From Felixounavirus LF110P1, in sequence record OZ035744.1: DNA of 64,000 nt; one strand, written 5' to 3'. Positions 1 to 64,000 of the stretch are shown here, one piece after another. Both the position numbers and the translations under genes were made by a program. The first letter of the stretch is position 1. The number at the start of each line of letters is the position of its first letter. The notes beneath the pieces were generated by a model. It did no database searches and was not told where the DNA came from. It worked only from the letters and a program-made list of their open reading frames with translations.

Positions 1-29
1 CTGAATAATTCTATTTGCGGAGGCGCTTA

Positions 30-1631
30 ATGGACTTAAATGCTGTTAAGCAGAAGCGAGTGGAAGATGTTAGGAAAGTCCTAGCTGGAGAGTTGGGGCT
101 TTCTGATGAAGTAAAAGAAATTATTAAATCATTCGGTAAAGACCCCTCTAAATTCCTTCCAACTCAAATTCTGACTTTATTAAGATACACACCAGACCAA
201 GTTCGCCTTATCTTTAAATTGATGACTGATAAGAACTATGTAGCCCCTCAGCCGGGTTCTCAAGAGGTCTTTTTAAATACTAATGCTGACTTGGTTCTCT
301 ATGGTGGTGCTGCTGGTGCTGGTAAGACTGCCGCATTGTTAATGGACTCTTTAAGATTTATTGAAGACCCTAACTATAATGCTGTATATTTCCGTCGAAA
401 TACAACACAGTTACAAGGTGGTTTATGGCCTGCTGCAAAGAAACTATTTGGTAAGTTTGGTGGGATTCCTCACGAGCAGAAAATGACTATCACATTCCCT
501 TCTGGGGCAACTATCAAGTTTACCTACCTAGAACTTGAAAAGCACGCTGAAGGTCATCAGGGTATTGAATACTCAGCTATTTACTTTGACGAAGGTACAC
601 ACTTCTCTGCTTCACAGATTTCATACCTACAAACCCGTCTACGTTCTGGTGCTGAAGGCGATTCATACATGAAGATTTCCATGAACCCAGACAGAGACCA
701 CTTTATTTACGATTGGGTAGAGCCATTCTTAGATGAAGAAGGCTACCCAGACCCTGAAAAATGTGGTCGTATTCGTTGGTATGTTATGAACGATGGTGTG
801 ATGGTTTCTGATTGGGAGAGAGACAAGATTCTTGAAATGTTCCCTCTTGAGATTCCTCAAACATACACCTTCATCTCTGGTACGATTGATGATAACCCAA
901 TTCTTGACTTCTTAGAACCTAAATATCGTGGTAAGTTGGAAAACAACACACCTGTAAACGTTGCAAGACTTCGTTTCGGTAACTGGAAGGCTCGTGCAGA
1001 AGGTTCAAACTATTGGCAAAGACAATGGTGTGAGATTGTTGATTCACTCCCAGAAGATGTGTTTGATGTCAGAGCATGGGACTTAGCAGCAACTTTACCA
1101 TCTGAGATTAACCCTAATCCAGACTGGACAGCAGGTGTTAAGATGGGTAAATCTAAAAAAGACGGTTGCTATTATATCATTGATGTAGTAAGATTTAGAG
1201 ATAGACCCTCTGGAGTCGAAACACAAATTAATTTGACTGCTGAAAGTGACGGTAAGCGAACTGGTATTTTTATCCCTCAAGACCCAGGCGCTGCTGGTAA
1301 ATCCTACGCAACATCCCTCATCAGGAAACTTGCCGAGAAAGGCTATCGTGCAAGAGCTAAACCAACAAATAAAGATAAAGTTACCCGATTTGCGGGGTTT
1401 TCTGCTGCTTCTGAAGCTGGACTTGTAAAAGTCTTGAGAGGTAGTTGGAATGAAGCTTACTTCCAAGAGCTTGAAGGCTTTTGTGGTGATGGTAAAACTA
1501 AAGATGACCAAGTGGATGCTACCAGTGATGCTTTCAACAGTCTTAACGAAGTTAAATTATTCAAGCCACCATCAATGGGTGCTCACACAGACTTAGTGAG
1601 AGGAAACCCATATGAGGGGCTTAGACGTTGA
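30..1631 (+). CDS. terL: Terminase large subunit; start uncertain (TTG at 15 or ATG at 30, the latter with a GGAGG RBS)
   Basis: Walker A P-loop LYGGAAGAGKT near the N-terminus; ~530 aa; first gene of the structural block, followed directly by the portal candidate. Confidence 0.8.
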   Translation: MDLNAVKQKRVEDVRKVLAGELGLSDEVKEIIKSFGKDPSKFLPTQILTLLRYTPDQVRLIFKLMTDKNYVAPQPGSQEVFLNTNADLVLYGGAAGAGKTAALLMDSLRFIEDPNYNAVYFRRNTTQLQGGLWPAAKKLFGKFGGIPHEQKMTITFPSGATIKFTYLELEKHAEGHQGIEYSAIYFDEGTHFSASQISYLQTRLRSGAEGDSYMKISMNPDRDHFIYDWVEPFLDEEGYPDPEKCGRIRWYVMNDGVMVSDWERDKILEMFPLEIPQTYTFISGTIDDNPILDFLEPKYRGKLENNTPVNVARLRFGNWKARAEGSNYWQRQWCEIVDSLPEDVFDVRAWDLAATLPSEINPNPDWTAGVKMGKSKKDGCYYIIDVVRFRDRPSGVETQINLTAESDGKRTGIFIPQDPGAAGKSYATSLIRKLAEKGYRARAKPTNKDKVTRFAGFSAASEAGLVKVLRGSWNEAYFQELEGFCGDGKTKDDQVDATSDAFNSLNEVKLFKPPSMGAHTDLVRGNPYEGLRR

Positions 1632-1648
1632 TAGCTAGGTGAAGAAGA

Positions 1649-3115
1649 ATGGCAGATATTACAGAAACACAAGAAAGCTTACCACCATTTAGAATGGGTG
1701 AAGTAGGTTCTTTGGGTCTGAAGGTTAAGAATGGAAGAATCTATGAAGAACCTCGTCAGGCACTAAGGTTCCCTGAAAGTATTAAAACTTTCCAATTAAT
1801 GATGCGTGACCCTGCTGTAGCAGCATCTGTAAATATTATTAAGATGTTTGTCAGAAAAGTCAACTGGAGATTCGTACCTCCAAAGGGAAAAGAGCAAGAC
1901 CCTAAAATGCTTGAAAGAGCAGACTTCTTTAATTCTTTAATGGATGACATGGAGCATGATTGGGCAGATTTTATTAATTCTGTAATGTCATTCTGCACTT
2001 ATGGGTTCTGTGTTAACGAGAAAGTTTATAAGAAGCGACAGGGTAAAAAAGGAAAGTACCAGTCAAAATTTGATGATGGTCTAATTGGATGGGCTAAATT
2101 ACCAATCAGAAACCAATCAACACTTGATAAGTGGTATTTTGACGAAGACTTTAGAAAAGTTACTGGTGTTAGACAGAATCTGAGAAATGTTTCACATATT
2201 GCTGGAGCAATTAATCTCGGAGAAAGGCCACTAACAAGAAAACTTCCACGAGCTAAATTCATGCTGTTTAAGTATGATGATGAATATGGAAACCCAGAAG
2301 GTCGTTCACCATTACTTAATGCCTATGTACCGTGGAAGTATAAAGTTCAGATTGAAGAGTACGAAGCCGTTGGTGTTTCAAGAGACTTGGTAGGTATGCC
2401 AAAGATTGGTTTACCACCAGATTATCTGGATGAAAATGCAGAACCTGAAAAGAAAGCTTTCGTACAATACTGCAAAACTGTTGTTAACGATATGATTGCT
2501 AATGATAGAGCAGGTTTAATCTGGCCTAGATATATCGACCCAGATACTAAAGAGGATATTTTCGAGTTCTCATTAGTTTCTAGACAGGGTGCTAAAGCAT
2601 ACGATACAGGTTCTATTATTGACAGATATTCCAAGCAGATTATGATGGCATTTATGTCAGATGTTCTTGCTATGGGTCAGTCAAAATATGGTTCATTCTC
2701 TCTTGCAGATTCTAAGACAAGCTTACTAGCGATGTCAGTAGATATTCTGCTGAAGCAAATTAAGAACGTAATTAACCGTGATTTAGTTGCACAGACTTAT
2801 GCTCTTAATATGTGGGACGATGAAGAACATGTACAAATCACATATGATGATATCGAAACTCCAGACCTTGAAGCAATTGGTTCTTATATCCAGAAGACTG
2901 TTGCAGTAGGTGCTTTGGAAGTTGACAAAGAGCTATCTAACAAGCTTAGAGAGCATATTGGTCTTCCTCCTGCTGATGAGTCTCAGCCAGTATCTGAAAA
3001 GCTTTCTCCAAATAGCCAAAGCCGTTCAGGAGATGGTTATAAGACCGCTGGAGAAGGTACTGCAAAGACACCTTCAGCGAAAGACCCAAGCACAGCAAAT
3101 AAGGCAAATAAATAA
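1649..3115 (+). CDS. Portal protein (putative)
   Basis: 488 aa ORF immediately downstream of the terminase in canonical head-module order; acidic, Ser/Thr-rich C-terminus. Confidence 0.6.
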   Translation: MADITETQESLPPFRMGEVGSLGLKVKNGRIYEEPRQALRFPESIKTFQLMMRDPAVAASVNIIKMFVRKVNWRFVPPKGKEQDPKMLERADFFNSLMDDMEHDWADFINSVMSFCTYGFCVNEKVYKKRQGKKGKYQSKFDDGLIGWAKLPIRNQSTLDKWYFDEDFRKVTGVRQNLRNVSHIAGAINLGERPLTRKLPRAKFMLFKYDDEYGNPEGRSPLLNAYVPWKYKVQIEEYEAVGVSRDLVGMPKIGLPPDYLDENAEPEKKAFVQYCKTVVNDMIANDRAGLIWPRYIDPDTKEDIFEFSLVSRQGAKAYDTGSIIDRYSKQIMMAFMSDVLAMGQSKYGSFSLADSKTSLLAMSVDILLKQIKNVINRDLVAQTYALNMWDDEEHVQITYDDIETPDLEAIGSYIQKTVAVGALEVDKELSNKLREHIGLPPADESQPVSEKLSPNSQSRSGDGYKTAGEGTAKTPSAKDPSTANKANK

Positions 3116-3615
3116 TGGCTGAAGTTATCTCTATTTCAAATGCTACACGAGTGCATTCGTATAGAGGTGTTCTTATCATTACTGACAAGTTATCTGTAGA
3201 GGCTGGCTCAAGGGTCAGCCTTTCAGGTTATGTAAGTGATGGTGGAACCTCTGACGTTTTCACTATTTGCAGGTTACTTGATGCTCCAATGAGTGGAAAA
3301 CCGTTTATTTCAGGAAATTGTAGTGAAATTGTTAAAATTCCATTTGACAGTTCATGCCTTTTGGGTGTAAAGTTATATAACTGCGAGAATAAACGTATCA
3401 ATGTTAATAGCATTGAAGCCGCTTTCATTACCCTCGACACTGCATTTCAATCTCCAATGACAGTTAATAAAGAAACAAACAGACTTGAATACATTTTTTC
3501 ACAAAATGATTACAAAGTACTTGTCAAAGGCAAAGTATATGATATGATTGTAAATGTGGTAGATGAATCTGGTAACCATTCAACAGTCCTTAAACAAAAA
3601 GTAAGGTTTAATTAA
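3115..3615 (+). CDS. Hypothetical protein (head-module accessory)
   Basis: 166 aa ORF start-overlapping the portal stop (ATGA-type coupling); no recognisable motif. Confidence 0.4.
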   Translation: MAEVISISNATRVHSYRGVLIITDKLSVEAGSRVSLSGYVSDGGTSDVFTICRLLDAPMSGKPFISGNCSEIVKIPFDSSCLLGVKLYNCENKRINVNSIEAAFITLDTAFQSPMTVNKETNRLEYIFSQNDYKVLVKGKVYDMIVNVVDESGNHSTVLKQKVRFN

Positions 3616-3947
3616 TGGGAACATTAACTATTGATGGTAAGAATAAAATCCTCGCCACGCTAACCCCAACGACTATTATTTTACACAATGTAGACCCAAC
3701 GGCAGACCCTACAGCAAATAAGGTTACTCAGCCAGTGGCTATTTATTTTTCTGAACCGGATAATGGCTTAATTGCCTCAGAAGATACAGTTAATATTACT
3801 GTTCCAGCTTCTGCAACGGTCTCACACTATAGCTTGTGGGATGCTAACGATAAATGCGTGGCAACTGGTGCTCTTAGCAAACCTCAATTCTTTGCTGAAG
3901 AAGGTATCTATGTTATCTCTTCAGTCTCTGTAGATTTAAACAAATAG
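3615..3947 (+). CDS. Hypothetical protein
   Basis: 110 aa ORF, coupled to the upstream ORF; no recognisable motif. Confidence 0.4.
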   Translation: MGTLTIDGKNKILATLTPTTIILHNVDPTADPTANKVTQPVAIYFSEPDNGLIASEDTVNITVPASATVSHYSLWDANDKCVATGALSKPQFFAEEGIYVISSVSVDLNK

Positions 3948-3958
3948 GGTGAGTAAAA

Positions 3959-5305
3959 ATGAGTTCGAATATCTTCAGACTTGCTGATAGATTATTCAAC
4001 CAACCTTTACTAGCCACTGAATCATTAGCTCACTCAGCAGCAACTTATGTGAATAACAGATTGCTGGGTGATGTCCAAGCAGCAGTAAACTTTGATAAAC
4101 CCAAAGGTGAAGCAAGAAGTCTTTTAAAAGTAAAAGATGACATTGCTATTATCCCTATTATGGGTGGTTTAACCCATCGTATGACATTCATTGATGCAAT
4201 GTGTACAGGTGGATTAAGTTCTTATGAAGGTTTGCGTAGAGGCTTTGACGAAGCTTTAGCAGATGAGTCAATCAAGACTATTGTTCTGCACATCGATTCT
4301 GGTGGTGGTGAAGCTTCAGGTTGCTTTGAATTAGCACGTCACATTATGGCTTCAAGAGGCCAAAAGAAAATTATTGCTTATGTAGATGAGTTCGCTTGTT
4401 CCGCTGCATACGCTCTTGCATCTTCTGCTGAAGAAATTATTGCATCACCAGATGCAGATGTTGGTTCTATTGGTGTAATTATGGTTCATCAGGAATTAAC
4501 TAAGGCATTTGAAAAGAATGGCGTAACAATTAACGTCATCAAAGCTGGTGAGTTTAAAGGTATGGGTTCACCATTCCAAGCACTCTCAGAAGAAAGCAAA
4601 GAAAGACTTCAAAAGAGAATTAATGATACCTACGCAACCTTTACAGGTTTTGTAGCCGAATCTCGTAATCTCTCTGAAGAAGCTGTAAAGAATACTGAGG
4701 CGAATGTTTATTCTGCTCAGGAAGCTCTTGAACTTGGTTTAATTAACTCAATCATGTCTCAAGATGATTTCTTAAATTACTTACAAGGTTCTGAAGAGGC
4801 TCCTGTAAGTTTAAACGTTAACAATTCAGGTGAAGAAATGACTGAACAAGAAAAGCAAGAACTAGAAGCTTTGCGTCTTCAGGTTGCTCAAATGAAAGCT
4901 AAAGAACAGGAAGCTGCTTTGTCAGATTTGACTAATAAGATTTCTGCTTCTGCTGAAGCTTTTGGATTTGATGCAAAAGAAGCTGCAACGACTATTTTAG
5001 GTGCTGGTCTTGACAACCCTCTGAGTGTTCTGTTTATGAATGCTATGGAAGGTGCTAACCAGAAACTTAATGAAACTATCGCGTCCCATGCTTCTGCAAT
5101 GGAAGAAAAAGAATCAGAAATCACCAAGCTGAAAGAAACTGCTGGTGCTGTTCTTGAACATTCCAACGCTATGGAAGAAGTGGGTAATGACGGCGAAGCT
5201 GATTTGGTTGAAGAAGAAAAAGAACCAGCTAAGAATGCTTCCGAAGACACCGCTGAACAACGCAAACTGGCTCTCCAGAATGCTCTAAAATCTCTTATCA
5301 AATAA
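3959..5305 (+). CDS. Prohead protease (S49/SppA-like) fused to a C-terminal scaffold-like coiled-coil domain
   Basis: IDSGGGEASG and EFACSAAYALA motifs typical of S49 peptidases; C-terminal ~170 aa is Ala/Glu/Lys-rich and helical. Confidence 0.75.
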   Translation: MSSNIFRLADRLFNQPLLATESLAHSAATYVNNRLLGDVQAAVNFDKPKGEARSLLKVKDDIAIIPIMGGLTHRMTFIDAMCTGGLSSYEGLRRGFDEALADESIKTIVLHIDSGGGEASGCFELARHIMASRGQKKIIAYVDEFACSAAYALASSAEEIIASPDADVGSIGVIMVHQELTKAFEKNGVTINVIKAGEFKGMGSPFQALSEESKERLQKRINDTYATFTGFVAESRNLSEEAVKNTEANVYSAQEALELGLINSIMSQDDFLNYLQGSEEAPVSLNVNNSGEEMTEQEKQELEALRLQVAQMKAKEQEAALSDLTNKISASAEAFGFDAKEAATTILGAGLDNPLSVLFMNAMEGANQKLNETIASHASAMEEKESEITKLKETAGAVLEHSNAMEEVGNDGEADLVEEEKEPAKNASEDTAEQRKLALQNALKSLIK

Positions 5306-5316
5306 GGAACACAATA

Positions 5317-5694
5317 ATGGCATATCAAGGTTTTACTAAGTTAGGTAACAGAGAACCTCTGAATGATATCATTCTTTGGGAACAGATTACCCCAACAGGC
5401 CACTCTCGTAAAGAGTACACTCCACAGGCATCTACAGAATATCGTGTAGGCGAGGTTCTGAAAGCAGATGGTACTAAGGTTACAGCAGGGCAAGAAGCTC
5501 AGGCTGATTCGGTATGTATCGTTAATTTCTACGCAGACCTGCAACTGTCTTACCACGGTCAGTTGAAAGTTGTTGGTATCCACCGTGATGCAGAACTAAA
5601 AGACCTGCTAATTCTTGAATCAAGCGTTAATGCTGATGAAGTCAAGAAAGCTCTGGCTGCTAAAGGTATTGATTTCGTACCAACTGGCCTGTAA
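5317..5694 (+). CDS. Putative head decoration or small head protein
   Basis: 125 aa ORF between the protease/scaffold and the major capsid candidate; assignment by position only. Confidence 0.35.
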   Translation: MAYQGFTKLGNREPLNDIILWEQITPTGHSRKEYTPQASTEYRVGEVLKADGTKVTAGQEAQADSVCIVNFYADLQLSYHGQLKVVGIHRDAELKDLLILESSVNADEVKKALAAKGIDFVPTGL

Positions 5695-5727
5695 TAACAA
5701 TAATAAGACATTCTGGAGAATTTTACA

Positions 5728-6840
5728 ATGTTGACTAATTCTGAAAAAAGCAGATTTTTCCTTGCTGACCTGACTGGTGAAGTCCAGTCTATCCCAAATA
5801 CTTATGGGTATATTTCCAACTTAGGTCTGTTCCGTTCAGCACCAATCACCCAAACTACTTTCCTGATGGACTTGACTGATTGGGATGTTAGCTTGCTTGA
5901 TGCGGTAGACCGTGATAGCCGTAAAGCAGAGACTAGCGCACCTGAGCGTGTTCGTCAAATCAGCTTCCCAATGATGTACTTCAAAGAAGTTGAAAGCATT
6001 ACTCCTGATGAGATTCAGGGTGTACGTCAGCCAGGCACTGCAAATGAACTGACTACTGAAGCTGTAGTACGTGCTAAGAAGCTGATGAAGATTCGTACCA
6101 AGTTCGATATTACTCGTGAGTTCCTGTTTATGCAAGCTCTGAAGGGTAAAGTTGTTGATGCTCGTGGTACTCTGTATGCTGACCTGTACAAGCAGTTCGA
6201 CGTTGAGAAGAAGACTATTCACTTTGACCTCGACAATCCTAATGCTGACATCGACGCTTCTATTGAAGAACTGCGTATGCACATGGAAGATGAAGCTAAG
6301 ACTGGCACTGTAATCAACGGTGAAGAAATTCACGTAGTTGTTGACCGTGTATTCTTCAGCAAACTGACTAAGCATCCTAAGATTCGTGACGCTTATCTTG
6401 CACAGCAGACTCCACTGGCTTGGCAGCAGATTACTGGTTCTCTGAGAACTGGTGGTACTGACGGCGTTCAGGCTCACATGAACACTTTCTACTACGGTGG
6501 TGTTAAGTTTGTCCAGTACAACGGTAAGTTCAAAGACAAGCGTGGTAAGGTTCACACTCTGGTTAGCATTGATGGTGTTACTCAGGATGGAACTGTAGGT
6601 GTAGGACATGCTTTCCCTAACGTTTCTATGCTGGGTGAAGCAAACAACATCTTCGAAGTGGCATATGGCCCATGTCCTAAGATGGGTTACGCGAATACAC
6701 TTGGTCAGGAACTGTACGTATTCGAATACGAAAAAGACCGTGACGAAGGTATCGACTTTGAAGCTCACTCTTACATGCTGCCATACTGTACTCGTCCTCA
6801 GTTGCTGGTAGATGTTCGTTCTGACGCTAAAGGCGAATAA
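5728..6840 (+). CDS. Major capsid protein (putative)
   Basis: 370 aa ORF after protease/scaffold; codon usage rich in highly expressed codons (many GGT, CGT, CTG). Confidence 0.6.
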   Translation: MLTNSEKSRFFLADLTGEVQSIPNTYGYISNLGLFRSAPITQTTFLMDLTDWDVSLLDAVDRDSRKAETSAPERVRQISFPMMYFKEVESITPDEIQGVRQPGTANELTTEAVVRAKKLMKIRTKFDITREFLFMQALKGKVVDARGTLYADLYKQFDVEKKTIHFDLDNPNADIDASIEELRMHMEDEAKTGTVINGEEIHVVVDRVFFSKLTKHPKIRDAYLAQQTPLAWQQITGSLRTGGTDGVQAHMNTFYYGGVKFVQYNGKFKDKRGKVHTLVSIDGVTQDGTVGVGHAFPNVSMLGEANNIFEVAYGPCPKMGYANTLGQELYVFEYEKDRDEGIDFEAHSYMLPYCTRPQLLVDVRSDAKGE

Positions 6841-6861
6841 TATTCTTAAGGAGGGTTATGA

Positions 6862-7311
6862 ATGTGTTATACAGGCGACCCAGCCAATAACCCTCTTGAT
6901 AGAGTAAGAATCCTCTGCACAGACACCAATAATGATGAAATTCTTATTGAACAGTCTGTGCTAGAGTGGTTCTATCTAGAATCTGGAAAGGATGAAAAGA
7001 AAGCAGCCATCAAAGCTCTTAAATATTTACTCTTTCAAGTAGCCAAGATGGGAGATGAGAAGGTTGGTGGTGTTTATTTACGTAACTCTTCCAGATTCAA
7101 ATCTCTGAAAGCTGTTTATGACGACCTTGTTAAAAGCTCTGTTTCAGGACTACCCTATGCAGGTGGTATTAATCAGTGTGATATTGACATGCGTCGTCAG
7201 AATCCTTGCTCTGTCAAGAAATACACAGAATATGGTGATGCTGCCAGATACGAAGGCAGAGATTACTGCAACCGTGTTAATGGCGTATTTATTATCGAGC
7301 GAGATGAATAA
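6862..7311 (+). CDS. Head-tail connector/head completion protein (putative)
   Basis: Position between capsid and tail genes; 149 aa. Confidence 0.35.
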   Translation: MCYTGDPANNPLDRVRILCTDTNNDEILIEQSVLEWFYLESGKDEKKAAIKALKYLLFQVAKMGDEKVGGVYLRNSSRFKSLKAVYDDLVKSSVSGLPYAGGINQCDIDMRRQNPCSVKKYTEYGDAARYEGRDYCNRVNGVFIIERDE

Positions 7312-7793
7312 TGGTTAAAAGGGTTATTCACCCCGCGAGAGCAAAATTAGTCGGGGCTATGAAGAACTTGCAGACGGCTAATGCTCAAGTTGGGTATTTT
7401 CAAGAACAAGGTCAACATAGCTCTGGTTTTTCTTATCCTGCTTTAATGTATTTACAAGAAGTTATTGGGGTTCCTTCAGCTTCTGGTAAAGTATATCGTA
7501 GGTTGTTTGAAATCACTATGATGCTAAACAAACAGACCTTGTTAGAGCAGACTAAGAAGAATCTATATAAGCAACTTAGCAGTCTCAATACAGACCCTTC
7601 AAATACCTTAGAAGCATTTGCAAAGAATACTCAAAAGGCAATTAAAAGGGGGTTTGGTAATTCTGCTATCCTTCCTCCTAACGCACCTTCCACAGTCAAG
7701 AAAAAAGGCTTTAACGCACCTCTTGTTGAGACAGGTGACTTAAGAGATAATCTTGCTTATAAAATTTCTACTAAGAAGGGTATTAAAAAATGA
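7311..7793 (+). CDS. Head-tail joining protein (putative)
   Basis: 160 aa, start overlaps upstream stop. Confidence 0.35.
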   Translation: MVKRVIHPARAKLVGAMKNLQTANAQVGYFQEQGQHSSGFSYPALMYLQEVIGVPSASGKVYRRLFEITMMLNKQTLLEQTKKNLYKQLSSLNTDPSNTLEAFAKNTQKAIKRGFGNSAILPPNAPSTVKKKGFNAPLVETGDLRDNLAYKISTKKGIKK

Positions 7794-8191
7794 GACTCTT
7801 AAACAGACACAGCTTTGTAGTAAAGCGTAAAGTCTCTGAAGATGGTTATTATAATGATGATGGTGATTGGGTAGCTTCGCAAGATATTGTAGAGGTTAAC
7901 TGCAAAGGTAATATCCAGCCATATATCAAAGGTTCTGTAAAGAATGGTACACAGATTGCTTTACCGGAAGGTATTAGGCTTACCGATACAAGAATCCTGT
8001 ATACCACATATAAACTTAGAACTTCAGATGATGTAGAGTGGAATGAGTCTGATATTGTTATGATTGATGGTCATGAGTATGAAGTATTTATGACTATGGA
8101 TTGGTCACAGCAATTAGCCCATACGTCCCATTATGAATATATCATTATTAGAAGGGATAAAATGAATGCAGTTAGAAACAGCAGAACTTGA
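7790..8191 (+). CDS. Neck/tail completion protein (putative)
   Basis: 133 aa, 4-nt overlap with upstream ORF. Confidence 0.35.
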   Translation: MRLLNRHSFVVKRKVSEDGYYNDDGDWVASQDIVEVNCKGNIQPYIKGSVKNGTQIALPEGIRLTDTRILYTTYKLRTSDDVEWNESDIVMIDGHEYEVFMTMDWSQQLAHTSHYEYIIIRRDKMNAVRNSRT

Positions 8192-8765
8192 AAAAGGTCT
8201 AGTTAGAACCTTAGTGGATGTTATTGGTCACAGACTAGCTCGTGATAAAAATAATAGACCGAATGTAATTAGAGCTTACCCTTCTGATAACTCAAATGAC
8301 AAAGGTTTAAAACCTGACCAGCCATTTATTACCGTATATTGTCAAGATGCTGCAACACCTTATGGTTGGGTTCTTGATAAGTTTGTTGAGGATGATGTAG
8401 TTTGCTACAGAATTGCTTTTCAGATTCCAGTATTAATTACGGTGAATGGTAAAGGTGCTCACAGTATTATGCTTGAGCTTAAACAACGATTAGAGATGAG
8501 TTCAGTCAGGGATTTAATTCTTGAAGAGACAGGAGCTACAGTACTAGACACTGGAGCCATCCCAAATGACTACACTTATCTCAATACAGATTTCGAAAAT
8601 TCTGCGCCTCTTGTTGTAACTCTTGTAAAAAATTCAGTCCTGAAAGATGAACGTGGAAGTATTATTGAGCGTGTCATTGTTGATGGTGAGTTGGTTTATG
8701 AAGAAGGACAAGAGCCACCAGAATATACTATCCATCTAGATGTAGACTCCAAAGGGGTAAAATAA
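8166..8765 (+). CDS. Tail completion/terminator protein (putative)
   Basis: 199 aa, position immediately before the sheath candidate. Confidence 0.35.
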   Translation: MQLETAELEKGLVRTLVDVIGHRLARDKNNRPNVIRAYPSDNSNDKGLKPDQPFITVYCQDAATPYGWVLDKFVEDDVVCYRIAFQIPVLITVNGKGAHSIMLELKQRLEMSSVRDLILEETGATVLDTGAIPNDYTYLNTDFENSAPLVVTLVKNSVLKDERGSIIERVIVDGELVYEEGQEPPEYTIHLDVDSKGVK

Positions 8766-10118
8766 ATGTGGAATCCAATTGTTAATGTAGATATTACATT
8801 GAACACCGCAGGAACTACAAGAGAAGGTTTTGGTTTGCCACTATTCTTAGCTTCAACAGATAACTTTGAAGAAAGAGTCCGTGGTTATACTTCCTTAACT
8901 GAAGTTGCTGAAGATTTCGATGAAAACTCTGCTGCATATAAGGCTGCTAAACAACTTTGGAGTCAGACTCCTAAAGTAACTCAGCTTTATATTGGTAGAC
9001 GTGCTATGCAGTACACTGTATCAATTCCTAATGCTGTTACTGAAAGTACAGACTACTCAATTACTGTAGCTGCTGGCGGTGGAATTTCTCAACCATACCA
9101 GTACACAGCAGTGGAATCAGACACTGCTGAGAAAGTTTTGCAACAGTTTAAAACACAGATTGAAGCTGACCCAACAATCAAAGATAAGGTTTCTGTGAAC
9201 GTAACTGGTAGCAATGGCTCTGCCACAATGATTATTACCAAAGCTGGTGATAATGACTTTGTGAAAGTAACAACCACAGCACAGACTGTGTATATTGCAA
9301 GTACAACTGCCGATACAGCATCAACTGCTCTGGCAGCTATCGAAGCTTACTCTACTGACTGGTATTTCATTGCAGCAGAAGACAGAACTCAACAGTTTGT
9401 CTTAGCAATGGCTTCTGAGATTCAGGCTCGCAAGAAAATCTTCTTTACAGCTAACTCCGATGTAACAGCCCTGCAAGGTACAGAATTAGCCAGTGCAAAT
9501 GATGTTCCAGCACAGCTTGCTAAGAGTATGTACACTCGTACAGTTTGCTTGTGGCATCACGCAGCAGCAGAAGACTATCCAGAGATGGCATACATTGCTT
9601 ATGGTGCTCCATATGATGCAGGTTCAATTGCTTGGGGTAATGCTCAGCTAACTGGTGTAGCAGCTTCTCTACAACCATCTAATCAGAGACCTCTGACAAG
9701 TATTCAGAAGTCTGCTTTAGATGTACGTCACTGTAACTTTATTGACCTTGATGGTGGTGTTCCAGTGGTTCGTAGAGGGATTACTTCTGGTGGGGAATGG
9801 ATTGATATCGTCCGTGGTGTTGACTGGTTAGAATCAGACCTGAAAACTTCTCTGAGAGACTTGCTAATTAACCAGAAGGGTGGTAAGATTACTTATGATG
9901 ATACTGGTATTACACGTATTCGTCAAGTCATTGAAACCTCTCTACAAAGAGCAGTCAACAGAAACTTCCTGTCATCTTACACAGTTAATGTTCCTAAAGC
10001 CTCTCAAGTTGCTTTGGCAGACAAGAAAGCTCGTATCCTGAAAGATGTTACCTTCGCAGGTATCTTAGCAGGGGCTATCTTGGATGTTGACTTGAAAGGT
10101 ACAGTGGCTTACGAATAA
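8766..10118 (+). CDS. Tail sheath protein (putative)
   Basis: 450 aa ORF followed by a 148 aa ORF, two chaperone-like ORFs and the tape measure: the usual contractile-tail gene order. Confidence 0.5.
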   Translation: MWNPIVNVDITLNTAGTTREGFGLPLFLASTDNFEERVRGYTSLTEVAEDFDENSAAYKAAKQLWSQTPKVTQLYIGRRAMQYTVSIPNAVTESTDYSITVAAGGGISQPYQYTAVESDTAEKVLQQFKTQIEADPTIKDKVSVNVTGSNGSATMIITKAGDNDFVKVTTTAQTVYIASTTADTASTALAAIEAYSTDWYFIAAEDRTQQFVLAMASEIQARKKIFFTANSDVTALQGTELASANDVPAQLAKSMYTRTVCLWHHAAAEDYPEMAYIAYGAPYDAGSIAWGNAQLTGVAASLQPSNQRPLTSIQKSALDVRHCNFIDLDGGVPVVRRGITSGGEWIDIVRGVDWLESDLKTSLRDLLINQKGGKITYDDTGITRIRQVIETSLQRAVNRNFLSSYTVNVPKASQVALADKKARILKDVTFAGILAGAILDVDLKGTVAYE

Positions 10119-10133
10119 TAGAGGTAAATTGGA

Positions 10134-10580
10134 ATGGCTATGTATCAGCAATATTCCCCTAAAGACGTTGTATGTAGCTGGAATGGTATTGCCATTGAAG
10201 GCTTTGCCCCAGATTCATTCTTGCGTCTACAGAGAACATCACCGCTTGTGACACCAGTTGTTGGTGCAGGTGGTCAAGTTGCTCTGACAAGAAATGCAGA
10301 CAAGACAGGTACTATTGAGATTGAGTTAATGCAGACTTCTCTCTCTAACCAGATGCTTTCTGCAATTCAAGCTAAACAAGACAATATGGAACTTGAAGAA
10401 GATATCTCTTCTAACTTCGTAATCTACGACCCATCAGGCTCTGTTCTGGCAACTGGTATTAATGCTTGGTTGCAGGAATTACCACAGATTGAACTTGGTC
10501 GTGACCAGAACTCTAAAACTTGGATTTTTGGTTGTGAGAAGCTAGACTACACTTCTACAATTCCAGCGTCAAGTGTTTAA
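10134..10580 (+). CDS. Tail tube protein (putative)
   Basis: 148 aa; followed by a strong hairpin plus T-run terminator. Confidence 0.5.
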   Translation: MAMYQQYSPKDVVCSWNGIAIEGFAPDSFLRLQRTSPLVTPVVGAGGQVALTRNADKTGTIEIELMQTSLSNQMLSAIQAKQDNMELEEDISSNFVIYDPSGSVLATGINAWLQELPQIELGRDQNSKTWIFGCEKLDYTSTIPASSV

Positions 10581-10592
10581 TAAATCCTATAA

Positions 10593-10626
10593 GGGGGAGA
10601 CTTTAAAAGGTCTTCCCCTTTTTTGT
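10593..10626 (+). terminator. Rho-independent terminator after the tube gene
   Basis: GGGGGAGAC ... GTCTTCCCC stem followed by TTTTTTGTTT. Confidence 0.6.
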
Positions 10627-10653
10627 TTCTTTTAAAAGTATTAAGGAATCACA

Positions 10654-11052
10654 ATGAAAACAGAATCTAGAGTAATTAATGGTAAGAAAGTAAATATCGT
10701 TCTGCTTGGGGCAAGAGATGGTATTAAGATGTCTATGAAGTTGGGTAAAATTGTTGTTCCAACCTTTGCACAGATGCTATCAAGTCTGACTGACAAGGGT
10801 AAGAAGGAAGCTCCAATGGTTCCATTTAAAGAACTTGTTGAAGCTTGTTTTGACAGAATTGAAGAAATTAACCTTGAAGAGATGGCTACCTTATTATTTC
10901 AAGGGGCAACTGTTGACGACTTCCCACTTAATATTGATACGTACTTCCAAGCAAACTACGGTGAGTTTATTGATTACTTAGCATTTGCGCTGGAGGCAAA
11001 CTTCGGAAGTTTTTTCGAAGCAAGCATTTTCAAAAGCCTAACTTCTCAGTAA
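10654..11052 (+). CDS. Tail assembly chaperone (G-like)
   Basis: 132 aa ORF directly upstream of the tape measure; contains slippery heptamer near its 3' end. Confidence 0.55.
   Translation: MKTESRVINGKKVNIVLLGARDGIKMSMKLGKIVVPTFAQMLSSLTDKGKKEAPMVPFKELVEACFDRIEEINLEEMATLLFQGATVDDFPLNIDTYFQANYGEFIDYLAFALEANFGSFFEASIFKSLTSQ
11010..11016 (+). other. Candidate -1 programmed ribosomal frameshift site (slippery heptamer T TTT TTC)
   Basis: Heptamer sits in the zero frame as agT TTT TTC, 12 codons before the stop; a -1 slip reads through into the 11055..11294 ORF. Confidence 0.5.
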
Positions 11053-11054
11053 AC

Positions 11055-11293
11055 ATGGGTAACACTCTACAGACACCACTAACTGATGCTGCTGTAGAGG
11101 CAACCTATGAAGAAGCAGACGAGATGAAATTTGTGCTTGCTATTTATGGTATGGAAGGGTGTAAAGAAACACTTGACCAACTCTTTGCTATGACATTCTC
11201 TGATTTATTATCATTGAGACAATTTCTTGAAATTCAGAGGTCGTATAAAGAGGAAATTGCTTACAACGAACTTAGAAGAGCAGGAAAAATGTA

Positions 11294-11294
<1 letters not shown>
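11055..11294 (+). CDS. Tail assembly chaperone frameshift extension (GT-like)
   Basis: 79 aa ORF in the -1 frame relative to the upstream chaperone ORF, ends at the tape measure start. Confidence 0.45.
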
Positions 11295-19313
<8,019 letters not shown>

Positions 19314-19315
19314 TA

Positions 19316-20503
19316 ATGGCAGTAGGTGAAATTCAAATTAGTGCCTTGCCTCAAGCAGCCTTACCAATTGACCTTAGTGATATCTTCCATCTTAAGCAGG
19401 GTATTGAGGATAAGAGATGTACTCTTGAGCAATTACTTGCTCCACACTCAAGCCTAAGAAATAACCCTCATGGTGTGACTAAAACACAAATTGGTTTAGA
19501 TAACGTTATTAATGCTCTTCAGTTAGTTGCTGCAAATAACTTATCAGATATTGTTAATGTAGCTGAGGCAAGAGCAAATCTACAGATTATGTCTTCAGAA
19601 GAGGTTAATAACCTTGTTCAACAGCATATTCAGGACAAGAGCAACCCACACAATACAACTAAGGCACAGGTAGGATTGAGTAATGTTCAAAACTGGACAA
19701 CATCTAACCTTTATAATGAAGATGCAGATAAGTATGCTACAGCAAGAGCAGTAAATAACTTGTACAAGGCTGTTCAGGCTTCTTATCCAGTAGGTACTAT
19801 CCATCTTTCCATGAACTCTGCAAACCCTTCTACATATTTAATTTGTGGAGGAACTTGGGAGTTAGTTTCAAAAGGTAGGGCATTGGTTGGTTATGACTCT
19901 GACACAAGACCAGCAGGTTCTGTATTTGGTGCTTCAACTGTTACTTTGTCAGTTAATAACATGCCTCAACATTCACACTCCGTGTCTCTTAGTGGTGGTG
20001 GTCACACTCATAATGCAACTGTGTCAATTTCAGCTTTTGATTATGGAACTAAGACTACCAATTCTTTTGACTATGGAACAAAGACTACTAACACAACTGG
20101 TAACCATAACCATATTGGTAGTGGGTCAACAAGTTCTGCTGGTGCTCATAACCACAGATTGACATATGAAGCAGGCGGTGGCCTATCGGAAAGACCTGCA
20201 ATGGTTTGGTCTACAAGAAATGACCAATCGTGGTACTCAGCAGATGCTGTCTGTGAAGTCGCTGGTGCACATACCCACTCTTTCAGTGTTACCACCAACA
20301 CAACTGGTAACCACAACCATACAGTAGGTATTGGTGCTCACAGCCACACAGTTGGTATTGGTTCGCATACACATAATGGTACTGTAACAGTTTCTTCTTC
20401 TGAACATACGCATAGCGGGAACACTAATAGTGTTGGTGGAGGACAAGCTTTCAACATTGAGCAGCCATCCTTCGTACTGTATGTATGGCAGAGAACAGCT
20501 TAA
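19316..20503 (+). CDS. Tail fibre protein with His-x-His repeats (short paralogue)
   Basis: C-terminal repeats GGHTHNATVS, TGNHNH, AGAHNH, AGAHTHSF, GAHSHTVGIGSHTHNG; conserved C-terminus ...YVWQRTA shared with the next gene. Confidence 0.7.
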   Translation: MAVGEIQISALPQAALPIDLSDIFHLKQGIEDKRCTLEQLLAPHSSLRNNPHGVTKTQIGLDNVINALQLVAANNLSDIVNVAEARANLQIMSSEEVNNLVQQHIQDKSNPHNTTKAQVGLSNVQNWTTSNLYNEDADKYATARAVNNLYKAVQASYPVGTIHLSMNSANPSTYLICGGTWELVSKGRALVGYDSDTRPAGSVFGASTVTLSVNNMPQHSHSVSLSGGGHTHNATVSISAFDYGTKTTNSFDYGTKTTNTTGNHNHIGSGSTSSAGAHNHRLTYEAGGGLSERPAMVWSTRNDQSWYSADAVCEVAGAHTHSFSVTTNTTGNHNHTVGIGAHSHTVGIGSHTHNGTVTVSSSEHTHSGNTNSVGGGQAFNIEQPSFVLYVWQRTA

Positions 20504-20513
20504 TTTCTTTACA

Positions 20514-20533
20514 GGGGCTTGATAGCCCCTTTT
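20514..20533 (+). terminator. Terminator-like hairpin between the tail fibre genes
   Basis: GGGGCT tgata GCCCC followed by TTTT. Confidence 0.4.
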
Positions 20534-20549
20534 AAGAGGAAAATTTATA

Positions 20550-22931
20550 ATGGCAGATTACAAGTTGAGTGAATTAAACTCAATCGATACAATCCGTTCA
20601 GATGACCTTCTTCACGTCAGGGTTAAAAAGAGACCTGAAATGCTTGGTGATGAAGACCGTCGAATGACCTATCAAGACTTCTTAGCATCTTTTAAACTTG
20701 AAAGGTTTGTTCAGATTGCTGGTAGTACTATGACAGGTGATTTAGGGATTGTTAAGTTACTTTATGGTGGTAAGGTAGTCTTTAACCCAACAGGCTCTTC
20801 TGAGGTTACTATTGGGGATGTTTTAAAGACTTTTAAAATCAACGCAAATGGCCTTAAACTGACTATTGCAGATGCTTCAAGGTCGGCAACTGTTTATCAT
20901 ACTCTGAATAAACCAAGCCCTAATGAACTTGGGATGAGAACTAATGAAGAGAATGATGCAAGATATGCAAGGTTGGCTGTAACAAATAACTTCAACATTA
21001 GGCAAGCAATTGTAACTGATGGTGAGCAGTTAACCCTTAAGAAAGCAACTAATGCAGGAGCTTCATATATTCAGGGTAGAGATGCTAATAACCAGCAAAC
21101 GTGGTATGTTGGACAGGGAAATGCAAACAACACTAATGTTTATCTGTACAATCATGCCACTGGCTCAATGTTAACCCTTGACGCAACAGCGTCATTTAAC
21201 AAGACACTAAGAGTCATGGGTCAAGTCCAACCTTCTGACTTCTCTAACTTAGATGCTAGATACTTTACTCAGACAGTAGCTAATCAGAGGTTTGCACAGT
21301 TAGCTGCGAATAATACTTTTAGCGGTGCAAACACATTTAGTAACTATATCAGTGTGAAATCTAATGCTGCTGCTATCGTGCTAAAAAATAAAGCTGTTAA
21401 TGAATCTTTGTTCATCCTAGCAAAAGACACCGAAGATAATAACCTGTGGTATATTGGTAAAGGTGACGCAAATGACAATATCACATTTTACGATTACAAA
21501 GGTAACACTTCTATTGTCTTAAACTCGTCTGGTGCTGCATTCAACAAGCCTGTAAAAATCACTGGTCAAGTTCAACCTTCCGATTGGACTAATATTGACT
21601 CTAGATACATTCCAGCAGCTACTTTGAATAATCTTGCTAAGATTAATGTTGGTAATACATTCACATTCCAGCAAATTATCCAAGCAAATGGTGAAGCTAT
21701 TAGACTAAAAAACTCTTCTGAGAACTCACCGTTGTATATTAGAGGTCAGGACAGCACTGGTGCTAATAGATGGTATGTAGGTAATGGTTCAGGGAATGAT
21801 AATGTTATCATCCACAACTATAAGACAGGCTGTGAAGTGAATCTGTCTAGTGTTGCTGCTATTAATAAAACACTAAGAATCACTGGTCAAGTTCAACCTT
21901 CTGATTGGGCTAACTTGGATGCTAGATACTTTGTTAAGACTCAGTTATTAAATCAATCCTTAATGACTGTATCTGTCGATAACCTTGAAAACCCTTCAGC
22001 ATTTAATCTTGGCTACTCAGGTTTTGTAAGAAATAATAGTGTTACTAGTGGCTTGAAAGAGTTGGCAATTCATGTTGCTCACTCTAGTAAGTCTGCTGCA
22101 CACGCAAGGGGTATCTCTTTTGTATACGGTTCAAACGGTTTGGCAGCATTCACCTATGCCTATGACAAAAATGGTGACTATGCCGGAGAGGCACAGCTTT
22201 ACACAACTGATTTTAAACCAACCCCTTCAGATATCGGTGCATACACTAAAGCTGAGACTGACCAGAAGATTGCACAGGCAGTAAGTGACTCTACAGACCT
22301 TAATAAAATCTATCCAGTAGGTATTGTGACATGGTTTAACAGCAATGTTGACCCTAATACAGCACTTCCTGGTCTAACTTGGACTTACCTGAACAATGGT
22401 GTTGGTAGAACTATCAGAATTGCAGCAGCAAACGGTTCAGATGTTGCTACAACAGGTGGTTCAGATTCTGTGACGTTAGCTGTTGGTAACTTACCATCGC
22501 ACACCCATAGTTTCTCTGCTACCACTTCATCTTTTGATTATGGTACGAAGGGAACTAACAGTACTGGTGGTCATGCTCACTCTGTAAGTGGTACAACAAG
22601 TGCTGCTGGTAACCACGCTCACCACTTAGGTTTGTTATTAGTTAATGGTGGTGATGCTTTGTACGGTTATACAACAGTTGGTAACAATAAGACAAGGACT
22701 CTTGACTGGCTTGACAGAACTGATAACAAGTTCCCTAACACTAACACAACTGGTAACCATACACACACATGGTCTGGTACTACAAGCAACACTGGTGCTC
22801 ACACCCACTCTGTAGGTATCGGTGCTCACACTCATACAGTTAGTGGTAACACTGGTGGTACAGGTTCTGGTTCAGCATTTAGTGTTACTAACCAGTTCTA
22901 CAAGTTAATGGCTTGGGTAAGAACTGCTTAA
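20550..22931 (+). CDS. Tail fibre protein with three internal repeat modules and a His-x-His tip (long paralogue)
   Basis: Three copies of the G-Q-V-Q-P-S-D-(F/W)-x-N-(L/I)-D-(A/S)-R-Y-(F/I) module; C-terminal [41 protein letters not shown] repeats; ends ...AWVRTA. Confidence 0.7.
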
Positions 22932-23010
22932 TCCCTTATTGACTGATTGTTAAGATGGTGTTAATATTCTTTATGGGTATTCTCACCATCTTGGCTGATG
23001 AGGTGATTAA

Positions 23011-23205
23011 ATGCCTACAATCCTAGCAATTCTTCTAAAAAATCTAGGTAGCTTCTTCTGGAAACTCATTTTATCCCTTCTAAGTGAATACATGATTGAG
23101 AAAGTGTTCTTTAAGCTTGCAAGATACCTTGCGAGTAAAACAGACACACCTATTGATGATGAGTTCGTAGATAACTTAGAAAAAGCTTTTAAGGGGGAGA
23201 AATAA
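23011..23205 (+). CDS. Small hydrophobic protein
   Basis: 64 aa, hydrophobic N-terminal half; no recognisable motif. Confidence 0.3.
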   Translation: MPTILAILLKNLGSFFWKLILSLLSEYMIEKVFFKLARYLASKTDTPIDDEFVDNLEKAFKGEK

Positions 23206-23577
23206 ATGAAGTGGCTAGAGGAAGCTTTTAAAAATAATATTGGTGCAATTGTAATTGGTATTTTTAGTGTTATTGGGATGTATACCACTATGCAAGTTTC
23301 AAGTGGTAAACAAGAAGTGTCTGTCACAACAAAGTTACAGCAGCTAGATAATTATTCCAAAAGTAACTATTCAGCTATTCGTGATTTACAGTCTGACATG
23401 AGACTGATTCAGCTAGGGATGGAGAACCAGAAAGTTCAGTTAGAGAATGTTAAGGGTGAAAACGCAAAACTTACCAAAACTCTTGATAAATTCTCTGACA
23501 GTGTGAATAATCTGGCTCAATCAGTATCAGCCCTCCAAGCTATTACTGAAAAGAACACAAAGAATACTGAAAAATAA
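23206..23577 (+). CDS. Membrane-anchored coiled-coil protein (holin-like or assembly factor, uncertain)
   Basis: N-terminal hydrophobic segment IGAIVIGIFSVIGMY followed by heptad-like helical sequence. Confidence 0.3.
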   Translation: MKWLEEAFKNNIGAIVIGIFSVIGMYTTMQVSSGKQEVSVTTKLQQLDNYSKSNYSAIRDLQSDMRLIQLGMENQKVQLENVKGENAKLTKTLDKFSDSVNNLAQSVSALQAITEKNTKNTEK

Positions 23578-23583
23578 AGTTTA

Positions 23584-23610
23584 AGGCTCCTTTTTACGGG
23601 AGCCTTTTTT
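23584..23610. terminator. Bidirectional rho-independent terminator between convergent late (+) and replication (-) blocks
   Basis: AGGCTCC tttttacg GGAGCCT followed by TTTTTT; flanked by the 3' ends of convergent genes. Confidence 0.65.
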
Positions 23611-23613
23611 GTT

Positions 23614-24513
23614 TTACTTACCTACTGACAGAGGTGCTTCAATCTTCCCTGCATGTTGGTAGTTGTTAATGCCACCAATAAAATCACTTGCAGTGAGATG
23701 TTTTAGGTCACTTAAAGTGTTAAGTGGGATACCAATCTCAAAAGTTGGTGCATGGAACTCTTCATTGTTCATCAGTTCATAAACCTGCTTCATATGGTTC
23801 TGATAAATCTGAGTATCTCCAAAGACACCTATCAAATATCGTGGAGTGTATCCAGTCATCTTACAAAGGACTTCCAGAATAAAACCATAAGATGCAATGT
23901 TAAACGGAAGCCCTAAAAAGGTGTCTACAGAACGCTGATACCATTGTAAGTCAACTTCACCCTCGTTGGTGATATAAATCTGAAACAGAACATGACAAGG
24001 TGCTAAAGCCATTGAGTTTGCTGCAATATCTGCTGCATTCCAAGCGTTAACAAGCATGTAACGGTCTGTGATATCACCCTTCATCTTCGCTACTAAGGTC
24101 TCTAACTGGTCTACAACACAACCATCATGACCCTCAAAGTTTCTCCACTGAACCCCGTAGATTCTACCACCTGCATCCTCTAACCAGTCTTGTTCAGAGG
24201 AATAATTAGAGCTTAACCAGCGTTTAAAATCATCTGACCAGATAGTCCAGCGTTCCCCATCATTTTCACCCCAAGTACGGTAACGAAGTTCACCAAGTTT
24301 ATTCTCACCATTCAGGAACCATAAAGCTTCCCCAATAACTTGCCGTGTAAACACCTGTTTAGATGTTAAGAGTGGGAAACCAGTTCGCATATCAAAACGA
24401 AACTGTGGTGGAGCAAATGCAGAGATAACATCTCCAGTTCGTGTAGTACGCAGTTCACCAACGGATAAAACATGGTTCAGGATATTTTTGTAACTCAAAT
24501 CAGCTTGTGACAT
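23614..24513 (-). CDS. thyA: Thymidylate synthase (ThyA-type)
   Basis: Active-site motif MALAPCHVLFQIY plus DLQWYQRSVDTFLGLPFNIASY, characteristic of ThyA. Confidence 0.9.
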   Translation of the reverse strand: MSQADLSYKNILNHVLSVGELRTTRTGDVISAFAPPQFRFDMRTGFPLLTSKQVFTRQVIGEALWFLNGENKLGELRYRTWGENDGERWTIWSDDFKRWLSSNYSSEQDWLEDAGGRIYGVQWRNFEGHDGCVVDQLETLVAKMKGDITDRYMLVNAWNAADIAANSMALAPCHVLFQIYITNEGEVDLQWYQRSVDTFLGLPFNIASYGFILEVLCKMTGYTPRYLIGVFGDTQIYQNHMKQVYELMNNEEFHAPTFEIGIPLNTLSDLKHLTASDFIGGINNYQHAGKIEAPLSVGK

Positions 24514-24514
24514 A

Positions 24515-25060
24515 TCAAAAGTGTCCTTTTACTTGTGGAACATAAATTTCAAAGGTTGCTTTACCATCATCCGATGGCCTTGACTGTACCTTTGCAAATA
24601 CACGGCTATCATACAGCTTCTCAAAGAAGTTTTCAAAAGGTAAATGCACAGTGGCCTCTTCAGTAACTTTATGGAAGACTGTATGGAACACCACACCAGC
24701 ATACGGTAAAGCATTGACAAGGACACCTGCACCACCAATTACAAAGACATCTTCATCAATAGAGCTATCAAGATACTTCAAAAATGCTCCAAATGACTCT
24801 TTACTGGCTTTAGCATACATTACATCATCTTTGCCAAAGTCTATGCCTAAGTATGGTACAGAATTTGTTAAGATTAGGTTTGCACGTTCTGGTAGAGGTT
24901 TACTACCCAGAGTCTTAAAAGTCTCATTACCCATCACTACTAAGTTATTTTTAGTGAGTCTCTTAAACTCTTGCATGTCCTGTTTATGTCGAGGCCACGG
25001 CATACCAGTTGGAGTACCAAACTCACCATTTTCACCACTTGCAAAGATTAATTTAATCAT
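24515..25060 (-). CDS. folA: Dihydrofolate reductase
   Basis: N-terminal MIKLIFASGENGEFG...MPW and VVMGNETFKTLG...PLPERANLILT pattern typical of DHFR; adjacent to thymidylate synthase. Confidence 0.8.
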   Translation of the reverse strand: MIKLIFASGENGEFGTPTGMPWPRHKQDMQEFKRLTKNNLVVMGNETFKTLGSKPLPERANLILTNSVPYLGIDFGKDDVMYAKASKESFGAFLKYLDSSIDEDVFVIGGAGVLVNALPYAGVVFHTVFHKVTEEATVHLPFENFFEKLYDSRVFAKVQSRPSDDGKATFEIYVPQVKGHF

Positions 25061-25317
25061 TTTGTAAATCCTTTCTTAATGAACCAGTTGATAACACTCT
25101 TCACAACTTTACTACGATGGTAGATAAAATGTGGAGAGGGTTGGTATGAACCATAAGCCCAGAAAGCGATAATTTCATTACACCCTGTGCATCGGGTACT
25201 TTCTTCAGCAATATGACCGTTGACTATTTCACTTACCTCACCTTGTAAGTCTGTACACCCGCAATGTGGACAACGGATAGGTGTTCCATCAGACTCATAG
25301 CAGTGTTCAATTTTCAT
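25057..25317 (-). CDS. Zinc-ribbon protein
   Basis: Two Cys pairs, CPHCGC and CTGCNE; 86 aa. Confidence 0.4.
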   Translation of the reverse strand: MKIEHCYESDGTPIRCPHCGCTDLQGEVSEIVNGHIAEESTRCTGCNEIIAFWAYGSYQPSPHFIYHRSKVVKSVINWFIKKGFTK

Positions 25318-25833
25318 CTATTTAACCTCAAAAACTGGTTCAAGAACCAATATAAAGTCTACACAGTCATCTTCTTCATCCAGAATACCATCAAAGTTCT
25401 TAGGTACAAAGTCGAAGAGGCTCATAGAATATCGGTCAGAAGTAACCCTGATAGTGTTCCCTATATTCTCTACAGTTAATATTGTACGGCTTTCTGTTAC
25501 CTCACTTAGAAGATTACTCACAAAGTCATCTAAGAAGTGTTTCATCAGTGACTTGAAGCCTTTAGGGTAATCTGTACCAGAGTATGTTTCAATCTGAGGA
25601 ACAAGCTTAACATTTATACTAGTCTTTGTTAAGAACGTTTTAGAGAACATGCTATCAGGTAGCTTACAAACAGTCTTTCCAGTACCTTCATGTTCAATCT
25701 CAACAAAACCAGCTTCGTCGCCACATGTAACTATTTTAAAAGATGCTTCATTCTCATACTGTGAAGCCATAAACTTTTTAAGCATTTCTTTAAGGAAATC
25801 TGCATGAGCATCTTGTAAGTAGATATCAATCAT
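25318..25833 (-). CDS. Hypothetical protein
   Basis: 171 aa ORF, tightly packed with neighbours. Confidence 0.4.
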   Translation of the reverse strand: MIDIYLQDAHADFLKEMLKKFMASQYENEASFKIVTCGDEAGFVEIEHEGTGKTVCKLPDSMFSKTFLTKTSINVKLVPQIETYSGTDYPKGFKSLMKHFLDDFVSNLLSEVTESRTILTVENIGNTIRVTSDRYSMSLFDFVPKNFDGILDEEDDCVDFILVLEPVFEVK

Positions 25834-25846
25834 AGTTAATCACCTA

Positions 25847-26206
25847 TTATGGGAACAAGCACTTAATGTCATCGTTTTTGAAAACAAAACTTGTGTAGTT
25901 GTGACCATCAACATCCAACCAAACAGCCTGAACATCCACACCATCAAGATTGTGGTAAAGTTCTTTGATGAAGTGGTCTTTCACAATCTGACTGCTAGTT
26001 GTTTCCAGCTTAATGTTCGAGATTGCTGAACCTACAGCCATATAGCCCATGACACGTTTCTTTTCAGTATGCTTAATCTTACCATCTTTGTAAGCCATAA
26101 TGAGACTGGAAAGAATCTTCACACCGTAATACTTTTCAAGGTGAGTAGGTACACCATAAAAGCCTAATGCGAAGTTTTCAGAGTGGATAATGTTTTCACG
26201 TTTCAT
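25847..26206 (-). CDS. Hypothetical protein
   Basis: 119 aa ORF. Confidence 0.4.
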   Translation of the reverse strand: MKRENIIHSENFALGFYGVPTHLEKYYGVKILSSLIMAYKDGKIKHTEKKRVMGYMAVGSAISNIKLETTSSQIVKDHFIKELYHNLDGVDVQAVWLDVDGHNYTSFVFKNDDIKCLFP

Positions 26207-26207
26207 A

Positions 26208-26507
26208 TTAATCTGCCAGCCTTAAATTGAAATTAACACCAAATTTTTCACATACCCCCAACATATACTCAAGGGAAACATTCCCAGTGAGGTGGATTAT
26301 GTTGGATACACGAGCCTGAGAGATACCACAAATTTTAGCAACTTGCTCTTGAGAAAGACCTCTGGATTTAATCTCTCTCTTAAAACGATGTGCAACGAAG
26401 TCTCTCATTTCGTCTACATCCATTGGACAAATATAACTCTCCATTTCAGCCTCTCTATCAGCCTCCCAATCATCTTGTGGGGCATAAGGGTCAAAAACCT
26501 CATTCAT
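26208..26507 (-). CDS. Helix-turn-helix (XRE-like) DNA-binding protein; start at 26507 or 26537
   Basis: C-terminal LSQEQVAKICGISQARVSNIIH helix-turn-helix signature; acidic N-terminal region. Confidence 0.5.
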   Translation of the reverse strand: MNEVFDPYAPQDDWEADREAEMESYICPMDVDEMRDFVAHRFKREIKSRGLSQEQVAKICGISQARVSNIIHLTGNVSLEYMLGVCEKFGVNFNLRLAD

Positions 26508-26712
26508 CTTTCTTCTTCCGTTTGCGTGAAGTGTCAATCAATGAGTCTATGTTAGTAGCCCTGACCTTTTCACGTTCATCGTTAAGATAATCGTCAAGAG
26601 CCTTTTCAATCTGTGAATCATCTTGACAGATAACTGTAAAGACTGTAAAGCCGTCTGTATCGTCAATTATCTTACCATAACCGCTTCTGGGATGTAACTT
26701 TTTAAGAGCCAT
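26500..26712 (-). CDS. Small hypothetical protein upstream of and coupled to the HTH gene
   Basis: 70 aa; 8-nt overlap with the ATG of the HTH ORF; basic C-terminus SRKRKKKDE. Confidence 0.4.
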   Translation of the reverse strand: MALKKLHPRSGYGKIIDDTDGFTVFTVICQDDSQIEKALDDYLNDEREKVRATNIDSLIDTSRKRKKKDE

Positions 26713-26713
26713 A

Positions 26714-27097
26714 TCAAATACCTGTGCAGCTTCTGTTTTCTAAGAAATACTCAACACCATACATAGCTTTTTGCATCAAATCTTCTTTAAACTGGATACG
26801 ATGGTTGAGCATAGCCTGTACATCAATATCATCACGGTGTTTCTCTTTAATGTTTGCAGATTGCAGGAAATACTCTGCAAGAACACGATACTGGTAGTCA
26901 GTCACCTTATCAGTCATCTCTGTTAAAGACTCTTCAGAGATGGGTTTAAGTAACTCACCTTTAGATAACGCAACACCTTTTACAATCTGGCAAGTGTCTT
27001 CTGGAACACCTGATAAGTCCACATTTGGAAGTTCTGTTGCATTGACTGGTAAGTTCATTGCCATAACCATTGCAGTAGCTAATAAAATCTTTTTCAT
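26714..27097 (-). CDS. Secreted/periplasmic protein with signal peptide
   Basis: N-terminal MKKILLATAMVMAMNLPVNA with a likely cleavage site after VNA; 127 aa. Confidence 0.5.
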   Translation of the reverse strand: MKKILLATAMVMAMNLPVNATELPNVDLSGVPEDTCQIVKGVALSKGELLKPISEESLTEMTDKVTDYQYRVLAEYFLQSANIKEKHRDDIDVQAMLNHRIQFKEDLMQKAMYGVEYFLENRSCTGI

Positions 27098-27222
27098 AAT
27101 GACCTCAAAGTTATATTAAATTTTGTATTACATTGAGTATAAAAATAAGCTATAACACCTGACTTGTCAACAGATTTTATAGCTTATTTGGCAGATTTTT
27201 TATAAGGCTACTGCCATCCTTC

Positions 27223-27460
27223 CATACATTACCTAACCAAGCCTAACATCACACAACCAGACCGAGCCGCACCCCGCCTTATTAAAAGACCCTCTTAAAG
27301 ACCTTTTAAAAAGGTAAGTCTCATTTTAATGTAGTTGAGACTAACTACCCATACCATACCTTACACCGCCGTACCACACCGAACATCACCAAACCATACC
27401 AAGCCAGAGCCTACTGTACCATACCGAACATCACTTAAAAACCCTCTTAGAAGACTCTTA
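27223..27460. repeat. Two degenerate tandem copies of a C/A-rich, G-poor element with a 19-bp direct repeat
   Basis: GTACCACACCGAACATCAC (27371-27389) and GTACCATACCGAACATCAC (27416-27434); TTAAAAGACCCTCTTAAAGACC (27282-27303) and TTAAAAACCCTCTTAGAAGACT (27435-27456). Confidence 0.5.
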
Positions 27461-27521
27461 AGTGATGCTGGTGAGTACCCGTTGGTTTATGCTGCTCAGT
27501 ATACTCACCAAATTTTCTATG

Positions 27522-27710
27522 TCAACAACTTTCTAATAAAGTTTTATGAAGACTTTGCTTAACAACCCGCCTCACATGCCTATGCTCTTTCTTAATAAAG
27601 AGTGACCTCTTCTTGACAGAGCGCCTATTCTTGTAAGTATTACTAGGATACTTATCATGAACCGGACAACAACTCCCCGGATTTGTAAACTTGATAATCT
27701 CTCTTTTCAC
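27522..27710 (-). CDS. Small basic protein (possible; coupled to ligase stop)
   Basis: 62 aa, Lys/Arg-rich; ATG overlaps the ligase stop by 1 nt. Confidence 0.3.
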   Translation of the reverse strand: MKREIIKFTNPGSCCPVHDKYPSNTYKNRRSVKKRSLFIKKEHRHVRRVVKQSLHKTLLESC

Positions 27711-28849
27711 TATTCATAATCCCTAATAACTAGCCCTACAGGGAACTGTAAAGACCCCTTACGAGTCATCTTCTGGAACTGAACCGTTAAAGGTTTCCCG
27801 ATAAACTCTTCAGGATGTTCAGCAAGATACTGTTTCTTCTCGTGTGTAGTTTTCCATGAGACATCTACAAAGACGTTAGGAAGAGTCTCTACAACGAACT
27901 TGCCATGACCACGTTTATCGGTCTTTACACCAGTCACTTTAAACTCTTCAGTGTGCATCTTCTTGTGCTTAATCAAGAAGTATGAACGGTGACCACACTC
28001 GTAGAAAGATTCTTCAGAGATTGAGCGGTACATTGCACCTTCAAACTTAGCTTCAACCCACTTATCATGAGCTTCATCAAACTCTTCCCAAGAATTTACA
28101 CGACGAGACTTAACAGGGACAACTTTACAGCCATCTCTAAAGTCATTCAATGGTGAAGTCTCAATAATATCTCTACGCTCAGGCCACGTCTTAGTACTAT
28201 CACAGATATCGTACCAGTAAAACTTAAGTAAATGTCTGTCAGGATTGTCTTCATTTTTAATCATGGAGACAATATCTTCTAAGTCCAACCCATGAGCATA
28301 GATTTCACCATCAAATTCATCAACATCTTTATGGAGCCTTAACATTGCCATAATGTCAGGTATTAGTTCAGTAGGTATTTTGTAAACAGTATTCTCACGA
28401 GAATATGCTGTAAATACACTACCAATGCTTAAGTGCCTTGAAATCCTACAACGGACACCATCAAGTTTCGGTTGAGCATCAGCAGGGAACTTCAGATACT
28501 TTGCATGGCTAACCTTTGCAGCATCATGAGCAAGTTGTACACCAACCTTCTCAGTGTTCTGTGCAGACTCTTTTGTGTAAGCATAACCTTTGCGGTCAAC
28601 TTGCTTTTTATACTTAGCAGCAACTTCAAAGAGAGCTTGCTGTTCAGCATTACGCTCATTCTTTTTACCGATGTTCTTAGTCTCTGCTGTGTACTCTTCA
28701 AACATCATCTTACCATTTTCTTTACCGTAGGTTGTGATAACTTTGTCACCTACAGAAACACATGACCAGACATTGAAAGAGCCATCTTTATTTTGTTTGT
28801 ACAGTATTGTCATTTTATTCCTCTGAGTGATACCAAGTATTGCAAGCAT
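27710..28849 (-). CDS. ATP-dependent DNA ligase
   Basis: Adenylation motif I PKLDGVR (KxDG), motif IV EGAMY, motif V FLIKHKK. Confidence 0.85.
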   Translation of the reverse strand: MLAILGITQRNKMTILYKQNKDGSFNVWSCVSVGDKVITTYGKENGKMMFEEYTAETKNIGKKNERNAEQQALFEVAAKYKKQVDRKGYAYTKESAQNTEKVGVQLAHDAAKVSHAKYLKFPADAQPKLDGVRCRISRHLSIGSVFTAYSRENTVYKIPTELIPDIMAMLRLHKDVDEFDGEIYAHGLDLEDIVSMIKNEDNPDRHLLKFYWYDICDSTKTWPERRDIIETSPLNDFRDGCKVVPVKSRRVNSWEEFDEAHDKWVEAKFEGAMYRSISEESFYECGHRSYFLIKHKKMHTEEFKVTGVKTDKRGHGKFVVETLPNVFVDVSWKTTHEKKQYLAEHPEEFIGKPLTVQFQKMTRKGSLQFPVGLVIRDYE

Positions 28850-29006
28850 TACATGCGTAAAGCTCTAAGTCATTTTTATCCGGTTTATGAAAGCAGTTTG
28901 CTCCGCAGTGGCAACGGAATGGCCTTCCACCAACTGTCAGGATGAAGGATTGAACCTTTCCATCAGGAGTTCGTACAGCATTTTTATGCTTATCTTCTTT
29001 GTTCAT
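28815..29006 (-). CDS. Small Cys-rich zinc-binding protein
   Basis: CHCGANCFHK ... CNACNTWYH; 63 aa. Confidence 0.35.
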   Translation of the reverse strand: MNKEDKHKNAVRTPDGKVQSFILTVGGRPFRCHCGANCFHKPDKNDLELYACNACNTWYHSEE

Positions 29007-29209
29007 TTTCTCTTACCACCAACCTCTACGTCGATAACTTGAACATCGCCAGCAACATCAAACTTATGAATGATGCTTTCCACAGTGTAAGTCCAACCAT
29101 CAATGCGAACCAACTCACCTTCTCGTGGGACGATTGGATTACGTTGAGCTACGGTTGTAGTGGAGTGAACAACATCATAACAATAGATATAGTTTACTAG
29201 GACTTCCAT
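29003..29209 (-). CDS. Hypothetical protein
   Basis: 68 aa ORF, coupled starts. Confidence 0.3.
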   Translation of the reverse strand: MEVLVNYIYCYDVVHSTTTVAQRNPIVPREGELVRIDGWTYTVESIIHKFDVAGDVQVIDVEVGGKRK

Positions 29210-29218
29210 ATCTTCACC

Positions 29219-29473
29219 TTAAAAGAATAAGTCAGATGCTTTTGGGTTGATTAAACTCATGCAGTTTTGAAGCATGGCTTCATTGTACCCATCTTGGCAA
29301 ACTACGTAGAGTTTATCGAAAGTTTCTTTTGATGCTGGGGAGACTGATAACTCTTGGCATACACTAAGATACCATTCGTAATCTAAGCCTCTGCTCCAAG
29401 CGTCAGCGATTAGGGATGTAGCTTTGTCTTTGCTTCTGATAACTTCATCAGACTTTTCAATTTTACTGTTCAC
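29219..29473 (-). CDS. Hypothetical protein
   Basis: 84 aa ORF (GTG start in the track). Confidence 0.3.
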   Translation of the reverse strand: MNSKIEKSDEVIRSKDKATSLIADAWSRGLDYEWYLSVCQELSVSPASKETFDKLYVVCQDGYNEAMLQNCMSLINPKASDLFF

Positions 29474-29618
29474 GATGTTCTACCTCTCTGTACGTTCGTC
29501 GATAGTTTATAATAAGCTGTGCTAACTCGTTGCTTTTAACATCTGAACGTAGCAGTTGCCAATCAAAACCTTTACCGACTCTTCCATATAAGCTAAATAA
29601 TTTTACTTTGCGTTTCAT
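29463..29618 (-). CDS. Small ORF missing from the supplied track (51 aa)
   Basis: Hand translation MKRKVKLFSLYGRVGKGFDWQLLRSDVKSNELAQLIINYRRTYREVEHREQ; GGAG RBS 6-7 nt upstream of the ATG. Confidence 0.3.
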   Translation of the reverse strand: MKRKVKLFSLYGRVGKGFDWQLLRSDVKSNELAQLIINYRRTYREVEHREQ

Positions 29619-29635
29619 TTTGGTACTCCCAATAC

Positions 29636-29848
29636 TCAGAGGCCAATACTAATACGTTCACCCTTGAGGACTCCTGTACGGTCTCTTACAATCTTACCGT
29701 CAACAATAAGGATATGCGCAGACTTTAAAGATTCACTATTAAAACCTTTTACGAACTTACTAGGCATCACCACAATAAGCATCTCTTGAATCAACTCTGG
29801 AGTGTAGCAGTTGTCGTGAAGTTGTTGGATAACGTCTGCAAGTTTCAT
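29636..29848 (-). CDS. Hypothetical protein
   Basis: 70 aa ORF. Confidence 0.3.
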   Translation of the reverse strand: MKLADVIQQLHDNCYTPELIQEMLIVVMPSKFVKGFNSESLKSAHILIVDGKIVRDRTGVLKGERISIGL

Positions 29849-29899
29849 ATAACCTCCTATATCAGATATTGTATAAGGTACTCTTCCATGAGCACCTTG

Positions 29900-30463
29900 T
29901 CAAGATAGTTTTGCAAACTCTCCGTGGAGTTTCACAGCAGCTTCACAGTAAGCTTTATGGGCTTCTTCAGGGGTGTCAAACATACCAAGATGATAGTTTT
30001 TACCTTGTAAACGAATCATTGCTCTAAATCTTACACCTATCTTCTGCACACCTTTTGGCAACCCAGATAGGGACTTTCTTGACCGATTGCAAGAGTTTTG
30101 TGAAGCTGTACAAACCCTTAAATTCAAGTACCTATTGTCCCAACCATCACCATTCTTATGGTCAACCTGTAAGGTTTTATCAGGCAGGTATCCATCCACA
30201 TATAGTATTGCTAGACGGTTAGCTTGGTAGCCTTTACCATCAAGCAATAACTGAACAGACTTGTGACCGTCTGTGTTTATCCTATAATTTCCTGCCTTTT
30301 TACCTCCAAAACGAGAGTTGAAGTTCTTATTGCCTCGTGATACCGGCTCTCTAAACTTCCAAGTAAAGACCCCTGTTTCGGGGTCGTAGTCCAATAGCTC
30401 CTTAAGACGAATTTCTGTAATCATTTCAACACCATCAATGTACTTCCAACCAGCTCTTACCAA
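29900..30463 (-). mobile_element. Free-standing HNH homing endonuclease (NUMOD4-like N-terminus, HNH core, AP2-like DNA-binding C-terminus)
   Basis: LKELLDYDPETGVFTWK (NUMOD4-like); QVDHKNGDGWDNRYLNLRVCTASQNSCNR (HNH); GVRFRAMIRLQGKNYHLGMFDTPEEAHKAY (AP2-like); start overlaps the 3' end of the polymerase gene by 29 nt. Confidence 0.7.
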
Positions 30464-33164
30464 CCTTACCTGTGCCAGTTACAAGTGTCTCACTCTTCAA
30501 ACCTAAATTCTTAGATGCCTGACCATACATCCAGTCAGTTATGGCTTTAACTTCTTGAGTCATACTTTCTGGGCATTCCCAACTGTTTTCATCGTGGTAT
30601 GCCAGCAAAAGCCTAGCACCAATTGCTGGTTTTCGTCCATTTAATTTTGTCAGTCCTTCTTCACATGCTCTTCTACAAGCAAGGTTAATTGCCTCATTTT
30701 GAATCTGAGCCTCCGAACCCATAAGCAAATAATTCAATAACTTATGTGGAGATTTGCACCACAACCAAGCTCCAGCAACTTTTACAAAGCCCCCTTTAGA
30801 GATTGCAGCAGTCTTACCAAATACCTCTTCAAGTGCCTTTTTAGTTGCTTTGTAGTCAGCTTCCAAGTCATCTAGCAGCTTTTTAATTTTAGGCAAACGA
30901 ATAAAGTAAGTCTGTTTAGTCAGCGCACCTTCCTGAGTAGTTGCAGCCTTAATCGTCTTAGCAAACTTCTCATCACCTGCACCGAACAGCAGTGCATAGA
31001 TACCATTCTTAGCTTTCTTACGACCCTTGCTAATCTCATGAAGAAGATTCTCATCCTGAGTAGCTCGACAAGTCAAGATGTCCTGCTCATCGTTCAAGTT
31101 AAAGTAAATACTGTTCAGTGTATGTGCATCAGTCCCTGAATAGACAACGTACAGGTCATTCTCAGAGTCATAGCGAAGGTACTTATCAATCTCTGGGTTG
31201 AGGTACTCATCAAAGTGTTTACAGTAATAGCGTCCATCTTCTTGACGAATGAACTCAATTTCTTCTTTACCTTGCGTTACCGCTTTGGTGAAGTCTTTAT
31301 CACCCATAAAGTTACAAAGAAGAACTAGCTGGGCTGAGTTCATATCTACAGAGACAACGTTAGTACCTTCCTCACAAATCCACACTGCCCTCATTGGTTC
31401 CCCATAGACAGCAGCACCAGATGGTACGTTTACAATACCATACTGTGTCATACGTCCAGTTGAAGTACCAAACACCATTGCACCAGCACTAAGGCGACCA
31501 TCAGGACGAATCTGGTTCAACCAACCTTTTTCATCATCCTTTGAGTTCTCAATAGTTCTGCGTCGGTGCATCAAAGTGTAGTATTTAGCAATCTTCTGTC
31601 CAAGCTCACCTTCAATCGTATCGTAAGATGATTCAGTAAGTTTTGGTGAAGTACGGATTAAGCAAGGCTCAAGCAAATCTGTGTACTTCTTCACAGACCA
31701 GTTATGCTCAATGTACTGGACGCCTTCGTGTTCAACATAACTCAAACCACACCGCTCAACCATTTCCTGCCACTTAGGATGCTTTGTAATCATCTTTTTA
31801 TTGTCTTTGAAACGACAAACTTTGACAGGGCGACCATCAGAGTCTTTCTTGTAGTTCCAGTCATCTGGAATCCAACCAACTGATTTCAAGTAGTCTTTAA
31901 CAACTGCTACCTGAGTCATACGAGAAACTTCAAACTCAATTGGTGTATATGGTGCATCAATCAAACCTGTGTAGCGACTTGACTCAAGTTCAAAGTGGTT
32001 AACAACGTGGCTGTTATAGTACTTCACAGTTTTGACTGTTTTTACTGGCTTCCAGTCTTTGCATTTCTTGCCAATCTTTGCGTTCAACTCATTGCAAATT
32101 GCACGAGCATCCTTCATTGCTACAAAGCCTTCCTTGTACTCTTCACCAGTTACAGTGTTGGTTGGTGTATAGCAATTCCTTTTTTCAATGTTAAAAATCT
32201 TTGTAGTTGGCTTACCAAATGGTTTGATTTCGTATGTCTGCATCTCGCCATTACGTACCTGCTGACGATACTTTGTCTTAGGGTACTTGGTAATTCTTTT
32301 CAGTCCATCTGCATGACCAAATGTTTCAACATACTCATTCCAAGCTTTTGCAAACTCTTCTCCAGTGACTTTACCTTTGGTCTTAATAGTTGGAGGTAGA
32401 TGTGGTTCAACCTCTGAAGCAAGCTCATTAGTCAACTTGTCAAGTTCCTTTACATGGAACTCCATAAGCTCTTTATCAGCTTTCCAACCATTGATAGCTT
32501 GTTGACTCATCCAGAAAGATGTTTCTTTAGCTCGCATGTAGGTTTCATAAGTGTCTATGCCACACTTCTTAAGCTTGAGATACTCATTATCAAGTGCCCG
32601 TTTAGTTTTGGCGTTAATACGGATATCTTCTACAACACGAGTGAAGATTTCTGCATTCCACACACCCCAATGTTCAATCTCTGGTTTACGAACACCGACA
32701 CGAGCACCCCATGCAGCCAAACCATGAGCACCTTTATAACCCTTTGGAGTTGGTCTATCCATCCACTGAACACGAGACTGGATAAGAGAATCCTGAAAGA
32801 AATTACTCCACGGTTTACACTTTGGATTATCAAAGTTCCATAAATCGGGTGCAATGTGATTGAAAACCCACCAGTCATAACCAAGACCATTATGAATGCA
32901 AAGACGTTTTGCCTTTAACGCAAACTCAATACCTTCACGTAAGCCACCCTTAATGTACTTGGTATACTTGTGACCGAGGATAGGCTCATCTGTAAAGACC
33001 CATACAGGTGGCTCTTCATCGTCAGATTTATAGTCTGCGAAAGCCATTACGTGCACTTTAGTGAACTCAAGGAGTAAACCATCAGTTTCTGTATCACCAA
33101 CTAAATGTAAGTTTTTAAAATCTACGTTTTCCATTTTTACTCCCTCTAAAATCATTAACCTCAT
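30435..33164 (-). CDS. DNA polymerase, family A, with 3'-5' exonuclease domain
   Basis: Exo I motif VGDTETDG; VVSVDMNSAQLVLL (motif A-like), KNGIYALLFGAG (motif B-like), LLAYHDENSWE (motif C HDE). Confidence 0.85.
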   Translation of the reverse strand: MRLMILEGVKMENVDFKNLHLVGDTETDGLLLEFTKVHVMAFADYKSDDEEPPVWVFTDEPILGHKYTKYIKGGLREGIEFALKAKRLCIHNGLGYDWWVFNHIAPDLWNFDNPKCKPWSNFFQDSLIQSRVQWMDRPTPKGYKGAHGLAAWGARVGVRKPEIEHWGVWNAEIFTRVVEDIRINAKTKRALDNEYLKLKKCGIDTYETYMRAKETSFWMSQQAINGWKADKELMEFHVKELDKLTNELASEVEPHLPPTIKTKGKVTGEEFAKAWNEYVETFGHADGLKRITKYPKTKYRQQVRNGEMQTYEIKPFGKPTTKIFNIEKRNCYTPTNTVTGEEYKEGFVAMKDARAICNELNAKIGKKCKDWKPVKTVKTVKYYNSHVVNHFELESSRYTGLIDAPYTPIEFEVSRMTQVAVVKDYLKSVGWIPDDWNYKKDSDGRPVKVCRFKDNKKMITKHPKWQEMVERCGLSYVEHEGVQYIEHNWSVKKYTDLLEPCLIRTSPKLTESSYDTIEGELGQKIAKYYTLMHRRRTIENSKDDEKGWLNQIRPDGRLSAGAMVFGTSTGRMTQYGIVNVPSGAAVYGEPMRAVWICEEGTNVVSVDMNSAQLVLLCNFMGDKDFTKAVTQGKEEIEFIRQEDGRYYCKHFDEYLNPEIDKYLRYDSENDLYVVYSGTDAHTLNSIYFNLNDEQDILTCRATQDENLLHEISKGRKKAKNGIYALLFGAGDEKFAKTIKAATTQEGALTKQTYFIRLPKIKKLLDDLEADYKATKKALEEVFGKTAAISKGGFVKVAGAWLWCKSPHKLLNYLLMGSEAQIQNEAINLACRRACEEGLTKLNGRKPAIGARLLLAYHDENSWECPESMTQEVKAITDWMYGQASKNLGLKSETLVTGTGKVGKSWLEVH

Positions 33165-33194
33165 ACATTACTGCAAAAAATTATAAAAAGCAAG

Positions 33195-33223
33195 TTGACA
33201 ATGCACTTGACAAGGTGTTAATC
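33195..33223 (+). promoter_or_regulatory. Candidate sigma70-like promoter(s) in the divergent control region (two overlapping TTGACA boxes)
   Basis: TTGACA at 33195-33200 and 33207-33212; weak -10 TTAATC/TAATCT at 33218-33224; AT-rich region follows. Confidence 0.35.
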
Positions 33224-33330
33224 TTTGCGAAGTGGGTTTTTACTTAAAAGGTTACTTAACAGTTTAACTATACAGATACTTTAAATCTCTTAAAAGATTA
33301 TTTAATAGCTTTTAAAAAGCTTTAAAGTAT

Positions 33331-33347
33331 AACGTATAGAATACGTT
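33331..33347. promoter_or_regulatory. Palindromic candidate operator AACGTAT-aga-ATACGTT
   Basis: 7-bp inverted arms with 3-bp spacer in the AT-rich region between the polymerase and the first plus-strand gene. Confidence 0.3.
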
Positions 33348-33391
33348 AAGATAAAAGATTAAAACTTAATAGTTACTTAAAAGAGGCTTAC

Positions 33392-33814
33392 ATGCAGAAA
33401 ATGTTTGTTCACCCAGACATAGCTGACTTTGTTAGAGCTTTGCAGAAGTTGGAAGAACTTGACATTGCTGCTCAACGGGAATATGCTCACCATCACAGGA
33501 GAATGGTTGATATACAACATGAAATAGAGTTGTCTGAAAACTATGAAGATGACTTAAAATGCTCTGTATTTGAGCATATGAAAGATGTTGCTACAGCAAG
33601 ACGTAAAGCTAAAGACACAGTTGCTTTACTAGATTCTCTTAAAAAGAGGTTGCAAAGTGGTACAGACCTGTGTAATCTAGCGTCACTGATTAACGATGTT
33701 GAAACTTCTTGGGATAGGCACTATTATCCACGTTCTGAAAAGACACTTGACTTTTCTTCATCAGAAAACTTAAAATGTTCTAGAAAGAAACTTAACCAAC
33801 TGAGAGAGAAATAA
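33392..33814 (+). CDS. Hypothetical early protein
   Basis: 140 aa ORF; AAGAGG RBS upstream. Confidence 0.4.
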   Translation: MQKMFVHPDIADFVRALQKLEELDIAAQREYAHHHRRMVDIQHEIELSENYEDDLKCSVFEHMKDVATARRKAKDTVALLDSLKKRLQSGTDLCNLASLINDVETSWDRHYYPRSEKTLDFSSSENLKCSRKKLNQLREK

Positions 33815-33815
33815 T

Positions 33816-34628
33816 ATGAATATCAATGTGGAACAGATGCTTGAAGAGAAAGGTGTTGATGAAGCATTCTTAATCAATGCCGTAGAAAGCATGGCTATGA
33901 TTCTTCGTGGAAATAACTACACAGAACAGTTTATGCCTGCAAGCTACAACTTACCTGAAGACAAGTCTGATAGTAGTGCTTTTGCAGAGCAGGTTAATAT
34001 GATGCTGTGTGACAAAACGCTTGCTTTAGCATCTATCGTTGTAGGTGTCGATGCTCTTGCAGAGTTCATTTTTTATGAGATGCAGAAAAATGACTATATT
34101 GCCATGACATCTGAAGAAAAAGACTCGCTGCTGCTCTTAGATAATGATGAGCTAGTTGGCCTGTTAATTTCTTCAACGAGTGCTGTTATGGCTGCTCTTG
34201 AGAAGCGTATGAATGAGAAGTTGTCACGGTATGAAAAACTTGATTGGGGCGTAGAAGAATTAAACCCACGAATCAAAGAGATTATCCAGCAAACCAAAGC
34301 TTCTTTGGAAGAAGCTGTGAAAGATGATTATGTAGCTGGCATAGAACCACTACAGGTGAAAGTTGCATTGATGATGCCAGCTATCTCTACGATGATGAAT
34401 ATCGTTGCATTAATCCAGCTTTCACAGATGATGGGTACAACCATCGAGTTCATTGAGAGTATGACTGGTGGTGTCAGTATGCAAGCAATCAATGATGTTT
34501 TGGTGAGCATTGGAGCTTCAATCATTGAAGAGAAACTGCGCATTAACTTTGGTGACGATTTTGTGAAGCAAATCGCAGCTATGGCTGAAAAAGAACACTC
34601 ACAGATTACCACTGAACAACTGCACTGA
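33816..34628 (+). CDS. Hypothetical early protein
   Basis: 270 aa helical protein; coupled to the upstream ORF. Confidence 0.4.
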   Translation: MNINVEQMLEEKGVDEAFLINAVESMAMILRGNNYTEQFMPASYNLPEDKSDSSAFAEQVNMMLCDKTLALASIVVGVDALAEFIFYEMQKNDYIAMTSEEKDSLLLLDNDELVGLLISSTSAVMAALEKRMNEKLSRYEKLDWGVEELNPRIKEIIQQTKASLEEAVKDDYVAGIEPLQVKVALMMPAISTMMNIVALIQLSQMMGTTIEFIESMTGGVSMQAINDVLVSIGASIIEEKLRINFGDDFVKQIAAMAEKEHSQITTEQLH

Positions 34629-34689
34629 GTTTTTATAAATATTACAAGCCTCCTTAGTTGGGGGCTTTTTAGTAATTAAGGGAGATAGA

Positions 34690-35433
34690 ATGAGTAATAT
34701 TATCGCATTTACTGGAAAGGCACGCTCTGGAAAAGACACCTCATGTTCTATTGTGAAGAACATCTTAGAGGATGAGTACGGCTACAATGTTGCTGTAATG
34801 GCCTTTGCAGACAACCTTAAAATGTCTGCATCAAAGATATTTGACCTGACTTGGAATGACCTGTATGGTGAAACTAAAGAGACTCCACAGGTATTTGACT
34901 TATCATATCCTGAACTGATGTTTAAAGTTACGGAAGCTATGGAGTTCACCTTCAGAGATGAACGTTACCATATGGACTTCAAGCTTATGTCAGAGTTAAC
35001 CGGACGATTAATCATGGAGCTTAAGAAGGTTGCTAAACCTACCCTATTAACACGTCTGGGATTTAGTAAAAAGTATAAATTCTCATCAAGACAAATTCAA
35101 CAGATTTGGGGTACTGAAGTTGTCCGTAAAGTAATGGGCGACAAGTTCTGGTCTAAAGACCTTGAAAAAAGAATGGTTAGATTCCATGAAATGTGCTCAC
35201 TTAGAAATCAATATGGTTTTGTCTTAATCAGTGATTTAAGATTTGACTCTGAAGCTGAATGGCTGAGTAGATTTGCACACCAAACTATTGAAGTAAAAAG
35301 AGACAATGTGGACAAAGTTTCATCACATGTTTCAGAAAATGGGATTTCTACAAAATATGAGCGTGACATTATTCATAATAATGGTACTCTTGCAGACCTT
35401 GAGAACAAGCTAAGAGCCATCATTAAAGTTTAA
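34690..35433 (+). CDS. Deoxynucleoside monophosphate kinase-like protein
   Basis: N-terminal IIAFTGKARSGKDT P-loop resembling the T4 gp1 dNMP kinase start (GVKRSGKDT); 247 aa. Confidence 0.65.
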   Translation: MSNIIAFTGKARSGKDTSCSIVKNILEDEYGYNVAVMAFADNLKMSASKIFDLTWNDLYGETKETPQVFDLSYPELMFKVTEAMEFTFRDERYHMDFKLMSELTGRLIMELKKVAKPTLLTRLGFSKKYKFSSRQIQQIWGTEVVRKVMGDKFWSKDLEKRMVRFHEMCSLRNQYGFVLISDLRFDSEAEWLSRFAHQTIEVKRDNVDKVSSHVSENGISTKYERDIIHNNGTLADLENKLRAIIKV

Positions 35434-35441
35434 AAGAGAGA

Positions 35442-35642
35442 ATGAAGATGAGAGTAAAAGACAATTTTAAAGTTATTGACCACCGTTTAGTGGAACTCTC
35501 ATCTCTTTCCAATGAGGTAATGATTGAACGTCTTAAGAGAGTTGAATCACGAAGGAAAGAGATTGCAGATGAAATTCATGAACTGGACAAGATTGAAAAT
35601 GGATTGAAGGCAGAACTACAACGAAGAGGTGCTAATGTCTAA
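35442..35642 (+). CDS. Small coiled-coil protein
   Basis: 66 aa. Confidence 0.3.
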   Translation: MKMRVKDNFKVIDHRLVELSSLSNEVMIERLKRVESRRKEIADEIHELDKIENGLKAELQRRGANV

Positions 35643-37620
35643 AGGTCGTAAATTGAAAGAGGCTGGTCAGTTTGTTGGTCATTGCGCATGTCCACGTTGT
35701 GGTTCATCAGATGCTGGTTCAATCTATCATCATGACGATGATTCTTATTCAATGACTTGCTTTAGTTGTAACAAAGGTTTCCCAGAGTGGGATTTTGATA
35801 AAGGACAAATCGTGAGCACTTATTCTACTGGTTCAGACAATAAAAACCGTACTTTCCGTGGAATGGATTTAGACGATGTAAAAGAAAACCTAGAAGCAAT
35901 GGACTTGAAAGATAGGAAGATTCCTGCAAAAGTCCTTGAACGCTTAGGTATCAAGGTTGACATTGACAGTGATGGTGAAATTGACGCGCATTTCTATCCA
36001 ACTTACAAACGTAATGAAGATGGTAAGCTAGAGCACGTTGGCTACCGTGTTCGTCACCGTTACCCAGAAGACCATCCAAAAGAACACCTACGAGGTAAGT
36101 TAAAAGACTTTTCTGGTGGTGTTGGAGACATTAAAGGTGAACTGGCAATGTTCGGTTCATGGATTGCTCCAGAAGGTGGTAACCGTCTATTCATCTGGGA
36201 AGGTGAGATGGAATGTGCGACAGCAATCTATATGACTTCTCTTGCGATTAAGGATAAATCTCGTCGTAAGAATTACTGTCACGTATCTGTTCCATCAGGT
36301 GCAAACATCAAGTCTATCAAAGATAACTATCAGTACATTACATCATTTGATGAGATTTACTTGTGCTTTGATAACGATGAAGCAGGTGCTAAAGCCACTA
36401 AAGAGGCTGCTGGTATCCTACCTATTGAGAAGGTTCGTTTATTCCAGTATCCAGAAGGCGTAAAAGACCTTAACGAGTGGTGGACAAAGTTCTATAAAGA
36501 GAAAGACACAGTTCTGGAAGGATTTAAGCAGCGTATCTACAATGCACCTCGTTACTGTCCTGCTGGTATCAAGAACTTTGCAGATGGTTTTGAGGCAATG
36601 AAGAATCGTGGTCAGATTCCATTGATTCCTTTCCCAGAATCTTTCGGAGATTTGAACAGGCTGACTTATGGTGGTTACGGTTTAGGTGAGATTACAACTA
36701 TTGCAGCACCATCTTCAGTAGGTAAGTCAGCTTACACTCGTGAGATGATTTATTCAGCTTGGAAAGAAACTGATTATAATATCGGTGTAATTCCTGTAGA
36801 AGATACCTATGAAGAGTTGATGGAGATGCTCTGTGCAATCCACCTGAGCAAGCAGATTTCTGAGATTCCTTATGACGAACGTGATTGGGATGAATTGAAG
36901 AAGGCACACGCAGAACTGTCTAAGGGTCGTCGTATCCACATCGTTGACCATCAAGGGGCAATTGACCAAGATAACTTGCTGGAGTTTGTTGACTATCTTG
37001 TTAACAGCTTAGACTGTAAGATTATTATTCTTGACCCTATTACGTTGGCTCTGTCACGTTCAGATACGGATGAAGAGGAAGTTTTATCTGAGCTATTGCG
37101 TCGTTGCAAACGCTACCAGTATGCACAGGTGAACGTCTGTCACGTTCGTAAGAGTGCAGGTGGTCAGAAGGCTAACTCCGAAGGTGGAGATATCTCTGAA
37201 GAGGATATTAAAGGTTCTGGTGCGTATTTCCAGATTTCTATGAACAACATTCTATTAATGCGTAACAAGGTTGACCCAGACCCTGTTAAGAAAAACTTGA
37301 CAAAAATCAAGTTAACTAAATGCCGTCGTCATGGTAAGTCAACAGGTATTGCTGGTCATACTTGGTACAATCCAGATACAGGACGTCTCATTAAAGCCTC
37401 TGGTTGTGGAGTTGACATTGATGGTGCAGCAGAAAATATTCGCCAACAGTTTGGTATTGGTGAAGCTGAAGACCATTACGATGACTCTTTGCCACATTAT
37501 GAGGATGAAGTGTTTGACCGTGAGACTGGTGAAGTCTATACTGAAGAGCAGCGTCAAAGCTCAACGATTCCACCTGTATTAAGTGAGGATGCAGATGACT
37601 GCCCGTTCGAAACTGAGTGA
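35629..37620 (+). CDS. Bifunctional primase-helicase (T7 gp4-like: zinc ribbon, TOPRIM, DnaB-family helicase)
   Basis: Cys4 zinc ribbon CACPRCG...CFSCNKG; TOPRIM acidic motifs FIWEGEME and FDNDEAG; Walker A APSSVGKSAY. Confidence 0.85.
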   Translation: MLMSKGRKLKEAGQFVGHCACPRCGSSDAGSIYHHDDDSYSMTCFSCNKGFPEWDFDKGQIVSTYSTGSDNKNRTFRGMDLDDVKENLEAMDLKDRKIPAKVLERLGIKVDIDSDGEIDAHFYPTYKRNEDGKLEHVGYRVRHRYPEDHPKEHLRGKLKDFSGGVGDIKGELAMFGSWIAPEGGNRLFIWEGEMECATAIYMTSLAIKDKSRRKNYCHVSVPSGANIKSIKDNYQYITSFDEIYLCFDNDEAGAKATKEAAGILPIEKVRLFQYPEGVKDLNEWWTKFYKEKDTVLEGFKQRIYNAPRYCPAGIKNFADGFEAMKNRGQIPLIPFPESFGDLNRLTYGGYGLGEITTIAAPSSVGKSAYTREMIYSAWKETDYNIGVIPVEDTYEELMEMLCAIHLSKQISEIPYDERDWDELKKAHAELSKGRRIHIVDHQGAIDQDNLLEFVDYLVNSLDCKIIILDPITLALSRSDTDEEEVLSELLRRCKRYQYAQVNVCHVRKSAGGQKANSEGGDISEEDIKGSGAYFQISMNNILLMRNKVDPDPVKKNLTKIKLTKCRRHGKSTGIAGHTWYNPDTGRLIKASGCGVDIDGAAENIRQQFGIGEAEDHYDDSLPHYEDEVFDRETGEVYTEEQRQSSTIPPVLSEDADDCPFETE

Positions 37621-38029
37621 TAGCTATAAAAGAGAGGGGTTCACACCCTTATTTGAAGAAAAAAGTTTAAATAAATTTCATGAAGAGTGTTTGACAAAGA
37701 TTGATAGGTTCTATAGAATGCTCCACATGAAATGCGATGGAGAAGTTGAAATAGAACAGCAGTTCCATCAAAGTATGATTACAGTCATCATTACACTGCC
37801 TCAGCATAATATTGGTTGGCTGTTTATAATGAAAGAAAATGTGTTTGAATATCAAGTATATCGGAGAATATCATGAAACACTCTAAAGCATTTGAAAAAG
37901 TTTTTGGGGATTCCTTAAAAGCCACTGCTGGAAAACCAGCAAAATACTATGAAGAAAAACGTGTAAGAACTGGAAAAACTGCACGTAAAGCAGCTTCTAA
38001 AGATAAGCACAACTTCCAGTAATTAGTAT

Positions 38030-38058
38030 TTGACAATAGAGTATCAACAAATTAGAAT
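38030..38058 (+). promoter_or_regulatory. Sigma70-like promoter TTGACA-17-TAGAAT
   Basis: TTGACA at 38030-38035, 17-bp spacer, TAGAAT at 38053-38058, ~35 nt upstream of the SSB-like gene. Confidence 0.55.
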
Positions 38059-38094
38059 TGGTACTCTTCATAAATTGAGATAGAGGTTTAAATA

Positions 38095-38952
38095 ATGTCT
38101 AAAGTTGTTAAAATGAAAGCTCCGGTAGAGAAGTACAACGGTACTGAACGTCAAACTCTGCGTTACCTGCTGAAAGATGTCTGGTTTTATTACCTGAACA
38201 CTTCACCACGTCCGGGAAAAGGTAAGTCTATTGATAAGAAATTCCCAGGCAAGGACTGTAACTACAGCGTATCAATTCTGGCAGAAGACGGTAACAAACT
38301 GTTTAAAGAGTTTACTAAGTCTAAGAAAAACCCAGAGGGTTGGGATAAAGTTACCACTGAAGCAGTTGATGCAGACGACTTCGAAGAGAAGTTTGGTTGT
38401 AAACCACCTTTTGAAGCAGACACTTACTACATCTTGAAAGTAAGTCGTGCAGCAGCTTATAAAGATGGTGCTGTATGGACAGCTAAACAGTCATTCCCTG
38501 TAATGCTGATTGAAGAAGTAAACGGTAAACGTGTAGCTGTTAAACAGCCGATGAAGAAAATCAAAGCTCAAGCATCTGATAAGCATGAAGATGATAAGAA
38601 CTATGATGTAATTCATCCAGATATTGCAGTTGGTAACGGTTCTTTTGGTAGTGTGATTCTTTCTACTCACTTCTACACTTTTGAGAACAATGTTCTGACT
38701 AAACCTATTCAGGAACAGTTTATCATTGATACTCTTGTACCTTACACTGGTGGTAACGGTGCTAATGGTGAACCTGAACTGGATGAAGATGAACTGGCTA
38801 TGCTTGGTCTTGATGGTGTCGAAGATAACGGTGAAATCACTGAAGAAGACGCAACAGACCATAAATCTTCGAATGATTCTGATGATGGTGATGATGAAGA
38901 TTTGCCAGACCCAGATGACGAAGAGGATGAAGACTTCGATACAGAAGATTAA
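38095..38952 (+). CDS. Single-stranded DNA-binding protein (T7 gp2.5-like, putative)
   Basis: 285 aa with a highly acidic C-terminal tail DSDDGDDEDLPDPDDEEDEDFDTED; position within the replication block. Confidence 0.5.
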   Translation: MSKVVKMKAPVEKYNGTERQTLRYLLKDVWFYYLNTSPRPGKGKSIDKKFPGKDCNYSVSILAEDGNKLFKEFTKSKKNPEGWDKVTTEAVDADDFEEKFGCKPPFEADTYYILKVSRAAAYKDGAVWTAKQSFPVMLIEEVNGKRVAVKQPMKKIKAQASDKHEDDKNYDVIHPDIAVGNGSFGSVILSTHFYTFENNVLTKPIQEQFIIDTLVPYTGGNGANGEPELDEDELAMLGLDGVEDNGEITEEDATDHKSSNDSDDGDDEDLPDPDDEEDEDFDTED

Positions 38953-39013
38953 TCTCTAAAGTTACTTTAAAGCCCTGTACTCCGTATGGGGCTTTTTCAT
39001 ATGGAGAGCCATA

Positions 39014-40054
39014 ATGGAGAAGTACACATTAACAAAACTTCCCGATTCAGTTACACATGTTTTTATTGACTCTGACAGTATTGCCTATAAAGGTGCTTGT
39101 GTAGTTGAGAAATCAAAATATAAATACGTCAATAAACTCACAGCAGAAGAATCTGAGCCATTTGATAATGCGAAAGATGCTGCAAGATGGTTAGCAGACC
39201 AGAGAATCCTTGTGGAAGAACTTGGCCTGACATTTGATGAAGATGAATGGGAAAGACAGACTTGGAAAGAAGCTAAGAGTGAAAAAGAAGCTATCATGGC
39301 TACTCAACAGGTGCTTCAGGAATGGCTTAAGATTGTTGGTAAAGAAAGAACTTGGGTAGGCTATTTAACAGAGAAAGGTGTGCATAAACATAAAGACATT
39401 AAAGGTCTTGAGCACCAATATCAAGGTAACCGTAAAGATGCTGTCACACCAACACACTTAGTTGCTTGTCGTGAATACCTTTTATCCAGACCAGAGTTCA
39501 AGCTCTTAAAGGGGGGCTTCGAAGCCGATTCAATCGTAATTGCTAAAGCTGAAAAGATGGGTAAGAAGGCTGCTCTTATGAGTATTGATAAAGACCTTCG
39601 ACAAGCTGAAGGAACTTATTGTATTGATATGACTTATGAAAAATCACCACTAATCTTTATTGCTGATAATAATGTTGGTGATATCTGGGATTGTCCTATC
39701 AAATCAAAACCAAAAGCTGCAAAAACAGTTGGTGTAGGTTTTAAGTTCTTATGCTATCAGGCTGTTGCTGGAGATAATGCAGACAACTACTTCGGACTTA
39801 AAGGTGCTGGTAAAGTAGCTGTGATGAATGCTTTAGATGGTAAAGAGACCTACAAAGAGTGTCTTGATGCTATCTATGAACTCTATGCTAAAAAAGACTC
39901 TTATACCTATGTGTCATGGGATGGACAGACTGTTACAAAGACACCGTTAGAGTTAATGGAACAGCATTTCTGGATAGCATATCAAGAGAGAAATCCAAAA
40001 GACAATTTCTCTTTCAAGAAATATAATTGGGAGCCGTGTATGAATGAAGATTAA
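39014..40054 (+). CDS. 5'-3' exonuclease/flap endonuclease (RNase H-like)
   Basis: HVFIDSDSIAYKGA, GFEADSIVIAKAE, MSIDKDLRQ and GDNADNYFGLKGAGKVAV align by eye with conserved T4 RNase H/FEN blocks. Confidence 0.6.
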   Translation: MEKYTLTKLPDSVTHVFIDSDSIAYKGACVVEKSKYKYVNKLTAEESEPFDNAKDAARWLADQRILVEELGLTFDEDEWERQTWKEAKSEKEAIMATQQVLQEWLKIVGKERTWVGYLTEKGVHKHKDIKGLEHQYQGNRKDAVTPTHLVACREYLLSRPEFKLLKGGFEADSIVIAKAEKMGKKAALMSIDKDLRQAEGTYCIDMTYEKSPLIFIADNNVGDIWDCPIKSKPKAAKTVGVGFKFLCYQAVAGDNADNYFGLKGAGKVAVMNALDGKETYKECLDAIYELYAKKDSYTYVSWDGQTVTKTPLELMEQHFWIAYQERNPKDNFSFKKYNWEPCMNED

Positions 40055-40541
40055 AGGATTTGGCAATTGCCCTACCTACGGTCATTGGGTATCTTTATGT
40101 GGGGAAGTTGACCCCACTAAACATTTTGGCTTTGTCTATTTAGTACACTGTAAGAAGACTGGACAATATTATATAGGAAAGAAACAGCTTAACAGTGTGA
40201 CCAAAAGAAAAGTTGCTGGGAAGACTCGGAAGAAGGTAGTCACTAAGGAAAGTGATTGGATGACTTACGAAACCTCTTCTGAGTATATTAAAAAAGATAT
40301 TGAGAGCTTTGGAAAAGAATTTTTTGACTTTTACATTATTCAGACCTACTACACAAAAGGTGGCCTAGTCTATGGTGAAGCAAACCTTCAACATAAATTC
40401 GATGTAATGACAAAAAGGATTGACTCGAAGCTCAGACTCTTCTACAATGCCAATATTGCAGCAATTAAGTTTATTACTAAAGAAACTTATGAAGATGCTG
40501 AAAAAAGAATCCATAAGGTAATGAAAGCAAATTGTGCTTGA
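40044..40541 (+). CDS. GIY-YIG-like nuclease domain protein (putative)
   Basis: FGFVYLVHCKKTGQYYIGKK matches a GIY-(x10)-YIG spacing; 165 aa. Confidence 0.35.
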   Translation: MKIKGFGNCPTYGHWVSLCGEVDPTKHFGFVYLVHCKKTGQYYIGKKQLNSVTKRKVAGKTRKKVVTKESDWMTYETSSEYIKKDIESFGKEFFDFYIIQTYYTKGGLVYGEANLQHKFDVMTKRIDSKLRLFYNANIAAIKFITKETYEDAEKRIHKVMKANCA

Positions 40542-40547
40542 TAACTA

Positions 40548-40793
40548 TTGAGAGAGAATAAAATGTTTAACAAAAGTAAAGCTGTGAGTCATGTAGCAAA
40601 AGTTGACAGTAAGATTGAAGAACTTGAGCGCATTCTTGCAAATGCTAGAGAGTCAATAATTAAAGAAGTTGAAGCTGTTGAATCACAAATGCAGCATCTA
40701 ATGCTTAAACGCCAAGAGCTACGTGAGCATCTGGAATATATTGAAACACGAGAGCTAAAGGTTAACAGATTTTTAAGGAGTCCAAATGTTTAA
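40548..40793 (+). CDS. Small coiled-coil protein
   Basis: 81 aa. Confidence 0.3.
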   Translation: MRENKMFNKSKAVSHVAKVDSKIEELERILANARESIIKEVEAVESQMQHLMLKRQELREHLEYIETRELKVNRFLRSPNV

Positions 40794-41541
40794 CTCAAGA
40801 GAAGCAGTAAAAAACTGGAATCTTCGTTGTGGAAACACTCAAAAGAAACCTTACAGTGATGAGTATTGGGAATCTTTAAAATCCCAGTCTCTGTGTATGC
40901 TGGAAGAAGCAAAAGAGCTTGTAAAAGCAATTGAAGAGAAAGACCCCATTGAGACACTGGATGCTCAGGCAGATTTGCAATATGTTCTTGACGGTTTGAT
41001 TTACCTGTCACAACATGACCATAACGGTGCTATGAAAGCTGTTTGCCGTAATAATGACCTGAAGTACACAGATGACTATGAAGAAGCTTTAAAACGTCTT
41101 GCAGATATTGAGAAGCGTACTGGTCAAGAGTGTATTATCAGAATGTCAGTAGTTGATGGTAAAGAGTGGTATGCCATTGTTCGTGCAGCAGATGGGAAGA
41201 TTATGAAGCAATCGAATCTCCCTAAAGTACAGCTTGGTGAATACATTGTAGAACTTGAAAGCCAAGAACTTTTTGTGGTAGTATCTGAGACATGCGTTAT
41301 CTGCAAAGGTATTGTAGATAGTTTAAAGGATTTGGGTGTAGATGGTTTTGTAGAAGTTAATCCAATTACCTCTAAAGCAGATAAAGACTTCTGTAAAGAG
41401 AATGGACTATGGATTGCAGATATTGTCTATTATGATGGTGAGCAGTTCCATGTAACCTCATACCCGAAACTGAATTATGATGCTAATAACCTGAAGTGCT
41501 GGTTAAAAGGGGTTGGTTATAATGGATTCACAGAACATTAA
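40786..41541 (+). CDS. Two-domain protein: MazG-like N-terminus and thioredoxin-fold-like C-terminus with a CxxC (putative)
   Basis: N-terminal acidic helical motifs MLEEAKELVKAIEE and DAQADLQYVLDGL; C-terminal FVVVSETCVICKG resembles a glutaredoxin strand-CxxC-helix start. Confidence 0.3.
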   Translation: MFNSREAVKNWNLRCGNTQKKPYSDEYWESLKSQSLCMLEEAKELVKAIEEKDPIETLDAQADLQYVLDGLIYLSQHDHNGAMKAVCRNNDLKYTDDYEEALKRLADIEKRTGQECIIRMSVVDGKEWYAIVRAADGKIMKQSNLPKVQLGEYIVELESQELFVVVSETCVICKGIVDSLKDLGVDGFVEVNPITSKADKDFCKENGLWIADIVYYDGEQFHVTSYPKLNYDANNLKCWLKGVGYNGFTEH

Positions 41542-41845
41542 TAAAGAGGGTGTGGCTCAGAAGAGCCACTTCTCAAACTACAATATTTCTATGACGGTGT
41601 TCATGAATGACCCGTTACTAGAAAAATATGGTGAGACTCCAGATACACTTCTGGACAATGAACAAGTTTTAAAAGCAGTCCTGTACAAATATGGGATTGA
41701 TATTGAGAAAGAATATTCCTTTGAAATCTGCCAACACAGGAATACTTTCGGTAAAGTTGTGATGGCTCCACTCTTTATGGGTGTAGAAAGGACTGACTAT
41801 GGTTGGTTATATCTAAAAAGAAACTTGGAGAAATACCGTGTCTAA
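41513..41845 (+). CDS. Hypothetical protein
   Basis: 110 aa ORF. Confidence 0.3.
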   Translation: MVIMDSQNINKEGVAQKSHFSNYNISMTVFMNDPLLEKYGETPDTLLDNEQVLKAVLYKYGIDIEKEYSFEICQHRNTFGKVVMAPLFMGVERTDYGWLYLKRNLEKYRV

Positions 41846-42176
41846 AGCAAAAAAGCTATCTTATGATGATATTGTCTCAGGTGCTAAGTTAGGCGTTGAC
41901 AGCCTCGGACAAGATGTTAAGCACGGGGACACAGTTATGTACTGTGATGACCGAAGAGGTAGAAGTGCAATCTTGTTTGGAAGAATTGTTTGCAAGATGC
42001 GAGGCAATTACGTTGTTGCAGACATGGATGTGAACGTTACACAAAAACTTGAAACACTTATGGATGATAATACATCATCATGGTTCCCCCTGAACTGTAT
42101 GCACACTTCTTCAGTCACAAAAGTAAGTGATAAGTTTTACGATATGTGGCAGAATGAGCAAATTTTCAAGATTTAA
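41838..42176 (+). CDS. Hypothetical protein
   Basis: 112 aa ORF followed by a strong terminator. Confidence 0.3.
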   Translation: MSKAKKLSYDDIVSGAKLGVDSLGQDVKHGDTVMYCDDRRGRSAILFGRIVCKMRGNYVVADMDVNVTQKLETLMDDNTSSWFPLNCMHTSSVTKVSDKFYDMWQNEQIFKI

Positions 42177-42182
42177 ACTAGG

Positions 42183-42204
42183 GAGCCTCTTCGGAGGCTC
42201 TTTT
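42183..42204 (+). terminator. Rho-independent terminator (TTCG tetraloop)
   Basis: GAGCCTC ttcg GAGGCTC followed by TTTT. Confidence 0.6.
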
Positions 42205-42222
42205 CATCTGTAGGATTCAAAA

Positions 42223-44457
42223 ATGATTAAGACAATTAAAAAATCAAACGGTACAGTAGTAAGCTTTGACCCAGAAAGACTGAATAAGTGGGCATCATGG
42301 GCAGATAAACGTGGAATTATCTGGTCAGAAGTCACTATGGAAGCTATGAAACGTGTCTATGAGGGTTGCACTACAAAAGAGATGCACCAAGCCATGATTG
42401 ATGTTTGTGTTGATAAACAAACTCAAGAGTACTCAGATATGGCTGGACGACTACTTTTGGGTATTATCTACAAAGAAGCATTTGGAGGCTTTACTAAGGT
42501 TCCTACGCTGGTTACCTTCGTTAAAAATATGGAGAGAGCAGGACTTTGGGAGAAGATGGACTACTCACAGGAAGAGCTTGAATACCTGCAAGGTTACATT
42601 GTGCACTCAAAAGATATCTCTTACGGTTATGCAGTCTTGAAACAGTTCAGAGACAAGTATGGTATCCGTGATATTAAAACGGGAAGACTTTTTGAGTCAC
42701 CACAATTTATGTTTATGGGTATGGCTATGAAAGCCTTTGAGAAGCAACCAAAGCACCGTAGATTACAAGATGTTATCAAGCTGTACACTTACCTATCTGA
42801 CCTGAAGATTAACGCTCCTACACCTTATCTGAATGGTTTAAGGGCCACTAAATCAGGTTATGCGTCATGCTGTTTGATTAAGGCAAATGACACTGCCGAA
42901 TCTCTCGGTATTGCTGCAAAGGTTGCTTATGATATGACTACAAAGCAAGCTGGCATTGGGATGCTGATGGAGACTCGTACTATTGGTGATGGTATCCGTC
43001 AAAATACTATTGAGCACATGGGTAAACTACCTTATTACAAGCTTGTACGCTCATCTGTAGAGGCAAACAAACAGAAGAGTCGTGGTGGTTCAGCTAATAA
43101 CTTCTACACTGCTCTAGACCCGCAGATTGAAGATTTACTGCGTTTGAAGCACCCTACAACGGTTCCTTCTAAACGTATTAATGAGATGGACTACTCATTC
43201 GGCACAAACGATTATTTCTGGCAGTGTGTTCAGTATGATACAGATTGGTTGCTATTCTCTTACAAAGATGCACCAAAACTCTATGACATGTTCTACACAG
43301 CATCTGCTGATGAGTTTGCTATGGCAGTTGGTCACGCAGTGCATTCAGGTGTTAAGCACAGACGAGTAAAGGCTCGTGAAATTGCTAAACTGTTTATCCA
43401 GCAGCGTTATGCAACAGGTCGTGTGTACCCATTCTTCACGAATAATGCAAACACACATACACCATTTAAAGAGCCTTTGAAGATGTCAAATCTTTGTATG
43501 GAAATTGTATTGCCAGTGTATGGTTTTGAGAAAGAGACAGACCTTTACAGAGATGATGCTGTGAAAGAGGATGGTGAGGTGGCTCTTTGCTTCCTAGCTA
43601 GTTTGGTTGCAGGGAGAATTTCAGAAGATGAATACGCTGACGTTGCTTATTATGCTCTTGCAATGGTTGACTCCGTTATTGACCTTATGGATTATCCGTA
43701 TCCGTCGATGCGTAACCACGTTCAGAAGCGTCGTTCTGTTGGGATTGGCCTTACAAATGTGGCTCATTACCTTGCGAAGAACTACGTGAACTACTCTTCA
43801 CGAGCAGGTAAAACGAAACTTCATGAACTGGCAGAGATGCACTCTTACTATCTGCATGAAGCCTCTCTGAGACTTGCTAAAGAACGTGGCGTGCCAGAGT
43901 ACATGAAGTTCACTAAGTATCCTGAAGGCTGGGTTCCTCCAAAGACAGCTAACAAGAAGATTGATGAAAAGCATGATGCAAAACTACGATATGATTGGGA
44001 TGACTTAGCACAACGTATCAAAGAAAATGGTGGAATCCGAAACTCTGTATTAGAAGCTTACATGCCTAATGAGAGTTCTTCACTGGCAACCAATACGACA
44101 AACGGCTTGTATCCAATTCGTGACTTTATTTTAACTAAAAAGTCTGCAACTGGTAACGTACTGTTTATTGTTCCAGATTATGAAGAGTTGAAGTATGTAT
44201 ATGAAATTGCTTGGGGTATTGACACCTTTGACCTGATTGATTGTTATGCAATTGTTCAAAAGTTCACTGGTCAAGCTATCTCTTCAGATTTCTATGTTGA
44301 CTACGCAAAAGCTAAGAAGGTATCATTGGCTCAAGCTTTGAAGTACATGATTTATGCCAACTCGGTAGGTATGAAAACCATGTACTACCTTAACAGTCGC
44401 ATTGGTGTAGGTAAATCTGCACTGCAAGATGCTTATTGCGAGGGTTGTGGTGTTTAG
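42223..44457 (+). CDS. nrdA: Ribonucleotide reductase class Ia large subunit
   Basis: 744 aa; N-terminal ATP-cone-like IKKSNGTVVSFDPERL; C-terminal Cys pair CEGCG; followed by nrdB. Confidence 0.85.
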   Translation: MIKTIKKSNGTVVSFDPERLNKWASWADKRGIIWSEVTMEAMKRVYEGCTTKEMHQAMIDVCVDKQTQEYSDMAGRLLLGIIYKEAFGGFTKVPTLVTFVKNMERAGLWEKMDYSQEELEYLQGYIVHSKDISYGYAVLKQFRDKYGIRDIKTGRLFESPQFMFMGMAMKAFEKQPKHRRLQDVIKLYTYLSDLKINAPTPYLNGLRATKSGYASCCLIKANDTAESLGIAAKVAYDMTTKQAGIGMLMETRTIGDGIRQNTIEHMGKLPYYKLVRSSVEANKQKSRGGSANNFYTALDPQIEDLLRLKHPTTVPSKRINEMDYSFGTNDYFWQCVQYDTDWLLFSYKDAPKLYDMFYTASADEFAMAVGHAVHSGVKHRRVKAREIAKLFIQQRYATGRVYPFFTNNANTHTPFKEPLKMSNLCMEIVLPVYGFEKETDLYRDDAVKEDGEVALCFLASLVAGRISEDEYADVAYYALAMVDSVIDLMDYPYPSMRNHVQKRRSVGIGLTNVAHYLAKNYVNYSSRAGKTKLHELAEMHSYYLHEASLRLAKERGVPEYMKFTKYPEGWVPPKTANKKIDEKHDAKLRYDWDDLAQRIKENGGIRNSVLEAYMPNESSSLATNTTNGLYPIRDFILTKKSATGNVLFIVPDYEELKYVYEIAWGIDTFDLIDCYAIVQKFTGQAISSDFYVDYAKAKKVSLAQALKYMIYANSVGMKTMYYLNSRIGVGKSALQDAYCEGCGV

Positions 44458-44512
44458 TTTTAACAACTATGAGGGTCGTAAAAGACCCTCTAAAAATAAC
44501 TTTGGAGAGACC

Positions 44513-44770
44513 ATGAAAGATTTAATAGAAAAACATGAGCGACCAATATACTTGCTCTACAAACCCCGCAAAGCATTGTACTATGTGAGCAGCACAGGTA
44601 TCATGATAAAGCAGAATAATGACTTATGGGTCACTGGAGCCTCTTACATCTCTACAGCAGACGGTAAAATCTACGCAAGACCTTATGAGATGTTCAACAA
44701 AGAAAATTGGGAAGTTTTAGACAGAAAACAAGCCTTAGAAATGATAAAGAAAGGAGAAATCACGCTATGA
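44513..44770 (+). CDS. Hypothetical protein (start chosen at ATG 44513, GGAGAG RBS)
   Basis: 85 aa; stop overlaps the nrdB ATG (ATGA). Confidence 0.3.
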   Translation: MKDLIEKHERPIYLLYKPRKALYYVSSTGIMIKQNNDLWVTGASYISTADGKIYARPYEMFNKENWEVLDRKQALEMIKKGEITL

Positions 44771-45840
44771 TTAACCAGCACCCAATCTTTTTAGGTGGTG
44801 AGAGAAAAACTTTTGACTCACTTAATAAACACTACCCAAAAATCTTTGAACTTTATAAACAACAAAAAGCACAAGACTGGTCAGAAGATGAGTTCCCTTT
44901 TGAACAATCACGTCTTGATTTTGAGAGTGTCCCAGCATCAATGTCAGGTGTAATGCTTGAGATTCTTAAGTGGCAGTGGGAAGCAGATACTCAAGTTGCT
45001 AAGAGCTTGGCATTTGCCTTTGCACCATTTATCTCTGATGACATCTATGCAACTGCAATTATGAAGCAGTCTGAGATTGAAAACCTACATGCCCTTACTT
45101 ACTCAGAGATTGTAAGGCAATGTATTAAAAACCCTGAAACAATCTTAGATGAGATTAACCAGAATATTGCTGTACAAGACCGATTAAAAACTGTGAATCG
45201 TGTTCTTGAAGAATTGCTGGACGAAGGTATAAACTATCGGCTAAGTTATGTCCGTGACTCACTTCTGGATAAAGACCCTTTACACTTCCATAAAGTGATT
45301 CTAAAAGGTCTATTTGCAGTGACTGCACTTGAAGGTATATCCTTTATGGCATCCTTTGCATGTACTTTTGCACTTGATGCTCAAGATAAATTTCAGGGTA
45401 TTGCTCAAGCTGTCCAGAAAATTATGCTTGATGAAATCCTTCACACTAAAATTGATATTGAAGTTTTAAAAGAAACTTTAAGAGATGATGAGTGGCAAAA
45501 AGCTTTCCAACAAATTCTTCCAGAGATTAAAGTAATCTTAGATGAAGTAGTTGAAAGCGAAGAGAAATGGTCGTATTATATCTTCTCCGAAGGACGCGCT
45601 GTAGTTGGATTAAATACAAAGCTTCTTCATGAGTGGGTTTACTATAATGCTGCCCCACTGTATGATATGTTTGGCATTCCCAGAGATTTTGTAGCTCCTA
45701 AAGAACCACCTTTGAAGTATATGATTAAGAAGATGGAAATTGATAAAGAGCAGAATGCTAATCAGGAGCAACAGAACGGTGCGTATTTATTGAATACTGT
45801 TGTAGATGATTTGAATAGTGGATTTTTAGAGGTTCCTTAA
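44767..45840 (+). CDS. nrdB: Ribonucleotide reductase class Ia small subunit (start at 44767, not the track's 44707)
   Basis: ~357 aa helical protein directly downstream of nrdA; GGAG RBS upstream of the 44767 ATG. Confidence 0.8.
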   Translation: MINQHPIFLGGERKTFDSLNKHYPKIFELYKQQKAQDWSEDEFPFEQSRLDFESVPASMSGVMLEILKWQWEADTQVAKSLAFAFAPFISDDIYATAIMKQSEIENLHALTYSEIVRQCIKNPETILDEINQNIAVQDRLKTVNRVLEELLDEGINYRLSYVRDSLLDKDPLHFHKVILKGLFAVTALEGISFMASFACTFALDAQDKFQGIAQAVQKIMLDEILHTKIDIEVLKETLRDDEWQKAFQQILPEIKVILDEVVESEEKWSYYIFSEGRAVVGLNTKLLHEWVYYNAAPLYDMFGIPRDFVAPKEPPLKYMIKKMEIDKEQNANQEQQNGAYLLNTVVDDLNSGFLEVP

Positions 45841-46082
45841 TGACTTATGTAATTTACTCCAAAACTGGATGCCCTCAGTGTGAGACTGCAAAGAATTTTG
45901 CAAAAGCTCGTGGTATTGACCATGTTGTAAGAATGTTAGGACAGGATTATGAACTGTCAGACCTGATGGATATTGCACAGATGCCAGTTCGTCAGATGCC
46001 ATTCATCATGAAAACTGACGGTCAAAACCTAAAACCTGTTGGAACGCTACAGAATTTTATGGCAGAGGTGAATAATGCTTAA
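45840..46082 (+). CDS. Glutaredoxin/NrdH-like redoxin
   Basis: CPQC active site after an N-terminal beta strand (VIYSKTGCPQCETAK); 80 aa; sits between nrdB and nrdD. Confidence 0.7.
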   Translation: MTYVIYSKTGCPQCETAKNFAKARGIDHVVRMLGQDYELSDLMDIAQMPVRQMPFIMKTDGQNLKPVGTLQNFMAEVNNA

Positions 46083-46281
46083 ACGCCTTTGGGAAGGTTT
46101 AGTTGTTGATGCACCAGCTATTGTGATTGGTATGCTTGTTGTTAACCTATTTACTGATTTTGAACAAGGTTCATTGTTTGGAGCCATGTTACTATGGGTT
46201 ATCTTTGAAATATTAGAAATACAGTTAGGCATCACTGAAAAACTAAGAGAACTCTTTTCGAAGTTTTCTAAAAAGATTTAA
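46075..46281 (+). CDS. Small membrane protein (two hydrophobic segments)
   Basis: VVDAPAIVIGMLVVNLF and LFGAMLLWVIFEILEI. Confidence 0.35.
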   Translation: MLKRLWEGLVVDAPAIVIGMLVVNLFTDFEQGSLFGAMLLWVIFEILEIQLGITEKLRELFSKFSKKI

Positions 46282-46288
46282 AATGAAA

Positions 46289-46310
46289 GGGTCTCTTCGG
46301 AGACCTTTTT
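46289..46310 (+). terminator. Rho-independent terminator (TTCG tetraloop)
   Basis: GGTCTC ttcg GAGACC followed by TTTTT. Confidence 0.6.
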
Positions 46311-46329
46311 AGTATGCAAAGGAGCAATA

Positions 46330-48474
46330 ATGAACAAAGTACAGATTATTAAAAAGAATGGCTCACTTGAAGAACCTGATATCAAAAAAGTTTTAGCAGC
46401 AGTCACAAAGTCAGCTAACAGAGTTGGTTATAAAGAGCTTCCACCAGATGTTACTCAAGCTCTTGAGTCAGCATTTATGAGGATTCTGGTAAAGTCCACT
46501 AAGCAGAATAATTTGCTAATTTCGGTAAATGATATTCACAGTATTGTTGAGGGTGCTTTGGCAGAAGTCAATCACGAGATTTATGAGTCTTACTCAACAT
46601 ATAGAAATTACCGTAAAGAGGTTGCTCAAAATTGGGATGAACTCTACCAGAAGACTAAAGATACACTCTTCTTAGGTGACCGAGAAAACGCTAATTTTGA
46701 CAGCAGTTTAATTTCTACAAAAGGTTCAATTATTCGTGGTTATCTGACTAAAGAAATCTTTAAACAGTACCATTTAACACCAGAGGAACTTGAAGCCATT
46801 GAAAAAGGGTTTATCTACATCCATGATTTAAGAGACCTAATTTTTGGTGGTATCAACTGTTGCCTGTTTGACATTGGTAAAGTCCTGAAAGGTGGCTTTG
46901 AAATGTCTGGCATCGAATATTGTGAACCGAAGTCTGTACTGTCAGCCTTACAGGTTATTGGTGATGTAGTTCTTTCAGCAACTGCACAGCAATTTGGTGG
47001 CTTTACTTTAGCAGAGATTGATAAGGTACTTGTACCGTATGCTAAGAAGTCTCTACACTATCATGCTGAGAAAGCAGCATCTTATGGTATTCCTAAAGAA
47101 CATTACCACAATTATGTCATGGAGCAGCTACAGATTGAACTGACTCAGGGTTTCCAGTCACTTGAAATGAAACTAAACACTGTACCTTGTAGTCGTGGGG
47201 ATTTTGCATTCACAACTTTGACATTCGGGTTACTTGACTCAGATATGTCCAATGAAGATAACCGACTGCAATACATGATTGCAAGTACTCTCCTAGATGT
47301 TCGTATGAATGGACAAGGTAAGAGCAAGAAGCCTGTTGTATTCCCTAAACTGGTTTATATTTATGACCAGAAGAGACACGATGAGAATATCTGTCAAGGC
47401 CACCTGTACAGTAAAGCTATTGAGTGTTGCTCTAAAGCAATGTATCCAGACTTCTTAAGTGTATCTGGTCATGGTGCTGTAGCAGAGGCTTTTGAGCGTT
47501 CTGGTAAGGTTATTTCACCAATGGGTTGCAGAGCTTTCTTGTCTCCATATCTTAATGAGGATGGGGAAGAGTTCTACGTTGGTCGTGCTAACATTGGTGC
47601 TGTATCTTTGAACTTACCAATGATTTACCAGTATTCTAAAGAGAATGGATTAGACTTCTGGACAGAACTTGATAAATATCTCGAAATGATTCGTAGCTTC
47701 CATAAGAAACGCTACGAAATGATTGCTAATATGCCAGCAAGTTCTAACCCTCTTGCATTCACACAAGGTGGTCTGTACAAAGGAACTAAGAAACCTACTG
47801 ACAAGGTTGGTTGGGATATTGTGAAGTCCTTCACAGCTTCTTTTGGTGTTACTGCGCTTGATGAGTTGTCTGTTCTTGCTGAAGGTAAACGACTTCATGA
47901 AGTTGGAAGCTATAGTTTTGCATATGATGTTCTGGCATACATCAACATGAAAACCGAAGAGTTTAAAAATGAAGATGGCTTCTTATATGCCGTCTATGGT
48001 ACTCCAGCAGAATCACTATGTGGGACTCAGCTAAAACAGTTCAGAGATATGTTTGGGGTTATCAAAGGTGTTTCCGATAAGGAATACTTTACAAACAGTT
48101 TCCATATGAATGTTGCAGCAGACATCTCGCCATTTGAGAAGCAGGACTTAGAAGAGCCATTCTTCCATATCTGTAGAGGCGGTAGAATCCAGTATGTAAG
48201 AGTAGCTAACCCAGAAAACTTAACAGCACTTAAAAGTTGTATTACAAGAGGGATGTTGAAAGGTTTCTATCAGGGGCTTAACTTTGACTTAGCAATCTGT
48301 GAACATTGTGGTAACAGACCAAAGGCTGATGTTGAAGAATGTGAGGTTTGCCATTCACATGATATCTCTGTGATTAACAGGGTGTGTGGGTATCTTGGAT
48401 GGACTAAGATTAAAGGTGAATCCCGAATGAACGATGCAAAAATCGCTGAGATTCGTGATAGAGTCTCTATGTAA
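46330..48474 (+). CDS. nrdD: Anaerobic ribonucleoside-triphosphate reductase (class III)
   Basis: C-terminal zinc ribbon CEHCG...CEVCHS and glycyl-radical motif NRVCGYLGW; N-terminal ATP-cone-like region. Confidence 0.85.
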   Translation: MNKVQIIKKNGSLEEPDIKKVLAAVTKSANRVGYKELPPDVTQALESAFMRILVKSTKQNNLLISVNDIHSIVEGALAEVNHEIYESYSTYRNYRKEVAQNWDELYQKTKDTLFLGDRENANFDSSLISTKGSIIRGYLTKEIFKQYHLTPEELEAIEKGFIYIHDLRDLIFGGINCCLFDIGKVLKGGFEMSGIEYCEPKSVLSALQVIGDVVLSATAQQFGGFTLAEIDKVLVPYAKKSLHYHAEKAASYGIPKEHYHNYVMEQLQIELTQGFQSLEMKLNTVPCSRGDFAFTTLTFGLLDSDMSNEDNRLQYMIASTLLDVRMNGQGKSKKPVVFPKLVYIYDQKRHDENICQGHLYSKAIECCSKAMYPDFLSVSGHGAVAEAFERSGKVISPMGCRAFLSPYLNEDGEEFYVGRANIGAVSLNLPMIYQYSKENGLDFWTELDKYLEMIRSFHKKRYEMIANMPASSNPLAFTQGGLYKGTKKPTDKVGWDIVKSFTASFGVTALDELSVLAEGKRLHEVGSYSFAYDVLAYINMKTEEFKNEDGFLYAVYGTPAESLCGTQLKQFRDMFGVIKGVSDKEYFTNSFHMNVAADISPFEKQDLEEPFFHICRGGRIQYVRVANPENLTALKSCITRGMLKGFYQGLNFDLAICEHCGNRPKADVEECEVCHSHDISVINRVCGYLGWTKIKGESRMNDAKIAEIRDRVSM

Positions 48475-48483
48475 AACTTGACA

Positions 48484-48525
48484 AGGTGATGTGGGTCTTG
48501 ATAGGCTTACATCACCTTTTTTTTT
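48484..48525 (+). terminator. Strong rho-independent terminator after nrdD
   Basis: AGGTGATGT ... ACATCACCT followed by a run of nine T. Confidence 0.7.
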
Positions 48526-48631
48526 ATTGGATGTTAGATATGGCAGAGAGTATTATTGGGTTGTTCATAGGTTCTGTCTTACTAGGGTTCTTTTTAGGAC
48601 TCTCTTATTGTGAATTGAAAGGTAAGTTAAA

Positions 48632-48832
48632 ATGCTTAAGATATCAAAAGCGTTGATATACATACTCCATATTCTAGTCTTCTTCTTTGGGGTTAGTGTT
48701 ATGGTATGGGGTTTTTCAGACCCACAATGGAGTTTATCATATCATGGTCAGATGGATTTATGGTCATGCTTCAAACCATTTTTAGGGTTAGCTATAGCAT
48801 TCAGTGCATTACCAACTAAGGTGAAATTATGA
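48632..48832 (+). CDS. Small membrane protein
   Basis: 66 aa with hydrophobic segments ALIYILHILVFFFGVSVMVWGF and PFLGLAIAFSAL. Confidence 0.3.
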   Translation: MLKISKALIYILHILVFFFGVSVMVWGFSDPQWSLSYHGQMDLWSCFKPFLGLAIAFSALPTKVKL

Positions 48833-49224
48833 TTAAGTTGAGTCAAAAACAGTTAGAGTGGATTAAAGACTATGCCTCAGAGTGTGGCTCTTGTGAAAAG
48901 AATCACGTAAGATATTCAACATTCCACACGGTCTTCACATTGTATATCGGCGACAATGTTCTAAGTGATTCTGTAGAAGATGGTGTAGCATTGCCTAATG
49001 AATTGCTTGACAAATTAGCTGTAGTCACTGGAACTTGGTCTGAAGAAGACGGTCATGAACTATCTAACGATATTGTCTTCTACAGTCTTGAAAACATCAT
49101 GAATCCAGAGTACATTATGCTAATGACTTGCGCACAAGATTGTGTACCATTACAAAACTTCATTAAAGAGCACTGTGAAGAATTTATTACTAAACAGGTT
49201 CCTTGTCAGGTGGTGTTTGAATGA
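48829..49224 (+). CDS. Hypothetical protein
   Basis: 131 aa, Cys pair CGSCEK. Confidence 0.3.
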   Translation: MIKLSQKQLEWIKDYASECGSCEKNHVRYSTFHTVFTLYIGDNVLSDSVEDGVALPNELLDKLAVVTGTWSEEDGHELSNDIVFYSLENIMNPEYIMLMTCAQDCVPLQNFIKEHCEEFITKQVPCQVVFE

Positions 49225-49520
49225 GTAAAACAATTCGAAGAAAAGGTTTAAAGAACGTTCATGGATTTTATGAGTGGAGAAATGAGGTACGTAACAGAGA
49301 AAATGCTTCAGAGGTCTACTACCACTCTGATATGATGTCCAGAAAAGGTGGCTTTTACGACTTCACAAGTCAGCCTTGTAGAGAGATTAAGAAGGCTACT
49401 AAACGTCTTACAAGAACACAAATAAGGCAGCTTTCTAAGACATCCTTCTTAGATGAAGACTTTGACATTGATAGTAAGTCTCCAAAGAAAGCTGCTAAGA
49501 ACACTTATATGTATTGGTGA
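49221..49520 (+). CDS. Hypothetical basic protein
   Basis: 99 aa. Confidence 0.3.
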   Translation: MSKTIRRKGLKNVHGFYEWRNEVRNRENASEVYYHSDMMSRKGGFYDFTSQPCREIKKATKRLTRTQIRQLSKTSFLDEDFDIDSKSPKKAAKNTYMYW

Positions 49521-49529
49521 GGTAACTAG

Positions 49530-50015
49530 ATGAATTACATGGAGATTAGACCATTTGACACAGCTAATGGTGAAGGGGTTCGTGTAAGCCTCTTCGTAGC
49601 TGGTTGTAAGCATCACTGTGAAGGCTGCTTTAACAGGGAGTCTTGGAAGTTTAATGCTGGTAAAGAGTTTACTTATGCAAACCTTTACGGGATTCTAAGA
49701 CTTTTGGAAGATGATTCTTTAAGTGGTCTATCTATTCTCGGTGGAGAACCACTGGATGACCGTAATGTTGAAGAGGTCACAAAAATTTGCCAGAAGGTAA
49801 AGTCTATCTACCCAGAGAAGTCTATATGGCTCTGGACAGGTTTTCAACTACACGAAAAGATTCACTTAGATGTGATGAAATATGTTGACGTGGTGATTGA
49901 TGGTAAGTATGATTCATCTAAACCAACAGTTAAACCGTATCGTGGTTCTGATAACCAAAACCTCTGGAGAAAAGAGTATGGATGGCAAGGCGATTGTCAG
50001 TGGAGAGCCGAGTAG
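49530..50015 (+). CDS. nrdG: Anaerobic RNR activating enzyme (radical SAM)
   Basis: CKHHCEGCFN (CxxxCxxC iron-sulfur cluster motif); ~160 aa; close to nrdD. Confidence 0.8.
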   Translation: MNYMEIRPFDTANGEGVRVSLFVAGCKHHCEGCFNRESWKFNAGKEFTYANLYGILRLLEDDSLSGLSILGGEPLDDRNVEEVTKICQKVKSIYPEKSIWLWTGFQLHEKIHLDVMKYVDVVIDGKYDSSKPTVKPYRGSDNQNLWRKEYGWQGDCQWRAE

Positions 50016-50042
50016 CGGTGGATTCAAACGCGGTGAGTTTGT

Positions 50043-50298
50043 TATGTCGTACTGTAACATGTCACTATTTGGTAGCTACAAAGTAAATCCAGAAACCATT
50101 GAAGAGTGGAAAGTCTATACTAAAAGTCTGTTTGACTCCACTGGTATGGAAGCATTGAAATGTATTGAGGATGCTGGAGTATTTAAAGTAAAATACAAAG
50201 CACATTTCTCAAATTTTTACGCGACAAACTTACGTGTTGATGATAAAGTTGTCTCAGTTACTGAAGAAGAACTTAATAAGTTCTGTATTAAACTTTAA
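50043..50298 (+). CDS. Hypothetical protein (start chosen downstream of the nrdG overlap)
   Basis: Track ORF 49897..50298 overlaps nrdG; first ATG after the nrdG stop is 50043. Confidence 0.3.
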
Positions 50299-50579
50299 TG
50301 AGAGAGACTAAAATGGGAATTTTAGGTAATATGAAATCTGGCTTCTTGAAGGCACTGGCAAAAGCAGCAGCAATCATTTCTATAACTGGAAAGCAGGTTG
50401 GTGTAGATGCTTCAGCAGTTGCACAAGTTCTTACAAGCCAAATTGAACAGCAACCTTACATCTATGTAGGCCGTGGCAAAGGTGGTAAGAAACAAGCCCA
50501 CCGTCCGTCTGGTGCAGCAGCTATTAAACGAGCAGCTAAGAAAGCTCGTAACCGTAAACGTAATAAGAAGGCTAAATAA
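50298..50579 (+). CDS. Hypothetical protein with a strongly basic C-terminus
   Basis: C-terminal KRAAKKARNRKRNKKAK. Confidence 0.3.
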   Translation: MRETKMGILGNMKSGFLKALAKAAAIISITGKQVGVDASAVAQVLTSQIEQQPYIYVGRGKGGKKQAHRPSGAAAIKRAAKKARNRKRNKKAK

Positions 50580-50581
50580 TC

Positions 50582-50902
50582 ATGAGCAAAGTTTATAACA
50601 CTCGCAAATTACAGATTTTCGTACTGTGCCAGTTTATGGCTAAAGAGTATAACTTCTACTATTGCGGCACAGGTTTTATTAGTGATGATGATGGCTCATA
50701 CCTCCCATTCAAAGAAGCTGTAAAGCTCTTTAATGAAGAGAAAAGCTCTAAGAAAGATATTGAAAAGGTTAAGCTAACCTACAGCAAGAAAGATAAGAAG
50801 ATTATCTGCCTAGATAACTTTGTAAAAGTTACTGGAGAAGCAAAAGAGTTTATGGATGAGAGTGAGATTTCATTCACAAGCATCTTGAAAGTAGCTCAGT
50901 AA
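50582..50902 (+). CDS. Hypothetical protein
   Basis: 106 aa, followed by a terminator. Confidence 0.3.
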   Translation: MSKVYNTRKLQIFVLCQFMAKEYNFYYCGTGFISDDDGSYLPFKEAVKLFNEEKSSKKDIEKVKLTYSKKDKKIICLDNFVKVTGEAKEFMDESEISFTSILKVAQ

Positions 50903-50914
50903 ACAGATACTATA

Positions 50915-50939
50915 AGGGAACTGTAAAGGTTCCCTTTTT
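50915..50939 (+). terminator. Rho-independent terminator
   Basis: AGGGAAC tgtaaag GTTCCCT followed by TTTTT. Confidence 0.6.
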
Positions 50940-50953
50940 ATTTTGGAGATGAT

Positions 50954-51469
50954 ATGTATCTGTCAAACCTAAAACGTTCTGCTGCAATGTCAGTGCTAAG
51001 ACTCAGCTTTGAGGAACGTCAAGAGTTCATTGACTCCCACCAATACGACCCCTCAAACTCCAATCACATGATTCTCTGGAATCGTGAAAGTACTCGTGAA
51101 AGAGCACTATTCCGTTATTACCCACACTACACTATAGATAACCTGTATGAATTGTTTGTTGTGAAGAACACCATTACAGTGCTCAATAAACTTTGCAGAT
51201 ACACAGGCAGTCAATCCTTCACATTAGGCCATCACAAACCTGTTACAAAGGGTGGTGAGCATCACTGTGCAAACTGGTTTATTCAGACTAAACTTGATAA
51301 CCAGAAGCAAGGGGATAACCTTCTAAGCACCCCTAAGATGACCTACGAAGAGCAAGAGAAATATATCAAAAATAATATGCCAGATGTGCTTGACAACCAC
51401 TATACAGATTTGGCAATATCTCTCCTGTTGAAGTTCGAGACAGTTTATAGGGCAACTTACAATGGCTAA
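50954..51469 (+). CDS. HNH-like nuclease motif protein (putative)
   Basis: LGHHKPVTKGGEHHCANWFIQTKLDNQKQGDN resembles an HNH core (HH...N...N). Confidence 0.3.
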   Translation: MYLSNLKRSAAMSVLRLSFEERQEFIDSHQYDPSNSNHMILWNRESTRERALFRYYPHYTIDNLYELFVVKNTITVLNKLCRYTGSQSFTLGHHKPVTKGGEHHCANWFIQTKLDNQKQGDNLLSTPKMTYEEQEKYIKNNMPDVLDNHYTDLAISLLLKFETVYRATYNG

Positions 51470-51740
51470 AGAAAAGTGGGAGATTTTACCATTAGTCAGT
51501 GAAGGTGGTAATGGTTGTGAGATGTACATGATACGTGGTCATGTTCCAGAACCAATTGCGCTTGAGATGGTAAACAACTTTACAGATGGTTCTTACAAAG
51601 ACTTAGGAGAGCCAACTATAAAGCATCAATGGGTAAAGCCTGTACCAGACAGCACAGGTAACTGTAGTGTACTTTACCACGTTGTAGACCCTGTAAAATG
51701 CAAATCTGCAATGGCAGTAACAAACGTAACCTTTGATTGA
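51462..51740 (+). CDS. Hypothetical protein
   Basis: 92 aa. Confidence 0.3.
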   Translation: MAKEKWEILPLVSEGGNGCEMYMIRGHVPEPIALEMVNNFTDGSYKDLGEPTIKHQWVKPVPDSTGNCSVLYHVVDPVKCKSAMAVTNVTFD

Positions 51741-51755
51741 GATAGAGAGAAAACT

Positions 51756-52637
51756 ATGAAAACTGTTATTGAAGCCGTCATCACCGCACAAGAGAAATTC
51801 TTCCACACAGAAAAATTTAACATCATCCAATTCCCATCTGGAGAAATTGGTGGAAACTTCTCTGAAGATTTTGTTAAGTTTGCTGAGCGTAATGCTGGTA
51901 AGATTGATAATGTTATATTTACTGTACAGGGGTATGACAAAGATACACTGTTTGCATTAGCTTTGGCTAAGGATGCCGTTGACAGTCTTGTTCCCCAGAA
52001 ATCAGCGATGAAAACCGTTGTTTTCGGGTTCTTACCAAATGCTCGATATGACCGCCACATGTTCAAAGGTGATGCAGCAGCACTGAAAGTCTTTGCCAAC
52101 CTCGTTAATGCAATGGGTTTTGATGCAGTATGTGCTCTTGACCCTCACAGTAATGTTGCAGAAAACTTATTTAAGTGTTTTCAGAGCATGAAGCAAAAAG
52201 ATGTGGCAGTACACTTTGCAAGTGACCCACGCATTGATTTCTTAGTAGCCCCAGATGCAGGTGCAGCTAAGAAGACTGAAGATGCCGCTAAAGAGGTGGA
52301 TAAACCATATATCACAATGTCTAAAGTGCGTAACCTTAAGACTGGTGAAATTACTGGTATGCGAATCCTTGATGATGTTGATTTGACAGATAAAACCGTC
52401 ATGATTCTGGATGATATTTGTGATGGTGGGCGAACCTTCATAGAGGCAGCTAAACATCTTCGTGAAGCAGGTGCAAAACGTGTGGAACTCTATGTAACTC
52501 ATGGTATTTTCTCTAAAGGTGTTGAAAACTTACTTGACAATGGTATTGACCATATCTACACTACAAACTCTTTGGGTGAAGCTAAAGACCGTGGCTTAAC
52601 ACATTACGCCCAAGTTACTGTAGTAACTATTGATTGA
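51756..52637 (+). CDS. Ribose-phosphate pyrophosphokinase (Prs) family protein; could be canonical PRPP synthetase or an ADP-ribose pyrophosphokinase (Adps-like)
   Basis: PRPP-binding signature VMILDDICDGGRTF, plus FGFLPNARYDRH and LDPHS blocks aligning with Prs FGYARQDRR and DLHA. Confidence 0.8.
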   Translation: MKTVIEAVITAQEKFFHTEKFNIIQFPSGEIGGNFSEDFVKFAERNAGKIDNVIFTVQGYDKDTLFALALAKDAVDSLVPQKSAMKTVVFGFLPNARYDRHMFKGDAAALKVFANLVNAMGFDAVCALDPHSNVAENLFKCFQSMKQKDVAVHFASDPRIDFLVAPDAGAAKKTEDAAKEVDKPYITMSKVRNLKTGEITGMRILDDVDLTDKTVMILDDICDGGRTFIEAAKHLREAGAKRVELYVTHGIFSKGVENLLDNGIDHIYTTNSLGEAKDRGLTHYAQVTVVTID

Positions 52638-52646
52638 AACTTTATA

Positions 52647-52667
52647 GGGGCTTGAAAGCCCCATTTT
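52647..52667 (+). terminator. Hairpin between the Prs-like and NAMPT-like genes (weak terminator or attenuator)
   Basis: GGGGCTT gaa AAGCCCC followed by ATTTT. Confidence 0.35.
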
Positions 52668-52682
52668 GAGAGAGATTAAAAG

Positions 52683-54464
52683 ATGACTAAATCACTTTAT
52701 GCCGTACCAGCAGGTTTAAACGCAGATGCTTACAAATCTGGTCATGTTTACCAGTATCCTAGTGCAACAGAGTACTTGATGTTCAACCTGACACCACGTA
52801 GTGACAAATGGTTTAACAGCCCTTTGGCAATTGACGGTGTAGTGGCTTTTGGTATTCAACGTTTCGTTAAAGATTACTTGATAGACCATTGGAACGCCAC
52901 TTTCTTTGAACGTGACAAAAAAGAAGCAATTGACGAAATCTTAGAAGTCATGAACGGTGTTCTGGGCAAAGATGCTATTGGTCGAGAGCATTGGGAAGCA
53001 CTTCACGACTTAGGTTATCTGCCAGTCGAAGTATACGCTGTAGAAGAAGGCACAGTTGTTCCGATGCGTGTCCCAATGATTGTATTCCAGAACACTGTTT
53101 CAGGTTTCCATTGGGTAGCGGGGTATCTGGAAGATGCTTTCTCTGCTGAGATTTGGAAGGCTTGTACCATTGCAACTATTGCATTGCACTACAAACGTAT
53201 CTGTAAGAAGTGGGCTGACCTCACTTGTGACAACGACTTCCATTTACCTTATCAGTGCCATGACTTTGCTATGCGTGGTATGTCCGGCTTTACTGATGAC
53301 GCATTTAACGCTGTAGGTCACTTAACCAGCTTTAAAGGAACTGATAGCTTCCCTGCTGTATACACTGCTAAACGAATCTATGGTCAGTCTTACCCAATCT
53401 CTGATATTGGTAGTTCTGTACCAGCCACTGAACACTCTGTAATGTGTGCAAACATTGCTTGGGAAGGTGGTAATGAATTGATTGAAGATGAAAGACGCTT
53501 TAAAGGTGAGTTACAAACCTTCCGTCGTTTTTTAACAGAAACTTACCCAACTGGTATTGCAAGTGTTGTTTCAGATACTTATAATTTCTGGAGAACTGTA
53601 TCAGTCATATTACCAGAACTCCGTAAAGAGATTATGGAACGCAATGGCAAACTGGTAATTCGTCCTGATTCTGGAGACCCTGTGCATATTGTCACAGGAT
53701 ACAAAGCAATCCATTTAGAGTGTGCTAAAAAGGCTTATTACGAACACTTAAGCAAGCTTGAAGCCAGCGACACAATGTTGAATGCTGTTCTGAACATGAA
53801 GCTTGAAAACATCAATTATGGTATTGCTGGATGGCTACTGTCAGAAGGCTACGAAATGGTTGTTGACAGAGAAGACTTTGAAGTTGCTGATACAGTACTG
53901 CTGAAGAATGCTTATATGGTTGGTTCTGCAAACGTTGTAACACGTCCTGTAGCAGAGATTGATGGAGCTATTAAGACCCTGTATAACATCTTCGGAGGGA
54001 CTATCAACTCTAAAGGATTCAAGGTACTGGATGAGCATATCGGCCTTATCTATGGTGACTCTATCACGCTGGAACGTGCAAACGAAATCCTGAAGCGCCT
54101 TTATGAAATGGGTTTTGCAAGCTCTAACGTGGTGTTTGGTGTAGGCTCTTACACTTACCAGTACATGACTCGTGACACATTTGCATTTGCTGTCAAAGCA
54201 ACTCTTGCAAGCATTGGTGGTAAAGAGATTATGCTTGCAAAAGACCCTAAAACAGATAGCGGTGTTAAGAAATCTGCCTTTGGTGGTGTAGCGCCTATGT
54301 GGGACGGTGATAAACTGAAAGCTGTAGATGGCTACGGATTCCAGAGTTTTGCAGATGTACTTGACCACCAAGCTTGTGCTTTACGTTTAGTCTTTAGTGA
54401 CTCTGAGCAGTTTGGTTACACAACTCTTGGTGATATTCGAAATAATATTGACAAGCAGCTTTAA
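52683..54464 (+). CDS. Nicotinamide phosphoribosyltransferase (NAMPT/NadV) family protein; possibly Namat-like
   Basis: N-terminal NADAYKSGHVYQYP matches the NAMPT DSYKVTHYKQYP block; 593 aa, longer than I would expect for a typical NAMPT. Confidence 0.75.
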   Translation: MTKSLYAVPAGLNADAYKSGHVYQYPSATEYLMFNLTPRSDKWFNSPLAIDGVVAFGIQRFVKDYLIDHWNATFFERDKKEAIDEILEVMNGVLGKDAIGREHWEALHDLGYLPVEVYAVEEGTVVPMRVPMIVFQNTVSGFHWVAGYLEDAFSAEIWKACTIATIALHYKRICKKWADLTCDNDFHLPYQCHDFAMRGMSGFTDDAFNAVGHLTSFKGTDSFPAVYTAKRIYGQSYPISDIGSSVPATEHSVMCANIAWEGGNELIEDERRFKGELQTFRRFLTETYPTGIASVVSDTYNFWRTVSVILPELRKEIMERNGKLVIRPDSGDPVHIVTGYKAIHLECAKKAYYEHLSKLEASDTMLNAVLNMKLENINYGIAGWLLSEGYEMVVDREDFEVADTVLLKNAYMVGSANVVTRPVAEIDGAIKTLYNIFGGTINSKGFKVLDEHIGLIYGDSITLERANEILKRLYEMGFASSNVVFGVGSYTYQYMTRDTFAFAVKATLASIGGKEIMLAKDPKTDSGVKKSAFGGVAPMWDGDKLKAVDGYGFQSFADVLDHQACALRLVFSDSEQFGYTTLGDIRNNIDKQL

Positions 54465-54477
54465 AAGTATATGATAA

Positions 54478-54499
54478 GAGGCTCCCGTAGGAGCCTCTT
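54478..54499 (+). terminator. Terminator-like hairpin
   Basis: AGAGGCTCC cgta GGAGCCTCT followed by TTAATTT. Confidence 0.4.
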
Positions 54500-54517
54500 T
54501 AATTTCTGGAGAAAACT

Positions 54518-54853
54518 ATGAAAATCAAAGAGATGAACATCAACATTGTCTTAGAAGAACGTTGGGAGAACATCAATAAGCCTGAAGATGGCCATAAGTT
54601 CCTTAACAAAATTTTAGTAGCAGCTAAAGAAGAACTGACTGGTAAGATTGCAGCAGCAATCACAATAAAGGTCTGCGTAAAAGGTCTTCCAGACAATCAC
54701 CAATTTGCACTTGACGAGTTTAAAGGAAGCTTCTACAATCCAAACAAACAGATGCTTGAAAGTAACTTTGCAGTGTCTACAAGTATCGTTCATGACAGAA
54801 GCTTTATCCTTTACAAGAATATGAGAGGTGAGTCATGCAAGCATATTGGATAG
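54518..54853 (+). CDS. Hypothetical protein
   Basis: 111 aa. Confidence 0.35.
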   Translation: MKIKEMNINIVLEERWENINKPEDGHKFLNKILVAAKEELTGKIAAAITIKVCVKGLPDNHQFALDEFKGSFYNPNKQMLESNFAVSTSIVHDRSFILYKNMRGESCKHIG

Positions 54854-55011
54854 AAATTTTGCTGTCACTTGGTAGTGTAGCAGTATTTGTTTACCTCCTT
54901 TGTAAGTACTTTGCAGAGCACAAAAAATGTGACTACTGTAATGGAGAGGGGTACATAAGGGCAGGATGTTGCCCTATGTGTGGTGGTTCTGGTAAAATGT
55001 TTAATAAGTAA
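54835..55011 (+). CDS. Small membrane-anchored zinc-finger protein (DnaJ-like CxxCxGxG repeats); not in the supplied track
   Basis: Hand translation MQAYWIEILLSLGSVAVFVYLLCKYFAEHKKCDYCNGEGYIRAGCCPMCGGSGKMFNK; GAGG RBS 8 nt upstream. Confidence 0.4.
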   Translation: MQAYWIEILLSLGSVAVFVYLLCKYFAEHKKCDYCNGEGYIRAGCCPMCGGSGKMFNK

Positions 55012-55039
55012 TTTAACAGTAAACTGAGAGGAAAGTATT

Positions 55040-57406
55040 ATGCGCATGGTAAATGACCACGCAGAAGTGATTAAGAGTTCAACTTCTTTAGAGACGTCTC
55101 AAGCACAGATTACAATGACACCTGAGATGTTCAGCCTTTTGAGTTCTGGTGTGTATACCTTTAAAGAAAGGGCAGTGATTCGTGAACTGTCATGTAACGC
55201 AGTAGATGCTCAGAAAGAAGCTGGAAAAGAGAACATCCCATTCCATGTGCATTTACCTACTCGTTTTGAGCCTTACTTCGAAGTTCGTGATTTTGGAACT
55301 GGATTGACTCATGATAAAGTTATGAGTTTGTACCTAAACTATGGAGCTTCTACGAAGAATGACTCTAATGACTACATTGGTGCAATGGGTATCGGCTCAA
55401 AGTCACCATTTGCAATTGCTCAGTCATTCACAGTATCTAGTTATGTTGACGGTGTTGTTAATAAGTACTCTGTTTATCTTGAGAATGGTATCCCTCAAGT
55501 AACTAAGCTGACAACTAACCAAACAAAAGAACCTAATGGTTTAGCTGTACGTGTGGCAGTTGCTGACCACCGTATCTCAAAGTTCTTTGAAGAAGCTGGG
55601 AATGTGTACTCATACTTCACTGTAAAACCAGAAAGTAATATTGAGTACGACGATGTATTAGCAGATATGAACGTAATTGCCCGTGAAGAAGGTGTTTATG
55701 AGGCCATGATTCATAAGCACAGCTGGCGTTCTAGTGATAACAGGACAGAGTTTAATGTGGTGATGGGTAACATTGCCTATCCAGTGAACATGGAAGCGTT
55801 ACTTGGTGATGATTTCTTCAAAGTCTTGCCAGAGTTTTTCCGTAGGAGCGTAGACCTTGTAAACATCTACATGCCTATTGGTTCAGTTGCTATTGCAGCT
55901 TCTCGTGAAGCATTGCAGATGAATGACACGACAAAAAATGTTATCATTGAGGCTACTAAAAAGATAACTGAAGCCATTACAAAGGATGTTATCAAGAAAG
56001 TTAATAGCCAACCTACACTCATGGATGCTGCACAGGCTTATGCTGAGTTACGTTTGAACTCACGAGAGATGTTTAATGCTGTGTGTCCAAAGCTAGAGTG
56101 GGGTGGCGTTAAGCTTGATTCTCTGGAAGAAGAATTGCTAAACATTCGTCGTGGAATTATCTACGCAGAAGACGGCTCAGTCATTTACGAACGTGACGGT
56201 AAAGGTAATATTAAGGTTGATAGGAACGGGAACAATATCCCTAAAGTAGATTATCTTTATGACCCAGTTGCTTATGTCAAGTTTAACTCTTTAGAGAGTA
56301 AGATTCGTGCAACAGCACTATCCTACACTCAAGAGGCGAGCATGTTCAACATCTTTGGTGCAATGCGCAAAAGCCAGATTGGACAGTTTTTGTTCGTGAT
56401 TAATGACCGTCGAAATAAAAATGGCACTGAGAAGACTGTTGGGCGTAACCAAATCTTGCGTGGTGCATGTCGAGACTATGCAAGTGAGTCTAGTCTGTTT
56501 CACAGATACAATGGTATTGTCTTTGTATTCTCGACTGAAAAAGAGTTAGATGACTTAATCAATCTGCACAAACTTGATAAAAGTTTGTTAAAGATTGTGA
56601 AAATGTCTGATAAGGAGCACCATTACCAGCGTAAAGAAGCTGTAAGAGGTGTTGTAAAACTCTGGAAAGCTGTTCCAGCAGAAGGTGTAGCTTCCTATAA
56701 AGAGGTTTCAGAAGACTTTGATACAATTGAAGAGCCTCAGCTTTACATTAAGGCAGTTGGTGACACAGTTGATGGCGAATGTTTTTGCTCATCTCCAGAA
56801 GATGTAGCCAAGTCAGTTGCTAATGTTACAGGGAAGACAGTCTATGTTTTCCGAAAAGCAAATTGGAAAAAGATACCAGAAGACTGGATTGAAGTAGATG
56901 AGAAACTCTTGAACGATAGCTTAACTGATGTTCATTGGATTAATCATAACAGGTATATGACACGTATCTATATGAATGGTGTCCTTGACCTTACAAGCAG
57001 TTGGATTATTGCCAGAAACTTTACGTTCAATAACAGGAAGATTTCTCGTGGCTATTGCTATTCACGGGATACAAACAAAACTATCTTCCTAGAAGGTAAT
57101 GAAGAGGCTGTAGAGGCAATGTTTGGTAAAATCCAGTATGTTGCTGCACCATTTGCATACACTTACACTATTAGTGTGTTGAAAACTTTGAAAGATTGTC
57201 TTGACAACGATACAAAGCTTTACAAGAAAATTAAGAAAGCTGGTGACCGTATGGTTATTAAGGTGACAAACTACCTTTCAAAAAGAAAACAAGAAAACTT
57301 CTTGCTTTCCCATTTAGATTGGAATAAAGTGTCACCCATCGAAGTGAGTAAGTTCTTAGGTTTTGATGTGAAGTGTGTTCCAGAAGGAACTACAGTTTAC
57401 GATTAA
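55040..57406 (+). CDS. rIIA: rIIA-like protein (GHKL ATPase N-terminal domain)
   Basis: ERAVIRELSCNAVDAQ, EVRDFGTGL and DSNDYIGAMGIGSKSPFAIAQSFTVSSY closely parallel T4 rIIA blocks as I recall them. Confidence 0.85.
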   Translation: MRMVNDHAEVIKSSTSLETSQAQITMTPEMFSLLSSGVYTFKERAVIRELSCNAVDAQKEAGKENIPFHVHLPTRFEPYFEVRDFGTGLTHDKVMSLYLNYGASTKNDSNDYIGAMGIGSKSPFAIAQSFTVSSYVDGVVNKYSVYLENGIPQVTKLTTNQTKEPNGLAVRVAVADHRISKFFEEAGNVYSYFTVKPESNIEYDDVLADMNVIAREEGVYEAMIHKHSWRSSDNRTEFNVVMGNIAYPVNMEALLGDDFFKVLPEFFRRSVDLVNIYMPIGSVAIAASREALQMNDTTKNVIIEATKKITEAITKDVIKKVNSQPTLMDAAQAYAELRLNSREMFNAVCPKLEWGGVKLDSLEEELLNIRRGIIYAEDGSVIYERDGKGNIKVDRNGNNIPKVDYLYDPVAYVKFNSLESKIRATALSYTQEASMFNIFGAMRKSQIGQFLFVINDRRNKNGTEKTVGRNQILRGACRDYASESSLFHRYNGIVFVFSTEKELDDLINLHKLDKSLLKIVKMSDKEHHYQRKEAVRGVVKLWKAVPAEGVASYKEVSEDFDTIEEPQLYIKAVGDTVDGECFCSSPEDVAKSVANVTGKTVYVFRKANWKKIPEDWIEVDEKLLNDSLTDVHWINHNRYMTRIYMNGVLDLTSSWIIARNFTFNNRKISRGYCYSRDTNKTIFLEGNEEAVEAMFGKIQYVAAPFAYTYTISVLKTLKDCLDNDTKLYKKIKKAGDRMVIKVTNYLSKRKQENFLLSHLDWNKVSPIEVSKFLGFDVKCVPEGTTVYD

Positions 57407-57411
57407 AGTGT

Positions 57412-57441
57412 TTGACAAGGGGCTTCAAAGCCCCTTAGAAT
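57412..57441 (+). promoter_or_regulatory. TTGACA-18-TAGAAT promoter-like element with a palindromic spacer
   Basis: TTGACA 57412-57417; spacer AGGGGCTTCAAAGCCCCT is a perfect hairpin; TAGAAT 57436-57441; lies between rIIA and rIIB. Confidence 0.4.
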
Positions 57442-57485
57442 ATCCTCACAAAATGATTTATTAACTAACAAGAGAGAGTAATAAG

Positions 57486-58595
57486 ATGACTACTAAAACT
57501 AAAGCACAGATTGACGCAGAAATTTACAAACTGGTTAAAGAAGGTAAGCTGACTAAAACAGCTATTGCACAGAAATTTAATACTTCAACCCGTTCAGTCG
57601 GTCGTGCTGTAGAGCGTCATGAAGCAACATTAAAAGGGAATAAGAAGGTAACTTCTACACCAGCTACGAAGACTTTGAAACAAGTTGCTAAGACCTTTAA
57701 GAAGAAAGCTGGAAAACCAGTTGAAAAGGTAGTTAAAGACGCTGTACAGAAAGCTCCAGTAAATAAACTGCACGAAGCTATGCAGAAAGATGACAAGATT
57801 GAGTACATGATTACTGGTGATTCTGTAATTATGACTTATGGTTCAGAATCTGAAATTGTTGAGTCTACTCATCCGAACTATCAAGAGATTGTAGTTCATG
57901 TTGTGAAAGGTGAGTTCAAGAAAGCATTTGAACTGATGAACATTCGTAAGTCTATCGAAAACTTCACGCAGGGAGCTATCACAATCAAAGGTGATAAGCT
58001 ATTCTACGGTGCTGTTGAGATGCGTTCTACTCTGGTTGACCGTATACTTCACATGATGAAGACTGGTGATAAAGGTTTTGAACGACTTGTAATGTTCTTC
58101 GAAAAACTGATGGAAAACCCATCTAAAGATTCTGTAGAACAACTTTGGGGATTCATATCTCACCTTGATGTTGAAATTGATGAAGAAGGCTACATCATTG
58201 GTTGGAAGAAAGTCTCTACTCGTGAAGGCAAGCTGGTTGACTCCCGCACCTGCAAAGTACCTAATGATTTGGGTAACATTGTAGAAATGCCACGTTGGAT
58301 GGTTGATAATAACCGTAACGTGACTTGCTCTCAAGGTCTTCACGTTGGTGCTTGGGATTATGTTCGTTACTTCTCAGGTGATACAATTCTGAAGGTTCGT
58401 GTCCATCCACGAGACGTTGTATCCGTACCAACTGATTACAACGATATGAAGATGCGCTCGTCTCGTTATGAAGTTGCAGCAATCGTTGATAATCAACGTA
58501 AAGTACTGAAAGCATGGGATGGCAAGACTGAAGCTTTGCATGTCATCGTTGGTACTGCTGGAGAACTTATCTCTGAGCGTAAACGTGAAATCTAA
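57486..58595 (+). CDS. rIIB: rIIB-like protein
   Basis: KVRVHPRDVVSVPTDYNDMKMRSSRYEV, GDKLFYGAVEMRSTLVDRIL and CSQGLHV parallel T4 rIIB blocks as I recall them. Confidence 0.8.
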   Translation: MTTKTKAQIDAEIYKLVKEGKLTKTAIAQKFNTSTRSVGRAVERHEATLKGNKKVTSTPATKTLKQVAKTFKKKAGKPVEKVVKDAVQKAPVNKLHEAMQKDDKIEYMITGDSVIMTYGSESEIVESTHPNYQEIVVHVVKGEFKKAFELMNIRKSIENFTQGAITIKGDKLFYGAVEMRSTLVDRILHMMKTGDKGFERLVMFFEKLMENPSKDSVEQLWGFISHLDVEIDEEGYIIGWKKVSTREGKLVDSRTCKVPNDLGNIVEMPRWMVDNNRNVTCSQGLHVGAWDYVRYFSGDTILKVRVHPRDVVSVPTDYNDMKMRSSRYEVAAIVDNQRKVLKAWDGKTEALHVIVGTAGELISERKREI

Positions 58596-58612
58596 TAAGT
58601 AATTTCTTAAAA

Positions 58613-58634
58613 GGCTGCTTCGGCGGCCTTTTTT
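58613..58634 (+). terminator. Rho-independent terminator after rIIB (TTCG tetraloop)
   Basis: GGCTGC ttcg GCGGCC followed by TTTTTT. Confidence 0.6.
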
Positions 58635-58635
58635 A

Positions 58636-58664
58636 TTTGTATTTTGTGCAGAGTGCTGTATAAT
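58636..58664 (+). promoter_or_regulatory. Candidate promoter with consensus -10 TATAAT
   Basis: TTTGTA (58636-58641), 17-bp spacer, TATAAT (58659-58664), upstream of the transglycosylase gene. Confidence 0.4.
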
Positions 58665-58695
58665 TGTTGTCACGATAAACTAAACAGGAGAACCA

Positions 58696-59244
58696 ATGAA
58701 GAAATTGATTCTAGGTTTGTGCTTAATGTTTACAGCACACTTATCTTATGCAGTTGACTGCCCAGAGCTATCAATTAGCCAAAAAGTAAACATGTTAAAA
58801 GCTTACCAGTATGGTGAGAACAACATGGGTAAAGGTTGGGGTATCACTCTAGCTGCTATAGCCTTACAAGAGTCAGAGTTAGGTCTGAAGGTAGAGAATA
58901 AAAAGACACATGATTATGGTATTTTCCAGAATCACTTGAAGACTGTTGTAAAGCGTAACAAAATTAGCCCTAATGTGGCTAAAAAGAAACTCTTAAAAGA
59001 CTTTGACTATGCTGCAAAGGAAACGCACAAAGAGCTTGAGTTTTGGACAAAGGTACATGGTCAGCCAAAGTCAAAGAAGACTTTACAAAAAGTTTTAGCA
59101 TCATATAATGCTGGGTATTCGTACAGAATCCCTAAAGCTAAGAAGTATTCTCAAGATGTCTATAACAACATGAAAGTTATTGCTCAATGTGAATTTGCAA
59201 CAAACATTTCTAAGGTAAATCATGAAAAAATTAAGAAAGTCTGA
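58696..59244 (+). CDS. Secreted lytic transglycosylase (SLT domain), candidate endolysin
   Basis: Signal-like N-terminus MKKLILGLCLMFTAHLSYA; SLT catalytic region AIALQESELG with downstream DYGIFQ. Confidence 0.7.
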   Translation: MKKLILGLCLMFTAHLSYAVDCPELSISQKVNMLKAYQYGENNMGKGWGITLAAIALQESELGLKVENKKTHDYGIFQNHLKTVVKRNKISPNVAKKKLLKDFDYAAKETHKELEFWTKVHGQPKSKKTLQKVLASYNAGYSYRIPKAKKYSQDVYNNMKVIAQCEFATNISKVNHEKIKKV

Positions 59245-59917
59245 TGAAGTACTGTGTCATGCTTATGACTTACATCCTCATGAGTTAGGTCTTAATTCCT
59301 GTGTATGGACTCCAGAACAGTGTAGGGATTTTGAAGACACTGCAAGAGAAGTTGTATGTTCACTCGAAGAGTTCCACACATCAGAGCCAATTGTGAATGT
59401 TGTAGATAAAGAGACTGGACAAACTATAGGCGTAAGTCGTGATAGCTTAGTCATAGTCAATAAAGACCTTGTAGAAAAAGGTAACCTTATCTTAGCAGAC
59501 ATTGATGGTGTTCTTACAAATTTTAATCACGAAGATTGCTCAACGGAATTGATTGATGGGTCATTTTCACAGTACACTAATTTGCTTGACTCTGTAAGTG
59601 CAAAGCCGACGTATGTTTTCAATATCATTGATGCAATTGCTAATCATGCTGCCATTGGACTCTTGACAGCTAGAGGTGAATCTCAGAGAATCCCTACTGA
59701 GATGTTTTTAAGGCATTACATAGAGCATGATTACATGCTTTTTATGCGTGGTTTTGGAACTAACTCTATAAGTGCAGAAAGTTTGAAAGTGAGGATGATT
59801 CAGTCTTGCATTCTGCCTTACTTTAATATAGTATGTTTTATAGAAGACACAGAGAAGAATGTGCAGAAGGTGAACAGAATCCTTCCACACATCAAAACCA
59901 TGTTAGTTAAACATTGA
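59222..59917 (+). CDS. HAD-superfamily phosphatase-like protein (putative nucleotidase)
   Basis: HAD motif I LILADIDGVL; 231 aa with the HAD-like part in the C-terminal two thirds. Confidence 0.4.
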   Translation: MKKLRKSDEVLCHAYDLHPHELGLNSCVWTPEQCRDFEDTAREVVCSLEEFHTSEPIVNVVDKETGQTIGVSRDSLVIVNKDLVEKGNLILADIDGVLTNFNHEDCSTELIDGSFSQYTNLLDSVSAKPTYVFNIIDAIANHAAIGLLTARGESQRIPTEMFLRHYIEHDYMLFMRGFGTNSISAESLKVRMIQSCILPYFNIVCFIEDTEKNVQKVNRILPHIKTMLVKH

Positions 59918-59927
59918 GAGAAAACTT

Positions 59928-60392
59928 ATGAACAATATCATTACGGTAGCACTGGACGTTACGGCAAACAAATCTGAAGTAGTTCGTAACATTATCAAGA
60001 GCAACTTTGAGGGTAAAATCTTCCGTGCTGTCAACGTAAAAGCAGACGGTAACATCCGAGAGTATCGTGCTCTTTTGAATGTTAAGAAACACGTAAAGGG
60101 TTCTGGCTCAACCACAGCACACAAAGAAAACCTGATGACTATCTATGATATGGGGATGGCTTCAGAATTAGGTGCTGAAGGTATCGTTAAAGAAGGTGCT
60201 CCGTATCGCTCTTTCAATCTGGAAACTGCTCTTATGCTTTCCTTTACAAGTGGTTCTAAAACAACTACTTATCTCTTTACTGATGCTGCAACGGTATCTG
60301 CTATCAAGGATAGCACTGTCAAAGCTGGGGTAGCTGCTGCTGCAAAAGCTTCTTCGATGGCTGCAAATGTCCTTGCTAAAGTCCTCGGTTAA
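59928..60392 (+). CDS. Hypothetical protein
   Basis: 154 aa, Ala/Ser/Thr-rich C-terminus; followed by a terminator. Confidence 0.35.
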   Translation: MNNIITVALDVTANKSEVVRNIIKSNFEGKIFRAVNVKADGNIREYRALLNVKKHVKGSGSTTAHKENLMTIYDMGMASELGAEGIVKEGAPYRSFNLETALMLSFTSGSKTTTYLFTDAATVSAIKDSTVKAGVAAAAKASSMAANVLAKVLG

Positions 60393-60403
60393 GGTTAAGA
60401 TAC

Positions 60404-60425
60404 AGGCTCCTTCGGGAGCCTTTTT
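60404..60425 (+). terminator. Rho-independent terminator (TTCG tetraloop)
   Basis: AGGCTCC ttcg GGAGCCT followed by TTTTT. Confidence 0.6.
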
Positions 60426-60444
60426 CATTTCAGGAGATTGTTAA

Positions 60445-60792
60445 ATGACATTTAAAGAGTTCTGTCAAGCTACTTTCATAATTGTTTTCTTAGTTGGGGC
60501 AGGTGTCTGGGGAGGATACTCTTACAGAGACTATCAAGTTGCTGAAACTGAGCTAAACAATCAAAAGCTCATAAGTGTTGCTAAAGATGCTTATCAGGAA
60601 GGATTAGTCACACTGAGCACCAATTACAAAAATGATTTGAAAGATGTGCTTGCTAAGAATAAGCATACAAAAGAGGTACTAACATATGAAAAAACTAAGC
60701 CAGAGTTTTATAATGTTTGTGTTACTGATAACTATGTCAGGGTGTTCAACGAACAAAGTGAACAGTACATTCAAAAACTCCCAAGTAAGTGA
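60445..60792 (+). CDS. i-spanin (Rz-like) candidate
   Basis: N-terminal transmembrane segment FIIVFLVGAGVWGGYSY then a helical periplasmic domain; 115 aa. Confidence 0.5.
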   Translation: MTFKEFCQATFIIVFLVGAGVWGGYSYRDYQVAETELNNQKLISVAKDAYQEGLVTLSTNYKNDLKDVLAKNKHTKEVLTYEKTKPEFYNVCVTDNYVRVFNEQSEQYIQKLPSK

Positions 60793-60955
60793 GAGTGATA
60801 AGTACACTCAAGAAGAGTCACGGTATATCATCAAAGGCAACACAGGCAGCGATGTAGCAGAAGCACTTGAGTTCTACCGTGACGGCTTTTACCAGTGTAC
60901 AATTAAAGCTAATAACCTTATTGACATGATTTTATTAGGGAATAAGCAGCAATGA
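60686..60955 (+). CDS. o-spanin (Rz1-like lipoprotein) candidate, overlapping the Rz-like gene in another frame
   Basis: Lipoprotein-type signal MKKLSQSFIMFVLLITMSGC with Cys after a lipobox-like TMSG; starts inside the i-spanin ORF. Confidence 0.45.
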   Translation: MKKLSQSFIMFVLLITMSGCSTNKVNSTFKNSQVSESDKYTQEESRYIIKGNTGSDVAEALEFYRDGFYQCTIKANNLIDMILLGNKQQ

Positions 60956-61221
60956 CAGAGAATCAAGACACTTTCTATGTAGAAGGTTACTTACTGTTAC
61001 CACGACCAAAAGAAACTTATATGCGAATCGACTTCTTACCAACCATTATGGATAATGTGATGTGTCATATCTTTATGCAAGGTGTCACAGCACAGCTTAA
61101 GCATGTTGGTAAAGAGTGCAAAATAAAGGTTGACACTCATCCAGAAATCAAAGAGAATCACTACACATGGTTCTTACCAGATTCTAAAGAAATCTTAGCA
61201 GTTCTTAAAACGAGGAAGTAA
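60952..61221 (+). CDS. Hypothetical protein
   Basis: 89 aa, coupled start. Confidence 0.3.
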   Translation: MTENQDTFYVEGYLLLPRPKETYMRIDFLPTIMDNVMCHIFMQGVTAQLKHVGKECKIKVDTHPEIKENHYTWFLPDSKEILAVLKTRK

Positions 61222-61223
61222 CT

Positions 61224-61550
61224 ATGCAGATTAATGGAAGAGATTTTGTAGCCGTTTACTACGAGAAAGATAAAGAGGTTGGTGTAGCACAAGTAACTTA
61301 CGGCAATGGTAAGTGGCTATATGGAACAATTGCAGTGGTCGGAACAAGAAGTGACACAAAAACTTTTAAAGATTGTGTTGACCTTCTTGAAGAATCCATT
61401 CAGAATCATTGGTGTCTGATATGGATGACTGACAACGAAGTGATAGAACGCTTCAAAAAGATTGATATCAGCATTGATAGTATTGAGCATGTTGATTTAT
61501 ATGAGCTAACTGAGAAGGTAAACTATGAAAGTAATACTAGCCAGAGATAA
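61224..61550 (+). CDS. Hypothetical protein
   Basis: 108 aa. Confidence 0.3.
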   Translation: MQINGRDFVAVYYEKDKEVGVAQVTYGNGKWLYGTIAVVGTRSDTKTFKDCVDLLEESIQNHWCLIWMTDNEVIERFKKIDISIDSIEHVDLYELTEKVNYESNTSQR

Positions 61551-61752
61551 AAAGACACGAAAGCTTATCAGGTCAGCAGTGTTCATTGGACGAAATGAGG
61601 TCATCCCATTTACAGCAAATGATGTGATAGCTTACAGGAAGAACTTAGTATTCACTGACTGCTTACGTGGCTTCATCTCTGAACCATTGGAAGACTTTAA
61701 AAGTCGTTGTGGTAAAGGTATCATCATTCAAGAGGCAATTATTCATGGCTGA
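61525..61752 (+). CDS. Hypothetical protein
   Basis: 75 aa. Confidence 0.3.
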   Translation: MKVILARDKKTRKLIRSAVFIGRNEVIPFTANDVIAYRKNLVFTDCLRGFISEPLEDFKSRCGKGIIIQEAIIHG

Positions 61753-61945
61753 CTTCTGTAAAGACTGTTCTATCGAAATGTTCGGACGTGATACAGGTGA
61801 CTTAAAAGGTCTTATCACTGAAGATGATTTTAAAGCTGGTTATGCAATGCCAGTAATCTGTGAAGGTTGTGGGTGCATCTGGGTAGACCATGAGGGGCAA
61901 CGTGTAAAACCTTCAGAAGATAAAGAATCTTGGGAGAGATGCTAA
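61745..61945 (+). CDS. Small zinc-binding protein (start at ATG 61745 within track ORF 61667..61945)
   Basis: MADFCKDCSIEMFG...VICEGCGCIWVDHEG: two Cys pairs. Confidence 0.35.
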   Translation: MADFCKDCSIEMFGRDTGDLKGLITEDDFKAGYAMPVICEGCGCIWVDHEGQRVKPSEDKESWERC

Positions 61946-62731
61946 ATGGGTATTGTAAAAATCATCAATGGTGATATCTTTGCTGCATTTGATAAAGGTA
62001 AGTTTGACATCATTGGTCATGGTTGTAACTGCATGAACCTAATGGGCGCAGGTATCGCTGACAAGATTTCTAAACTTTACCCAAAAGCATATGAGACCGA
62101 TACAGAAGTTTATCTCTATGCAGGTGGTATAGGTCACAAACCCTGTGAGAATTTACTAGGTAATTTCTCTGTAGCACGCTTAAAACAAGGTCGTATAGCT
62201 AACCTTTACACTCAGCTTAAGACTGGTAAAGATGCCCGATACAGTGCTTTAGAGTCATCTTTGAAACAGCTTAACAGATACTGTGAAGTTAATCAGTTGA
62301 AGAAAGTTGGTTTACCTATGATTGGTGCAGGTATCGGTGGACTTGACCCTCAAGCCATCACAGTTATCATCAATCAGGTGATGAAGAGTGTAGATGTTTA
62401 TCTGTATGTCTATGAAGGCGAGATGTACCACAAGTTACGCTCAGGTTGGAAGAACTACTGTGAACCAGAATACTTTGCAGGTGTAGCAGTGTTCACAGAT
62501 AACGCAGTTACCCTCTTCAGACGAAGAAAAGGTAAGATACATCAAAGTAACCCTCCGGTTGAAAAGATGTCTCTAAGTAACGCTCTAGTTACCCACCTGT
62601 CAAAGAGCAATCACAGAATTGCTGTAACATTTGGTAGTGATGCAGAAGCTTATATCTATGCAAGAACTGATGAGGATATCGAGGCAATCTTCTCTTCACC
62701 AGAAGTTACCTTCTTAGACGCAAAGAACTAA
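61946..62731 (+). CDS. Macro domain (ADP-ribose binding/processing) protein with a C-terminal extension
   Basis: INGDIF...DIIGHGCNCMNLMGAGIADKI and KVGLPMIGAGIGGL resemble the two macro-domain binding loops (VNAAN...GGGV and PAISTGIYG). Confidence 0.6.
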   Translation: MGIVKIINGDIFAAFDKGKFDIIGHGCNCMNLMGAGIADKISKLYPKAYETDTEVYLYAGGIGHKPCENLLGNFSVARLKQGRIANLYTQLKTGKDARYSALESSLKQLNRYCEVNQLKKVGLPMIGAGIGGLDPQAITVIINQVMKSVDVYLYVYEGEMYHKLRSGWKNYCEPEYFAGVAVFTDNAVTLFRRRKGKIHQSNPPVEKMSLSNALVTHLSKSNHRIAVTFGSDAEAYIYARTDEDIEAIFSSPEVTFLDAKN

Positions 62732-62804
62732 GAAACTCTGTAGTATATTCACAATAGCCTAAGCCTTTCTTATCTGGTAAATTTTTCAGGTAAGGAGGGC
62801 TTTT

Positions 62805-62984
62805 TCATTTTAGAATTGTGCAGGTAGAGTTCTGTAGAGAAATCTGTAGAGAGAATTTTGAACTCCAAAGAGAAAATTCATTTTCAAACTGTGCAGGTAA
62901 TCTCCAAAGAGCTTTTTCATTTTCAAAACGTGCAGACCCCGCTCAGGTCGGGCAAGAAAAATCATTTTAGAATTGTGCAGGTAG
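62805..62984. repeat. Four iteron-like direct repeats, consensus TCATTTT(AG/CA)AA(T/C)TGTGCAGGTA
   Basis: Copies at 62805-62827, 62878-62900, 62917-62938, 62962-62984; also tandem CTGTAGAGA at 62831-62839 and 62843-62851. Confidence 0.6.
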
Positions 62985-63000
62985 GTTTTTATAGACAGCC

Positions 63001-63040
63001 AGCCCAACACCTCTCCCCCTCTTACTCCCCCTCTCCCAAA
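63001..63040 (+). other. Polypyrimidine C-rich tract
   Basis: CCCAACACCTCTCCCCCTCTTACTCCCCCTCTCCC on the plus strand, G-rich on the minus strand. Confidence 0.5.
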
Positions 63041-63159
63041 AAGTCAAGAGAAAAATTTGTAGCGGATTGAAAAATAATTCTTGATTTGCGTTCTGTTTTG
63101 TGGTAGTCGTGCGCACCCGTTTCATTACAGTTTTGCCAAAAATATTTTTAAAATTTTTA

Positions 63160-63188
63160 TTGACTCTTTGAACGTGGTTATCTAATAT
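63160..63188 (+). promoter_or_regulatory. Sigma70-like promoter TTGACT-17-TAATAT
   Basis: TTGACT 63160-63165, 17-bp spacer, TAATAT 63183-63188, preceded by an AT-rich UP-like region. Confidence 0.5.
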
Positions 63189-63251
63189 TTACATCAACGG
63201 GGAGGGAATGACCTTCCCCACTAAATAAAATCCTAAACTGGAGATTCAAAA

Positions 63252-63440
63252 ATGGCATCAAGAAAAATTAAAGTTGGCGATGAGGTTAACATTAAGCACG
63301 AATACTCTTACAAAATGCTAACTATACGCTCTTATAAGGTTTATCAGGTGGAAGCTATCCACAAAGATAATACTTTTTCCTTAAAAGGGTATAGCGAACG
63401 TTTCCCTGCTGAACTCTTTGAGAAATGGAGCGCGAAATAA
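63252..63440 (+). CDS. Hypothetical small protein
   Basis: 62 aa; GGAG RBS. Confidence 0.35.
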   Translation: MASRKIKVGDEVNIKHEYSYKMLTIRSYKVYQVEAIHKDNTFSLKGYSERFPAELFEKWSAK

Positions 63441-63646
63441 TGCTTTACAGTCGTGAATTGATGGTTACAACTAACGTTAACACAAAGGTAAAACGTTTTT
63501 ACATGCAAATTTGTGGCGTATGGTCTAGAATATCAGAAGCTGACTATTGCAACTATGTAGAAACAGCTATAAACTCTAATTGCTACCTTACAAGAAATAC
63601 TAAGAATTTTACAAGGCAAACAGCGATTTACTATTACGATAAATAA
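63425..63646 (+). CDS. Hypothetical small protein
   Basis: 73 aa, overlapping start. Confidence 0.3.
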   Translation: MEREIMLYSRELMVTTNVNTKVKRFYMQICGVWSRISEADYCNYVETAINSNCYLTRNTKNFTRQTAIYYYDK

Positions 63647-63736
63647 AAGTACTTTACATGGGGCTTATAGTTCGATAAAGTAAGCCCCAGATAAAGAGCT
63701 TTACCAAATTAACCCTTAAACTAGGAGATTCAAAAA

Positions 63737-64000
63737 TGGCATATCGTGCACCTAAATTCATCAACAAAGACAACTTTCGCAACGCACTGGAGAAGTCACT
63801 TGATGAAAATTTTAAAGGCAACATTATCGTTGTTCACGCATTCAATTTTAAGTATGATGTAAACGGGAATAGAATCAACCATTACACGGCAACCATGTTA
63901 GATGGCACACTATCAAGTGAAAAAGCCGTACTAAATGCACTGGCAGGACGTGGAAAGGTATTAGTAAGATGTGATAAGAGACGTTATCAGGGCGGTGCAT
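63737..64000 (+). CDS. Hypothetical protein, 3'-truncated by the window end
   Basis: ORF beginning MAYRAPKFINKDNF with an AGGAG RBS; runs off the window. Confidence 0.35.

Follow-up and report, generated by a model that had tools for sequence, protein, structure and literature searches.

A NARP1-type NAD+ reconstitution gene pair in a Felixounavirus closely matches the founding operon of phage Bas63

Two adjacent genes of a Felixounavirus very probably constitute a NARP1 anti-defence pathway, consisting of Adps (ADP-ribose pyrophosphate synthetase, with a Prs-like fold) and Namat (nicotinamide ADP-ribose transferase, with a Nampt-like fold). The pair is a near-identical copy of the founding NARP1 example, and the finding itself is already known. 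The sequence analyzed here (the window, 64,000 nucleotides) covers the first 64 kb of the genome of a FelixO1-like phage and shows 95–97% nucleotide identity to many members of the genus. The main value of the assignment lies in annotation: the names "ribose-phosphate pyrophosphokinase" or "nicotinamide phosphoribosyltransferase", which imply the wrong chemistry for NARP1 genes, are still attached to these genes in approximately 250 Felixounavirus entries and, counting all phages, in well over a thousand. Members of the genus are frequent candidates for therapy and biocontrol against E. coli and Salmonella, and carriage of NARP1 predicts their plating on hosts that deploy NAD+-depleting defences of the SIR2, TIR, or SEFIR type.

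The gene pair and its match to Bas63

Adps (51756–52637, + strand, 293 aa) and Namat (52683–54464, + strand, 593 aa) both begin with ATG and are separated by a spacer of 45 nt (52638–52682). These coordinates confirmed the preliminary description of this DNA, which had reported two ORFs 45 nt apart on the same strand, the second one encoding a 593-aa protein. The pair is located between nrdG and rIIA, as in Bas63.

NARP1 (Adps + Namat) was found by deleting bas63_0079–bas63_0080 of Escherichia phage JohannRWettstein (Bas63) (Osterman et al., bioRxiv 10.1101/2024.02.11.579819). In the same study, Bas63 lacking genes 79–80 formed about 20-fold fewer plaques on SIR2-HerA, wild-type Bas63 partly restored NAD+, the anti-defence effect persisted in a ΔpncC ΔnadR host, and ADPR-PP (m/z 720.010) was seen only when both Bas63 genes were present together with the defence system (bioRxiv 10.1101/2024.02.11.579819).

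The window Adps is identical to bas63_0079 at 284 of its 293 residues (97%), and Namat to bas63_0080 at 581 of 593 (98%). Genus, gene order, the 45-nt spacer with the same hairpin, and both protein lengths (293 and 593 aa) are shared with Bas63. Catalytic and selectivity residues are the same throughout; the substitutions, nine in Adps and 12 in Namat, are conservative and affect none of these positions. Most codon differences between the two phages are synonymous (31 synonymous and 9 non-synonymous in Adps; 91 and 12 in Namat), which indicates that both genes are under purifying selection. One difference was observed downstream, where the Namat terminator of Bas63 and fjerdesal is separated from the next gene by an extra 114-aa ORF (bas63_0081, phrog_20372) that is absent from the window. 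Among the papers searched, none linked Felixounavirus with NARP1 or Bas63 with a macrodomain.

Family and residue signatures of Adps and Namat

The preliminary description had assigned the first protein to the PRPP-synthetase family, based on a DDICDGGRT motif (residues 219–227), and the second to the NAMPT family, and both assignments were borne out by profile matches far beyond chance. Adps matched Pfam Pribosyltran (4e-12) and Pribosyl_synth (2e-09), PHROG 619 "ribose-phosphate pyrophosphokinase" (2.5e-99), and TIGR01251 (1.7e-39). The last of these, a broad subfamily, is the sole Prs profile passed by Adps (135.5 vs. 113). A profile-HMM comparison with bona fide Prs, which had been proposed earlier, placed Adps below every NCBIfam Prs equivalog cut-off, with best equivalog/subfamily scores of 56–111 bits against cut-offs of 296–536 (for example, 100 bits against 297 for the Prs model NF002320). 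Furthermore, Adps is 293 aa long, compared with 315 aa for E. coli Prs, and in the sequence alignment a 20-residue segment corresponding to the Prs C-terminal alpha11–alpha12 module had no counterpart in Adps. Absence of this module is a trait of Adps (PMC13586617). Membership of Adps in the class I PRPP synthetases (Prs) was rejected on account of the scores and the absent module.

Because no Adps chain was found in the PDB (the best match was an archaeal Prs, 1e-17), Adps was compared by mapping its residues onto the positions of the biochemically characterised ICP1 Adps, to which it is 37% identical (119 bits), versus 28% (64 bits) for E. coli Prs. In ICP1 Adps, the catalytic Lys (K185) is located on a beta-hairpin, the acceptor residues are R87, H121, D161, D212, and D213, and a PP loop is present (PMC13586617). 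Residues R97, H131, D167, K190, D219, D220, I221, C222, D223, and F228 of the window protein are equivalent to R87, H121, D161, K185, D212, D213, I214, C215, D216, and F221 of ICP1, respectively. Thus, the catalytic Lys and the PP-loop sequence DDICDG (residues 219–224 here) are common to both proteins, whereas the tail of the loop is GGRT in the window Adps and GAAS in ICP1. Two positions that contact adenine in ICP1 (the adenine cap) also differ (F92 -> M102 and F223 -> E230). Felixounavirus Adps occurs as two N-terminal alleles with mosaic divergence, and the allele other than that of the window does not keep the F18/F16 equivalence.

The second protein matched Pfam NAPRTase (1.8e-34), NF006629 (1.8e-140), and PHROG 448 "nicotinamide phosphoribosyl transferase" (5e-202). 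Its bit score against the SPbetaL1 Namat crystal structures (9w5w/9w5x) was 430, compared with 178 against Xanthomonas Nampt and approximately 145 against human NAMPT. The Namat signature is GSxΦxΦxΦTRD (PMC12774641), and a single regular-expression match to it was found in the protein, GSYTYQYMTRD at residues 488–498, which corresponds to the selectivity-clamp helix. At this position Nampt proteins have GGxLLQ, as in Xanthomonas (Xcc; GGALLQKVDRD) and the T4-like phage GAP161 (GGGLLQEVTRD). The selectivity-clamp loop of Namat has either an Arg at the third position or a Lys/Tyr followed by a stacking residue, and Bas63 Namat is an example of the Lys type (PMC12774641). The loop in the window protein (PRSDKWFNSPLA) has K42 followed by W43, the same as in Bas63 Namat.

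The Nampt-like catalytic core, judged by the equivalents of His, Arg306, Asp215, and Phe189, is present in Namat (catalytic H251, R327, D221, F195, R198, and D329). The following NAD+-contact residues are shared with SPbetaL1 Namat: D15, Y17, F195, R198, D221, A248, R327, D329, G458, D459, G488, S489, Y494, T496, R497, and D498. In contrast, the window Namat has insertions relative to the SPbetaL1 protein (one of about 15 aa following residue 258 and one of about 77–86 aa between residues ~340 and ~426), has K42–W43 in the clamp loop where SPbetaL1 has R40, and also carries the equivalents of F392Y and S190A.

Proposed mechanism and alternative pathways

In the proposed mechanism, NAD+-depleting defences with SIR2-, TIR-, or SEFIR-type effectors split NAD+ into ADP-ribose and nicotinamide. 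Adps would then pyrophosphorylate ADP-ribose at position 1'' with the beta,gamma-pyrophosphate group taken from ATP, so that ADPR-pyrophosphate (ADPR-PP) and AMP are formed, and Namat would convert ADPR-PP and nicotinamide directly into NAD+ and pyrophosphate. Such a route would need neither an NMN intermediate nor an NMN adenylyltransferase. Considering that its substrate exists only after the defence has cut NAD+, NARP1 would cost the phage little otherwise.

Both reactions in vitro, as well as structures, are known for the distant homologues of SPbetaL1 and ICP1 (bioRxiv 10.1101/2024.02.11.579819; PMC12774641; PMC13586617). Bas63 Adps did not purify (bioRxiv 10.1101/2024.02.11.579819), so the evidence for activity in vitro comes from homologues with 37–50% identity. 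SPbetaL1 NARP1 (Bacillus phage; PMC12774641) and ICP1 Adps (Vibrio phage; PMC13586617) presumably have the same two-enzyme chemistry, and we infer that the window proteins would catalyse the NARP1 reactions and counter defence as their homologues do.

The same folds (PRPP synthetase-like and type II phosphoribosyltransferase, Nampt-like) are found in NARP2 (Nampt + Nmnat, Vibrio phage KVP40) and in bacterial Prs/NadV. Generic profile annotation places the pair in a classical salvage route of the NadV type, similar to NARP2, in which PRPP is made from ribose-5-phosphate, NMN from PRPP and nicotinamide, and NAD+ is completed by an NMNAT of the host or one encoded at a distant phage locus. Namat homologues do make measurable NMN from PRPP in vitro, and Namat keeps about half of the PRPP-to-NMN activity of human Nampt (PMC12774641), so that some production of NMN is possible. 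However, the Bas63 orthologues function in a host that lacks both pncC and nadR, and a Prs assay of SPbetaL1 Adps yielded no product (bioRxiv 10.1101/2024.02.11.579819). The second protein has the aromatic Namat motif in place of GGxLLQ of Nampt, and the first one lacks the Prs C-terminal module and fell short of NF002320 and all other equivalog models.

A salvage route of this kind also calls for an NMNAT, and none was found. Using E. coli queries, tblastn and phmmer detected no NadD or NadR homologue at E <0.8 in either the window or the complete Bas63 genome, and neither CTP_transf_like nor NUDIX nor any NMN-transporter family was matched among the 40 ORFs scanned with Pfam, which included the largest ORFs without annotation in the part of Bas63 beyond the window. 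The preliminary description had noted no NMNAT in the window and had suggested a search for NMNAT/Nudix genes in the rest of the genome; the former statement held, and the wider search also yielded none, with the last ~22 kb of the phage genome covered via Bas63 and with a sensitivity that very divergent NMNATs could escape. Membership in NARP2 was rejected, as searches of the window and Bas63 yielded no NMNAT and an Adps partner is present, and so was membership in NARP3 (NadR + PnuC), as no NadR homologue was detected in either sequence and no NMN-transporter family among the ORFs scanned. Taken together with the 97% and 98% identity to Bas63 genes 79 and 80 and the Adps and Namat signatures, these results favour NARP1 over a NadV-type pair, as had been proposed earlier, and make classical salvage very improbable.

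Less probable still is a nucleotide-supply module without any role in immunity, in which the Prs-like enzyme raises PRPP alongside the neighbouring ribonucleotide reductases: the pair does follow closely on nrdA, nrdB, nrdD, and nrdG, with genes for thymidylate synthase, DHFR, and dNMP kinase nearby, but deletion of the Bas63 orthologues has an effect specific to the host with an NAD+-depleting defence, and the loss of the regulatory/filament module of Prs together with a rewired donor site suits ADPR rather than ribose-5-phosphate.

A Macro-domain gene and the surroundings of the pair

The sole forward-looking point concerns an unlinked gene at 61946–62731, which encodes an Adpp-like protein whose Macro domain (residues 1–155) is homologous to Adpp. 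In the extended pathway NARP1-AP, Adpp acts as the ADPR-1''-phosphate phosphatase; in Vibrio phage Gary this pathway consists of Adps, the Macro-domain phosphatase Adpp, and Namat (bioRxiv 10.64898/2026.01.28.702374). The window protein, of 261 aa, aligns with Gary Adpp at 27% identity (E 2e-13) and has 13 of the 13 columns that are invariant among six NARP1-associated Adpp proteins, including H25 (H24 in Gary). It also has a C-terminal extension of about 105 aa that is confined to Felixounavirus-like phages. The gene lies downstream of the NARP1 pair, at a distance of 7.5 kb and about 14 genes, and it was the only Macro-domain ORF found. The same Macro family is also present in T-even phages, which are not known to carry NARP1.

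As published, NARP1-AP is defined by a Macro gene no more than two genes away from the NARP1 pair, and the survey table contains no Escherichia or Salmonella phage (bioRxiv 10.64898/2026.01.28.702374). Since only Macro genes at such a distance were surveyed, a dispersed arrangement would be missed. In the window, Pfam and PHROG profile matches revealed no Macro, RyR, or other informative domain in the four small ORFs flanking the pair, and the locus was therefore not assigned to NARP1-AP as so defined. A tentative and rather doubtful idea is that Felixounaviruses, including this phage and Bas63, might run a dispersed three-enzyme pathway, in which the Macro protein would dephosphorylate ADPR-1''-phosphate, the product of RES-type (aRES) NAD+ phosphorylases, and supply Adps and Namat with ADPR. 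If so, a dispersed NARP1-AP would provide resistance to a defence that beats plain NARP1. If the Macro gene is functional, the host-range prediction would extend to aRES, and searches based on operon proximity would undercount extended NARP1 pathways.

Upstream of Adps are two small ORFs on the + strand with no assigned function, one of 171 aa (50954–51469; phrog_3500, with a weak HNH-like match) and one of 92 aa (51462–51740; phrog_4726). The gap between the 92-aa ORF and Adps is 15 nt and free of hairpins, and the 171-aa ORF is probably cotranscribed with Adps. Synteny between the 171-aa ORF and NARP1 is kept across Ounavirinae, including Erwinia Kolesnikvirus. Both ORFs were considered as possible NARP1 accessory genes and dropped, given that the homologue of the 171-aa ORF in phi92 is about 76 kb away from phi92 Namat and that the 92-aa ORF is limited to Felixounavirus-like phages. 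Neither Rfam matches at gathering score nor tRNAs were found in the window.

The preliminary description had placed terminators on both sides of the pair. The downstream one was recovered as a strong terminator-like hairpin on the + strand (54476–54499; 10-bp stem with 6 GC pairs), 12 nt past the Namat stop codon. The upstream one did not stand as an immediate boundary: the nearest hairpin (50914–50936, + strand; 9-bp stem, T-rich tail, RNAfold -14.6 kcal/mol, found by consensus scan) is approximately 820 nt 5' of Adps, with the 171-aa and 92-aa ORFs in between, and is probably where the preceding transcription unit ends. Directly 5' of this hairpin is a sigma-70-like promoter match (TTGAAA-17-TACTAT, 50885–50913). 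A strong promoter-like match (TTGACA-16-TATGAT, 54448–54475) lies just before the hairpin downstream of Namat, which partly overlaps the expected start site; this promoter would drive the next unit, composed of a 111-aa ORF, a 58-aa ORF, rIIA, and rIIB.

Within the Adps–Namat spacer, a small GC-rich hairpin was found on the + strand (52647–52662; GGGGCT/AGCCCC with loop TGAA, followed by ATTTTG), and the 51-nt stop-to-start fragment that includes it folds with -11.5 to -12.6 kcal/mol according to RNAfold. Its stem is kept in Bas63 and fjerdesal, the loop being altered in the latter, and the element is possibly a weak terminator or an RNA-stability element.

The Adps-Namat pair and its counterpart in Bas63

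Both open reading frames of the preliminary description were recovered exactly in a six-frame ORF list: Adps (51756–52637, 293 aa) and Namat (52683–54464, 593 aa) lie on the + strand, separated by a 45-nt spacer (52638–52682). Profile searches confirmed the proposed PRPP-synthetase and nicotinamide-phosphoribosyltransferase families. Adps, which carries DDICDGGRT at residues 219–227, matches Pfam Pribosyltran and Pribosyl_synth, PHROG 619 (2.5e-99) and TIGR01251; Namat matches Pfam NAPRTase and NAMPT_N, PHROG 448 (5e-202) and NF006629. The GC contents of the two genes (0.405 and 0.421, respectively) are similar to that of the window (0.392).

Megablast of the pair region and both 25-kb window ends gave 95–97% identity to many records of Felixounavirus, a genus of FelixO1-like myoviruses of E. 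coli, Salmonella and Shigella. Several matching records start at the same position 1, indicating that the window is the first 64 kb of a ~86-kb genome; judged from Escherichia phage JohannRWettstein (Bas63), the part beyond it holds the tRNA cluster as well as numerous small ORFs.

In Bas63, as in the window, the orthologous genes are located between nrdG and rIIA. Gapless alignments showed 284 of 293 identical residues between Adps and bas63_0079 (97%) and 581 of 593 between Namat and bas63_0080 (98%). Synonymous codon differences outnumber non-synonymous ones 31:9 in Adps and 91:12 in Namat, and none of the 21 amino-acid differences falls at a position linked to catalysis or selectivity. NARP1, the phage NAD+ reconstitution pathway, was discovered in these two Bas63 genes, whose deletion lowers plaque numbers ~20-fold on SIR2-HerA cells; wild-type Bas63 partly restores NAD+, and ADPR-pyrophosphate was seen only in cells that had the phage genes as well as the defence system (bioRxiv 10.1101/2024.02.11.579819). 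Both reactions were shown in vitro with SPbetaL1 homologues, because Bas63 Adps purified poorly (bioRxiv 10.1101/2024.02.11.579819). Judging from sequence, the window carries the founding NARP1 operon of Bas63 in a different isolate of the genus, and the finding is therefore already known.

By its identity to the Bas63 genes, the pair would act by the NARP1 mechanism. Adps would convert ADPR and ATP to ADPR-PP and AMP, and Namat would join ADPR-PP and nicotinamide to form NAD+ and PPi. Since SIR2-, TIR- and SEFIR-type effectors release ADPR and nicotinamide, the pathway would undo NAD+ depletion itself.

Residues distinguishing Adps and Namat from Prs and Nampt

The NARP1 architecture suggested in the preliminary description is supported both by this identity and by discriminating residues, for which two structural papers of 2026 provide sequence rules (PMC12774641 for Namat, PMC13586617 for Adps). 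In Namat, the aromatic residues of a helix motif, GSxΦ1xΦ2xΦ3TRD, stack on the adenine of ADPR-PP, and a variable loop contributes either Arg or a Lys/Tyr with a stacking residue after it; Bas63 is given as the Lys type (PMC12774641). We mapped the window protein onto the 9w5x chain, which was rebuilt from alignment output and whose numbering agrees with every SPbetaL1 Namat residue cited in PMC12774641. The helix motif is present as GSYTYQYMTRD (residues 488–498), whereas the corresponding segment is GGALLQKVDRD in Xanthomonas Nampt and GGGLLQEVTRD in the Nampt of a T4-like phage. The variable loop has K42-W43, and H251, F195, R198, D221, A248, R327, D329 and G458-D459-S460 are also present. 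Scores were 430 bits against SPbetaL1 Namat structures, 178 against Xanthomonas Nampt and ~145 against human NAMPT. Thus, the comparison with Nampt and Namat that had been proposed places the protein with Namat.

Compared with the crystallised SPbetaL1 Namat and Nampt enzymes, Felixounavirus Namat has an insertion of ~77–86 aa (residues ~340–426, window 53700–53960) and a second one of ~15 aa (residues ~258–275), which are undiscussed in the structural papers. The same site also bears insertions, of various lengths, in Namat homologues from other large phages. In Vibrio phage ICP1 isolate 2017_Dha_AD (L002, 3793–5172), the annotated Namat is N-terminally truncated (439 aa) and is matched by tblastn in two pieces; its clamp motif is GSYTYQYVTCD, in which Cys replaces the conserved Arg. 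The gene may be decaying, or it may be a variant.

For Adps, residue rules were taken from the ICP1 protein (PMC13586617), whose R87, H121, D161 and K185 map to R97, H131, D167 and K190, and whose D212, D213, I214, C215, D216 and F221 map to D219, D220, I221, C222, D223 and F228. Two adenine-contact positions differ from ICP1 Adps (M102 and E230). Sequence alignment showed that the C-terminal alpha11-alpha12 segment of E. coli Prs is missing. In the proposed profile comparison, the protein fell below all NCBIfam Prs equivalog cut-offs. ICP1 Adps matches it better (119 bits, 37% identity) than E. coli Prs does (64 bits, 28%).

Residues 1–180 of Adps (window 51756–52300; 3501–4050 of L009, the fjerdesal locus) form a sharp mosaic patch among Felixounaviruses. 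Here phage fjerdesal shares 60–80% nucleotide and 53–75% protein identity with the window, whereas residues 181–240 are 100% identical, the C-terminal domain 95–100% and flanking DNA ~95%. By tblastn, 160 records fall in the 60–80% identity band vs 46 at ≥95%; most of the genus appears to carry divergent alleles. Recombination or diversifying pressure is a possible origin of the patch.

The alternative, a NadV-type salvage from PRPP to NMN, needs an NMNAT. As the preliminary description had stated, none was found in the window, nor did the wider search it proposed find one through Bas63. Homologues of E. coli NadD/NadR were absent from the window and from three loci that together span the Bas63 genome (best E ~0.8 by tblastn and phmmer); cytidylyltransferase-like, Nudix and NMN-transporter families had no Pfam match in 30 window ORFs and in the ten largest ORFs without annotation in the part of Bas63 beyond the window; and the deposited Bas63 annotation lists no NMNAT, Nudix or NadR gene. 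In addition, the Bas63 orthologues retain their anti-defence effect in a ΔpncC ΔnadR host (bioRxiv 10.1101/2024.02.11.579819). On these two grounds, the NadV-type route is excluded for practical purposes.

Reach of NARP1 and an Adpp-like Macro-domain gene

NARP1 has been shown to cancel type I Thoeris, DSR1, DSR2, SIR2-HerA and SEFIR; Kongming and SPARSA are cancelled as well, according to PMC12774641. Among 20,185 phage genomes, 859 have been reported to carry it. In the collection searched, 1,550 records contain an Adps homologue and 2,028 a Namat/Nampt homologue, nearly all still labelled Prs and Nampt.

A deoxynucleotide monophosphate kinase gene is located at 34690–35433 (+; Pfam DNMK, 76 bits). 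Kongming, an NAD+-depleting system, is reportedly triggered by phage dNMP kinases. Because NARP1 counters Kongming, this phage may carry both trigger and antidote.

The sole testable extension of the known finding is a Macro-domain gene (61946–62731, +, 261 aa), orthologous to bas63_0095 ('putative phosphatase'). Its N-terminal Macro domain scores 30.5 bits in Pfam (cut-off 22) and belongs to phrog_335. Adpp of Vibrio phage Gary, an ADPR-1''-phosphate phosphatase, extends NARP1 to NARP1-AP and overcomes aRES. The window protein and Gary Adpp have 27% identity (E 2e-13) and the same PDB match profile; all 13 invariant columns are common to the window protein and six NARP1-associated Adpp proteins, the catalytic His being kept as H25, and a joint profile reaches yeast Poa1p at 1e-12. 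A ~105-aa C-terminal extension, which matched no known family, is found only in Felixounavirus-like phages.

The published NARP1-AP survey, whose table is without any Escherichia or Salmonella phage, counted only Macro genes at most two genes from NARP1; lying ~14 genes from the pair, this gene would be missed by such proximity-based surveys. T-even phages, which are not known to carry NARP1, commonly encode the same Macro family. Both this occurrence and the distance argue against a functional link.

Transcription unit and insertion sites

Terminators had been described on both sides of the pair. The downstream one was found, a hairpin at 54476–54499 with a 10-bp GC-rich stem and a T-rich tail, but none lies directly upstream: the nearest (50914–50936) is separated from Adps by ORFs of 171 aa (50954–51469) and 92 aa (51462–51740). 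The latter ends only 15 nt before Adps, and the gap contains no hairpin. A transcription unit of four genes (the two ORFs, Adps and Namat) is therefore likely. The Adps-Namat spacer has a short hairpin of its own (52647–52662, GGGGCT/AGCCCC, then ATTTTG), whose stem is kept in two other Felixounaviruses and whose loop differs in one.

Sigma-70-like promoter matches directly precede both bracketing hairpins (50885–50936 and 54448–54499), starting at 50885 (TTGAAA-17-TACTAT) and 54448 (TTGACA-16-TATGAT, 11/12); predicted promoter and hairpin form compact cassettes at unit boundaries. Comparable hairpins occur at 10591, 23583, 34646, 38969, 42180, 48483 and 58609.

Relatives have insertions in the spacer (52638–52682) and at the site just past the Namat terminator (54465–54517). 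In Salmonella phage S.Kent 1-2-1, an ORF for an HNH homing endonuclease lies inside the spacer (L010, about 4390–4800); in Bas63 and fjerdesal, Namat is followed by an additional ORF of 114 aa (phrog_20372; 6515–6859 of L001, the Bas63 locus) that is missing in the window. The nrdD gene is whole in the window (46330–48474, +, 714 aa), whereas in Bas63 (46630–49516) it is annotated as two joined pieces with another gene between. This pattern is suggestive of an insertion polymorphism involving a mobile intron or a homing endonuclease. The window itself encodes a GIY-YIG endonuclease (40044–40541) and an HNH endonuclease (29900–30463).

Follow-up and report, generated by a model that had tools for sequence, protein, structure and literature searches.

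A Felixounavirus macro domain fused to an orphan C-terminal domain: a probable two-domain counter-defence enzyme

The role of phage macro domains as counter-defence enzymes was demonstrated only recently, and two activities have been credited to close relatives of the protein described here: removal of ADP-ribose from DNA (T4 Tk.4) and dephosphorylation of ADPR-1''-phosphate feeding NARP1 (Adpp). The Felix O1-like protein stands between these two activities, since it has a loop of the Tk.4 type and yet comes from the lineage (Bas63) in which NARP1 was discovered, and it carries an additional C-terminal domain (CTD). Which ADP-ribose derivative is acted on by this protein, and what is its additional domain for? 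These questions were addressed for a gene found in a stretch of 64,000 nt of a Felixounavirus genome (the window).

In the list of open reading frames of the window, the macro-CTD gene (61946..62731, + strand) starts with ATG and encodes 261 aa, exactly as delimited in the first-pass annotation. It is the orthologue of bas63_0095, annotated as a 'putative phosphatase' in Bas63, and shows 98.7% nucleotide identity with Felixounavirus records. The name 'phosphatase' is also the common database annotation of this gene. A ribosome-binding site (GGGAGAG; 61932..61938, + strand), read from the sequence, is located 7 nt 5' of the ATG, and a terminator-like hairpin with a T-tract (62761..62812, + strand), detected in a terminator scan, ends the transcription unit. 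The adjoining upstream gene (61745..61945, + strand), whose stop codon (61943-61945) directly precedes the ATG of the macro-CTD gene, encodes a zinc-ribbon-like protein of 66 aa with a CxxC...CxxCxC pattern. This small protein is kept among Felixounaviruses; it was considered as an obligate partner of the macro-CTD protein and rejected, as it is not present upstream of the homologue in Pectobacterium phage Wc4.

The N-terminal part of the protein (aa 1-156; 61946..62413, + strand) was delimited as a macro domain by Pfam, AlphaFold2 (AF2), Foldseek and the DarG model of PADLOC, which bears out the first-pass proposal of such a domain at this end. Pfam Macro (PF01661) matched aa 25-138 (E=3.9e-7; 30.5 bits against a gathering cut-off of 22) and PHROG 335, a family of phage macro 'phosphatases', matched aa 1-260 (E=5.5e-113; profile positions 53-312 of 422). 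The PHROG 335 profile spans the CTD as well as the macro domain. When the family profile was compared with the PDB, TARG1 (E=4e-17), DarG (4.8e-16) and Poa1p (4e-15) were retrieved. The AF2 model of the 261-aa protein (mean pLDDT 90, pTM 0.89; pLDDT mostly 84-97 in the macro domain) came out with a macro fold, and its top Foldseek match was again TARG1 (E=3.4e-10, target-normalised TM 0.81-0.84), followed by DarG and Poa1p (0.75-0.84 across the matches to all three). In this model, aa 1-156 are confirmed as a three-layer alpha/beta macro fold with both glycine-rich loops and an intact predicted ADP-ribose pocket. Among defence libraries the matches were to DarG models only (PADLOC, E=9.8e-13; NCBIfam, E=2.4e-12). 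As judged from these sequence comparisons, the class of the domain is that of TARG1, Poa1p and DarG, and within this class it falls in a phage-specific branch; of the comparison with MacroD and DarG suggested in the first pass, the likeness to DarG stood and the MacroD class did not. Matches to the macro domain were obtained in 2,849 phage records.

Both glycine-rich motifs recognised earlier are present, loop 1 (GHGCNCMNLMGAGIA, aa 24-38; 62015..62059, + strand) in alignments with DarG, TARG1 and PhiKZ AdfM, and loop 2 (VGLPMIGAGIGG, aa 121-132; 62306..62341, + strand) in the alignment with TARG1. Among 31 homologues, the invariant residues were H25, G26, N28, C29, M33, G36 and A38 in loop 1 and P124, G127 and G129 in loop 2, and the G34-A35-G36 and I126-G127-A128-G129 loops were invariant or nearly so. 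H25 corresponds to H23 of Poa1p and H32 of TARG1, N28 aligns with N22 of DarG (Taq), and G131 occupies the position of TARG1 D125. A further motif, Y88-T89-Q90, with the 7-residue loop that follows it (62207..62239, + strand), was placed by the TARG1 profile alignment and a table of loop lengths. Q90 lies at the position of DarG (Taq) K80 and TARG1 K84, and this Gln is invariant across the clade, as are H25 and N28. The signature of the phage branch is H-G-C-N-C, M-G-A-G-I-A, N-L-Y-T-Q and I-G-A-G-I-G-G. Thr89 and a post-Gln90 loop of 7 residues are common to Tk.4, DarG, TARG1 and PhiKZ AdfM.

The remaining 105 residues (aa 157-261; 62414..62728, + strand) constitute a separate, mostly beta domain, for which the AF2 model predicts a linker helix, six beta strands and a C-terminal helix, and in which P174, G179 and Y236 are the most conserved residues. 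The C-terminal ~100 aa had been described earlier as devoid of any recognised motif, and the CTD is indeed an orphan, with no match in Pfam and no detectable relative outside the macro clade. A search of 1.84 billion representatives with the CTD HMM gave 10 matches. The domain was found only in fusion with its own macro clade; the matches lacking a macro domain, to giant repetitive proteins (with retrotransposon, YDG/MBG or sortilin repeats) or to a 376-aa tandem repeat, were judged spurious. Three more specific identities of the CTD were considered and rejected. These are: (i) a divergent form of the cyclic-phosphate-processing domain cREC_REC (PF20274), which is fused to a macro domain of the same clade in the relative P0026 (hhalign probability 0.05%; predicted topology mostly beta, not alpha/beta), (ii) a relative of the aRES inhibitor aRad1 (hhalign probability 0.08%; no aRad1-like ORF was found in the window) and (iii) a DNA binder or DNA mimic, the net charge being near-neutral and variable among homologues (-6 to +4) and therefore indicating no clear character of either kind. 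A PH-like fold is a further, tentative candidate for the CTD. Conservation of the CTD extends over Ounavirinae-like phages. The domain is subject to purifying selection (dN/dS 0.11-0.16) but evolves faster than the macro domain, on which this selection is very strong (dN/dS 0.01-0.04). A folded extra domain retained in this way would be more in keeping with a macromolecular partner or substrate than with a small metabolite.

The macro-CTD gene occurs in two alleles, that of the window and the Si3/VpaE1_ev035 type, the proteins of which are 41.5% identical in genomes that are otherwise 92-96% identical. In the allele comparison (blastn of window positions 58600-64000 against L013), nucleotide similarity to the congeneric VpaE1_ev035 was lost over a replacement segment (62090..62784, + strand), within which it was left in a single patch of 113 nt (72%), with flanks at 92-96%; the 66-aa upstream protein was identical at 66/66 positions in the same comparison. 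The most divergent part between the alleles is the CTD. Such an allelic dimorphism is suggestive of an arms-race-like signature.

We infer from these features that the gene encodes an active ADP-ribose 1''-hydrolase that counters host defence, to which we assign a probability of about 0.8. The macro domain would bind ADP-ribose and hydrolyse the group on the 1'' carbon of its distal ribose, and the CTD would be a lineage-specific accessory module, packed against the macro domain and probably serving to recognise a macromolecular substrate or partner. The product would be a two-domain counter-defence enzyme of a known kind, with the orphan CTD as the new addition. That the gene is a candidate counter-defence factor had already been proposed in the first-pass annotation, and the proposal gained weight from two PHROG 335 relatives with a shared signature for which counter-defence has been shown, i.e. 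T4 Tk.4 (against DarTG2) and Adpp (against aRES). The candidate substrates are DNA-linked ADP-ribose and ADPR-1''-phosphate, respectively. The likeliest role would be that of Tk.4 (also AdfM, anti-DarT factor macrodomain), namely stripping from phage DNA the ADP-ribose put there by a DarT2-like host ADP-ribosyltransferase, so that replication could go ahead. Deletion of tk.4 sensitised T4 to DarTG2, the evidence being genetic and presented in a preprint (HIDEN-SEQ; bioRxiv 10.1101/2025.11.20.689424). By analogy, DNA-linked ADP-ribose produced by DarT2 is a plausible but tentative specific target of the Felixounavirus protein, held at somewhat under even odds. Among the points against it, the catalytic Lys of DarG and TARG1 is an invariant Gln here, and the sole biochemically measured Gln-type member of the clade, Adpp, is a phosphatase (10.64898/2026.01.28.702374). 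Because Gln stands in place of DarG K80/TARG1 K84 and Gly in place of TARG1 D125, the known chemistry of thymine-linked ADP-ribose cleavage is absent. A literature search found no published data on the sensitivity of Felixounaviruses to DarTG2.

The best surviving alternative involves the NAD-metabolism pair which the first-pass annotation had noticed in the same genome. The pair was located on the same strand as the macro-CTD gene and refined to NARP1 (operon at 51756..54464, + strand; Adps 51756-52637, Namat 52683-54464), with Pfam matches to Pribosyl_synth and NAPRTase/NAMPT_N and with 94.4% nucleotide identity to genes 79-80 of Bas63, the congeneric phage in which NARP1 (Adps and Namat) was first described; the operon was present in only four BASEL phages. 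An interpretation of this pair (Prs-like and Nampt-like) as NARP2 was rejected on account of its identity with these Bas63 genes. An Adpp-like enzyme would take the ADPR-1''-phosphate made by RES-type NAD+ phosphorylases (e.g. aRES) and dephosphorylate it to ADPR, from which NARP1 would rebuild NAD+. In that case Felix O1-like phages would be natural 'NARP1-AP' phages with a phosphatase coded off-operon. We regard such a role, in both of its parts, as possible but rather unlikely. It draws on the presence of an orthologue of the founding operon in the same genome, on the wide labelling of the gene as a phosphatase, and on the finding that Poa1p-like macro genes adjoin 15% of NARP1 operons, the one of Vibrio phage Gary (KNV71_gp137, Adpp) converting ADPR-1P to ADPR in vitro (10.64898/2026.01.28.702374). 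The motifs H-x-C/A-N-C, M-G-x-G-I-A, Gln at position 90 and I-G-x-G-x-x-G-G are shared with the NARP1-linked macros (27-36% identity), and the scores of those from phages JG004 (75 bits) and phiPsa374 (69 bits, 36% identity) nearly reach that of Tk.4.

The position of the gene bears on the Adpp-like role in both directions. The order of NARP1 and the macro-CTD gene is conserved in distant relatives, phage Wc4 and partly one metagenomic contig, but this co-occurrence may be plain inherited synteny of one lineage. The gene lies outside the operon, 15 genes (~7.5 kb) further downstream and beyond the two genes within which Adpp is recognised, and the terminator scan placed at least one terminator-like hairpin between them; the published survey did not go further than two genes from the operon (10.64898/2026.01.28.702374), so a macro gene 15 genes off would have escaped it. 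Further differences were found in the protein itself. All 11 NARP1-linked macros examined have an aromatic-rich post-Gln loop of 11-14 residues (an empirical feature of these 11 proteins, not a published definition) and 10 of them have G/A/S, usually Gly, at the position of Thr89, whereas the Felix O1-like protein lacks the long loop and keeps the Thr. Moreover, Adpp is a single-domain protein, a small metabolite gives no evident reason for a CTD, and the short-loop macro clade is plentiful among records of T4-like phages, in which the absence of NARP1 is inferred from the NARP1 paper. Phylogeny was also tried as a means of choosing between Tk.4 and Adpp; in the neighbour-joining distance tree (100 bootstraps) the deep nodes had <60% support, and kinship with Tk.4 and with NARP1-linked macros was not separated.

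It is unlikely that the enzyme erases some other ADP-ribose conjugate or signal, such as ADP-ribose attached to phage or host proteins or RNA by other host transferases (e.g. CmdT-like mRNA ADP-ribosyltransferases), O-acetyl-ADP-ribose from sirtuin-type defences, or the ADPR-based immune signals His-ADPR and isomers of cyclic ADPR. TARG1, which gave the best PDB match, is active on ADP-ribose linked to proteins and on O-acetyl-ADP-ribose, and a partner-recognising CTD and the allelic dimorphism would fit any macromolecular target; against this, no relative within the clade is tied to such substrates, the catalytic dyad of TARG1 is absent, and those parts of the neighbourhood that were examined showed no ADP-ribosyltransferase, no Thoeris-related gene and no other clue from context. 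The involvement of cyclic ADPR, suggested in the first pass, found no specific support. Members of the macro superfamily act on the full spectrum of ADP-ribose derivatives with 1'' or 2'' linkage, and these activities can rarely be told apart from sequence alone (PMC9503650). Comparably doubtful is a bolder version of the partner-recognition idea, in which the CTD would be a new fold binding a host defence protein, e.g. a DarT2-like or RES-like NAD+-using toxin, and the whole protein a phage-built analogue of DarG. Just as doubtfully, one module of such an analogue would erase the product and the unrelated second module would block the enzyme, the two alleles being matched to different toxin variants.

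A housekeeping function in RNA repair, in which ADP-ribose 1''-phosphate from a Tpt1/KptA-type 2'-phosphotransferase active in tRNA repair would be cleared in the manner of yeast Poa1p together with a HAD_PNKP-like gene, is very improbable. The Poa1p-like signature and profile match (E=4e-15), the location of the HAD_PNKP-like 'polynucleotide kinase' gene (59222-59917) ~2 kb upstream of the macro-CTD gene, with the proximity kept in distant relatives, and the fusion with cREC_REC in P0026 would agree with it. Nevertheless, inherited synteny may account for the proximity, the HAD-like protein lacks a kinase domain and any Pfam match at E<=0.01, no tRNA genes were found in the window, and the annotated genes in the right-hand 46 kb of EC6, a related phage, include neither an RNA ligase nor Tpt1/KptA. 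The Pnkp/Rnl pathway of T4 is not known to leave a 2'-phosphate, which also counts against such a function. There is equally little to recommend a non-catalytic reader or sponge that only binds ADP-ribose derivatives, in a sequestering or adaptor role: the TARG1 Lys and Asp and the DarG Lys are absent, but Adpp, a relative of the Gln type, is an active enzyme, and the invariance of H25, N28 and Q90 together with the low dN/dS of the macro domain fits a catalytic site better.

The preferred reading, a 1''-hydrolase directed against host defence, concerns more than a single gene. Bas63 is genetically tractable, Cas13a editing having already been applied to it, and at stake are the activity of the widespread short-loop, Gln-type clade and a first function for the orphan CTD; if the outcome is an ordinary one, the gain will be an annotation better than 'phosphatase'.

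How does the protein compare with the known systems? Human TARG1/OARD1 and yeast Poa1p, its best matches among solved structures by both sequence and fold, share with it the His of H-x-C-x-x, but they are single-domain cellular proteins, and the K84 and D125 of TARG1 correspond to Gln90 and Gly131. DarG2 has the macro class, the Asn28/N22 equivalence and the post-catalytic loop length in common with it, and an analogous architecture with the macro domain at the N-terminus and a second domain at the C-terminus. The likeness is confined to the first of these domains: the score against the DarG2 equivalog (NCBIfam NF048014) was 46.8 bits, compared with a cut-off of 250, and since the DarG models match the macro part alone (profile positions 4-154 for NCBIfam and 18-146 for PADLOC), the CTD is not related to the domain by which DarG binds DarT; the macro-CTD gene has no DarT neighbour. 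DarG and the chimallivirus AdfM (PhiKZ gp104; Cell Rep 2026, PMC13309987) form a separate clade (100% support) with a catalytic Lys where the Felix O1-like protein has Gln. Adpp, the NARP1-associated ADPR-1''-phosphate phosphatase acting against aRES (bioRxiv 10.64898/2026.01.28.702374), is a Poa1p-like phage macro with equivalents of His25, Asn28 and Gln90 and is 27-36% identical to family members, but it is encoded in or beside the NARP1 operon and has the long aromatic-rich loop and mostly Gly at the Thr89 position. The top tblastn score among the characterised relatives (82 bits) belongs to T4 Tk.4, also a member of PHROG 335, with 35% identity over its whole 155 aa (E=2e-24). Its signature (H-G-C-N-C, M-G-x-G-[IV]-A, N-L-Y-T-Q, a 7-residue post-Gln loop and I-G-A-G-I-G) matches that of the Felix O1-like protein. 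The genomic context differs, tk.4 being located between vs and tk.3 in T4, and so does the architecture, as Tk.4 is a bare macro domain that stops exactly where the CTD of the Felix O1-like protein starts.

The macro-domain gene (61946-62731, + strand) encodes a 261-aa protein composed of a macro domain (residues 1-156) and a C-terminal domain (CTD, residues 157-261), hereafter the macro-CTD protein. A ribosome-binding site (GGGAGAG) on the same strand lies 7 nt upstream of its ATG start codon, which is directly abutted by the TAA stop of a preceding 66-aa ORF. The gene is followed by a terminator-like hairpin (62761-62802) and is therefore the last gene of a co-directional unit beginning after another hairpin (60404-60421). 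The genome belongs to a Felixounavirus, that is, a Felix O1-like myophage; the 2.5 kb surrounding the gene share 98.7% identity with Felixounavirus LF82P5 and Escherichia phage ekra, and are matched by 242 phage records. In public records the orthologue is named "phosphatase", "macro domain protein" or "O-acetyl-ADP-ribose deacetylase", and in the model phage Bas63 (JohannRWettstein) it is bas63_0095. The 66-aa protein (61745-61945), whose stop codon adjoins the macro-CTD ATG, carries a zinc-ribbon-like CxxC...CxxCxC pattern and has no family match. It is identical at 66/66 positions in phage VpaE1_ev035, despite only 41% identity of the downstream macro gene, but is not retained ahead of the macro-CTD homologue in Pectobacterium phage Wc4.

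Both glycine-rich motifs on which the first-pass annotation had based its macro-domain assignment are present (aa 24-38 and aa 121-132), and the full-length AlphaFold2 model, for which 31 homologues were used, shows a macro fold (mean pLDDT 90, pTM 0.89). The Pfam Macro match exceeds the curated cut-off and the PHROG 335 match spans the whole protein (E=5.5e-113); the macro domain is a member of a known and very common phage family. The best Foldseek match in the PDB was human TARG1 (E=3.4e-10, target-normalised TM 0.81-0.84), the others being the DarG macro domains of Thermus aquaticus and Mycobacterium tuberculosis and yeast Poa1p, and the family profile retrieved the same three by sequence (TARG1 4e-17, DarG 4.8e-16 and Poa1p 4e-15). 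This places the domain in the TARG1/Poa1p/DarG class, not in the MacroD class.

Residues invariant in the 31 homologues (H25, G26, N28, C29, M33, G36, A38, P46, G72, N86, L87, T89, Q90, P124, G127 and G129) cover both ADP-ribose-binding loops and the Y-T-Q motif. In the alignment, N28 is the equivalent of DarG N22, Q90 stands opposite DarG K80, TARG1 K84 and PhiKZ AdfM K78, and G131 opposite TARG1 D125. The ADP-ribose pocket is therefore intact but, with Gln90 in place of Lys, lacks the lysine-based chemistry that DarG and TARG1 use. The same H-G-A-N-C / N-L-Y-T-Q macro clade has a different C-terminal partner in a 339-aa metagenomic protein (P0026), where it is joined to a cREC_REC "cyclic-phosphate processing receiver" domain (PF20274, E=4.7e-7). 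In the N4-like Vibrio phage 1.188.A (3498-7435), rIIA-like and rIIB genes directly follow a macro gene of the clade, and in Felix O1-like phages rIIA and rIIB are found a few kb before the macro gene; this proximity may be a coincidence.

For the C-terminal part, in which no motif had been recognised, the searches yielded no relatives outside its own family. The CTD gave no match in Pfam or NCBIfam, and when 1.84 billion representative proteins were screened with a profile built from 16 CTDs, the only hits were the same macro-fused family, its fragments and a few repetitive giant proteins, judged spurious. The BFVD search returned only the domain's own family, from phage SUSP2. Relationships to the cREC domain of P0026, the DarG C-terminal domain and aRad1 were ruled out. 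The full-length model gives the CTD six beta strands besides a linker helix (158-167) and a C-terminal helix (243-249), at pLDDT values of about 80-93; modelled alone, the CTD showed the same secondary structure (pLDDT 77). The full-length pTM of 0.89 suggests that it packs on the macro domain. The two-domain form occurs only in Ounavirinae-like myophages of about 85-92 kb (Felixounavirus, Moogle-like, Susp-like and Pectobacterium Wc4/Arno phages), with approximately 257 records versus 2,849 phage records for the macro domain alone.

The CTD is a protein domain under selection, with a dN/dS within the genus of 0.11-0.16, compared with 0.01-0.04 for the macro domain. It diverges about twice as fast as the macro domain (54% vs 81% identity in homologue P0002, 19% vs 43% in P0013), and only P174, G179 and Y236 are nearly invariant. 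Its net charge varies across homologues from -6 to +4 and therefore gives no pointer to a DNA-binding or DNA-mimicking character. Salmonella phage Si3, VpaE1_ev035 and further contigs of ~88 kb carry a second allele, the P0009 cluster, whose protein shares only 41.5% identity with the one encoded in the window. In VpaE1_ev035 the flanks of the gene are 92-96% identical to the window at the nucleotide level, while similarity is lost from ~62090 to ~62784, except for a 113-nt patch around loop 2; the CTD is the most divergent part between the two alleles (23% identity). Loci that engage variable host factors commonly show such a swap of a single gene within a block that is otherwise conserved. 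This orphan, selected and fast-evolving CTD and the allele replacement are new.

Directly after the terminator-like hairpin, the 19-nt motif TCATTTTMRAAHYGTGCAG is present in four copies within 62805-62980 (starts at 62805, 62878, 62917 and 62962, all on the + strand), with no further copies in the 64-kb window (0.02 expected by chance). They could serve the small genes of the block that follows as operators, promoters or iteron-like sites; VpaE1_ev035 has a similar repeated region. Annotations of tiny ORFs in 62800-63100 conflict on strand and existence (the counterpart has two minus-strand ORFs in Bas63 vs three plus-strand ORFs in SeKF_63), and the region may be non-coding regulatory DNA. 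Two small ORFs lying 484 nt from each other share another exact 19-nt repeat, GGAGATTCAAAAATGGCAT (63240-63258 and 63724-63742), which extends across their ribosome-binding sites and start codons; this suggests paralogous or recombining small early genes.

The NAD-metabolism pair reported in the same genome is indeed there and is specifically NARP1: the Prs-like (Adps, 51756-52637) and Nampt-like (Namat, 52683-54464) genes together (51756-54464) share 94.4% nucleotide identity with genes 79-80 of Bas63, also a Felixounavirus, the operon in which NARP1 was discovered (bioRxiv 10.1101/2024.02.11.579819). Adps and Namat rebuild NAD+ from ADPR and nicotinamide, not through the PRPP/NMN pathway (bioRxiv 10.1101/2024.02.11.579819). 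The pair being a NARP1 orthologue, its public labels (ribose-phosphate pyrophosphokinase and nicotinamide phosphoribosyltransferase) are functionally misleading. Bas63 offers an unusually direct experimental test for the macro-CTD protein. The macro-CTD gene lies 15 genes downstream of NARP1 on the same strand, beyond the two-gene radius scanned in the study of aRES, a defence countered with Adpp. Phage Wc4 keeps the order Adps-Namat-rIIA-rIIB-...-SLT-like-HAD_PNKP-like-...-macro-CTD, and, in the parts compared, so do the metagenomic contigs of P0019 (Namat onward) and P0013 (rIIB onward), with macro-part identities in these relatives of only about 35-42%. The gene at 59222-59917, whose position about 2 kb ahead of the macro-CTD gene is retained over this deep divergence, encodes a 231-aa protein called "polynucleotide kinase" in related records. 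It has no Pfam match at E<=0.01 and its distant homologues give only weak or faint HAD_PNKP matches; it resembles a HAD domain of the phosphatase type, with no sign of a kinase domain.

The proposed role as an ADP-ribose eraser and candidate counter-defence factor is upheld by homology to proteins whose characterisation dates from 2025-2026. Three phage macro proteins in PHROG 335, or with its signature, have experimental support. PhiKZ gp104 (AdfM) strips DarT2-made ADP-ribose off DNA (Cell Rep 2026, PMC13309987); it is DarG-like, has the lysine and groups with DarG at 100% support, at a distance from the macro-CTD protein. T4 Tk.4 (also AdfM) is needed for T4 growth on DarTG2, as found by transposon sequencing and a clean knock-out (bioRxiv 10.1101/2025.11.20.689424). 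The T4 match was confirmed to be the gene flanked by vs and tk.3, a PHROG 335 member; it shares 35% identity with the macro-CTD protein over the entire 155 aa of Tk.4 (E=2e-24) and stops exactly where the CTD starts. Adpp is a Poa1p-like macro protein adjoining 15% of NARP1 operons; the one from Vibrio phage Gary converts ADPR-1''-phosphate to ADPR and enables NARP1 to overcome aRES (bioRxiv 10.64898/2026.01.28.702374). Gary Adpp is 27% identical to the macro-CTD protein and 35% to Tk.4, and other NARP1-linked macro sequences (Table S1 of bioRxiv 10.64898/2026.01.28.702374) are 30-36% identical to the former.

A Tk.4-like role is our first-ranked reading, at a probability of roughly 40%. A neighbour-joining tree of 36 macro domains recovered the macro-CTD and DarG/PhiKZ groups (100% each), with no supported placing of the macro-CTD clade relative to Tk.4 vs NARP1-linked macros. 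Similarity scores to the macro-CTD protein lay close together, with 82 bits for Tk.4, 75 for JG004, 69 for phiPsa374, 67 for phiAbaA1 and 53 for Gary. The DarG lysine is missing, which counts against a Tk.4-like role, as does the fact that the phosphatase reaction is the sole biochemistry measured among Gln-type members. An Adpp-like role is ranked second and is rather unlikely. The two roles are not necessarily mutually exclusive, since each reaction detaches a substituent from the same carbon. What places the Tk.4-like role above the Adpp-like one is Thr89, together with the one discrete character separating Tk.4-like from NARP1-linked macros, the loop after the conserved Gln. Since this loop comes after the catalytic residue in TARG1 and DarG, it is expected from the alignment to lie near the 1''-linked group. 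It has 7 residues in the macro-CTD protein, every macro-CTD homologue, T4 Tk.4, DarG, TARG1 and PhiKZ AdfM, whereas in all 11 NARP1-linked macros examined it is aromatic-rich and 11-14 residues long, and in 10 of these 11 Thr89 is replaced by Gly, Ala or Ser. A protein in the founding NARP1 lineage, yet with a Tk.4-type active-site loop, is likewise new.

Follow-up and report, generated by a model that had tools for sequence, protein, structure and literature searches.

The interval that separates a macro-domain gene from the first small early gene of Felixounavirus LF110P1 (sequence record OZ035744.1) raises the question of what a long non-coding gap containing four direct repeats, a C-rich tract and a promoter does for the phage, and in particular whether the repeats act as a replication origin, as a control site or in some other capacity. 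The window analysed, i.e. the whole stretch of 64,000 nucleotides, shares 99.5% identity with Escherichia phages ekra and LF82P2 across the target region, and the LF82P2 record is colinear with it starting at base 1. It follows that the window covers the initial 64 kb of a Felixounavirus genome of 85-88 kb (subfamily Ounavirinae, Felix O1 group), records of which by convention begin just upstream of the large terminase gene. The gap at 62732-63251 is exactly the interval from the stop codon of the macro-domain gene (61946-62731), a T4 Tk.4-like ‘phosphatase’, to the ATG at 63252 of a small early gene of 62 codons, in full agreement with the 520-bp non-coding region reported in a preliminary description made from the sequence alone. 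Its ranking in that description as the longest non-coding stretch of the window is roughly correct, the sole rival being 27098-27709, which spans 612 bp without an open reading frame of at least 80 amino acids and about 440-460 bp when a small gene annotated in Bas63 is counted. Public records either annotate only a terminator and a promoter at the gap or call small open reading frames across the repeats, and in many of them the array is mis-annotated as small ‘hypothetical proteins’.

The following features were located in the gap, in window coordinates:

62761-62802, + strand: intrinsic terminator hairpin of the macro-domain operon, with a T-tail at 62803-62811 that overlaps repeat 1
62800-62826, + strand: repeat 1, TTTTT TCATTTT AGAATT GTGCA GGTA
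62873-62899, + strand: repeat 2, AAAAT TCATTTT CAAACT GTGCA GGTA, missing in three-copy variants
62912-62938, + strand: repeat 3, TTTTT TCATTTT CAAAAC GTGCA GACC, with a divergent 3' flank
62957-62983, + strand: repeat 4, AAAAA TCATTTT AGAATT GTGCA GGTA
62999-63037 (39 nt), C-rich on the + strand: C-rich, G-poor tract, a variable module
63038-63105: conserved block of 68 bp, AAAAGTCAAGAGAAAAATTTGTAGCGGATTGAAAAATAATTCTTGATT...CTGTTTTGTGGTAG
63120-63160: AT-rich tract, of which 63131-63160 is 90% A+T
63160-63188, + strand: sigma-70 early promoter, TTGACT-17-TAATAT, with 9/12 consensus matches
63199-63251, + strand: 5'-UTR hairpin GGGGAGGGAATGACCTTCCCC and GGAG ribosome-binding site of the first small early gene

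Four copies of the motif W5-TCATTTT-N6-GTGCA(GGTA) lie within 62800-62983. The + strand has four matches to the pattern TCATTTTNNAANTGTGCAG, at 62805, 62878, 62917 and 62962, compared with a mean of 0.11 matches in shuffled sequence, and none of 100 shuffles reached four. Start-to-start distances between the repeats are 73, 39 and 45 bp. The count of four repeats of about 22 bp and their irregular spacing, as first described, were both upheld, but the consensus given for them does not hold for copy 3, which reads CGTGCAGACC where copies 1, 2 and 4 end in GGTA, and which thus departs from that consensus by a T-to-C change before GTGCA and at its 3' end. The units are non-palindromic and bipartite, measure 18-27 bp and are each preceded by five A/T bases. 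The scan for further copies that the preliminary description had proposed was carried out on the complete genome of the relative LF82P2 (85.6 kb) and found no further copy of the bipartite motif, indicating that the array is unique. Additional BLAST matches of the gap in relatives correspond to the cassette of promoter, hairpin and ribosome-binding site at its right edge.

Upstream of the repeats is a terminator that the preliminary description had overlooked, formed by a 17-pair stem with six GC pairs and then a T-run, annotated as rho-independent in the ASO1A and KhF3 records and with a mean column identity of 0.90. The tract that follows repeat 4, initially reported as a 35-nt polypyrimidine run, is indeed C-rich but is not a clean run, its nearly pure pyrimidine portion, 63006-63037, comprising about 30 nt with two A's; as it is C-rich on the + strand, the - strand carries G-runs. 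The tract is C-rich in the window, Mooglevirus and Kolesnikvirus, whereas in Bas63-type phages, L060 and Arno18 the last repeat is followed by a tract that is G-rich on the + strand and replaces the C-rich one. The conserved block at 63038-63105 has a mean identity of 0.91, exceeding that of first and second codon positions in the neighbouring gene, and is common to Felixounavirus and Mooglevirus but unalignable in Kolesnikvirus and in an uncultured distant relative, L029. Located about 150 bp from repeat 4, the sequence 63131-63160 has the highest A+T content of any 30-mer in the 64-kb window and may also serve as the upstream element of the promoter; the AT-rich tract at 63120-63160 as a whole might function in unwinding or as an UP element. 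The promoter itself was found as originally described and is annotated as such in the ASO1A record. Its -35 hexamer is the one nearest to the array, 177 bp downstream of repeat 4, and each lineage keeps its promoter -35 at 171-206 bp past the last repeat, including those in which the intervening sequence has been replaced. The promoter-hairpin-ribosome-binding-site cassette recurs ahead of other early genes (repeat D10 at 63240 and 63724), and its part at gap positions 460-520 matches four more downstream sites in LF82P2.

Across the subfamily, the 520-bp gap was matched in 288 phage records, compared with 297 records encoding a major capsid protein at least 60% identical, and the array is present in essentially every sequenced member. 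In the loci read, the layout of macro-domain gene, terminator and units is kept in Felixounavirus, Mooglevirus, Kolesnikvirus and L029, with array spacings of 73/39/45 bp in Felixounavirus, 75/41/45 bp in Mooglevirus and 37/37/39 bp in Kolesnikvirus, and with a subset of Felixounavirus (e.g. BPS17L1, phiWec174 and VpaE1_ev035) lacking copy 2 and having a spacing of 75/45 bp. The next gene after the array differs from lineage to lineage. In the Erwinia phages of Kolesnikvirus the repeats are the sole BLAST-alignable part of the gap. In L029, in which the macro-domain protein is about 46% identical and the neighbouring genes are syntenic, the array has four to five units (...TTCATTTTAAAAACGTGCATAGG) and is directly adjoined by a 120-bp A+T tract with TTAACA repeats. 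The consensus of 114 distinct units is W4-5 T CATTTY NRAWWY GTGCA K R. Among 29 distinct four-copy arrays, mean column identity was 0.98 for the half-sites, a value inflated by the method of array collection, 0.85 for the intervening six bases and 0.87 for the spacers, the last value being unaffected by that method; the corresponding figures were 0.77 for third codon positions of the adjacent gene and 0.60 for the C-rich tract, the lowest in the gap. The array, spacers included, is therefore better conserved than neighbouring synonymous sites, which points to selection, and no other non-coding feature found in the examined parts of the genome is as well conserved.

In IMG/VR, a scan with the repeat pattern matched contigs of 84-93 kb, three of 51-73 kb and no others; all of these, L029 among them, carry arrays of the Ounavirinae type, and a search of plasmids and Escherichia coli genomes for similar arrays returned none. 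Array-like pattern matches outside Ounavirinae in genome and metagenome collections were 21/42-bp tandem arrays in MAGs of Bacteroidota and Ignavibacteriota, which adjoin ordinary chromosomal genes and were for this reason treated as coincidental. Within the subfamily, the outlier is the unclassified Pectobacterium phage Arno18 (capsid identity 59%, genome 91.7 kb), which is without the window motif and carries at the same position four copies of a different 33-nt unit, TCACATTGCAAAACTCGTTGGAAAAAAGTGCTC, unique in its genome. These units are spaced 89/47/47 bp, with a long first gap as in the Felixounavirus layout, and upstream of them are the macro-domain gene and a hairpin, GC-rich and with a T-run, that is terminator-like by eye, the terminator scan having made no call. 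They resemble those of other lineages only at the right end (GTGC..TAGG), after which comes the G-rich tract. The same architecture built from another sequence is the pattern expected from co-evolution of the sites with a phage-encoded binder.

The position of the array relative to the genome ends was established from records with terminal repeats. An exact 580-bp repeat is present at both ends of the E9 record and an exact 444-bp repeat at both ends of Erwinia phage M7, in the homologous place, and at least six more Felixounavirus records, from other laboratories, start in the E9 terminal-repeat segment and contain it twice. The terminal repeat is non-coding and has 17 copies of TTAACA/TGTTAAG in 580 bp, often 11 bp apart, compared with 1.45 per kb in the window. 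Since it lies just past the small early genes clustered on the + strand, the array forms the inner edge of a right-terminal early cluster. From the array to the right end there are only small, self-promoted early genes, over a distance of 6.8 kb (7.8%) in E9, 7.7 kb (9.1%) in M7 and about 4.2 kb in LF82P2, or 4.9-9.1% overall. The gap between the terminator and the first strong early promoter of this cluster is probably transcription-free. For UAB_Phi87, a direct terminal repeat (DTR) of 608 bp has been published (PMC4837284); the ends of its record overlap in the tRNA region, unlike those of at least seven records with the repeat in the TGTTAAG-rich segment, and under either DTR placement the array is internal to the genome. 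A terminus or packaging site was rejected as an identity for the array, which lies 6-7 kb upstream of the exact DTRs (580 bp in E9, 444 bp in M7).

On this evidence, the repeats are very probably binding sites for a sequence-specific DNA-binding protein. The suggestion of an iteron-like, multi-site protein-binding array in the preliminary description is well supported, the array being unique, with its position, number and core kept across the subfamily and a four-copy substitute in Arno18. A coding function was rejected, as open reading frames over the repeats vary between records and are without family matches, and as spacers of 73, 41 and 37 bp are not multiples of three, so that the frame shifts between units. 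Matches to the IHF consensus were no commoner in the gap than in the rest of the window. An array of DnaA boxes was also rejected for the window, in which no box within one mismatch overlaps any unit; by manual comparison the units give six of nine DnaA-box matches (TACCTGCACA vs TTWTNCACA), and the two 8/9 matches in the gap, at 62745 and 62989, fall outside the units. All four Kolesnikvirus units carry an 8/9 DnaA box (CTATGCACA, TTATGCACG).

Candidates for the binding protein were sought among the phage's own products. The HTH_3 protein (26208-26534), the sole clear HTH regulator in the window and one present in 258 Felixounavirus and Mooglevirus records, was the only candidate checked for co-distribution, and was rejected because no match was found in the array-bearing Erwinia phages. 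The C-terminal extension of the macro-domain protein was rejected as well, being poorly conserved and missing in L029, which retains the array. The primase-helicase has no obvious extra DNA-binding domain, and comparison of 34 open reading frames from the array flanks and the replication block with Pfam and PHROGs recognised no initiator or origin-binding family.

The leading mechanism, advanced tentatively, would make the array a replication origin of the iteron type, either alone or with other origins, a function for which support is only moderate. Elements in the window follow an origin-like order, in which the repeats are succeeded by the G/C-run tract, the most AT-rich 30-mer and a strong promoter. 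Plasmid Rep iterons are non-palindromic and bipartite and are bound by two-domain initiators, and the units of the window, being likewise non-palindromic and bipartite, are similar to them. Under this mechanism, an origin-binding factor, probably phage-encoded, would occupy the four bipartite units TCATTTY-N6-GTGCA, each of about two helical turns, and the four bound repeats would form a nucleoprotein platform. The complex, together with the adjacent G/C-run element and transcription from the strong early promoter, would then open the nearby extreme A+T tract, which could allow loading of the phage's T7-gp4-like primase-helicase.

Several observations count against an origin at this site. An initiator was not recognised among the neighbouring genes or in the replication block, and the gene after the array varies between lineages. 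Classical iterons are contiguous at 20-23 bp, whereas the repeats here are irregularly spaced at 37-75 bp, and phages with T7-type replisomes are known to use transcription-based origins without iterons. Rightward of the array the + strand GC skew drops instead of rising; as the skew follows transcription, this drop is not origin-like. The divergent gap that separates the DNA polymerase from the replication operon (33165-33391), which contains the most AT-rich 100-mer of the window, is a rival origin-like region. According to the PhageMaP study, the region at about 46-66 kb of Bas63 is uniformly non-essential, and as the Bas63 array, beneath the bogus genes g96 and g97, lies inside it at 64.14-64.32 kb, insertions in the array seem to be tolerated. 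Such apparent tolerance would suit a site for a non-essential regulator, and a regulatory or boundary element, occupied at its four sites by an early or middle DNA-binding protein of the phage, is a possible though somewhat doubtful explanation. The bound protein may act (a) by separating the rII-macro transcription unit from the terminal early cluster, as a roadblock or insulator, or (b) by nucleating repression of the adjacent early promoter, and perhaps of the whole cluster, at the early-to-middle switch. Consistent with this, the array lies exactly at the junction of two transcription units, after the terminator and upstream of the first early promoter, the GC skew changes there, and all lineages retain about 171-206 bp from the last repeat to the -35 even though the sequence in between is replaced. 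However, the sites overlap no promoter, even the nearest -35 being 177 bp downstream, and about 15 other downstream early promoters are without such sites, the genome having no extra copy. Furthermore, the sole clear HTH regulator gave no match in the array-bearing Erwinia phages, and direct, non-palindromic repeats would be unusual for operators of the Cro/CI type.

The location of the array near one genome end, 7.8% (E9) or 9.1% (M7) from the right end and with small self-promoted early genes beyond it, recalls the conserved untranslated repeats found at 7.9% in T5 (bioRxiv 10.1101/866236). It could therefore be a T5-like injection-stop or first-step-transfer boundary, at which entry of the DNA, right end first, would pause while a host or membrane-associated factor holds the array and the terminal 4-8 kb of early genes is expressed before the rest enters. 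This is quite unlikely: the 8/9 DnaA boxes of the Kolesnikvirus units are of the box type listed for the T5 injection-stop signal (iss), but units of the window reach only 6/9, the array shows no palindromes or inverted repeats of the kind that characterise the T5 iss, and the literature consulted on two-step injection concerned T5-like phages only, with none for Felix-O1-like myoviruses. That the array is the stop or anchor of T5-like two-step genome delivery in a contractile-tailed phage is, in its own right, highly unlikely; the right end and 4-8 kb of self-promoted host-takeover genes would enter first, and entry or exposure of the remaining chromosome would be held at the protein-bound repeats until early proteins release it. 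In a variant of this idea, suggested by their lying side by side in L029, the array and the TTAACA-rich terminal repeat would be two halves of one end-organising system. Promoters offer a further explanation of the repeats. Tandem -35/-10 promoters, which the preliminary description had named as the alternative to its own reading, were not borne out in the window. Weak tandem promoters on the minus strand, with NAAAAT, the complement of ATTTTN, as the -10 and with leftward transcripts or RNA polymerase sequestration as the outcome, are very improbable, even though two of the four units of the Erwinia phage phiEa21-4 score as sigma-70-like on the minus strand, with TTGCCA-17-TAAAAT (10/12) and TTGCCA-17-GAAAAT (9/12). 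The same sigma-70 scan (conserved hexamers, 16-18 bp spacing) picked out no unit in the window, in Bas63 or in Mijalis, the best-conserved GTGCA would sit in the promoter spacer, the -35 positions are not conserved, and there is nothing to transcribe downstream but the back of the terminator. An RNA-level element, in which a read-through transcript would carry the repeats as motifs for protein binding or processing and Rho would load at the C-rich tract, draws on the C-rich, G-poor tract that follows the repeats in the window and appears extremely improbable. A strong intrinsic terminator lies upstream of both repeats and tract, and the tract is the least conserved part of the gap (identity 0.60) and is G-rich instead in Bas63-type phages and Arno18, for which reasons the earlier proposal of a Rho-utilisation (rut) site is not supported as a conserved function. 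A structured RNA was likewise rejected, as folding was no better than that of shuffled sequence on either strand (z of -0.04 and +0.85), and an Rfam search of the gap at a permissive threshold yielded matches at chance level only (best E-value 0.42, far below the gathering score).

The repeats of the array are missing from the list of repeats of at least 24 bp in the Felix O1 genome paper. Literature searches found no paper tying Ounavirinae to iterons or to an origin, and none naming a replication origin, an early-gene control site or a DNA-entry signal for the Felix O1 group. The kind of element is familiar, and this instance of it, its conservation across the subfamily and its place on the physical map appear to be undescribed. 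Felix O1 and its relatives are classic typing phages that are widely used in biocontrol and therapy, and Bas63 is an emerging laboratory model. The array provides a defined 180-bp target for finding the binding protein, and offers a way of testing at which site replication starts and by what means the terminal host-takeover cluster is kept apart from the rest of the genome. For genome engineers, it should be treated as a cis element and accidental disruption avoided.

Compared with known systems, the gap combines features of several. Promoter-early stem-loop (PeSL) cassettes are known from T4-type phages, and the promoter-hairpin-ribosome-binding-site module at 63160-63251 resembles them in recurring before small early genes in a variable region; the likeness covers only the right part of the gap, however, as the four repeats occur once and outside the cassette. 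Multi-site phage operators such as lambda OR/OL and the phi29 p4 sites are also clusters of similar sites in an intergenic control region beside an early promoter, but the array differs from them in consisting of direct repeats rather than dyads, in overlapping no promoter and in that a cognate regulator was not found. The injection-stop signal of T5 corresponds to Repeat Region 3 of the first-step-transfer DNA (bioRxiv 10.1101/866236). The array shares with it the state of conserved untranslated repeats at the inner edge of a terminal early cluster, better conserved than nearby genes, whereas the T5 element, 1.2 kb long and situated within a 10-kb terminal repeat, is made of palindromes and nested inverted repeats, and the array of four simple direct repeats lying 4-8 kb inside a terminal repeat of 0.44-0.6 kb. 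The primary origin of T7 lies about 15% from the end and relies on transcription through an AT-rich region, without iterons. The array is similar in its nearness to an end with a short DTR (5-9% here), at the edge of the early region and with a promoter and an A+T stretch, in phages that have a gp4-type primase-helicase and a PolA-type polymerase, but its promoter fires away from the repeats, which in T7 have no counterpart. Among iteron-type origins, the lambda origin has four O-protein sites and an AT-rich region, and plasmid examples include the oriV regions of RK2 and pPS10 and oriR of P1. Unlike these, the array has repeats spaced at 37-75 bp rather than head-to-tail, no recognisable or adjacent initiator, and an A+T tract about 150 bp away. 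Like these, it brings together at one locus four non-palindromic direct repeats, each spanning about two helical turns, with G/C- and A+T-rich elements and a promoter nearby, and with a repeat sequence that, as in Arno18, is specific to the lineage.

Over the array of four TCATTTT-N6-GTGCA repeats, genes have been called in many public records, on strands and in frames that differ between records, and these 'hypothetical protein' genes are almost certainly spurious.

'Hypothetical protein' calls over the repeat array, by record or contig
L008 (Bas63), 4079-4394: bas63_0096/0097
L006, 1616-1840
L014, 460-738
L012, 751-978
L096 (E9), 2714-3066

The record of phage Andreotti (83.4 kb; L003 1-289) starts within the gap holding the array, at the C-rich tract, which points to a break in the assembly at this repeat-rich stretch, and not to a true genome end. 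Arno18, a Pectobacterium phage with four copies of a different 33-nt unit, carries a perfect Chi octamer (GCTGGTGG; L093 9030-9050) approximately 75 bp past its last repeat, in an unusually GC-rich stretch. The gene at window 61946-62731 encodes a macro-domain protein, within which the motif EVYLYA / DVYLYV / EAYIYA occurs three times, and which has a C-terminal extension of approximately 100 residues that is poorly conserved across genera and is absent from the protein of the uncultured distant relative L029.

Exact terminal repeats were found in two other phages, at a position past the right edge of the window.

Terminal repeats
E9 (Felixounavirus), 580 bp: L095 1-580, identical to the end of L096
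M7 (Erwinia phage), 444 bp: L097 1-444, identical to the end of L098

Both repeats are made up of TTAACA motifs in the first part and TGTTAAG in the second, often 11 bp apart, and in L029 eight copies of TTAACA immediately adjoin the four-repeat array. In contrast to these terminal repeats, the end overlap of the UAB_Phi87 phage record lies elsewhere, in the tRNA region.

The bipartite repeat pattern was also observed in dispersed intergenic tandem arrays with a period of 21 or 42 bp, several per genome and adjoining ordinary chromosomal genes.

Tandem arrays of 21/42-bp period, by record or contig
Prevotellaceae MAGs: L050, L053, L054, L058
Ignavibacteriales MAG: L051, L055, L056
Further arrays: L047/L062, L066, L074, L084, L090

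They make up a repeat family of their own, and a relationship with the phage element is unlikely.

Two other non-coding gaps in the window are of note.

Other non-coding gaps
27098-27709: the window's second long gap, within the minus-strand replication and nucleotide-metabolism block
33165-33391: divergent, flanked by the DNA polymerase gene (-) and by the operon of the primase-helicase (+)

The former contains two tracts of approximately 90 nt, C/A-rich and nearly without G on the + strand (ACCATACC-type), each followed by a similar motif (TTAAAAGACCCTCTTAAAGACC / TTAAAAACCCTCTTAGAAGACTCTTAAG). TTAA/ACTTAA motifs are numerous in the latter. The divergent gap is an alternative candidate for a replication origin, and no other 100-mer in the window is as AT-rich as the one found there (82% A+T).

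The terminal early cluster differs in composition from the remaining genome. In the related phage LF82P2 (L009+L010, 62-68 kb; window equivalent 62.7 kb), + strand GC skew falls from approximately +0.13 to approximately 0 at the array, despite + strand genes to either side. A cassette of promoter, GC hairpin and RBS (CTAAACTGGAGATTCAAAAATGGCAT) is repeated ahead of consecutive small early genes.

Cassette copies
Window 63160-63251
Window 63653-63736
LF82P2 (L010), record positions 65771, 66142, 67039 and 67389

This arrangement is similar to that of the promoter-early-stem-loop cassettes found in T4-type hyperplastic regions.
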